Assembly (NCBI GenBank): GCA_976226885.1 | Contig: OZ320322.1 | Coordinates: 23,746,001 to 23,810,000, forward strand | Reading direction: 5' to 3' | Source: Iphione sp. A-MEVVRFRX5 | Lineage: Eukaryota | DNA: 64,000 nt | Shown: positions 1-64,000 of the stretch, in pieces | Layout: every line of letters begins with the position of its first letter | How positions within the stretch are numbered: position 1 is the stretch's first letter | The notes under the pieces: model-generated | The model's input: only the letters and a program-made list of their open reading frames with translations | What the model was told of the DNA's origin: nothing | Database searches by the model: none | Position numbers and translations under genes: made by a program

Positions 1-60
1 CAAAGTCCGTTGTCCGTAGTGCCATGTTCGGAGTGCGATGTTTCCATCTGACGGTATATA

Positions 61-650
61 TTACTCACAAATGTTCATCCCAACAGGTCGGTATGTACCC
101 AAAAGCCTAATCCAGGCTTCTTCTAGTCTAAGTCTGTTGTTAAGACTTCTCCGTGTGGTGTCCAAGTGTTGGGCAGTTACGTCAGCTATGGTGCATGGGT
201 GTGTATTGAAATGTGTGGCTATCAGCTTCAGTGTATTTTTCTATGAAAAATTTGTTTGTCTCGCAGATCTTTGTATCAGTGTTAAATGTGACAAGACTTG
301 GAACAGTGTTTAAGCCATTGTATTTTGTGTCGAGTGACTGTGCAAACAAAGTGAATCTTATCAGTGATACTGTTAGTGTTGACACTTGAGTATGTACAGT
401 AATATGAATTTGTATTGCACCGTATTGTTTGCTTATATAAAGATACAGGTGGTCTTGTATCTAAAGTATTGTGTTTGAGTATTTAGGCTTGATAAGCCGT
501 TTATATATGAATATGGTATGTTTCTATCAAATATTAAGTAATTGTTTGGTCATAATTTTGGGTTAAATTTTGGGATAAGCCTGTGCTAAGGATGTATAAA
601 AATATAAAAGATCTATGTTGTCATGGAAAAGTACCAGATGTAACATCTCA
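61..650 (-). mobile_element. Degenerate Penelope-like retroelement remnant (GIY-YIG endonuclease C-terminus plus RT C-terminal traces)
   Basis: Manual minus-strand translation ending at TAA 63-61 gives IATHFNTHPCTIADV...RLRLEEAWIRLLGTYRPVGMN, matching the HFN...RE..WI..L.T..P.GLN tail of Penelope GIY-YIG domains. Upstream RPPVSLYKQ resembles the PP..YRR motif after Penelope RT. The frame is broken by stops and frameshifts. Confidence 0.55.
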
Positions 651-653
651 AGT

Positions 654-775
654 ATATATGTAATATATGAATTATATCAATATATGTAGCAAAAGCACCA
701 TGGAGACCTATGTAACCTAGCAACTATAGACAACACGTCACGATTGTTCTATAACGACATAGCATCTGAAATTTT
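654..775 (+). repeat. Ngaro terminal repeat A1 (122 bp)
   Basis: Direct repeat of 4611-4732; 3 mismatches, all in the first ~36 bp. Confidence 0.92.
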
Positions 776-811
776 GAGCGCTGAAGACGTATCCTGCGCT
801 GCCGAGTGAAG

Positions 812-1645
812 ATGGAGAAATATTGTAAAAAATGCTCCGTGAAGCACCCACCACCGGTGGGGAAGAATTGCAGGAAGACTTCAGAGGTGGTTTTCGAGCA
901 TGTTAATGATGATGAAGGGAAGAAAACCCAGGGAGTTGATGTCGAGAAGCGCGTGGAGAAGATCGAGACGATGCTTCAAGCCCTGTTATCCAGTGGAACT
1001 GGCGACTTGAAGAAGAAAGGCCGAGCAGACGGTTCAAGTTCTTCTGAGAGTGACTCATCAAGTGACTCGGACTCTGATAACGAGTCTGTTCAAGGTGCCA
1101 AGAAGAAAGAGACAAAGAAAGGTAAAGAGCCTAAGAAACTGTCGATTTCCTCTTATGTAAAGAGTGGGAAGGTGGACAATTTCGAGGACTTGATCGTAGG
1201 CTCTATGGGTCTATTGAAGGCGTTGATTGCGAAGGGCAAGAAAGTTGGAGGATATATAGACCATATATCTTTCTTAGCTGATAGGGCTGCTTCAAGAATC
1301 TACACGAACGAGGCTCTTATTTCCTATGATAGGGAAATGAGGGATAAGGCCAGGAAAGAAGGACTGGACTCGTTTTGTTTCGGGGACACGGTGAATATTC
1401 ACAAGTTCCTAAGTTTGGATGCGACAGTCGATGTGGCTAGACAGAGGGATGCTAAGAAAAGGTCCAAGAAGTCATCGGGTATTTGTTTTAAATATAACAA
1501 CAGTACATGTGATGACGCGAGCTGCAAATACAAGCATGGTTGCCTCACTTGCCTCAAGATGGGGCACCGGTCTTCAGATTGTTACCAGAGTAAGTCGTCA
1601 GGTGGAGACTCTGGTAAAACCAAATCTACGTCAAAGAAGGACTGA
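812..1645 (+). CDS. Gag-like ORF1 of the Ngaro element (zinc-finger nucleic-acid-binding protein)
   Basis: ATG at 812. N-terminal C-x2-C-x3-H-x7-C, Ser/Asp/Lys-rich linker, C-terminal C-x7-C-x4-C-x3-H followed directly by a CCHC knuckle (CLTCLKMGHRSSDC). Confidence 0.85.
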   Translation: MEKYCKKCSVKHPPPVGKNCRKTSEVVFEHVNDDEGKKTQGVDVEKRVEKIETMLQALLSSGTGDLKKKGRADGSSSSESDSSSDSDSDNESVQGAKKKETKKGKEPKKLSISSYVKSGKVDNFEDLIVGSMGLLKALIAKGKKVGGYIDHISFLADRAASRIYTNEALISYDREMRDKARKEGLDSFCFGDTVNIHKFLSLDATVDVARQRDAKKRSKKSSGICFKYNNSTCDDASCKYKHGCLTCLKMGHRSSDCYQSKSSGGDSGKTKSTSKKD

Positions 1646-3676
1646 CTAGCACGTCAAAGAGACTGTGTTGTGACTACTCCAGATAATTGTGAGTTTGGTG
1701 ATAATCTTGACTCTATTGCAGGTGATTATTCACATGAGATTTCACCGTTAAACATGTCTGGGGGAATTGAGAATTTAAAGGAAGAACCAGTAAGTGATGC
1801 TGAGTGCGATGTTTGTTGTAACGCTGAAAGTAAACAACGTCGTAATATTGAGATTCGCAGTGTATTGAGGGAATATGTCAATTATTCTGAAGCTGCTGTT
1901 GATGATGTGTTCTTGTATGTTATGAGCTACAATAAGGATAGTGTTATCCCTATTAATGAAAGCTGTATTGATGGGAACTGTAACTGTGAGCACTTTCTAG
2001 GTGGAATGATAAATCCATTGAAGCCATGTAGGAACTTCATGGTTCTGAATCGTTCAAGTATGGAAGACGAGAAATTGTTGTATCTCTGGAAGGGAATTAG
2101 TCAGGGATTCGATATTGTGGATGAAAGTTGTAATACATCTTATTCTTGCCCGAATTATAAGTCCATTTTGACGAGTGAATTCAGTGAGCAGATGTCTGCT
2201 AAATTGAAAAGTGAAATTGAGTGTGGTTTTGTGAGTGAGTGTGAGAATGCCCCTCAATGTGTAAATGCTCTAGGTGGCGTACCTAAAAGTGACGGGAAGC
2301 TCAGACCGATAACAGACTGTTCGATGCCTCCTAAAAAAGCTATTAATAATTTCATGGAGACAACGCATAGAGAGTTTAAATACAAATCTGTCGATGATGT
2401 GTGTGAATTCCTTTGTGAGGGTGAGTGGATGGCAACTTGCGATATTAAGAGCGCATATCGGTCGGTGCTGGTGAATCCTGAACATAGAAAATTTCAAGGT
2501 TTCAGCTGGAAGCATGAGGGAGAGAACGAGAGGTATTACGTGAATAACTCATTATGCTTCGGATTAAAGTGTGCACCTTTCATATTCAGTCAGTTGTCTG
2601 ATATGATAGTGAGTGAATTTGAGTTCAGATGTGGTGCAAGGATAATTAATTATTTGGATGATTTTATCGTGGTTGGTGTGAGTGAGGAAGAGTGTCAGAA
2701 ATTCCAGATGATCTTGAAGGATGTAATTCAAAGTGTGGGTTTTGTGGTTTCAAAGGAAAAGTGTGCTTGTGCCTCACAAGTCTGTAAGTTCCTAGGAATT
2801 ATCATTGATTCAATTAGGATGGAGTTGAGGCTTCCAGAAGGGAAAGTGGTCGAAGTGAAAGAAAAAATAATGAGAAGTCTTGAGGTTGGCTGCTTGAGTA
2901 AAAGAGAGATGGAGAGTCTAGCAGGTCTACTTTCCCACTGTTCTACAGTGGTGAAAGGAGGGAGGACTTATACAAGGTCCTTGTATGACTGTATTAAGGT
3001 AATTGAGAGGCCACATAAAGTGGTGCCTTTGAATGAGACAGTGTTGAGTGACCTGAGATGGTGGATGAACTTTATAGAAAGTTTCAATGGAAAAAAGAGG
3101 ATTATTAGAACGAGGGAGATTGAGGCAGTAATTACTACTGATTCATCCCTTGAAGGTTTCGGAGGATGGTGTGGCTTGGACTGGTTCTATGGAGAGTGGA
3201 CCAATTCAGCAAATTTGAAGGAGGGTGAACATCATCACCTGGAGAAATGTCCCACTATGGAGGATTATGATGATCACATCAACGTCTATGAGTTATGGGC
3301 GGTTGTGGTTGCTCTGAAAAGGTGGGGGAATAGGTTGAGAGATAAGATGGTGTTAATTCGTGTCGACAACACCTCTGTCATGTATATGTTGAAGAGTGGG
3401 AGGAGCTCGAATAAATGTTGTATGAGATGGCTAAGAGAAATATTTTGGACATGTGTTTTTATGAACATTTATTTTAGAGTGGAGTATATCAGTACGGATG
3501 ATAATGTGGAGGCTGACATCTTGTCAAGACTAGGTGATGGCATGCAGTCTGTTAGGCTTGATAGCAATGAATGGGCCAAGACAGCGTGTTGCAAGAACAT
3601 GTTGTTTTCTCTTTCTAGGAAAACTCCACCAATTGAGGGTGGATGTGGAAGCCTTGAAGGAGAAGTCCTTATCTGA
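1646..3676 (+). CDS. Reverse transcriptase / RNase H (ORF2), in frame with gag after a single TGA
   Basis: RT motifs KLRPITDCS, CDIKSAYR, LCFGLKCAPFIF, YLDD, KFLGIII. RNase H motifs TTDSSLEGFGG, HINVYELWAV, RVDN, NVEADILSR. The frame is open from 1646; first ATG at 1754. Confidence 0.92.
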   Translation, partial: LARQRDCVVTTPDNCEFGDNLDSIAGDYSHEISPLNMSGGIENLKEEPVSDAECDVCCNAESKQRRNIEIRSVLREYVNYSEAAVDDVFLYVMSYNKDSVIPINESCIDGNCNCEHFLGGMINPLKPCRNFMVLNRSSMEDEKLLYLWKGISQGFDIVDESCNTSYSCPNYKSILTSEFSEQMSAKLKSEIECGFVSECENAPQCVNALGGVPKSDGKLRPITDCSMPPKKAINNFMETTHREFKYKSVDDVCEFLCEGEWMATCDIKSAYRSVLVNPEHRKFQGFSWKHEGENERYYVNNSLCFGLKCAPFIFSQLSDMIVSEFEFRCGARIINYLDDFIVVGVSEEECQKFQMILKDVIQSVGFVVSKEKCACASQVCKFLGIIIDSIRMELRLPEGKVVEVKEKIMRSLEVGCLSKREMESLAGLLSHCSTVVKGGRTYTRSLYDCIKVIERPHKVVPLNETVLSDLRWWMNFIESFNGKKRIIRTREIEAVITTDSSLEGFGGWCGLDWFYGEWTNSANLKEGEHHHLEKCPTMEDYDDHINVYELWAVVVALKRWGNRLRDKMVLIRVDNTSVMYMLKSGRSSNKCCMRWLREIFWTCVFMNIYFRVEYISTDDNVEADILSRLGDGMQSVRLDSNEWAKTACCKNMLFSLSRKTPPIEGGCGSLEGEVLI

Positions 3677-4556
3677 GAACTCCAGGAAGTGCCGTTCAAT
3701 GCAGCTAAAGAAATACGAAGATTTTTGTAGTTATTTTGAGTTGTGAGCTTTTCCATGCAGTAATTATCAAGCGTGTTTATACACTGCCTTTCTAGGTAGG
3801 AGCATGTGTTTTAGCTCAATTAGGAATTATTTGTCTGGTTTAATTTATTGGTGTAGGGTTTTTGGTGTAGTCCCTCCAGATTTGAGGGATTTTGGTTTAT
3901 ATCAAGTATTGGCTGGGTTAAAACGTACTAGAGACAGAGCCCCAGTGAGAGCTCATCCATTCAGTTTGCATGATTTAGAAGTCATTTTTGACAAGCTTGA
4001 CATGTCTTGGGATCGTGATTTTGTCTTTTGGTTGGCATGTATTTTAGCTTTCAGATGTTTACTCCGCAAGGAGTCTTTCATTGCCCCGTGCGGTTTGACT
4101 TGGGGGGATATCGAATTTGTGGATTTCGGGGTATTAGTACATGTTAATAAGGGTAAAACTATCATTTCATCTAATGAAGGATTTACCATTCCACTGTTTA
4201 CGTGCCGATCTTTCAAGTTTTGTGCAGTGACATGGCTAAAAATCTGGAAAAGTAAGCAGTATGTAAATGATAGGCAATGTATTTTCTCCTATAAAAGGGG
4301 GAAAAGACTTTATGTGCTCCGTTATGCTGACTTCATGAGTAAACTTAAAGTTGTTTGTTCTAACTTGGAGATTAAAGGGAAAGTTTCTTCACACTCCTTT
4401 CGTAGGGGGGGATCTACATTTTTAGCCTCAAGGGGTATAGATATTTCAGCTATTATGAGTAGGGGCCATTGGAGCTCTGGTTGTGTTTATAGATATATTG
4501 ATGTAGATTATTTAAACATATTTAAATCTGAGAGTATTGTTATTTCTTCTCTTTGA
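3619..4556 (+). pseudogene. Tyrosine recombinase (ORF3) interrupted by one in-frame TGA at 3744-3746
   Basis: Track ORFs 3534-3746 and 3804-4556 share a frame: ...KYEDFCSYFEL*AFPCSNYQACLYTAFLGRSMCFSSIRNYLSGL... Catalytic set present: LLR, SHSFRRGG (HxxR), GHWSS, YRY. Confidence 0.85.
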
Positions 4557-4566
4557 TTGGGTTTGG

Positions 4567-4821
4567 GGCTTGCTTGTTATTCCCCAACCTGTCGTTGTGT
4601 CATTGTAGACATATATGTAATATAAGAATTATATCAGTATATGTCGCAAAAGCACCATGGAGACCTATGTAACCTAGCAACTATAGACAACACGTCACGA
4701 TTGTTCTATAACGACATAGCATCTGAAATTTTTATCTTTTATTATATTGACTGTGATATTGTAATAAAGGCTTGCTTGTTATTCCCCAACCTGTCGTTGT
4801 GTCATTGTAGACATATATGTA
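4567..4821 (+). repeat. Ngaro right-end repeats B1-A2-spacer-B2
   Basis: B1 4567-4619 is identical to B2 4769-4821 (53 bp; its last 9 bp are shared with the start of A). A2 is 4611-4732. Confidence 0.92.
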
Positions 4822-4988
4822 TATATGTTCTGAGCATCATATGGAAATCTCCTGTCAAGGCGAATTTGAAAGCTCAATAAAATTGTTGAAATCTGAAAAA
4901 CTGAAATCTGACTTTATGAGACCCTGGATGCCAGGCACTAGTGATGTCATGATACTAAAAGACTTTACGACTCATTATGTTTGTGACA

Positions 4989-5239
4989 TGTGAAGAACGA
5001 CCGTATCCGGTTACTGGTATTTAGGATGTCTTGTCGACATCGGCTAGTGAGATATAAAAGCTCTGTGGTTTGATGCTATTGTCAGACTCGCCTTCGTGTT
5101 GCTGTTGAGATGCTGACTTGCTGTACTGGTTGATGTTGAGAAGAATAAAAGAACCTGACTTGTGATGTTGGCTTCGTGCTACAGCCCTGGGGCTGGCTGG
5201 TGTAATGCACAATCGCACATGGTGTTAACCGAGTGGATT
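4989..5239 (+). mobile_element. Putative orphan 5' LTR followed by a PBS-like motif
   Basis: TGTG...CACA ends (4989-5219), TATAAAA at 5053, AATAAA at 5144, then TGGTGTTAACCGAGTGGATT, resembling a tRNA-Leu PBS. No partner LTR or TSD seen. Confidence 0.35.
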
Positions 5240-5311
5240 AGGGTGGACCTACTGTAAATGCCAAACTAAATACCTCACGCCAGGTCAAATCAGGTGTCGG
5301 AGCTGTGAAAA

Positions 5312-5391
5312 GGTCCCTGAGGGGACTCGAACCCACACAGCTTCATTCTGCCTAAGGGAGTCAGTGATCTAACCCACTAGGCCACAGAGAC
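5312..5391 (-). ncRNA. tRNA-derived Pol III unit (SINE head or tRNA pseudogene)
   Basis: A box TGGCCTAGTGG, B box GGTTCGAGTCC, acceptor stem GTCTCTG/CAGGGAC fully paired, TTTT right after. The anticodon arm is non-canonical. Confidence 0.55.
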
Positions 5392-5548
5392 GTGACTATG
5401 GTTAGAGAATATGGCCTGGTTTCCTTGCATGCGGTGAGGTCCGTGAGTGATTCTGTGTGGTTCTGAGTGTTTTTTTCTACTTGGACAGGCACTGTCTATC
5501 ATGTGATCATATGATATGAAATTTTCAAATTTGCGTATCATTTGTATA

Positions 5549-5655
5549 AAAAAACTCGTCAATTACACAGATTTAGGTGAAATTTCCTTCAAATCAGCAT
5601 AAAAAACTTGTCATTTACACAGATTTGGGTGGAATTCCTTCCGATGAGCAAGACA
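5549..5655 (+). repeat. Two units of a ~51-bp minisatellite (same family as 42841-43220)
   Basis: Unit aaaaact..catttacacagatttgggtggaattcctt..gatcagca. Confidence 0.7.
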
Positions 5656-5747
5656 AGTGGCAAGGAAAATGTCTATTCTGTGGTACAGAGATGCTGGAAA
5701 AGTATATAGAGGATGAATGTACAGACGTGCGTGGTGCTTTTTTTCAA

Positions 5748-5849
5748 GATACACCAGTGTAAAAGTGGTACAAATTATGCAACTCTTTTTCAGAAATCGA
5801 TACACCAGTGTAAAAGTGGTACAAATTATGCAACTCTTTTTCAGAAATC
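5748..5849 (+). repeat. Perfect 51-bp tandem duplication
   Basis: gatacaccagtgtaaaagtggtacaaattatgcaactctttttcagaaatc at 5748 and 5799, followed by a degenerate partial third unit. Confidence 0.9.
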
Positions 5850-7892
5850 CATACCGGTACGCAAAAAACACAAATTATGCAGCATGCACCTTTTGTGGAG
5901 AAAGATATGGAAAACGGGGTGTAAATTCCATGCGTTAAAAAATGCACCGGCACATCAGTGTACTCCGGTCAGTATTTCCTCCTGAGCACACATGTTCACG
6001 TGAAAACATACTGGACCTTGACCAGACATTCATTATCAGGTAGCAGACACATGACATAAGCCGAAGTCAGAATGCGATTATTCTCTCCAGATAAATCACT
6101 CGATCAAGTCTTCCATGAACAGTGATGATGCCAACGAAACAATATTAAATCCAAAGTGACAAAACATCAACAAGAACTTTTTTCGATGTTAAGAACAGAT
6201 GTGTATATGTGTGATGTATATAAGGGTGAAAAAATCACAAAGGTTGGGATATATGATATAGTACTTAAACGTTGTATTTATAGAGCTGCTATATTAGGTA
6301 GGACACGATGTGTTAAATTGTCACTGCTACCTTTAATAACTTGCACTCGCCGGATGCAACATTTGATTGAGTTCAGGTTAAATTCGATGTTTGAATTGTT
6401 ATCGTGGTAGGTTCTTCACTCACTGGGCTATGGACTTCGGGCCATATGTATTGAAAGGCGAGTGAGGTACTCCAACCAAAATACACTGTGTTGATTGGCT
6501 GGGAGAGGCCTCGAGAGAGAGGGTCAAAATTCACTGCATATCCACAATTGTCTCTTTAACGTAATGACATGTTTCCCCTCTCTGCATATAAATAGAGAAG
6601 GGTGCAGAGCTCTCTTCCTTTTATCACTCCACGGTATTGCTGTCGGACACGCGTTCACTTCGGTCAACGACCTCCAACTCCATTCAGGTGTGAATTTTTA
6701 AGATTTTAGTGGTCAATATTTTAATTTTTTCAGGTTTATGATTTGATCCTGAACTAAGTGGTGATATTGAAGTATGAATTGCAATATCGCGGTCTAAATT
6801 TTCCTTCGGCTAGAAAAGGAAGAATACACTATACTGTATGTGCTTTTCCATAAGGGCAAGGTTATAACTTAACCTTATCTTTAATGAGAAATCAACAGTG
6901 GTTTTCAGTTTTCTCGAAGTTGCTTTGTTTCGGGGCTGAGAAGTCGGCCAAAAATAGATCACGCTTCGCCTATTTTGACTGCATTTCAAGCTGTTAGCAA
7001 AGGTACATAGGTGTCCTACTCCCCTCATCTGTAGCGAATCGTCTGAAAAATATACTACGCTTCTACGGCCTACTTGTTCCCATTTCTGTGGTGATGGACA
7101 GTGCAATCTATTCTTTGGTATTATTGTTAAAAATACATGTAAACAGTCGAAAAATTATATAAACGTCGGTACGAACTGAGGATGTCTTTTTAAAAGTTAT
7201 TTGAGGTACCGGTAGAAAAATAAGACAAAACCAAACGGGCATTCATTTAACTTTCCCAACAGGAAACTCATTCTGTTTGTTATTATAAAGTGAATCAACA
7301 GTGACTGGTAGTAACTGGTTTTAAAAGCAAGAAAGAGAAAACAAGGGTAGAAGAGATCCGAGAAGGGTGAGGATGAGAATAAAGTGTTGGAAAAGAAGGG
7401 GGGGTGAACATATGGAGAAAAGGGGGAGAAGCAGGATGGTATACGAAAAGCGAAGAAGAGTGCTAGGGAAAGCAGAGTGGAGGAAAGTGAAGGAAAAGAA
7501 ACATGAGTGGGGGGAGATCTATTCTTTCCCTCATCGAAGACCGCCCTGAAACTAATCGAAAATATCCGAGGTTCTATGATATATGTATGAGAATGCGTGT
7601 AATTTATAAATGAGTCTGGTTTGATATGGCTTTGCTTATTGTATACAGAAGGTGCCAAAAGTGTAAAATCAATGCCAATGTACTCAATACTCCAACTCCG
7701 ATGTGCATCTATACTATCGTTAGGTGTTACGCAAGACGCACTTGGACTGTAGGGCCCTAGTATCTGCAAAGCTGCCTCGTGTTCCGGATGGGGTAAAAGG
7801 TTACAATTTGTCACAGTTCATAATCCTCTCCGTACTGATTGTGTTTAACAGACGTCAACCAGAAAATTGAACTAGATAGTAAATTAGGAAAC

Positions 7893-10800
7893 ATGGCTGC
7901 CACTGCAACGACAGGACCAGGAGCTTCTGGGAATTTCTATGCAGAATCAATTACCAAAGGAGCAACTCCCGAACAAACTACCGAGCTTTACAACAAATGG
8001 GCCGAGAATGACCAATATCAAAAGGTAATTGGGTTAATTTCTACTCTCCAACTTTTTATTTCATATGAATGAAAATCTGTGCAATGATGTGTATCATATT
8101 ATGTTGTGCATGCAATAGAATTTTCGAGTACCCATGCAGGTGTTTATGACCCGTTTTATATGCAATATGATAAAAGCATGTTCTATATTTACTGTCGAAG
8201 ATAATAGAAAAGGGGAAATACAGCATTCTATGATATGGCTCCCTGTTAACCATCTTCTACAAGGTCTCTAAATATATCTAAACAATACTTGGAGTTTGTA
8301 ATTGAATTCAGATTGATATTACCACAGCTTTATCTAAGAGTTTTATATGTGCATATGCTTCGTGTCATCGTCTGCACAATAATTTCCGCTGATTTACTGT
8401 ATGAATGAAGATAGATCTGCATCTAGGTATGAGTGTCTTTATTACTAGTTCCTCGATGAGGAAGACTACCAGGCGCCACGACTGGCTGGCGAGGCAGTTG
8501 AGAGGATTTCAGCAGGGGAAAGGAATCTCACCATCATAGATGTAGCAGCAGGAACCGGTTGGGTCGGAGAGGAGGTAATGATAAGAGAGTTAGATGTGAG
8601 ATGTAAGGGCCAGCATGATTATATGTACTTTGCAGATGATGCTAGATATACTCAAATTGTATGAACACTTGGTTCTTCAACTTCAGTAGCACCCTCTGTG
8701 GCCCAGCCAACCTAAGGCAGCTAATAATATATAATATGATTACTGTTACATCAAACATCCTCGGTAAAACATTTGCAACCGTTTGAGTGTGCATGTATGA
8801 ATAAATGAGAGATTAAGTGAGCACGTTTGAATGCGAGATATGTGCGGGAGTGAGTAAGTGAGTGAGTGTTTGATAGTGTGTTTGTGATTTGTAGTACGTT
8901 GTAGTCTATGATTCTGTAAGGAGGTATTTAAGCAAGTATGTATGCAATCTTGATGCTACAATGTGCCTTACTGTGTTTTAGATTGTGAGTATGTATGGAG
9001 TATGTACATCTGAGATCATATGAAGCACTCCTCACCCCCTTCTCCCCACACACAAACATCAACTCATATACAAACTGGCTGCCCCTCCCAAATTTTAACA
9101 TTGTGTCCAATCAGATAAATAGCTGAAAGGATTCTCATGAAGTATTCTGTTCCAAGAAATTGAATTATTCAAACCAAAAGTACTGTACCTGAAGTGGTTA
9201 AGTGGATATTTTTTTATCAATGAAGCTTAAAAAACGAGGGTTCACTAACATCGATGCTCTGGAACCATCGACTGGGATGCTGAAGGAAGCAATAACAAAG
9301 AATACATATAAAAAAATCTACACAGACTTCTTCAATGAAGACGTCCAATGTCTCCAGACAGGTAGGTGCTCATGAAGTCAATAATAATTATTCTGGACAT
9401 GATGTTTTTTTTTAATTGCACTGCCTATATAAAGCATTCCCTGAAAGTTGGTCTCACCTATGGAAATGTCATCTCATGCTAAATGTGGTCTAAGAAAGAC
9501 ACATATCCTATTCCATTAATGTAAATATTAGCAAGTGTTATTAACACAGGACTGCGACACTGTGGTGGGACGTTGATGGGCATGAGTTTCAGCGTGCTGC
9601 ACAAGGGCGCAGGCGGAGTGTGGTGCGGCAAAATAAATGATCAGAAAGATGTGAAACAAATAATAAAAAAGATGCTAATTAATATTATATTCTTTGTGAA
9701 AAGAGATTTATACAAAACTATATATGCCACATATGTGCCTATGTTTTCAGAGGTTAATCAGGAAATCCCTTTGTTACATAGTACACACCTTTCCTGTGGT
9801 CACCGAAGCAAAGCCTCCTTAACTGATAATAACAAGTGCAAGTGCAAAAGGCGCTTGTGTACCAGAGATATGAAGTCTTGACATACATTTATTCCAAGGA
9901 ACAGCACCTCTGCACTGAGACACTTTCCTACTGCTAGACTGATCGCTGCTATTACAACCAGTGGTACTGGACTGTGCATTTTTACATTATGCCTGTTATT
10001 ATACAGCTTTGCTGTAAAATCTATCATTTACAATAAAACATTTTGAGAATAAATCAACTTTATAAGTTTAAGGGAAATGATTTTTGAAAGATGAACATAT
10101 AAATCTTATTTAGTCTTGTTTCTTAGAATAACAGACACTATCTTAACTTTTCTAGAACAAATTTTAACCAGGTATGACCTCATTTAGCACATCACTACTT
10201 ATGAATATTCAGTGATTAGCTATTCAGTAATGATCTTTCATTATTTAAAAGTAATTTCAAGAATATGTTTAAATTCTTGTCATATAAATCGTTGCGATAA
10301 AGCCTACATAGTATAGTATTGTAAAGAACTGAAAATTAAATTTGTTCCATAATATAATATTCATAATTACATTTTACTGTGATTATATGGTAGATTACTG
10401 GCCGCATAGATTGCCAGTAAAGTACTGTCTTTTTACAGTCAATATCGTAGGGTGCTCCTTGACTGACTCTGGGAATCATGCCTACTTGCTGTAGATGATG
10501 AACATTGTCCACAGTTCCCTGATGACTCCCCAGATCATACCTGCAGGTTGAACTCTGTTGCCCCTGCACCGCTGGCATACCACCCTACCTGCAGACCAAT
10601 CACCCTGGCTAAAACAAATGAAATACCTTTTAAACTGCTACTAATGCTGCTGCATATGGTGAAGCTTGTGCAGTGTAAGGCATATGCTTCCTCCATCTAA
10701 TTGACTGACACTCTGTGAATTGTTTGGGCTGCCTGTGCCAAGAAATCTCTTTCTTGTTCATTGATGGACCCTAATCCTTCCCCAAATTCACTTGCCACTG

Positions 10801-13800
10801 ATGAAAGAACCGTAGCCCCACTATGACAGACTACTTCCTTCGTGGTATTGATCTCAATTTCTGACAGTGCTAAATCTATCCCCATACTAATGGCAAAACC
10901 ATACTCTACATTTGCTCTGCGTCTGCAACCACATGAGTCCAAACTGCCATTAATGTCAAGTAGCCACCAGTCACACTTTGAAGAACATCTAATTAAAAAA
11001 ATGAAAGTTTTTGTTGAAAATTGACATATTGTTATAGTATTAAGCCCCTTATACCAGCCACCAGACATCAGATTCCAAGAGAGAAGATGTCAGCAAATTC
11101 CTCTTACTGTTATCATTAATGAATTAACAGTTAATATACCCCGCCATACATAAGGTTCCTCCAACAACGAGCGCCCAAGAATGAGCAAACTCACAGAAGG
11201 AAGTTTAAATGAAGTAGAATGTTCACATGAGTGAATGCATGCGTGTTGATACGCTACCCGCAAAACACAGACGAAGAATCACCAGGGTGACGAGCAACTA
11301 AATGCCTTGGTGCTGGCTCCTTCTTCCATATGCCGCCCACTAAGCGTTGAGGGATAGTGAAACAGTGTATAAGAAGCACCAAACGGATAGGGATGGCTGG
11401 CCCTTAAAATTGCGTGCCTGAATGTGTTGTTATAAAGTGATAGCCCAGCTAACTTTTATGTCCAAACACACATTACATGTGTATAGTCAAATTCTGGTTT
11501 GGTTAGGATATGTCAAAACATTCAGATATTTGTGTTTATTTTTTATTCACCCTCTGATAGAAACATTTCAACATTCGTTGAACAAATATAAATTTTTATA
11601 GAAAGCAAAAGAATTAATCGAGGGCAATAAAGTTCCACAGTAAAATTAAAAGTGTTTTATTGTTACGCTGCTGCAAGTAATTACGCGCCTTACAAAGAGT
11701 ATTGAATACATTTTTCAGAGGAAACTGTTCTTAGTTTCAATTCACCCTGGTCTCGTTCTTATCACATTAATACTAGTCTTATTATCCCAGACTCTCTAAT
11801 GAGTGCCAGACCAACCTTGTTATCCAGTAAAACCTACCAGCCAATGTAGAGTGCTTACAGGGGTAAACCTACCCCTCTGGAGGGACCATCATAAGCAAAA
11901 ATTTAAGTGGATGTGGCGTTCAACAGTCATAGAGTTAGAGATATGTGTAGAGCATGTTAGCTGAAACCTAATGCGCCGGACAAAGAGGCTAAATAAAGGT
12001 CTTGTATGAAGCCATGGACAGTTTCGCCTTTGCATTGGACAGTCAGTGTGATACGGTCCACATTCTAGTTTTTAACCTCTTTAAGGGTGATAGTCCCTTA
12101 TGGATCCGGTACACTAACATATCAATGCGACTTTGCCTAGATATTCCTATTGAATTCACACTCGACCATCTGAAGTACAGATAATACCTTCCATGGATAT
12201 ACTATATTTGTGTCTGTCTACCCTTCTGATATAGAAGTTTGAGATGACAGAATTAGTATCTCTCAATCTTACAGATTTACAGTGGCTTATGATTTGCATT
12301 ACGATCCTGGTTCTACCTGAATTCTTGACAATAAGTAAGGGGACGCCAGAATCATCGGAGTTACAACTTGTGTACCTCAGTTACTGATCATTTGCAATGG
12401 TTGGTCATTCATATTCCTGAAATCCACAATATACCTCGACCTGGACAGTTTCAGGAGAGTTTTAACGTGCATTAGTTCCACCAGATGGCCACAAGTGCAA
12501 CAAGAAGCACAGAACCAGGAAGATTTCTATATTTCATTTATTATGATTAATGTTTGACCTCTCATCCCAAACCCTGAGGGGCCCATCTCTCAAAACACAG
12601 AGATGCCATGTCTACCCGGACAGAAAATTCATTCTCATGTACAGTCGAACCTTGGCATATATGGAAAACCATATTAACCAGTCTAGCATTACACGAATGG
12701 AACTGTTTCAGTTATATTTTATACTGCTGTTCAAACCAGGTAATCGTTATCTGTAACTGGGTGGTATTTCTTTTATTTATAGAGATAATTATATTAGAAT
12801 TAATGTTCTTTTAAGCAGACTTGACAAATGAAAGGGATAAAACAGGGAGGGGGTCAATGCCAGAAAAGCTGCACATATGTGCCAAATGCAGGCCATCATG
12901 CATCCCTGTGATTCACCAGTGGGAGGGGGATTCAGCCACAACTTGTTAACAATAGAGACAAAAGGCATCATCTTGATGGGGGAGGTGGGAGGCGGGTATC
13001 ATTGATATCGCAGGCATCATTGGAACTCAGCTGGGACTTCCTAGCAGAAGAGAAAACGTGTAGACCTTATGTATACTTTACTATTATGCACTATTTCTCC
13101 ACCAGGGGATGCAGGTGTGCTGAATTTGACAACCGCAATGTCTGGTATCCGGACTAAATGTCTAGGCACGGAGGTAGTCTGGTTGATGACTCGACTGTAT
13201 CCTTCCACTAAAATTTCCTTTGCTGGCATTTATGTAATGATCAAGTAATACACTAAGAGAGAAAATTTCAAAGCATGGCTGCCATTTTCATTTCTCTTTA
13301 GCCTTATATGCGTACAATGGATAATATATCACATAATGAGTGGCCATGGATTGGTGCATGCTGTCTGTATGGTTTGCCATGCAAGTATGGGAACCAGCCT
13401 TAGGGCCTTTGTGTTCAAGGTATGAAGGTCAGTACAGCCCGTTAGAAGGACTTGGACTTGGTCCCATGTTGGCCACATGACTTGAGCTGCCTGTACATAG
13501 TCTATAATTATGAGTGTCAACACTCTTACCCATTAAACCGCACAGACTTAACTATGGTTAGATGATGCATGTTGAATTTATAAAAGTTCTGCAGAATCCC
13601 AACTGAAATATGGTCAGAAATTCACCAGAGCTCAGGTTTTTACTCCTCAAATCCGTTGCAACTCAGGATTTCCTTCTCAAATTCAGCACAAATCATGTTT
13701 TTACTCCTCGAATTCACTATAACTCAGGTTTTAATTCCTCAAATTCACCAACATGCCATACCTTACCCAGGATTTTATCCTCAAATTCGCAACATATCAG

Positions 13801-15173
13801 GTTTTTCTAATATACCATACTTGAAGTACTTGATACTTGATAGATTTGCAGGATAAGGATACTAAGTTCTGCCGCATGCTAATCCCTACCATGTATTGAG
13901 TAAGGTATCTTGGTATATGTATCCTTCATCAATCCTGTATACAATGCATGCATGTTTACTGATTCATAGATTCATACGATGTGATGACTGTGATCGGTGC
14001 GGTTGGAGAGGCACATATCGAGTACACAGCACTCAAGGAGATGGTTCGAATCGTGAAACCAGGTAGGAAGGTTACAGGATATCAGAAAATCTTTGCTCAA
14101 AATCTGGGGAAAGGGGATATATATCTTGGTTCTTCCTCTAGGAAACAGCCCATCTTTCTTGGATCCTCCTTTCATTTAATATTCTCTTGCGATGCACTTG
14201 TGATGCAGGTGTAAGATTGCTCTCTCACTACAGGCCAAGGAACCGATCGCCTCACGCATGAAAAACATTAATATAATATTAAGTCAAACTATGACCACCC
14301 ACATACTGCCGGTAAAGAGCAAGATAGGGGGTACCTTCTCAGGTAAAAAAATAACCACTTCTAACGGTCACATTTTAATACAATATCAAATGAAAGCTAA
14401 GACCCTGAGGAAGACAATGTGCCGTATCATGTCTCCCTACGACTATTGTGATAGATTCAGCTATGGAATGTTTTCCCAGAGACTTGTACCAAAAATGCTT
14501 TTTTTTTCACTGCCAGTGTAAACAACATCATTTTGCGTAAAATGACACATTTCAGCGATCGGTCCATTGATGATCAATGGGCACCAGATGGAGTACGCCT
14601 GTAATGAGATTGTAAAATACAAATCATGCTTCACTGTTATCATGAAAAGCATCTGTGACATAATGAAGTATTGAAAAACTATCAAAAATTAGTGTGCAAC
14701 AAGGCATCCCAGCTAAAACATCACATTCAACATTGTTTTTAGAACTTAGTAGTGAGGTAAGGAAAAGTAGGCTTATTCAGGCAATGTTGTTTAACTGTTT
14801 ATATCATAACATTCAGGCATCATTAGAATACAATGAATCGTGCATAATGGTGTACCAAGAGAACATAATTATATTATCATAGAACATCCCACAAAAAACA
14901 ACATCAATACTGACAAGATCAAAATATGGTCTGTATGTACATGTACATGATTTTATATAATCCAAGTTCCATACTTTTCCACCAGGTGGCTTTGTGGTGA
15001 TAATAAGTAGCAGTAGGGTCTTTTTGCAATGGCTTCATCTTCATGTGGAAGACGAGATAAAGCGGCTGGAGGAGGCTGGACTCTGGAAGCGCCTAGAGGC
15101 GAGGGTCTTTCCGGGTTACCTGAAGGGAATGGATGGTATGGTGCACGTGCTCCAGGTGACCAAGTCTGTATAG
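7893..15173 (+). CDS. METTL27: METTL27 / WBSCR27-like class I SAM-dependent methyltransferase (5 coding exons, ~225 aa)
   Basis: Exons 7893-8024, 8449-8574, 9226-9361, 13970-14062, 14986-15173; all GT-AG with consistent phases. Contains LYNKWA, motif I IIDVAAGTG, IDALEPSTGML, YDVMTVIG, and EMVRIVKPGG. Orthologue versus paralogue not resolved. Confidence 0.8.
13615..13806 (+). repeat. Degenerate ~31-bp minisatellite (related copy at 53445-53535, opposite strand)
   Basis: Recurring ctcaggtttttactcctcaaattcac units. Confidence 0.6.
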
Positions 15174-15613
15174 TCTCACAACAACAAACACTGAAGATCC
15201 CTTCCGACAAGTATTGATCACCATCACTCTCCTTATATTTGGATATGCCTTTATATGGGTTATATGAGCCAAGGTAAAGACTTGGGAGTTCTATAATACA
15301 TCATACAAACATGCAAGAAGCAGATTTTTGTCTGTAGTTAATAAGAAAAGTCAAATCCATGTCCCATATCGGATATTACATACATGAATATATTTGCGAT
15401 GCTGTAACCTACTAAGATTCTGAAGCTGGATGTTAACATGAATAAAAATAACATCTTCACTAATCCATGTTCGTGTTACTTATTTGGTAATTTCTTTTAA
15501 CGGGTATGGTAGCTTTCCTCTAAATACACATGTATGGGCTAAGAATGACACAATCAAATTTTGACTAATCAATGTAGTATCAGTCGGAGGCATCATACTG
15601 CTGGGAAAAAGAA

Positions 15614-15615
<2 letters not shown>

Positions 15616-15648
<33 letters not shown>
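15616..15648. repeat. (TA)n microsatellite
   Basis: 33-bp perfect TA run. Confidence 0.95.
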
Positions 15649-15651
<3 letters not shown>

Positions 15652-16284
15652 AAAGGTGTATACAAGAAGAGAACCACTTTTTAAAATGAAGCCCCACGGG
15701 GATACTGTACCACTTAACTGCATTCTCAAGACGAGTTAAAGTGGAGATTCTGTTTTAAAGACTAGATCAGGGGCGACCAAACCAGGAGAGAGAACAAAAC
15801 TTCTCAGACCCGGTCAATGATCCTCTGTGGGTGGTTAGTCGCTGACGGGTAGTGTTAATGTTCACACCTAGAACATGCAAGCCTGTGTAACCTAACTGGA
15901 AAGCGTATTTTATCCAGAAATGAGTCATTACCAATAATTTTCTTCCCACTTCTGACAGTTTAGTGAAGACCTTAGAGGGATCTTACATTCAAAAGCGTTC
16001 GGAAAACCCGACAATTTCCCAACGTTATAAATGTTAACCAGATGTGGGCCGTTGTCGGTCAATGGGTGACCCTCGAGTGGATTCGGAAAAAAACCATTAC
16101 GGGATGTTTCAAACATGTTAGGTACTGGGTCGATGATATTATCCGTGAAAGTGTCTTATCATGCGTGCCTTCTATTGGTCGTTGTACTGCCTCCAATTGT
16201 GTCTCTGTCCGTTTTTTGAATCCTAGTCAGTTCGTAGGAGGCGCTAATTATGTCTACACTGGTCAATCTTCCAACCATATTCAG

Positions 16285-16355
16285 GTCTCTGTGGTCTAAT
16301 GAGTTACAGTGCCAACAGGCTTGTGGATGAGGTTGGTTCGAATCCCCTAGCAGGA
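16285..16355 (+). repeat. Degenerate tRNA-derived SINE head
   Basis: Starts gtctctgtggtctaatgagtt, similar to the unit at 5391; perfect B box GGTTCGAATCC. Confidence 0.35.
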
Positions 16356-16399
16356 ATGACAAGTAAACATAGTTCAGTCCTCGTTGTGCACACTGGTTT

Positions 16400-17300
16400 A
16401 GTTGGCTAACAGATGCCTTAATTGGCAAAAGCAACCATTAATATCCATGCTGTATGCAAAATGCAGTCATGGTTTGCCCATATAGATGCAAAGAGAAAAA
16501 AAAAGATGGCAGTCGTGCTTTAATATAGACATAAGAGCAGAACAGGCAGCTATGGAGGAACGGGATAGCACCCTCTAGGTCGTCTTCCTTCTTCTCACAT
16601 TCCTTGTCAGACCACGCAGGGCATATCGTAGCCATCTCATCTGTTTTGTGTTTCCACTTGAGGGAGTATAAAATGGCATTAACTGCTTTAATCTTTAGTC
16701 GTTCAATTTGTGTAGTGTAGGACCAGGAAATCTGACAAAGGTTTACCGCCTCCCACAGTTCGGCTACCTATTGAGAAATAGGGTCCTATAGCACATCCTT
16801 TGCTTCTCCTACAGCTTCCCTTAAGTGAGAGAGGATAATGCCCATATTTTCTCCTGGGTATGTACTATCCTGACACATAGCTATAGTTCCCGCCACATAC
16901 GGATGCATAGACAACTTGCCCAATTCAGCTTTTTCCGCTTTGGGGAGGTGTACACACGTTGCTGGTGTGGACTTTTCAGCTCGCTTACCTGGGGCAGGAA
17001 CAATGTCTGGGTACCTGGTAGTGAGTAGGTGCTGTGTTTTAGTACTTGCGGAGGCTTTCAGCTGCTCTTGTTTGGGGGAAGCTTGAGGTCTACTGTCTCC
17101 ATAGGCTCGCAATCCTCATCGCCATTGTTCTCCTGCTCATTGGAATCTTTTAATAAGACTCTTTGAAGTAGGTCTTGTCAGGATGGTAGACTTGCTCCTT
17201 TTCTTCGATTGCTTCTTGCTGTCAACTTCTTCTAAGGCACTGACATATCTAATTATTTCCTAGAGCAGTTTCGTATGGAGCTGGGCTTCTGCCATGTTTT
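16400..17300 (-). mobile_element. Decayed gag/RT-like retroelement remnant, possibly DIRS1-type
   Basis: Interrupted frames reading ...LSHLREAVGEAK...LWEAVNLCQISW...ARLPSFF...CIQHGY*WLLL, loosely like the GRL..F..W...I..GY.L.F start of DIRS RT. Many stops and frameshifts. Confidence 0.3.
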
Positions 17301-17875
17301 TTTTTTCAAAATCGATGGTCTACCTTAGCATGGCACTTAAAGCCGACGTCTGCATTCAAATTTGCAGGTACGTCCCAAGACAATGAGTGAAGACGCTCTG
17401 TATCCTTATATTCCACACTACTCAAGCCTCCCCTTCTCGTAGAACGTTGGAACTATCCTGTTCGACACCGATATTCCTTAGTGTAAGTTTGCACTGGGTG
17501 ACCCCAACTGCCCTTATTTGGTCCTGTGGTGCCATAACGTTGCGCCGAGTGACCCTACCACTCTTTTATTTGGTACTCGGTGGCTATGTGGTGCCATGTA
17601 AATGTGTTCAGGTACCTTTATTCGGTAGCTGAGAGGCTTGTGGTGCTGCAGACATGCACTCAATGAGCCTGACGGTTCCATGGCACCAGGGTAATGGACT
17701 TACTAATCCTAACGGCCCTGTGGTGAGGAAGGAACTGGTACACATGTACCTATTCCCCTGGCAGGAGGCTTCACACTAGACAAGTACAAGTAACAGGTGC
17801 AGCCAGGGCTGCAAATGGAGGTCATATTCTTCCTCTATAATGTTGAAATGGTACGTAGGCGGGCGGGGGCGGCCG

Positions 17876-18030
17876 GGGATGGGCCGGTGGTCCACCCTCT
17901 CGGTGCCGGGGACATCCTGGGATGGCCAGGGATGGCCAGGGGCGGAGGGGGATGGCCTGGGATGGCCAGGGACGGCCAAGGGCGGCGGGGGACAGCCGAG
18001 GATGGGCCAGTGGTCCACCCTCTCGGTGCT
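17876..18030. repeat. GC-rich composite repeat: gggatggcca 10-mers between two ~30-bp direct repeats
   Basis: gatgggcc(g/a)gtggtccaccctctcggtgc at ~17878 and ~18001, flanking several gggatggcca-like units. Confidence 0.75.
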
Positions 18031-20309
18031 GGGCGGTTATGTAACAGAGAGGGGGGGCCAGAGAGACTGAGAGGGGCCAAGAGCGATCAGAACAGGGTGA
18101 TTGACACTCCCTCCTGCTTCCCTCCAGCTCTGGAGAACCAGGGGGGTCTTTCCCTCCTAGTCAGACTCAGACATCAAAGCAAACGAGTCTCTCACTTTAA
18201 CATAGGATTTTCCATAGGGTCTCCTGTCACTGCAAAACTAAGATAACAACCAAAAAGCCGGCTAGGAGATCAAAGAAAAAGCTCCTCTAAGCTCCACCCT
18301 CTACACTCGCCTCGACAATGGAGCTCAGAGCTCCGCGATGGAGGCGTGAGACCCTTGAGGATCTGACCTCCATTGATTAATACAGATTCTTCATCCCCTT
18401 TCTATGATACATATATGATTAGTATCATATTAAATATGCATTGATAAGTTAATATTCAAGGTTTGAATGTAAAGAAGACATGACGAGATTTTTAGTTTTA
18501 TTTGATACACGAAGTTTTCTAGTCTTTAAAAGTAAGTGTCCGCCTCAACTAATCAATAGAAGAATGCTACTCATATTTCACTTGTGTTGAACTTTCCATG
18601 TAAACTGAAATTAAAGAAACAATTTGTGGCTCTAAAGCCGATGGTAATGACCCCCATCGTTGTTAAAAGCCAAAGTGCAAAAACAACTAATGGGAAAGGA
18701 AAAATACTCACATCAGCAATATGACAATTTTCTCCCACCACTGGTAACCTTTCTATGATGTATGACATGCGGGAACTTTACAGCAATCGGCTGATCAGTT
18801 CTTTAACGCATTTGCCTGAATGGAATCTCATTTGGTGTGTATGCCCATGCACACACCTATACAAACCAACAGCCATTCATCAACCTGACATTCGAATAGA
18901 ACAAACTGAAACACATACTGTCGGTAAATCTAGGGTCTTGTTCAAAATGCTATGTGGGATATGAAAAGAAAAGGCGGATTTTTTTCCGTCTGGGGACACA
19001 AGTACTTCTCGTCGTGAGTTTTAAAAATATTGCAAAACCTTTCACCTTAAAAAATCTCTATGGACGGACAACGTCAATGGATATGCAATGCATACGATAA
19101 TACGAAGGTTAATAGAAAACCAACCCCTAAACTGTCTGATAAGAAAAGGTTATCACATGCCCCGGATAAGAAAGATGTGCTCTGTGTGAATCAATGCCAT
19201 ATGAATGCTCCCACATCTATAGGGAACACACATGAAATCCCTAACTTGAAAACAATTCGAAATACTACAGATAAAGATAAAACACTTTTATAATGTATGC
19301 ATGCATGTATTTAATTATACATGTCTGCATATGTAAGTGTACAATGTATATACGTATGCATGATGCGTCTCTGAGTGTGCACAACCGCATTTCTGTGGAT
19401 GAACATACAGAATGCAAGGATGCCACATGGTCAATATTACATTATAATGTATATCTTTAACAGTAACCCATATCAGTGAGATCTGGAGTTGAAGATAAAG
19501 TAGAAAACGACAATATGGATGTCTCATTTGAAAACGTTGAATGGAAACAGTCTGAAGAATCTCCGGGCACCTATCCCAACAAGTAAACGATATCAACGTT
19601 TATGGAATAATATAAGTGGTCCTTGTGGGGACAGGAATTTAACAGAAGAGTATCGATACGATTAGGTTTTGTGGGGAATTTGACAGCACTTACAAATTCA
19701 CATAATCGTTAGATTACGGCAACCATAAAGTAATGTCAGGGGGGTCAACAAAGACTACCTCACTCATTTACCTTTGGGACTGTAGAAAAATACATATTAA
19801 GAGTTGTGCAGCTAAAATATTTTATCACTGTTGCAAGTTATCCGAACGATACAACGTAGGTGTTTTCTGTTATCATTTTTTTCTGTTATCAAAATAGTTT
19901 TAGTGTGGCAGCATATTTAGTAGTTATTTCAACTGGAAATATAAAGTAAAAGCAGTGAACAAAGTTTACCCGCGTCAAACATCATTACCAATCCTTCACA
20001 ACGTCCTATTCAGGAGAACGAGGCTGAAAACCACTGCACGTGATACCAGTTTGGAACCTCTCCTGCAATTTTTCATCTTCCCATTTCTAGGTTAAGCTGG
20101 ACATCTAACACACCCAGACTGTGAATAACGCAGCAGCTGGCTTTAGAATTAAAAAAAATATTTTGTACAGCAAAGCAAGTTTACAAACGTATCCTTTAGG
20201 CTTTCAACACTGAATTTCTTGGAAGACCTGGACATCTGAAGCGCCATCTGTGATAAGGTGGCAAGGTTCGGGACTGTCATTGTGTAGTTAATAGACTGAA
20301 TCAACTCAT

Positions 20310-23300
20310 TTAAGTCCACACATCTTCTTGGTAACGGCCACTCAGGCGCATTTTCTTCAAAAAGGTATCCGTATCACTCTTAGTCCAACCTGGGAAGACA
20401 GAAAAAGGGAAAATATGCATCTTATTAATATTACAGAGTGATGGCTTACTCATTCTTCTTTACGCAGTATTTAAGAGACATTTTCTCAAACAAAACTCTC
20501 GTTTTAGAGGAAATAATGACACATGGAATATAGAGCAGGAAATATTAGCCGATAAATTTTTCTCTTGATCGATGTTGACAAATTTTGAGAACATATAAAG
20601 GGCAATTTCAAGTTCAAAAGAGAAATGATAAAACACAGTGGATAATTTTCACCCATTGGCCGTGAGCAAGTATTTCGGCAAAAAGGGCACTTGGCTCCAC
20701 TCTCTGTGTCTACTAAATGTCTGTACAAGATATTGGGTTTTAACATATAGTTAACCAGCAAGTTCCTTAATTAAAATTAGTAAAATATAAGGGCGACTGG
20801 AAAGTTTTCTAGTAGGACAGTAAACTATTTCCTTTGTTTTCTTTACAAAAATAACATCCAAACCTAACGTTTTTAGATGTAAATTAAGGCATGCCTAAAT
20901 CATACCCGAGTTAATGATTGTTTTTTTCATGTAACTTCGACTCCCTTTGATCTAAATGTGCCAGTGGAATTCACTTCTTTCTCTAGGGGCAAAGGAGAAT
21001 GTGAAGCGAACCTTTCTGTTCCTGCAGAATTTGGTGGAATGTGTTTGCCACATCTCGCGCCATCCCGCGCGCATCCCCACACACATAGACATGGGCCTGT
21101 CTCTCTTCAATAAGGTGTACCACCTCCTTGGCTCGACGCTCCAGAACGTGCTGTACATAGCGAAGACCATCTTCGGGCTCACGGGAGAAACAGACGAGCA
21201 ATTTGTGAAGGACCCCTCGCTGGTGGAACCCTTCCAGCTGCTCCCTGTCAGAAGTACAGCCCAGTTAGAACTTTAACTGTCTGGTGATATACAAGAACCG
21301 ACGAAGGCAAATAATACAGAAGGTTTTATGTGACACATTTATTAAAGCTCCTATAAGGGAATATGCCTACGATAAGGTTTTTCTCTATACGAGCCAACAA
21401 AGTAATAAACTATGAGAGAGAAGTATTCTGGGGTTCATGAGATAGAGAGGGGGAGGGAGAGAGAGAGACAGAGAGAGAGATAGCAGAGGGGGCAAAGAAT
21501 GACACAGAGAGAGCAGTGGGGGCAAAGAGTGACAGGCAGAAAGAGAAACAAAGACAAAGAGTGACACTCACACACAAACACGAAGACACACAGACAGACA
21601 GCGATGGTGACAGAAAGAGGGAGCAAAGAACGGCCTACATGTACAGGGAGAGGGAAGGTGTATGAGTATATTCATTTATATGAGCATGGGTACCAAAAAC
21701 GACAAAAGTTTGAAAACTGCATTACCTGAAGATGTAATCTCTGTCCTTATGTCGGCAACCAAAGAAAAGCCAACATTCACCTACACTGTCTGGATCACCT
21801 ATCTCAGCCAGGAGGTGTTCCCTAAAGAATGGGAAAAAGTACAATAGTAATGAATGAACACTGTGTTATATTCATCAGAATCTGGAGGTTAACCTGGCCG
21901 TTGCCTACGTATATGTGATTTTATTTCCTTAGAATGCAGCACCAAAATTTTGTTTCAGGCTTCCGATATCAATCCAGAAACTTTCAATACATTTTCAAAC
22001 GATTTCCGTCACGAAATGTTGATTACCGAAGTAAGAGAATCATAGTTTTACATGGCCTAAGTCCACCTATGGGCAAAGTTAATAAATAGTTGTGTAAATA
22101 CAATAAAGTTTTTTAAGGGAACGGTTTATAGGAAATCAAAATATATCAAGTATAAAAGGCAGCAATGGTTCATCTACTCAACAGGTTTTTAACCACATAT
22201 CAGTAATATCCATAGATATATTAAAAGCAGTAATTATAAATAAATGGTTGTCTTTCAACAGAAAGGTATCCAGATACGTTGCTGTGTTGACGAAAGCTCT
22301 GTACAGATGTGTGCCCATGTCAGAGACGGGTATATGCAGAGACATATACACAGAAGTGTGACTGTGCTTAGAGTAATGCAAGTGCACATAAATGTCTACC
22401 TGCTTGTAGAAAGCTATGCACAAAAGTGTGTCTGTGTCAGAGGCATATATACACAGAAGTGTGAATATGCTAAGGGTAATACAAGTACATATAATGTCTA
22501 CAGGTCTGTGTTGGAGAAAGCTGTGCATAGAAGTGCGTCTGTGTCAAAAACACATACAGACAGAAGTGTGCCTGTGCCAAAGGGAAATGCAAGTTCATGC
22601 AGACGTCTACCTGTGTTGGAGGAACCCGATGAAAGGCGCTACACCCGTCCCTGGGCCAATCATTACTAGAGGGCGCTTCAGGTCATCGCTTGGCCGGAAG
22701 TGCTGATTCTGACGCAGATAGACTGGCATCTAATCAACGGGAAATAAAGCAACAATTTTTTTATATCGTGAACTTCCGAATTGTCAATATTGCTTGTTTC
22801 AAAGATGTTGTCTTGAACTTATCATTCTGGAAGTATTGAGTGCGAGGGCCCTTTCTAATCTTTAATTCGTGAACATCCCCGTTTAACGGCATAATACATA
22901 AACACTTATTACCGGAATCTTGTAAAACTATTACAATGGTGAAGATAAAAACGAAGTTTGATGGTGACCCTTCTACAGAGTAAGCTACGCGGATTTGTAA
23001 TGAAATTCGTCCCTTCCCGATATTCTCAACAGTACTGCTGACAACCACCCCCACTATTTTACATGATAAACCTTGCAGAAAGTGTATCAAGTGAATAAAT
23101 AAATCCAAACCAAAGCCACTCACACTTATCTCAGCATAAAAGGAAAGTACAAGTGATTCACTTTACTTCACTATTTGAACCTTTTCTGTGATAACTCCTG
23201 TGCTCATTTTTACAATAAAAGTCTGACTGTATATGTCATAACTACGAAAAGAAAGCCTTTTAAGCACCATAACACAAACATATGAAAGTTGCAGGCTATA

Positions 23301-26300
23301 CACTCAGGCCAATAAACTGACCTGCAGAGGTAGCTTATCTATGGAGAGCTGCTCCATCTGTCCGCTGAGCTCCTCAGTGTTGAGGGCCTGGAGGTGTGTG
23401 GTGAGTAGGTCGAGATGTCCAGTACATATGCCGCGCCTATGTTGGGACCTCCCCAGGCCAGCAGGGATCTCGATAACGTTAAAGACGAAGTCAACTTCAT
23501 CTGCGTTTGCTGTGGGTGAACTGTGTGCGAAAGGAAACAATCCAACGTTGGGTTCGTGTCAGGGGCATGCAGCTTTTGCTTATCGTGAAAACAAAATAGT
23601 TTCCTCCATGATGAATTCACGAAGATGCCAATGTTGTTTCTAATCTATGATAAAAGACCGATATTAAACTAAATATTAAATGGATAAGGCACAGAGTAAC
23701 CCTTATTTACCTTGCGGCTGAGTAAGGCCGTGGCTGAAGTCTTGGTAAATGCTCTGAAATGGGACATGAGTTGTAAATCAGTGCCTGATCAAAAACCCTC
23801 TGGAAATTAAGAGCCTAAGGGCATTGCTGTGACCTGGAAGTTAACGTGCTTTAAATGATACGGCTCGCAATCCATAGCACCTCCATGGTTCTTGAAGTAC
23901 ATGTAATTTGACTGAACAGCTTAACCTAATAAAAAGTGGATGACATATTTTTCAATTAAGTAAAGAGTTGTGGCCTAGCAATGTTACGACTAGGCAAAGT
24001 AGACATCAGAATTCATGAAAAAAAAAATCCAATTTCCGCCTATTTCCAACGGTAGCGTATTTTTCTCTACATTGCCGAAATAACCTGGCCAGAGGCGGCT
24101 GATAAGAAGGGATTACCATAGAACAATCTAATGACAATTTTCCTGATAAAAGCTGCATATCTGTTGAGTCTATAAAACTCTTGCTATTTCAAACAGTATC
24201 AGACTGCTCTCTGTTTTTACCTAAAAGCCTGGCGAATGGTGGCTGACAGGAAGGGAAGGCCATAAGGAGATCCAGTAGGGAGATGCCAACTTCCCTGATA
24301 TAACTTGCATAGCTCTCAGCCCCTTGCTTACTGCAGAGCTCTTGCAGGCGCCGCTTCTCCTCTGGTGAAGCACAATGCTCCACTAGACACCTCAGTAAAG
24401 CCTGTAAGGACAACAACCCTGAACAGTGGAAGCATATATCTTGCAAACTACACCAAAGCTACGCATTTTTTTTAAATGCCATAGTAGTACATGTATTCCA
24501 AAATGATGCCAAGATTCTTCCTTATCAAGATGAATGAAAATAAACGTTATTTAACATACTCTGCAATGCTGCTTTCCATTGGAAGCCAGGGGTAGTTTTA
24601 TGGACCTGTTGGAACAAGGATGATATATGTATATCATCTGTTTCTTGAGGAGACTCTCACTGTTTCGTACCTTCTTTGGTGCAGCCCTGATATCACAGCA
24701 GTGCAGTAGTGCATCACGTATTGTGCCCGAGGACGGAATGTGAGCAGGAACAGCAGCGTTCCGCTTCTTTGTACCTGGGATTACTTCAAGTGTGTACAGC
24801 TGATCACATACATCGGACAACCCAAGCCTGCAGTAGGAGAATATACTGCATGATGAAGATAAGGGAAATACTTAAAACAGAGACATAAGTGGCAATTCAA
24901 TAACATTGCATTTATCACACAAGGCTTACAAGAAACAAGGGAAGGACCTATGAGATCTATTGTCCCCAAAAAGCCATTCAGTCAAGTGGAACTTGTTAGT
25001 TCTACATGGATGAGCAGATTAGAAGATAGTTTCATGCTTTGAAATCTACAAACTGCCGTTTTGTGTGCATCTGTGTCTGCAACTACATATTAAACACATT
25101 AATATTACCAGTTACTCGGAATTACTATAATATGAGTCAGTGGCAAGAGACCGTATGGGCAACACCTTAGTAAAAATCAGAGCATTTGAAGAACTAGTTA
25201 AGGGGGAAATAGACCCACAAAACCATGACAGAGGATCGGACAGTCCCCGACAGTAGTATCTAGCGTCCTCCCCCACCTCTATGAAGTGGGGGACAAAATT
25301 ATATCTGTCACAACATGAAAAGACTTGTGAACAAGATCAGCTCTGAGCAGAAGCTAAGTTACCAAATGAATTGTATGTGGCATCTTATCATATGGAGCAA
25401 ATGAGCCACCGACATTACCTATTCGTACCTATATGTCTTTTAATTTTATGTTTGGAATAGTGATAAACGGCTGTTTTGTGTAGTGTGCAGAGGAGAGAAG
25501 AAACATGCTTACCTTTGGATCAAAGTTTCCACTTCATCACGTGGGTTTGGGCATATGATTCCAAACGAATCACCGGGGCCCCAGTCCCAGGAAAGATTCT
25601 AGAACAATTGAGAAAGTTATGGGTTACCCTATGATTTGTCAAACACGAATGAAAAGAGAATGATCAATATGCTCTCATCCTATTTTCAGTGTATGAGAAA
25701 TGATTCGTCACACTTTGCGGTAAATGTACCCAATGCATCATGAGCCATGGGTGCCAATGACTACTCGTTCTATCTGAATACAGGAGAACCTCACCCTGCG
25801 ACCATTTGCCTAGGGCGACCAGTCGGCCAGTGCGACCAGTTTTACTAAGAACGAACCAAATTTTAGTACATTTGCTATATGATACACTTCGCCCAGGGCA
25901 ACCACTGGCTTGGGCGACCATTCGCCCATTAAGACCACCATTTTAAGAACAAAAACTAAGATTTTAAGGTGCCTAGGGCGACCACAGGCCATGATACAAA
26001 AAAAACACTTCTTTTCCCCATAATATTAAGTTAATTTAGACTTCTTTTCCCCATAATATTCAGTTAATTTGGACTCTTTCCCCATAATATTCAGTTTATT
26101 TGGAGATTTTCCCCATGATATTCAGTTAATTTGGACTTTTTCCCCATAATATTCAGTTAATTTGGACTTTTCCCCCATAATATTCAGTTAATTTGGAGTT
26201 TTACCCCATAATATTCAGTTAATTTGGAGTTTTACCCCATAATATTCAGTTAATTTAGACTTCCTTTCCCCATAATATTCCCCATAGAGAGGGAGACAGA

Positions 26301-29300
26301 GAGAGGGGCATAGAGAGAGAGGGAGACACCCAATGCCTTAGGCGACCAGTTGCCTAATGTGACCACTTCAGCTCAGTCCCTTAGGTGGTCACATTAGGCG
26401 GGTTCTCCTGTAATTCCTCTATTTAGACTATCTATGTTCCTCAGCATCAGTTTTGGTATTATTTTACTGATTTGGAACATTATTTCTCTTTGACAGCAGG
26501 GAATACCCGTTTTAAAACGATATTTTTTCTTAAGGTATCATGTAAATATTTTGAGAAGGTGCATCTTTCTTTCCGTGTAAGTAAAATTTTAAAATACGGT
26601 GTCTACCTCTATCTTTGTGTTTGTGAGTGAGAGTAAGTGTATGTGTGTGCAAATGTGTGTGAGCTGTTTGGGCGACGGTATGTGTATTGGTGTAGGTGTT
26701 ATTGAAACCCATCACACTTACCTTGACCTGTAATGTCAACTTGAGCGTCTTCTTCACAGCATTGTCCTGGGTCAACTGGACAGCTCGAGTGATGGTTGCC
26801 ATGGTGACAGATGTCTTAGCTGATGGGAAAGGGCTGCCATTTTGTAGATATGACTGTGACTGTTCCGCAATGGCTTTCTTTGGACCAAAATTAAATAGAG
26901 ATTTTCTTTAGATATCACGAACCCTTTACTGAAAGCATTAATATATACTACCTCTCCTTGAAACATATGGTGATGAGCAACAAAATCAAAAGGATTTCCA
27001 CCGGTTCTTATGACCAAATAGCGTCACCAGCCTCAAACCAGAGACACCTCCACTTACTAGGGCGAACATTGCGAGAAGGAAGGCAGGCATATTACGCCAC
27101 AATATACACGACTTTTACTGCGTATGCACATTCCAAGGCTCAGGAAAACTTGCCAAAGGATATGGAATTAGTGTGGAGAAAGCTTTACAACCCCACTCGC
27201 TGATAACGTCGCTTATTGTATATGAAAACCATATGGAAACAGAGGAAAATAAAATCTCTTCTTTTTTCTTATAAAATTCCCTCGGCTCACATGGCAAATA
27301 TCAACCAAGCTGTGAAAGAAAAACATGTGTTATTTTACCTTACTACTGTCAATGTCAAAGGTGATGCTGAGATAGGCGGCTGGGAGTACCGGTAGAGTGA
27401 GTGCGCTCTCGGCGAGAGCTCCACATGACCGAACCAGTGTCTCCCCCTGGGAGTCTCCAGTATCTCCTTCTCCTGCTGACTGTTCTTCACTAGTGCCCTG
27501 ACTAGGTGAAGACATGCTGCCTGAAACTGCATCAACGGGACAATTTTTCTGCTCAGTTACGGCTCCACGGGCTGGACTTGACCGAGTCTGCGTGAGATCA
27601 TCAGAACCTTGCGGTAATGGTGTCTTCATACCCACGGTTGGTTTCCTATTGGTCATTTCAGCACTACTGTCTGTTTGTTCGAGTTTAATCTGGTCGACCT
27701 GATCAGTCTCTCCAGTGTATATATTCCTGTCACCTCCACTGAGTTCTCCACTATGACCAACAGCAGAATCTGGCCGCTCCCCGGGAATACTGTCACTGAT
27801 CACTTGGCCACCCACAGGGATACTGTTATTGCCACAGTTCTCGCCACCACCGCTGTCGATGGCATCATTCGACACTGCATCGGTGCTTGCCATGGCGTCA
27901 GTATCCTGCTCGACCAGTTCTTTCCTGAGTACAGGCCACAAGCCCTCGATCCAAGGTTCAACAGCTACTTCTAAACTATAAAAAAAGAAAAATATACAGT
28001 GAGAGTAGTGCATGTAAACAGATTCGCTGCTACCTATTGCTGAGCCGAACGTAGATATTTCGTATGCTGTCTTCTATGGTGCCACCTATACTATTCTTAG
28101 GTAGATGCCTATGGTGCAATAGTAGTTTTAAACTGCAATGATTAAGTGGTATACGAATGCATTCTCGTGTTTGCGGTAGATATATTAGGTTCTCATCGAA
28201 CTGAACGTACCCGACAGCGTCGTCCGCCCAAGCAGGGTCATAAAAGGCGACCGCACCAAGGTCACTCAGCCGACGATAGAAAGTCTTGCCACAGTTACAG
28301 AAGTTGGCGTAATTGGAGTCACCCAGACCTGCCGTTTGAAGGTGAGAGAATGACTGCTAGACGTGGCAAAGGTACTACTCCCAGTGATACTCCCCCCCCC
28401 CTCCAAAAAAAATGAACGTGAGGGAATGAATGAGGTTGGTGTCATTAAGAACGTTAAATAAACCAACTATCTACAAGAGAATTTAAACAACAGAATAGTT
28501 CGAACCAGTTCAAATCGTCATAATATGGATAATCTGTAATAAGATAAAGGCGAGGGCAGGATTCGAGCTTAACATTCATCCAGTGACTCAATGGTCAGCT
28601 TATTTTAGTGTTAGTCAACTATTTTCACCAATATCAAAACAATGCTGAACCAGACGGAAAACCTGTTTTCGGAAGTCGTCTATCTTTACTTGAAAGTACT
28701 TGGGTGAAAGTACGTGGGGTCTGCTCTTTTAATCTGTCCCTCTCATCTGTCCTCTTTCTTTCCTTCCGGGTCGACAACCTCGGTCTGGGTCAGACCAATT
28801 ATAAAGTGATTCACCCAGCCGATGACTGACTGACCCAGAAGGTCAACTTTAAATAAAAGTCACGGTCACACCCAGGCCGGGGGGGGGGGAGTATCTGACC
28901 CAATACTACCGAGCACACGAAAAAAATCCCACGGCGCTTCCCTCTCACTCAGTTCCATCAATGCTGCGGTCAATCTATGAGGATCTGACCCTATGCATGC
29001 GCATGTTGCCTCACGCACGTGCTGAATGCGGCAATGTGTAGGATGCGTCACCTACAACGTATACCCGCATGCCTGCATACTGGGTACCTCATTATGCAAG
29101 TATACAGTTTGCATTCTCCTTATAGANNNNNNNNNNNNNNNNNNNNNNNNNNNNNNNNNNNNNNNNNNNNNNNNNNNNNNNNNNNNNNNNNNNNNNNNNN
29201 NNNNNNNNNNNNNNNNNNNNNNNNNNNNNNNNNNNNNNNNNNNNNNNNNNNNNNNNNNNNNGGTGGAGTGGAAAACAGAGTATATACATATATATGTCAA

Positions 29301-31255
29301 AACGCATTGTAAACATTCGTGCTTCTTATAACTACCTACGGCAAGGTATTCATGTGGACTGAAAGACAACTCTTCTTTCTCAAATAAACACTTCACGCTA
29401 GAAATAATTAGGACGGACAAACCTGAAGAGGAAAGGGGGAACAAGAAAATTGCAGAGTTGATCGATAAATGTCTTCCACATCTCTGACTGTGGTAATATG
29501 CGACCTTAAGTGTAAGGGTACCTCAGATTGGGTGTGTTTTGTTTTGATTCTGCTTTTATAAATGAGTATGTCAACTGCATATAGATGTATATAATCTAGT
29601 GAAAGTACGACAGATTGCTGCAAGTGGCCCCCACTGGTGTGGTACTGCAGTACTGCCACCTGAAGCTGTGACTCACCTAGTAGTGCGAACCTCAGACCCG
29701 TTAGGAGGTCGGGCGGGTGGGTCTTCCTCTTGAGCCGCCTCCAAAACTTGTGGCCCGTGTCGGGAACGTCGCCGTCGCCCGTCGTCGACGTGATAATGAC
29801 GGCGTGCCGCTCGCGCTCCAGCCAGAACTGGAAGGTGCGATATGTAACACTTGAGAGGGCGCCCGCGGGAGGCGAACGGTCGGTGAAATCTCGGGTGGCG
29901 CCCCCTGGGGGATCACGTCCTAACTAGCGCATAAATCAAGCGTGGTTCTGCACGTATGTAGTATGAGGGCACGAGTATACACCTCCCCTAACGAAGTAGA
30001 TGTGGTTGGATATACCACTTCGTTATGACAAACTTCGTTAACGTTGACATAATTTATTACAATTGACAATTTGTTAGGATTGAAGACCCAGGCTACGTGA
30101 GAACCGAGACTATAATTATGATACGGTTAACTGTAATTCTTTTTAGATAGGAGCTTCATTTTCATCAGATTTATTAAGATAGATATACAGTTGAAAGAGA
30201 AATATACAGCTGAATGCTAAGCACTACGCGACGATCCCTCCATTCCAAGCTCAAGTGGTAACATTAGGGGTTTTGGTCGCATAGTGGTCTGTTATGGAAA
30301 CAGGCGAATTTGACAAGTAAAAAAGTCCAAAAGCATAGAATTTGATTATACAAGTTCTATGAGGAACCAATTTGATGATTAAAATTCCAAAAAGCAATGG
30401 ATTTGATGAGTAATCGTAGAAAAAAGGCAAATTTGATGAGTAAAAGTCCCAAAAGCCATGGACCTAATAACTAAAAGTGGATTTTCTCTCAGCATGGACA
30501 TCTGAGATATCACACTATCAGCTCTGGTCACATGATTGACAAAGAATAACACTTCAACACTTTGGGCTTGGACATCTGCGATGTCATGCGAACACCTCTA
30601 GCAATATAAACCTGCCAATTTGTGGTCTAAACCTGCTGATTTGCGTTCTAAATCTGCCAATTTGGCCCTAAATAGTGTGGTTGCATGACTTCTGAGGTGG
30701 CGCTCTCACACTTTCACCCGTAAAGTGTTACTCAAATCCAACAGACACAACCCTAAGATGTATGGTCACAGACTGGCAGTCTTGCGAGAATTTTCATACC
30801 TATGTTAACAGAGGTGAATACAATGTATTTCTGTTCCAAGCTCATATAGTCATACAGACGGTTTTCGACCCATTCCTGTATGATTGCCTAGTGGCATTCG
30901 ACTCTGTGTTGACCTGATAGCTTTGTCAGTACGTACGCTTCAAAGAGAAATTCATTTCTGCTGTAGCCATACACGTATTCAAATATTCACTAGTCCACCG
31001 AGGTTTTCTTTAACCCATGTACAACGTCGTTTCCCTTAGCCTGGCCATGCGGGTGGAGACGACCCTGTTATAGCCCTGAATGAATTGATGCACCCCGTGT
31101 CTGGCACCCACCCGCTTCTCTGTATTACTGATACAGTGCAGGTCGGCGTGGAGGCCGTGGGAGGGCGCCTGTTCGGCTATCTCTTCAGCAATAGCCTGGG
31201 CTTGACCGGTCTGCGAGCTGTAGACGAGTAGAAACCGCGGGGCTTCGGTAGGCAT
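20310..31255 (-). CDS. MTRR: Methionine synthase reductase (diflavin FMN/FAD/NADPH oxidoreductase), 14 coding exons, ~799 aa
   Basis: Exons 31255-31112, 29827-29677, 28328-28211, 27975-27339, ~26877-26722, 25598-25513, 24827-24671, 24401-24221, 23753-23711, 23520-23322, 22729-22611, 21821-21726, 21244-21012, 20389-20310; total 2400 nt, in frame. Motifs [59 protein letters not shown]-terminal EDVWT. Confidence 0.95.
21441..21620. repeat. GA/GACA-rich low-complexity microsatellite tract (MTRR intron)
   Basis: gagagagagacagagagaga-type runs. Confidence 0.8.
26009..26285. repeat. ~31-bp tandem minisatellite, about 8-9 units
   Basis: Unit ttttccccataatattcagttaatttggac repeated head to tail without spacers. 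Confidence 0.92.
26352..26399. repeat. Perfect 15-bp inverted repeat (hairpin or MITE remnant)
   Basis: gcctaatgtgaccac (26352-26366) and gtggtcacattaggc (26385-26399), 18-nt loop. Confidence 0.7.
29127..29261. other. Assembly gap (135 N)
   Basis: Run of N. Confidence 0.99.
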
Positions 31256-33072
31256 GCTTTTCTATGCGGGCCCCGTCAGTGCTTCATCTAGGCAGTCTGA
31301 ATGAGAGAGAGAGAGAGAAAAAAAAAGACATACCGAGATCTGTGTTGACGCACAGCTTTATATTCAATCAAAACGGTACATTCCAGCGAAGCAATGAGTT
31401 CCAGGAATGTGTTAACTAAATTAAGTCTTGTTGATCTTGGTGACTTTGTCTAACTCGTGAACACAACCCTAGATATCAACACAGTTCCAAAGGTCTTTTT
31501 CCTTGAAACGTTTTTTTTTATTCTGGCATGGGGTTGCTGTGTACCTTTCCCTATTTATAAGGCAGCAAAACATACGATCCAAGCAGAGAAGACCTCCACC
31601 CCCTGGTGTAGAAGGATAAAGTACATGTATATGAGGCGGAATCGTATTGTTTCAGACGTTTTTCGAAGTAAACACTGCTAACATACATTTCACCTCCTGA
31701 TCAGTTCTAACGGGAATACTATATTTGAAACGTTTTCATAGGAAAAATTGTTTACAAGCTTTGTTTTTTTATTTTAGAGATGAAGCATGTACGTGACACT
31801 TCCAGTCGGTTGTGAGAGACAGTTCATCATTGTGACTAGCTCTCCATATGAAAAAAAAACAGCTTTTACATTCGTTGAAAATAACAGAAACCCAGAGATT
31901 TTTATATATCTATAAAAAAAAACATATCTATGTTGACACAAGAATTGATACGACACTCAGTTTGTGTACTAAATTCTATGAGTAATATTTTTTCAAAGAT
32001 GAAAAATCCCGTTTGCCTGAATAATGTTTTCATGGGGATAAACCGTCATTGCAACTGCCCAGTTATGTTCCAGTCTCTTAAGATAACCTCTAACACTCTA
32101 AGAGCTGATTTTGTCATCTAAAAGACTCTTAGAAGCACAGGCAACTAAAACCCTGATATGTCCATGTTAGTTATTACCTGTACTCTAAGTCGTAGTGTGG
32201 ATCGTGAAGTTCAACAAACTTTATTTTTATGAGTACTTTAAACTTGAGCATTATGACCATGTGATACCTAGGCTAGTTCAGTGTATTTTCTATGGATTTA
32301 CTTTGGTATCATATAAAGTCAATTCATATCCGTACTGACCCTCCTATTAGTACTACTGATAGTTTCTGCCGGAACGCCTCACAAGGGACCAGGTTGTAGT
32401 TGTATTATTAAGGTATCCATCAAAATACAAGTACTAGGAATTTATCGCAGATAACGAAGTGTAGGGTTACAGCAGATAGTAAAAAGCCCTTGCAATCATT
32501 ACGCTTTTTTTTAGTATTAATGCTTGCCTAATTGTACTTACTAAGGACCGAATATTTTCATTCTTACTGCATTTATTTCGTTGTCATTCAGCTTTGTCAG
32601 TAGTCAGATGTCTCAGGACATTTACTGGTGTGACACATATATACCCAAGTTATCACATTTTAAAACAAATTGTCAACAACACTGGTTCCATGAGGATTAT
32701 TTATTGTGTATACATACTGAGATATGCGGTATGGTTATATACATAATGAGAAATGACTTCATTCTTGATAAGACTCCCGTTTCACACGAAAACAATTTCT
32801 CACTGCTGAGAGACGTTCTTGGAAGTTCCTAAAAATCTTACTATTTCTTTTACAAAATTACACAAAACAGATGAAGCAGCCATATTTTTCTTGCCAATTC
32901 AGGGAAGTTTTTATGTTATACGGATATCATTCCAGTTAGCTACATTATAAATGACGTATTTTTAATGAACCAGAGCCAATTTTCAGCCTGGGCGCGCGGG
33001 CCTAGGCCTTTGCCATCCTTCTGCATGTAATTATTAAAAGTTGAATGGCTATGCTTTGTAGAAAGCACCCCC

Positions 33073-33575
33073 TTACTGGTTCCTGGCGATGACAAGTTCG
33101 CCTGTTGTCTGTAGATACAACCATTAATGTCAGCAGCAGCTGTAGCCGTTTCTTATCATCCCAGATACCAGTTGCTGGTGCAGCCCATCATTCAGATAAA
33201 ATCTCACTGGCTGACGTGAGCCTAGCCACGATGATTTACACCACTGCTCATTATCATCCCGGACACCAGCCACTGATGTATCCGACTACACAGATGACAT
33301 TTCCTTGCTAATCACTGGCTGGGGGACTCTGGGAGCGCAGCTATGATGATTACACGTTGTTGCCAAGTATTATCATGGATGTCTACAGCAGCTTGAGCCG
33401 ATCATTCTCATCATCCCGGATACCAATCACTGAAGTATCCTACTAAATAGGAGGCAGTTACTTGCTGATCAATGGCTGAGGTGCTCTACAGGTATTCTGA
33501 CCTTCCTCAGTGACTGCAGCTGTTCATTCTCATCATCCTGGGAGCCAGTCTACTGTTTAATCCTACTACATCGAA
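33073..33575 (-). repeat. Four decayed tandem copies of the BCCIP terminal coding exon
   Basis: The (G)GGATGA(T/C) core of the WDDED codons recurs at ~33538, 33417, 33260 and 33162; translations align to the last exon. Confidence 0.8.
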
Positions 33576-33581
33576 GGCAAT

Positions 33582-36500
33582 TTACTGACTGAGGGCCTCT
33601 GAGAGCCTGGCCATGATCAGCTGTATCTTCTCTGCAGGTATTACCATGACAGTCCTCAGTGGCTCGAGCTGCTCATCTTCGTCATCCCAGGTGCCAGCCA
33701 CCGGTGTATCCCGCTCAGCTGCCACTGAGTAACTGAAGTTCAGTGTAGACTCCTGTGGTGAAAAAAAAGCAGGGTATTGTTATCCTTAATGTTAACACCT
33801 CCTCAAATCAGAAGAGGTGGCCTCCTACATGAACATGTCCATCTTACCGGGAAATGAAATGGTAAATGGACCTGAAATCACATCATCAAGAAAGGAAAGA
33901 AACTTTTTCCCAACGGGTGGGTTGATCCATTCTGCTTGTTATTTCATTTACACGTATAGGGCAAAGAGAACTTATAAGCATATTTAACATGATAAGTCAA
34001 AATGAGGGCAAATGAACCACAACAATACTCCATCTGTTCTGCTAACAATTTATCCGAAAAGTACGAGCCTGACAATCTGATGCAAAAACGAAAAACGCAG
34101 TTACTTAGTGCAAAGTCACTACCCTGTTATGACTTCCAGTGTGTGGTTGCCACAATTTAATATTCCGGAGTTATTAAATGTGGTCAAATTATAACAATGT
34201 CTTTGGAAAGTAAGTTTTTTTTTACTTCGGTTCTACATGAACATAGACAAAGCAATCACCTGATAGAAAAATTCTTCTTCAGCATTGGTAAACATGGGTG
34301 ACTGGTCCTTACCACCACCCTTTGGTAACTTCGGAGCTTGGTAGGTCTTACTTATCATGAGATAATTCTCAAAATCGTAAGGCATCTTCTTGTTTTTGGC
34401 CTTTTCTACTTCTTTCCTATGGGATAAAAAAAGCAGCACACATTATTAAATAAACTGAGATCTTCTTCATCCTTCTTCATCGAAGATGACTATGCTCGGT
34501 TTCCTTTTCATCCTTTGTAAATTCTTATGCGACTTGTGAGGCCAATTTGTGCATGAAATGACCTGTTACAGTGAGAACATTGTATGGAGAAATAAATGCG
34601 ATATAGACAACTTTATATAAATAAGTGCGATATAAAGTAAGAGTTCAAGGAGTGGTTGAAAAAATGCTTTTTTGGCAAGACAGTAACATCTTTTAGTACC
34701 CAACTTGTAATATAAGTAAGTTATCACAATTACCCTTTAAAATAAGCATAGGTGCGGCATTTTTCGGAAGCCTGAAGGATTTGAAATGGGTTCTGGTCGT
34801 TAAAACTGATTATAGATGAACAAGTGTTCTCTTTCTGGTTTACAGACATTGTTTGCAGTTTCTGCACCCAGGCGCTGCGGACTGAAACAACCTATCGGCT
34901 GCTCAGAAGAATTTTCCAAGTAACAGATTCCTAAACTCATCTCAACATTCGTTAAAAATCACTAGGTTCTACTGCATGTATTTAAACAGGGTGGTAAGTG
35001 ATGTTTGAACTCATTACACACAAAGCTATCTCTGAATTTATTACACACAAAGACTTACCATAAACTTTCGAACGAAGGCAGCGCAATCTGTGGAGGGATG
35101 TTGATGAAGCGCTCGTTGATCAGCAAGCCCAGTGCAGCGTCTGAGTTGAAGAGATCGGTGAGGCTCTTTCTCGTGGCCTGCTGTTTACATCTGTCCAGAA
35201 GTTCTCCTCGTAGATGTTGTGCAAATTCCATGTCCTTAGAGAGAATGGTAATACATACTTCAAAAGCAACCTAGCGTAAATGGCAGTATTGGATGGTCCT
35301 GATATGATTTTTTTCCCCATAATCCTCTCAACGCAGGCAGCAAGGCAACTCATAGTTGAAGGCAAAATTACCCGGTCTCACTGGTGGTTTTAATTAGTAG
35401 ATAACACGAAGTTAGCAGTGAAATATGGTCTGAACTTTGTACCAGCAACAATGGCGCCAACTGGACTGTACATCCGATGGACACCCAGTGTCTGTTATTG
35501 GTCCTAAAGTTATGTGTTGCTACTGCGTTGTTTTTGGTACGTCTGTTTCATAGAACTACACCCTGCTTAAAACAACAATTTTTGTTCATGTTCTGTCACC
35601 ATACTGGTACCTAAACACAGAAGCATTGATTTAAGGCTTAACTATTTATCAATAATCAATAAAAAATATTTGATAAAATCTATTCAGCAGATTATACGTG
35701 AAAGTAAATGCCCTCCACTGCTTAAGATCATGATGAGCCAAAAAGATCAATGTGTTAAAAAGCTTCAACTCACGAGTTACCTTTTTGTTCGTAACATTGA
35801 CGACTGTAATCACACCAAAAACTTCACCAACTTCGTCGTCATCCTCATCATCGTCTTCTTCATCGACGGGACATTGCTGAGAAAAGAGTGAAAATTTCAC
35901 ATGCGGCAATGCACATTTTATTGGGTGCCTGTCAATTTCATCTTCCTCCTAACTACCATTTCTCTTTTAATTAGAATGCATAATCGTCCTGATCTCGACA
36001 CGTTCTTAATTACATTACATTGAACATATGTTGTTCGTGTCTTACTCCTAGTTTACACAGCCACAAACTCCTTTAGAGAAGACTTCAAGATATAATTCGT
36101 TGGTTCACTAGGTTTACATGTATAACTGCACGGAGTCGCCTGGAACTGTAGTTGCCAGCAGTTGATCCCACTCACCTTGATAACACTGCCGACGTAATTT
36201 TGAGAGAGGATCGTATCTGTTAAGTCCGAAATGTTTATATTTGCCTTCAAGAATAGCTGAAACATGAACAACGAAGATGCACCGTTAATGCTAAAGGTAC
36301 ACCCAATCGGAACAGGTCTTACTACAAAACAATCCAATAAAGGTATTTATTACTCTGAAATCAAGTTTAATATTGTGTACAAACTCTTTATGCAATATTT
36401 CCAAGGAACTCTACTCCTTATATCATAGAAAGGTATAGAGGAATGAATAAACTACGCATAGATATTCTGTTTGTTCTAGAATTTACAGTGTTACACTAAT

Positions 36501-37227
36501 TAAATAAAAATTCAGCTGAACACTTATCATAAGATTACACATAAGTACCTGTTGTAGCAGTTTCCTAATACCGTGAAAATCACTATCCTCAGGATTTCGA
36601 GCTTCAAAATCAACCTGCAGCTCCTGAAATATTGTGAGACAGAATTTACTATTTAAAAACATACAACACGTACTAATATTTAAGTACTGTAACTTCTCGC
36701 CATTCCACCACCTCTCCATTCTAACGCTTTCGTTACTCCAGGTACAGAATAAGATACTCAATAGTAAAAATACCCTCTCTATTCCGACATCTTGCTATTG
36801 CAAACATCACCTCTTGGGTCCAAGCAGTGTGGTAATAGCGAGGGGTGACTGTAGTGTTAAATAGCAAACGAAATACTTGAGTTTAATCTAAACTCCCTAA
36901 TCAATTGAGATGCTTGAAATTGGTTTCATGTGGTTTGATTCAAAAACACCCGTTTAATATGTGCAATTATTGTAGTAATTGAGAGGTATATCAGGTGTAT
37001 GAAAGAGAACTGTACATTCCTAGTAAGAAAAAAAAACGAGAAAAACGAGAAATATATGAGCAGAAAATAGAAATAATTCCATAAAACGCTACCTGTCCCT
37101 CCATCTCTTCTTCTTCGTTTTCTTCCTCACTCTCAATCATATCATCGTCAAAATCTGAGGCATCTTCATCGCTTCCTACATTCATTTCTTCGGCAGCCGC
37201 ACGCTTCTTCTTCGAGGGGGCTGCCAT
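33582..37227 (-). CDS. BCCIP: BRCA2 and CDKN1A-interacting protein (BCCIP/Bcp1), 7 coding exons, 296 aa
   Basis: Exons 37227-37093, 36623-36549, 36256-36176, 35876-35781, 35234-35059, 34416-34260, 33752-33582; 891 nt. Motifs VDFEARNPEDSDFHGIRKLLQQLF, GLLINERFINIPPQIALP, FTNAEEEFF. Confidence 0.95.
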
Positions 37228-37232
37228 CTTGG
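37219..37232 (-). promoter_or_regulatory. YY1-like motif overlapping the BCCIP start codon
   Basis: CCAAGATGGCAGCC matches the AAGATGGCNGC consensus; the match may simply reflect the ATG GCA start context. Confidence 0.35.
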
Positions 37233-39420
37233 TTTGTGCTTCCAGTTAAATAGGTCTCGTTTAGTCAATTTTGATGCTGTATAGTTCACGCAATGTGTAC
37301 TTACAAGAAAGAATGAAAAGTAGCTGAATCTGCAACATTACTGAATGTTGATTTCTGTGACGATTACCCATTACTTGGGACCTTTTCATAAAGGCGTTAG
37401 GGACAATTGCCAAATTCCTCATATAGCGTTATATAGCAACAGTAAAAATAAAATACATAAATAACTATTCTGATATGAAGATGTATTTACAGCTGCACAT
37501 ATTTACATGTACGAACAGTTAGCCCTTGTGTAATCACACAAAGCTATTTACTACAACTCCCCACTGTATGACAGCCACTTGATATTGTCGGCATAATGTA
37601 TTCACGTCCTCCCTGGAACAAATCCCTGCAAGATCACCCACAATTTGCCGGTGCTACCGTCAGTTGGACAATTCCACCACCTAAACCACTTGCCCCGTTT
37701 ACTCTATCCACTGGATTCGACTGTTATATGGATGTGTTGTACTCAAACACCCCTCTCTTCCCCGTCCTCACTGTATCTGGACATGGTCTTGGCCGCTGGT
37801 TTCCATGGACAAGTATCTCAAAGTACTAATATTTGGTAGCACAGTCATGGCTAGCATCCGAAGTCATTGTAGTGTGAATGCAAATACTGAGTGGTAGATC
37901 TATGAAAATATCTCCTTACATCTAAATTTCTTGGATATCAACACAAGTCATGCAAAGTTGACCTACTACTTTGTACTCAATGACTGACATATTCATCTTA
38001 TAAATGGATAAATACTGATGTCTAGTTTTAGCAAATGGAGATTTTACGAGAACTGCTCTACTGCGCTTCTTGGTCGATGAGTGCAGAAATCCGAGAAAAT
38101 CCGATTAGTAACATGTATTGCTAGAAACAACAGTCTCATAGTTTCCTTGCACTAGAGAACTTCACTGAGAGGGCCAGACAATTAATAGATCACTGAAGCG
38201 TCGATGACACTGTTCCTAAATTTATGTTTCTCAAGACAATGTCTTGAAATACAGCAAGCTGATCGGCGGGACTTCTATTATGACATCATAAATAGTAAAA
38301 ATCATATGTTGTAACAGTATCTGGCGATTCGTCAATTGGGCCCATGATTTCAGACAACTGGGCCCACAAATTTATCATGAATTTGGTGATTGTTTCAGAC
38401 TTTGGAGGAGTTGGGAAGCACTTAATCTTTGATTGATGCTACAAAGAAGAAGTCTTTCCCAGGGGTGCATGTTCTGTATCCACACTCTCAGGGGCCCCTT
38501 AGCTGCTTCCAGTGGTTCTCACAATTATTTCCATGCCATCAGTGACTTTGACTCTTCTTAGTGGTCGGTGGGCTGTTCCAGTGCTAAGAACGACATCCTA
38601 AGTAACTTGGACAGTCTATCCTTGATACTTCTTGCTAAAATCAGTAATTAGGATTCTCACGTTCACTCTTCCACCCTCAGCTGCTTGCCAGTCAGCGATC
38701 TTTCTTACACCATGCTGTCTGACCTCTTGAGTCCACAGCTTAGCCAATGGGACCAATGCGTTCAGCTCATCAAGAGCCTTCATTTGATATCAAATACATT
38801 CTCGTACTCACATTTTGAGTCGGCAACATTATAAATGATACCACGCTAGTGGAAAACAGTGAAATTCAGCGTGTCTAGGATACCCTTCCCTGATAAACAT
38901 GTTTGGTTTCACTACGCATTTACTTTTCAAGCTTGCTAGTCAAATTTTGACCAAAATACTGATTTTACTCATGAAGAAAATCTAAACACCCCCTTGATTA
39001 AAAAAAAAAAGATATATATATGAATGTTGTAAAATTCATCCAAGTATGTCCAATCAAGTAGTGTTCTATAGAAGCCTGGATAAGTCATGCAGGCCACAAG
39101 TCGCGCGGCAGGGGAGGCGGCAGTGAAGGCTAGCCAGCCTGGAGATGCATAAGTTGCACGGCCAGGGTTATAAGGTAGGTAATGTCCGGTTTAGTAGACG
39201 TGCCCTCTAAGGGCAGACTGACTGGCTCAATTAAATCTTGTTCTGGGATTTCTATATGCTGATGATCTGTTGACAGCTGGAATGATTCCCCTATGCCCTG
39301 AGGTTCCATATCCATTGCCTCTTCTTCTTTCTCTTTTCTTCCTTTATAGAGAACCCTCTTCCTATGTCATCAATGCCTGTACTTTCTTCCCTCCCCTTTC
39401 ATCTGACACTACGTTGTACT

Positions 39421-39525
39421 CGCGGAATCACTTTCCCAGCTTTCTCCTGCCACCTCCATTACCCCCGGCCACGCGACATCACTTTCCCGGCCTTCTCCTG
39501 CCGCCGCCACTACCCCTGCCCGCGC
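39421..39525 (+). repeat. Imperfect ~51-bp GC-rich tandem duplication
   Basis: cgcggaatcactttcccagctttctcctgccacc... and cgcgacatcactttcccggccttctcctgccgcc... Confidence 0.7.
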
Positions 39526-41144
39526 AACTTGTGGCTCGCTCGACTCAACCTGTAATCGTGCCATGCATAGACGCTCTAATGTATCAATGTTGACAGGTTC
39601 ATGTAGACATGGAACACGCACATACACGCAAAAGATTAAGCTGATAAAGGAGGCAGGCTGCTATAGTAATTCCACAACAGTTCATAACATTCTTTTAGGG
39701 GGATGAACCTTATTGATGACCAAGGCCATCTTCTGTACGCTACAGGAGCTCAGTTGCACAATAGGCCATTTCAGAGAATCCAATAATACCTAGTGCCGGA
39801 GCAAAAAAGGCGTATGTTGAATAAAGCCATCAAAGTGATCAAAATCACCCTGCTAATTTTTTTTCTTTATGTGCATTGATAGAAGAGGTATATAGCACCA
39901 TTCTCCCAAGTTGCTAAAGGTATATGAATATGATGAATATAAATTTACTTATGATACAAAATGCAGCTTGGAAGGGGGTTAGCCTCACTCTCAGCCATGC
40001 TTTGTTTTGGTTTTGCACTGACGTGGAGCATGGAACACAGTGAGTGATGAATTAAATTTCAAGTCTTTAAAAAATAACGAAATAATTGTCACATAAAGAC
40101 CATACCGGTATTAGCAACGAAGGACTCTTAGTTTGTTTTAAAAATATCATTAAAAGTATTTTATTATCTGATAAGCATCTTTGTAGATGCAAGCAATTTT
40201 ACAAGCCATAGCTCAACCTCTCAAAATAGGCTCACCTCAAAGTCATTTCTATACTGTAAAAAAGGTTTCACATACTTTTTATTTTGTTTAAAGTGTTCTT
40301 CTTTAGCACAGTAATGTGTGTGCCAAAAGATTTTTCTCTGTATGAAACATTAGTTCAAATACAAGTACCTGAACTACGCATGTACGTTTTTTTCTCCCAA
40401 AACGTGATGTATTATGGGATTTTCTGAAACACTCTATACATGCATGGCAAAATCATGCATGCCAGGAAATCGCCTGCACCATATACGCAGAACCTTTTTT
40501 TATGATAAGTTCCCAATGACAGGACGCTTTGTATTATAAACGTTGACCCATTCCACATGAACAACGTCGATATTCAGTGTACTTATTATGCCTCAGACTT
40601 TATGGATAAATTCAACTCATAAGTACATTTACTTGTACACATACTAGATGGCCAAGGCAGTTAAAGCAAAACGCAAATATTCTACAATACAGTGGTATCT
40701 ACATGCCTCCGGACAGAGAGAAAACTTGACAGTAAAGCTTACAGATTTATGTAACCCTCCTTTAACGCATGACAAGTACATAAAATATTATCTTACCGGA
40801 ATGTGGGAAAATTCTCTAGTAAATGGTCTTTCTTCTGCACAGGTACCATGTGCCGGAAGTTGCACCACTGGCAGCTGTTGCGCGATTAAAGATAAGTATA
40901 CAAAAAAACAGAATGCGTGATGCACATTAGCCCTAAATGAATAAATCGATATGGACATGTCACTATAAACAGAGATGATTAAATATTTCCTTTAAAGAAA
41001 ATTATTCGCAAAATTCCAGCCTTGTCACAGAATAAAAGAAGTGTTTCAACTCTTCGATTTAAACGAGATCCCCCCAAAACCCCAGTGTGCCAGGGCTCGA
41101 GCAGACCGCGGCCAGTTCTCAGAGCGTGAGGTATACGAGTGACT

Positions 41145-44100
41145 ATGGATGAGGTAGGGTAATGATATTTTTCAAATGCGTTTGCATTTATATACTTGAT
41201 ATATCAATGTTTTCACAGTTATATGGTATCACTGACTATATGCGGCCAGCAAAATATCAATAACTACTGCCTCAGATTGTTGTTTACATAACTGATTTTT
41301 TTCCCCATTTTTTCAAGTTGAAACGCTGAACACTGTCACTTGCATCTCATATATTTGACATGTGAACCGTTGGTTACAAATACGCATAAGATATGTATAT
41401 AATGTTATCAGTTGAAATAAAGAATCATAATGATTCATGTGAAAACTCGTGATTCAGATTCCAAAGTGGATGTTTACTTGTTGAACTTGAAGGCAAGACA
41501 ATGACTGAAGAGTTACCCGCACCTCACACTTATCTGCACAACCATGCCTTCATGTCACACTCATCCACACACTCAGCCCCTCACATGCCCCACACTCGCC
41601 CTGCCCCACATGAAGTGCACTCACACTGCCGCACACGTGGGCCACCATGATGGAAGGGAGAGAGTTCTGTCGAAATGTACCATTATACCAAAACACTAGG
41701 CAGGGTACATAGTGAGACGGTGTCTACACAATGAGATAACACTAATGCACCAAAACAGTGGGCAGGTAATAGTGAGACGGTGTCTAGACAGATAGTGCTG
41801 GATATTTTCAGATTTTCCCAAGAGTTGACTTTTTCTGACATTCACTCAGTAAGACAAGACTGCGTATCAAATATAGAGTTGCATCCAAGCATCTGATTCT
41901 AAGGAGTTTAGATGCCGTAAAGTGGGGCTACTTTGCTTGTGTGGGGCTACTTTGTGGGGTAGTGAAAAAAGTGTTGTTTTTAGATGCCGAGCATCAGAAA
42001 TATAATTTTCATATAGAAATTTCATTGTATACAAAAATGAAACATCTAAGCTTTATGTTTCAACCATTTTTATTTTTCGAGGTCAACTGAGGTCATCTCC
42101 CGATACATGCTAGAAAATGATCCTTTTTTTTACCTATTTTTTTGTGTGTCAAATTGTCTACATAGATTCTACATTGCTGTAGGCAGCAGGAGATTCATGC
42201 CCACCACTAGCATCACTGTTGGCTTTAGACCTTAGAACTATATGGGCAAAATGATGTTCCTACCACTGAGTGAAATATTTAACAGAATGCAAATGCATGT
42301 CAATTTTTTTTTTACAAAAATGGGGCTACTTTGTGGCCAAAAATGCCATAGGGGCTACTTTGGTGATTTTTTTCTATTGTGATAGTTTATTTCACATAAA
42401 CGACGATGGCTTTAAAAACATATGGCAGATCAAAGTGGTGACAATGAGATTCTACAGTCTAGATATAGATGATATGGAAGCTATATATTATAACTGCTCT
42501 TGTTCAAGGTCATCTATGGATTTTTCAAGGTCATGTAATAAAGAATGATATATTTTAAATGTACAAAGTACATAGACCCTATATTCTTCAATACAGTTCA
42601 TCGCTAAAGCACAGAAAAGTGGATGCACATGATCGTTCCCCCCAAAATTTAGACCCCCCTATTCAAGAATTTTGAGAGCAATTTAATCCCCCTATTTGCA
42701 TGAAAACATGAATTTTTGGCCCTCCAAATACCCCCCTTTTTCAAGATTTCAAGAATAAATTCTTCCTTTCTATTTCCATATACAGAATATGAGCCCTTAG
42801 AATACCCCCCTTTTTCTCATTTGTATATCATTTGCATTAAAAAAAAACTCATCATTTACACAGATTTGGATGGAATATTTCCGATCAGCATATAAAAACT
42901 CACCATTTACACAGATTTGGGTGGAATTCCTTACAGTTAGCACAAAAAACTCACTATTTATACAGATTTTGGTAGAATTCCTTATGATCAGCACCAAAAA
43001 ACTCACCATTTACACAGATTTGGGCGGAATTCCTTACAGTCAGCACAAAAAACTCACTATTTATACAGATTTGGGTAGAATTCCTTATGATCAGTGCCAA
43101 AAAACTCACCATTTACACAGATTTGGGTGAAATTTCTTCCAATCAGTGCAAAAAGCTCGCCATTTACACAGATTCAGGGGGATTCCTCCTGATCAGCACA
43201 AAAAAATTGTCATTTACACAGAGAGAGAGAGACAGAGACAGAGAGAGGGAGACAGAGTGTGTGAGAGTGAGTGTGTGTGTTAAAGAGGGAGAGAGANNNN
43301 NNNNNNNNNNNNNNNNNNNNNNNNNNNNNNNNNNNNNNNNNNNNNNNNNNNNNNNNNNNNNNNNNNNNNNNNNNNNNNNNNNNNNNNNNNNNNNNNNNNN
43401 NNNNNNNNNNNNNNNNNNNNNNNNNNNNNNNNNNNNNNNNNNNNNNNNNNNNNNNNNNNNNNNNNNNNNNNNNNNNNNNNNNNNNNNNNNNNNNAATGAG
43501 TGTGTGTGTGAGAGAGATAGAGAGAGAGAGAGAGAGGAACCCCCCCCCCCTATTTGAGTGAAAATGCGAATTCTTTTCCATCTGACACCCCCCTTTTTAA
43601 AGATTCCAAGAAATGCGTTCAGACTTGAATATGACCCCCTATTTTCACGAAATATGGAACGATCATGCGGTCCCTTTCCAAGTACAGTGCCGGGACTGGG
43701 TCTCAGGCCCCCCCAAAAAATAGACCTGTTTTAACGACCAGCCAAAAACCTAGGTAGGGAGGGGGGTATCTTTTTTTTAAAAATTTTTTTCCCACTTTCT
43801 TCCTTTTATTTTCAATAATAATAAAGACAATATGAAGAATTTTGACCAATTTACATGAGGTTTACAGTTTTTTGTTGAATTTCCATGGATTTTGTTTTTC
43901 TACTGAATTTACCAAAAATATGCATTGTGAAAACACATACCTAGGGATATTCAACCTTGGAAACTCTTTGGGGCTAAAATTTTTTTAGGTAGGGTGAGGT
44001 TTTACTAGGTAGGGGTGGGTTACCAGAAACTCACCTATTTTGGGGGAGCCTCAGCATCATATTGCATATCTGGAGCCTATTAAGCTGCATTTTGCTTGCA

Positions 44101-47100
44101 TTAAACATGATTAATAGCCCATAGTCATAGATAGACACAATGAACGATTTGAAACAAGTGCTTTCTCTGGGAGAGATTTAGTTAGCCTGGACAGATACTG
44201 CCCTCATAGTCCCACTTCACTCAAAATTTTAGAACATTTATTCAGCTATTCACTGTAAACTGAAGGAATTTAATTATGATCTCTTTTTGTCCCTAGCCTC
44301 ATAGAGGGAGGGACTTTAGGAATGCTGCAGGCTGTCTGACCTTCCATCACTCTCTTGTGGGTCTTATTACTCTCAAACCCTTCAGTCAAATGAAATAATT
44401 TTGATATATGATACATACATTTTATGTGCATGGACCCATGGTACCAGGTAAATTTGGTAGTAATTAAAGTATTCTAAAGGTGAAATTATACCAGTTTACT
44501 CTTTGCTAACACACCCACAAACCTACATACCTTGTTTTGGAATTTTTAGGTCTGACAATGCACTCACATGCACACACACACACACTCATCATTACCTCCC
44601 TTCTGCCAGTAGCAGTCTGATCAAGGCAGGTGCAATCAAGAGACTCCCCCCCCCCCGGTTCATGGTGAGCACTTCACCCACAGCCACTGCCACCCCCTCT
44701 AGCCAGAGCTCACAGAGTTCATCCACTTCCTCCCTGCCCTGCCGGGGCAGGGGGACAGTAGACCCGTCAGTTCCATACTCTTGCCTAACACTATTTACTC
44801 ATGATAGACAAGCCAAGATCGAACAATTTACTCTTGCTGAAAAACACATAGTCTGTTTTTTGTGCATTAGCCATCGAACTTTTAGAGCATTCCAGCCTAG
44901 CACATTTTTTATCTCCCATTATGGTCCTCTCTACGGACTTTAAGTGGTCCTTGGGACTGCAATTTTTTGGCGTTTAGGTGACCTTGTTTCTCCTATAATC
45001 TGGTCACAGTGTGGTCCGAAATCACCAGACAAAACCATATCGACTATTATTTTTCCCCAACTCAATTCCACCCTTATGTACCCTCTGAATCTGTATATAT
45101 ATGCATGAAGATGTGAATTTTAAAGCAGATGAAAACGAGACTTTGTATGCTCTAGAATTAACCTAAGAGGAAAGGTAATTTCTCATCATCACATTTGATG
45201 GATGTGTTATTCTTGGGTTAAATATAAAGGAAAAGAGTTAAGTTTCTTCTAGGGAATCAGGTGTGAAAACAAAATTAGAATGAAAACTGACGCTAACTGA
45301 AAATCTTCTTGGAATAATTTGACAGAATCGGCCTTTTGAGGTACTTGTCCTGGAATAGCATACAGCTTAAAGGCTGATAGGCAGGCAGGAAGGAGATGAG
45401 AGAAGAAGAAATCGAGATGATTCTTTAGTACACACACGTATTTTACTCATTAGTAAAGGGAATTGCTCTTATTAGAACAACACTGTGTCCAACACTGTAA
45501 TTACAATATTACATAGAGATTATGTTCCCTTTCAGATTCCAGCTCTACGAAAGTCATCTGTACGTATAAAGGACATTGAAAATGTCAAAACTATTTTGAA
45601 AGAATTTATCAGCAAAGGACCAGGAGGTTTGCAGGTAACCTTTGTCAATGCATCGTTATATGTTTGTATAGAATCTACTTAAAATGCATGTTTTATTCTA
45701 TAGTAAGTGGGGTTAGTGATCATCTTTACATGTACTAAATTTATGATTTATGTGTCTCAGCGAGATTAATGCTTACGCGCATTTACTTGCTAACTCAGAT
45801 GCAAACCATGTTTTTCAAACTTTTTGTACTTTTAGGTCATTGCAGACTTTGACAGGACGATAAGTAAATACATGCACAATGGAAAGCTAGTCCCAACTTG
45901 TCACAGTAAGTCCAAAGCCACACTTAATGAATATATATATACAGGTCTGTTTAGTACAGCCCATTTCCCTTCAAATCATACAAATAGCATATCAAGGGTT
46001 TTTTTTTTGTAGACCGAAATATCCCAGGGGAGAGAAGAAGGATCATATCCCGAAAGTGAACTCATAAATAAGTGAGGGAGGGGTAGTGAAAGGAACAGCA
46101 GAGACAAAGTGATAGTATCCTAACAAAAGATGAACCCCCTGTATGGCCAAGACCTGAATTCAGATTTCTAACAGCATAGGGCATTTCTGGACTGCAAAGC
46201 TCACTCTTCCTTGGTGTCTCCCAATTGTGTTCATATGATATACATATAAAAATGTTCAGTCCTATACATGCTACTGGTGCACCAATGGGTAAACATTCGT
46301 ATTTCTGTTATAACTAACTTAAGATGCTGTAAAAGAAGACATCAGTGCTCTTGTCCGACACATTTTTTTCCGTAATATTTATCTACATTGCTGAATTTAT
46401 CTCATCTCTACAGATGTTTTGAATGATAGTGACCTGATGTCCTCAACTTATAAAGAGGAGGTAAGACTTCAAAACTTACATACGTTATAAACTCCCTAAT
46501 GACCTGCCGCTAGTTTCCAATTCAACTCTTATTGGATACAGCAATCTTCCCGTATGTTAGAATTTCATGAAAGGGTTTCCCCAAGGATTGAAAAATATTG
46601 TCCTTCGTTCATAGCAAATAAAATAAAGCCTCAAAGCTGGAGACATCTAGTACAGGGGGACTTCCTTACTGTTATACTGTGGTCAGAACAGCGTCGTATT
46701 TTAGTTGTATGTATTACCAGTGCCACTCATGACTGGGCACACCCTCTCAGTGGGAACGGTCCTACTAGGAACCAAGGGTGTACGAAGTTGCAAGGTCTTG
46801 CTGTATTTGGCATGTGGGATAATGCAGCAATGACGTGGAGACCTCGTTGCTTACAGTCACTAGTAGAAACCTTGGGAAAAGTTCATATGCCGCAGAAAAA
46901 ACAATTGGTGGACAAAAATTATAGCATGACTTGTCTAGACTGAAACTTCACCTGAGTAACAAGGAACCATGAAAGGAACCAGGTCACTATGATGGAACAG
47001 TTGCACTGGAGGAAAAGACACGTTGGATAGGGGCCCGCACGTCAGTCTCCTGGTTTACATACTGAATATGAGAACATATTCATAGTTCCATCCGCTGCGC

Positions 47101-60627: not shown

Positions 60628-63345
60628 GTTGCAAAGTGGTGTGCTGTTCAGTGCTAGGTTAAGTAAACTAGAGAGGAGAGGTTGCTAGCACGTCACTCTC
60701 AATCAGTGAATCTTTACCATTCACTTCCCTAACTAGCACATATGACAGCAGCAGAAATTGTGGATAATATTGTCACACATATAACACAATGGCAAGAATG
60801 CAGCAGTGAATATAACCTCAAGAGTGATATGGTGTAGTCCACAGTATACAGAAATATCATGCATATTCATACACAATACTCTGCATGCAATACACAGTAA
60901 TAAACAGGTTGAAATTCACATAGCATATAATATACAAAACAGGCTGCATACAGAATACTCAAGTTTGTCTGGCAAATGTAGTACAAGATACACAAAAATG
61001 TATACACTAGTAATAAACCTGTTACAGTGGAAAATCACCAGAAATGTTGTCAAGTGAGTATACTCAATATAGGACTGTAGGCTCTTAAATGTCACTCACA
61101 ATGTCAGTGTTGTCAGTTTCAACCTATGTCAGCAGATCAAAACAAGATAAGAGTAGATGTCCTATAGGTACCTTGAAATGTTCATACAGGTGTCACAAGA
61201 CTAAAATGTTCATGTACTTGCCACTGTTGTTGAGATTTATCCTTGCAACATGTCACAAACTTAGTCCTCCTAGTGCACAGTTAAGATGGCTGCCATGTGG
61301 TTTTGGTGGTTGACAGGGTGTCCAGTTTAAAATTGACCTCCAGAAGTGTAATTCCTTGTATGTCCTCCTTTTAGTGAGTCCTGTGTGTTCTTGATCCCTT
61401 ATTCTGACACCATGTTGTATTTTGAAAGATGGATGGTTACTTTGTCATGTAGATTTATGATGATATAAATCAGGAGTAACTCAAGCCATGTGTGTGAGGA
61501 GTTCAGGAAAGAGGAAGTAGTTTTATTTCCTAGTTACTTGGTTTAACACAGGTGGCAGCAGTGTGTAAGTAAATACATATCATGACACCCACATAGAAAA
61601 ATCTGGCTCACTCTAAGTGCAGAATTCTGCTGGGTGTGTCTCTCAAGGTGCAGGGAGAGAGTGGTTATTCACCAAAAAACATCAGCCTTAAATATAGTGA
61701 CAGTTGAGTAACATTTATATAACACTTGTTTACTTAAGTCACAGCAGACAGTGTACAATTTCCATTCTGGCAATGATACCAGAGTACCAGATCACCGATA
61801 CCAGAACTAGATTGCTCAACCACATTCCGGAACCAAGATTTTTCTTATGATGCAATTACATTATCAACTGTAAGCTGGGGTCATTAGCTTTGTGACCTCC
61901 ACACCAAAAGGAGACAGACCTGCCTCCATTACATTACTATAGAGTATGGAATACATCTTTTTGAAAATATAGTTATTCAACTTTGTATTAAGACATCTCA
62001 GGATATAGAAAGAGCAGTTACCTAATCTTTAAACCAAGTAATGCCCCAAATGTTCTTTAGTTTTCATAATTTATGCACTGATGTACCATTTTTCCCCGGC
62101 TGGCCACATTTTTGTTTATGAGTAATCATCTGGCACATCTTTCTGCCACCTTATGAAGGTTCCTTTTACCTCCTTGCATCATTTTTACCACATCAGCCTG
62201 TAACATATTTTTTTATTCACTAGCTTCCTCAGTAGTGAAGTTCCTGCAGTCCTGCTCTACCTCCCTCCGCATTTTTATTCATGAGGAAGTAATGGTCTGG
62301 ATCCCTTGCCAAGAAAAGTCGACAGCAAGAACAAACATAAGGTGGCAGCACAATGACTAAAATTATCAAGACAAATTAAATATCAAAAAAGCCTCTAGAA
62401 ACACCCGCTTTTCTGGAAATATGCCAATTACAATCTGGCTAAAGCCAACAACCACCTTCTTCAACCTATATAACAACGCTAAACTAGAATGAAGAGAGAA
62501 GGACAAAGATGTGGCCAGAAAAAAAATATTTAAGGGGAAATGCTTTTCCGGCAAGCACAGGTCATATATCTTAGATACATTTCAAAACAAGAATCTTCAT
62601 CGGAGGATGATTTGCACCATGACAACATCCCCATGTTTGTGTGACTGTGTTTGTGTTTTTTTCTGCTTGTATTGGCCCATCATAAAAATATGTCTATTTT
62701 CAATTACACACAAGTGCCTTCAGCACTTGCATTTGTGTATGTGCGCTCAGGGGTCAAAGTACAGACTGTGTGCACAGAGTTTCTTTGGTCCTTATCTATC
62801 ATTTACAACCCTCGGTTCTGCTTGACTGGACACAAAAGTCAAGGTCATTGCTGTATTACTACAATCTATTGGAAAAGTAGTGCCAGAAATTTGCTCAGGT
62901 TTCTTTTATATTATGTTTTCTACTTTAAAATATATGATATTCTTTATTATTCTGAAAAGGATTGAAATAACCAATGAAAGAATACAAATACTAAGGTTTT
63001 AAAAGAGTCATACACATGAGACCTTCTCCCCATAGCCGGACTACTTTTGGGCGACGTTTTATATAGGTAGTGTAATAAACACACTCTTGCACACGGAGAC
63101 CCACAATTAAAGATTATCAGGCTCACTCACTGCTGTGATTGGGAAATGATCGGATTGATGAGTTAAGTCTTGTGACATCCACTGGTGAGAGGTATGATAG
63201 CTAAACTACTACATGTACATGTAATATGTGATTGACCAACTTGACCATGCATCACTCAGATCACAGTGAGGAGGATGCTTGTCACAGTTACTTTTCACCT
63301 TAAATTTGAGACAATGTCATAAAGTGCATACAGTATGCATGCCTG

Positions 63346-63626
63346 TGTAACACAACTCAAGACGACACAGGTTTCCAAGTTAGTTGATCTTTTATTCCAA
63401 CAGGTAGACACCACAAGGTGGTGGATCAGAGCTCTCCAAAAAGCAGTGAGGGGACCCGGTCATTATATACCGATAGCTCGCGCCCCTATGTCAAAGGTTA
63501 GCACCCTTCCGGTCATAGTTCGTAACCCAAGCACATAGGTCGCGACATATCGTAACCTTAGGTCATAGGTCTCCGGACCTCTGACCTGTTCACGTGCTCT
63601 TGGGTCAGGACAGGTCAAGAATTACA
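63346..63626 (-). mobile_element. Solo-LTR-like sequence (281 bp)
   Basis: TGTAA...TTACA termini, TATATAA followed by AATAAA in the expected order. No TSD or internal region recognised. Confidence 0.45.
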
Positions 63627-64000
63627 TTAACCCTCGGTCCCACCCTAGCACCCTTCGATGATGGATGTGAAAGCTGTCAGCACCCACCCTGGAAGTGCCT
63701 CGAAATCCCCATTCCGACACAATGTTTGTTTAGACTAACCTGTCACCTGAACATAGTTTATGAGTGTCTACTGGCGTGTAGGATGTCGATTCCCAGACTA
63801 TCGATGGCGCCATGTCAGCGACATGATACACCTGTTGTCTGTGAATCAAGGATCCGCGTTAAAAGACTTATATCTATACACTGTACAATAGAACTCTCTT
63901 TCTTTCACTTACCACTGCATTTCAGGATCATATTCATTATAGTATGTACGCACAATCATTACTTCAATGTATACAAAATCATATGTACACAATTGCATTC

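What the first reader, a model, noticed from the sequence alone, without database searches (positions are those of the whole stretch)
1631..1680. Gag-Pol stop-codon readthrough signal (UGA-CUAG) in a Ngaro tyrosine-recombinase retrotransposon
Seen in sequence: gag ends GAC TGA (1643-1645) and is followed in the same frame by CTA GCA CGT CAA AGA GAC TGT GTT GTG..., with no further stop until 3676. Suppressing the stop would give a ~954-aa Gag-RT-RNase H fusion. Established: UGA-CUA(G) is the best-known leaky context (alphavirus nsP3/nsP4; AQP4, OPRL1, MAPK10), and gammaretroviruses make Gag-Pol by readthrough. Inference: this element controls its Gag:RT ratio by programmed readthrough. I do not recall this being described for DIRS-order elements, but I cannot check the literature here.
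Basis: partly seen in the sequence, partly recalled or inferred. Interest (0 to 1): 0.75.

Follow-up and report, generated by a model that had tools for sequence, protein, structure and literature searches.

The report
Conserved leaky stop in Ngaro retrotransposons
A jumping gene has its structural gene and its reverse-transcriptase gene in one reading frame, split by a single UGA stop that many distant relatives also keep, so ribosomes likely read through it now and then to make the enzyme, while the element's recombinase is predicted to be made by splicing.

Summary
Observation confirmed. A Ngaro-type element (split direct repeats, gag, RT/RNase H, tyrosine recombinase) has gag ending in TGA at 1643-45, then CTAG and 676 open codons in the same frame. 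It is not a nonsense mutation of this copy. Of 14 families with a readable junction, 8 have one in-frame TGA, spread over all three RT subclades; 6 overlap in another frame. Five of the 8 have no ATG before conserved RT sequence (one has none before YxDD), and no in-phase splice acceptor is conserved there. Readthrough is the likely route (about 0.65), but nothing was measured. CTAG itself is not conserved: C follows the stop in 6 of 8, the type II contexts CUA/CGG in 3 of 8, and there is no conserved hairpin. This copy has ATG 1754 and a weak acceptor at 1721, so rivals stay open. Extra: a phase-1 donor in gag and a phase-1 acceptor before the recombinase (18 of 18 loci) predict a leader-recombinase splice; this copy's recombinase frame has an internal stop. 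The scan noted both features before on other genomes. Not found in searchable papers; the two key Ngaro papers were not read.

The parts
654..775 (+). Split direct repeat A1 (left end)
   Evidence: 98% identical to 4611-4732
812..1645 (+). ORF1, Gag-like, 277 aa: N-terminal leader, Ser/acidic stretch, central domain and C-terminal Cys/His knuckle
   Evidence: aligns with 13 related Gags, knuckle residues invariant; no Pfam family above cut-off
1119..1127 (+). Predicted phase-1 splice donor (intron would start at 1122)
   Evidence: Best donor inside gag here (score 4.3 on a rough recalled matrix); relatives have a donor 500-650 nt before the gag stop, phase 1 wherever the gag frame is intact. 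Predicted only
1484..1582 (+). Cys/His zinc knuckle of Gag
   Evidence: Sequence; invariant columns
1643..1649 (+). Gag stop TGA followed by CTAG: candidate type II readthrough site
   Evidence: same arrangement in 8 of 14 readable families
1646..3676 (+). ORF2, in frame with gag, 676 aa: variable acidic/Cys-rich linker, RT (about 2279-2806), RNase H (about 3287-3436)
   Evidence: 374 homologs, best about 44-46% identical
1697..1722 (+). Weak phase-1 acceptor candidate (AG ends at 1721): rival route to RT by splicing
   Evidence: Score 4.1; 7 of 315 AGs of the element score this high; no counterpart in L003, the closest locus
1754..1756 (+). First in-frame ATG of ORF2 (codon 37): rival start
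   Evidence: A at -3, T at +4
3601..3619 (+). Predicted phase-1 splice acceptor in front of the recombinase frame (AG ends at 3618)
   Evidence: Highest-scoring of 315 AGs in the element (the model was trained on sites including this one); phase 1 in 18 of 18 loci examined
3619..4556 (+). Tyrosine recombinase frame, -1 overlap with the end of ORF2; carries an internal TGA at 3744-3746 in this copy
   Evidence: PF00589; homology to relatives begins before the internal stop; relatives P0272 and P0273 have a sense residue there
4567..4619 (+). Split direct repeat B1
   Evidence: 100% identical to 4769-4821
4611..4732 (+). Split direct repeat A2
4769..4821 (+). Split direct repeat B2 (right end)

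Best explanation
This is a Ngaro-type tyrosine-recombinase retrotransposon whose gag and RT genes sit in one frame across a single UGA, and it likely makes its reverse transcriptase as a 954-residue Gag-RT-RNase H fusion by occasional readthrough of that stop. Shown: the anatomy, the in-frame TGA-CTAG, and the recurrence of an in-frame TGA in distant families, several of which have no ATG before the RT core. Inferred: most ribosomes stop and release Gag, while a near-cognate tRNA decodes UGA in a small fraction of rounds (about 1.5% is reported for UGA-CUA alone in mammalian cells), which would set a high Gag:RT ratio and tether RT to the particle. The signal would be mostly the stop and the next bases, with no conserved hairpin. 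Predicted in addition: the recombinase is made from a spliced RNA that joins the first 103 Gag codons (donor 1122) to the acceptor at 3618 and skips the stop and RT.
For: In-frame single TGA in 8 of 14 readable families, in all three main branches of the RT tree. Stop-to-anchor distances differ (90, 102, 129, 144, 153, 159, 165, 438 nt) yet are multiples of three with no further stop in these intact junctions. TGA kept in 13 of 13 aligned copies of three related families while the flanks carry indels. First in-frame Met lies inside conserved RT sequence in 5 of 8 families: after YxDD in L007, after RPITD in L044 and L048, after GFxLI and NY in L001/2 and L006/12. All 6 overlap families have a Met before the conserved block. 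No conserved in-phase acceptor before RT (best scores -18.8, -10.1, -5.1, -2.5, -0.2, 1.1, 1.3 in seven loci). C at +4 in 6 of 8 (p about 0.008 without the window), CUA/CGG in 3 of 8. The stop lies 25 residues after the knuckle motif; homolog median 17, 5-95% range 8-38. UGA-CUA/CGG is the type II motif (PMC3542737, passages); UGA-CUA alone gives 1.5% (PMC4132726, abstract).
Against: No translation or transcript data. CTAG is not conserved; 2 of 8 in-frame families have A at +4. +4 C in-frame versus overlap is borderline (6 of 8 vs 1 of 6, p 0.051). In-frame 8 of 14 is not above one third by itself (p 0.058). TGA also ends most overlap-type gags. No downstream structure: window z -1.3 to +0.6; only L048 of 9 tested in-frame-type loci reaches z below -2. 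Many decayed copies are off-frame across the junction (L004, L011, L024, L029, L036, L038, L039, L040, L017, L043), and L051 has TAA at the site. This copy has ATG 1754 and an acceptor candidate at 1721; L003 has an ATG two codons after the stop; L019 has an acceptor scoring 5.0. Only one locus (L003) samples the window's own subclade. In Tca2 the junction alone gave no readthrough in S. cerevisiae (PMC2194720, abstract).
Confidence: 0.65

Rival explanations
1. RT is made on its own, by reinitiation after the gag stop or from a shorter RNA, starting at ATG 1754 here and at near-cognate codons in families without ATG.
For: ATG 1754 has A at -3. L003 has an ATG two codons after the stop. The codon after the stop is ACG in two families and CTG in L003, both near-cognate starts (recalled). 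All 6 overlap families have a usable Met. Tca2 has a minor promoter in its gag-pol junction.
Against: It needs non-AUG starts in 5 of 8 families and does not explain why the frame is kept across spacers of different length or why the stop is always TGA.
Confidence: 0.17
2. RT is made by alternative splicing: the gag donor (1122, or a weaker one at 1590) joins an acceptor just after the stop (1649, 1682 or 1721, all in phase), so the stop is removed; TGA-C could then be a branch-point core.
For: These elements evidently use splice signals. Window 1721 scores 4.1 and L019 +78 scores 5.0, both phase 1. An earlier unchecked note (e1-7350141) proposes a leader spliced to three acceptors in another Ngaro-like family.
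Against: No comparable acceptor in six other in-frame families. The candidate AG of L002 is absent from most aligned copies. A score of 4.1 is reached by 7 of 315 AGs in the element. Splicing would not require the gag and RT frames to match. No Gag-knuckle domain and no window-type leader motif in 120 RT homologs, but these are gene-caller ORFs and the motif was also absent from all 150 Gag hits, so that test is weak.
Confidence: 0.12
3. The TGA is a nonsense mutation of this copy in a single Gag-RT ORF.
For: This copy has another internal TGA, in the recombinase frame (3744-46), so it is not pristine. A Gypsy element in the same window has an internal TAA. P0134 has Leu at the stop position and P0154 lacks the stop by deletion.
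Against: 141 of 143 Gag-like hits that are not multi-knuckle proteins show no RT sequence; the 2 that do end after 231 and 302 aa. None of 120 listed RT homologs (478-827 aa) carries the Gag domain although the search covered 371-1183 aa. The same stop recurs in 7 other families.
Confidence: 0.03
4. The UGA is decoded as selenocysteine, or the host reads UGA as an amino acid.
For: The stop is TGA in 8 of 8 in-frame families.
Against: No Rfam match at gathering score in the window and no SECIS among 7 weak matches up to E 10 in 600-4900. ORF2 has 13 TGG and 36 Cys but no TGA in 676 codons. TGA ends RT and YR at their normal ends. The position is in a variable linker.
Confidence: 0.03

Closest known systems
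Ngaro retrotransposons (order DIRS)
   Same: A1...B1-A2-B2 split direct repeats; gag, RT/RNase H, YR in this order; no methyltransferase match; YR overlapping the end of RT in -1.
   Different: In the Xenopus Ngaro families all ORFs are described as overlapping (10.1101/2021.08.05.455354, passages); here gag and RT are in one frame across a UGA. Poulter and Butler, as quoted in PMC13003380, suppose YR is made by ribosomal frameshifting; the conserved phase-1 acceptor points to splicing instead.
Type II stop-codon readthrough (alphavirus replicase; UGA-CUAG in OPRL1, OPRK1, AQP4, MAPK10)
   Same: UGA followed by CUA(G) here, CUA in L007, CGG in L048.
   Different: The extended 3' stem-loop proposed for most viral cases was not found here or in most relatives (L048 is the exception). 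The context is not conserved beyond UGA and often C.
Gammaretrovirus Gag-Pol readthrough (type III)
   Same: Same logic: Gag-RT fusion by suppressing the gag stop.
   Different: Uses UAG-G and a compact pseudoknot; here UGA, no such structure seen, no protease or integrase.
Tca2 of Candida albicans (LTR retrotransposon)
   Same: [quoted passage not shown]
   Different: Different order of element; its junction alone gave no readthrough in S. cerevisiae and held a minor promoter, a warning for this case.

Membership tests
Ngaro superfamily | Split direct repeats A1 ... B1 A2 B2 | tested here: met
   definition
Ngaro superfamily | ORFs for Gag-like, RT/RNase H and tyrosine recombinase in that order | tested here: met
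Ngaro superfamily | No methyltransferase domain after RNase H | tested here: met
   No such Pfam match up to E 0.1; ORF2 ends about 80 residues after the RNase H match
Ngaro superfamily | YR with H-x-x-R motif and C-terminal Tyr | tested here: met
   Both visible in the translation; PF00589; the frame has an internal stop in this copy
Ngaro superfamily | RT groups with named Ngaro references rather than PAT (which also has split repeats) | not testable with these tools
   No named reference sequence was returned by any tool; the tree holds unnamed relatives only
Type II readthrough signal | UGA followed by CUA or CGG | tested here: met
   Window UGA-CUA-G; 3 of 8 in-frame families
Type II readthrough signal | 3' stem-loop starting about 8 nt after the stop (most viral cases; conditional for UGA-CUA) | tested here: not met
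   z -1.42 to +0.65, -1.3 to +0.6; only L048 reaches -2.7
Type II readthrough signal | In-frame, stop-free coding sequence after the stop, kept in relatives | tested here: met
Type II readthrough signal | Measured readthrough above background, dependent on stop and context | not testable with these tools
   Needs a reporter, ribosome profiling or proteomics
Selenoprotein UGA | SECIS element downstream | tested here: not met
   Rfam models may miss divergent elements

The most novel reading that the evidence does not exclude
A broad clade of Ngaro elements makes three proteins from one transcription unit by combining two devices not reported for the DIRS order in the papers I could search: UGA readthrough for Gag-RT and a conserved intron that fuses the Gag leader to the recombinase. 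Sister families switch between readthrough and +1 or -1 overlaps at the same junction, which would make the clade a natural comparison set for how gag-pol recoding signals are gained and lost.
Probability: 0.5. Interest if true: 0.7.

Novelty: new variant of a known kind. Interest (0 to 1): 0.55.

Why it matters
How DIRS-order elements express their downstream ORFs is largely untested; the one statement I could see supposes frameshifting for the recombinase. A conserved leaky UGA would add a third order of retroelements to those that make Gag-Pol by readthrough, and gives short testable signals without an obvious hairpin. It also matters for annotation: such copies look broken to ORF finders, and RT and YR starts are mis-called. 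The mechanism itself, UGA-C readthrough, is well known.

Tried and rejected
No genome is held for the window, so other copies of this very family could not be collected. Cluster look-up for P0134, P0154, P0207 and seven others could not be made, so their sources and DNA are unknown. A search for spliced leader-YR proteins gave 3 hits, none with a Gag leader; uninformative. A conserved hairpin was looked for and not found. SECIS not found. My first donor candidate (1590) was replaced by 1122, which has counterparts in relatives. The L017/L043/L052 family was labelled in-frame but dropped from the counts, because its decayed copies disagree on the frame. P0207 reads W at the stop and at a second place, which I take as a gene call with TGA=W, not as evidence of fusion. 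Literature: Ngaro+readthrough+retrotransposon gave 2 listings (not opened); six terms with UGA and tyrosine recombinase gave 0; DIRS+read-through gave 1 listing on TRE5-A (not opened); searches showed no title on this. Poulter and Butler 2015 is not held; Goodwin and Poulter 2004 was not looked up.

Full report
Observation. The window begins with a complete-looking 4.2-kb element. Repeat A lies at 654-775 and 4611-4732, repeat B at 4567-4619 and 4769-4821, the A1...B1-A2-B2 order that defines Ngaro elements (passages). ORF1 runs from ATG 812 to TGA 1643-45 and ends in a Cys/His knuckle. ORF2 starts at the next base in the same frame with CTA GCA and is open for 676 codons. It carries RT and a weak RNase H match; the third frame carries a phage-integrase domain.

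Is the stop peculiar to this copy? The copy is not pristine: its recombinase frame has a TGA at 3744-46 where relatives have a sense residue. So the question was real. Three tests say no. First, none of the 120 listed RT homologs (of 374; search range 371-1183 aa) carries the Gag domain. Second, a Gag profile found 10,688 proteins, of which 150 were listed; 7 are multi-knuckle proteins, and of the other 143 only 2 run into RT (P0134 with Leu at the stop position, P0154 by a deletion), both ending early. The window's stop lies 25 residues after the knuckle motif; the median of 140 homologs is 17. Third, DNA of relatives shows the same junction.

Relatives. One scan of metagenome contigs gave 72 loci, which with the window fall into 29 clusters. 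Fourteen clusters have a readable gag end and RT start. Eight have one TGA in frame with RT: window (CTAG), L003 (CTGT), L001/L002 (CCTT), L006/L012 (ACGG), L044/L047 (ACGT, ACAT), L007 (CTAA), L019/L020 (CCAG), L048 (CGGG). Five overlap with RT in +1 (L005, L009, L010, L014, L015) and one in -1 (L027 family). The other 15 clusters lack the junction or are too decayed; among them I dropped L017/L043/L052, whose copies disagree on the frame. In-frame families occur in all three main branches of an RT tree, mixed with overlap families. Within families, decayed copies are often off-frame (L004, L011, L024, L029, L036, L038, L039, L040), and L051 has TAA at the site. I took the copies with a stop-free junction as the family state. 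In 13 aligned copies of three related families the TGA is kept in all 13 while both flanks carry indels. Stop-to-anchor distances of intact junctions range from 90 to 438 nt and are multiples of three (L003).

Is it more than chance? TGA in 8 of 8 against 15 of 38 RT and YR stops gives p 0.002 (0.008 as six lineages). C at +4 in 5 of 7 and CUA/CGG in 2 of 7, leaving the window out because it was picked for its context, give p about 0.008 and 0.007. The families are related, and the control stops were not reduced to families. TGA also ends gag in 4 of 5 +1 families, and +4 C in-frame versus overlap is borderline (p 0.051). The in-frame share alone is not significant (p 0.058). CTAG is therefore this copy's version of a looser UGA-(C) signal.

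How else could RT be made? An own ATG: the window has one at 1754, L003 has one two codons after the stop, and L019 has one at the start of the conserved block. But the first in-frame Met lies after YxDD in L007, after RPITD in L044 and L048, and inside conserved N-terminal sequence in L001/2 and L006/12. All six overlap families have a Met in the RT frame before the conserved block. Splicing: using a model built from the elements' own recombinase acceptors, the best in-phase acceptor after the stop scores -18.8 to 1.3 in seven loci of six families, 4.1 in the window (1721) and 5.0 in L019; 7 of 315 AGs of the element reach 4.1. Splicing is thus not a general answer, though it is not excluded for this copy. 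Selenocysteine or a changed code: no SECIS match, no TGA within ORF2. Readthrough is the one route that fits all eight families. UGA-CUA and UGA-CGG are the type II motif (PMC3542737, passages); UGA-CUA alone supports 1.5% in HEK-293T cells (PMC4132726, abstract), and a downstream structure is only conditionally needed for it (PMC13517186, passages). That fits the absence of a hairpin here. Tca2 is the caution: same layout, but no readthrough from the junction alone in S. cerevisiae (PMC2194720, abstract).

A second feature. The recombinase frame is preceded by a pyrimidine tract and AG ending at 3618. In 18 of 18 loci examined, the best AG near the recombinase start, chosen without regard to phase, is phase 1 (some loci are of one family, and the L025 site is probably a fallback). 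Inside gag, 500-650 nt before the stop, a donor-like site occurs wherever that stretch is present, and is phase 1 wherever the gag frame is intact; it is weakest in L007 (3.4), L009 (4.1) and the window (4.3, position 1122) (recalled, approximate matrix). A 2497-nt intron from 1122 to 3618 would join 103 Gag codons in frame to the recombinase. No transcript was seen, so this is a prediction. Poulter and Butler are quoted as supposing a frameshift for this step (PMC13003380, passages).

What is known. None listed a paper on gag-RT readthrough or recombinase splicing in DIRS-order elements. Passages of PMC8547959, PMC3783388, PMC6681497, PMC7192593, PMC2632668 and the Xenopus preprint did not describe it, and the first 300,000 characters of PMC5009743 do not mention DIRS or Ngaro. 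The library lacks most subscription papers; Poulter and Butler 2015 was not held and Goodwin and Poulter 2004 was not read, so earlier mention is possible. No supplements were opened. The scan's own notes report a conserved UGA-C junction, a UAG junction and the gag-recombinase splice in other genomes. They are unchecked and not independent support; I saw the splice sites in the window after reading them, and tested them here.

Verdict. A real, conserved feature of a Ngaro-type clade; programmed UGA readthrough is the most likely mechanism (0.65), untested at the bench. New variant of a known kind; interest 0.55.

Noticed in passing
window 1122 and 3618: Conserved phase-1 donor in gag and phase-1 acceptor before the recombinase predict a 2497-nt intron and a leader-recombinase fusion; also seen in +1 and -1 overlap families.
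   Followed up: yes
window 3744-3746: Internal TGA in the recombinase frame where relatives have a sense residue: this copy's recombinase is broken, or the base is a sequencing error.
   Followed up: yes
window 56320-61587, minus strand ORFs 56602-60684: Gypsy-like LTR retrotransposon (RT, RNase H, integrase) with one in-frame TAA at 58387-58389 between RT and RNase H, probably a nonsense mutation. Its terminal repeats (55860-55905/61413-61458 and 56320-56452/61455-61587) suggest an insertion of about 410 nt in one LTR.
   Followed up: partly
window 27330-29923, minus strand: Exon-like frames of a host gene with a flavodoxin domain; it recalls methionine synthase reductase (from memory, untested).
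   Followed up: partly
L005, L009, L010, L014, L015: RT frame overlaps the gag end in +1 by 59-377 nt; gag still ends in TGA in four of five. Whether a +1 shift or an own ATG is used is open.
   Followed up: partly
L027:3246-3249: In the -1 family the gag stop lies in an ATGA overlap with an ATG of the RT frame, the layout of termination-reinitiation (recalled); L021 and L034 of the same cluster lack it.
   Followed up: no
L048:2576-2680: UGA-CGG followed by a strong stem-loop (z -2.7), the closest match to a full alphavirus-type signal and the best candidate for a reporter test.
   Followed up: partly
window 26014-26292, 42814-43247, 5748-5849: Minisatellites of 31 nt and about 51 nt; the 51-nt unit also occurs at 5532-5648; a run of N lies near 43300-43490.
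   Followed up: no
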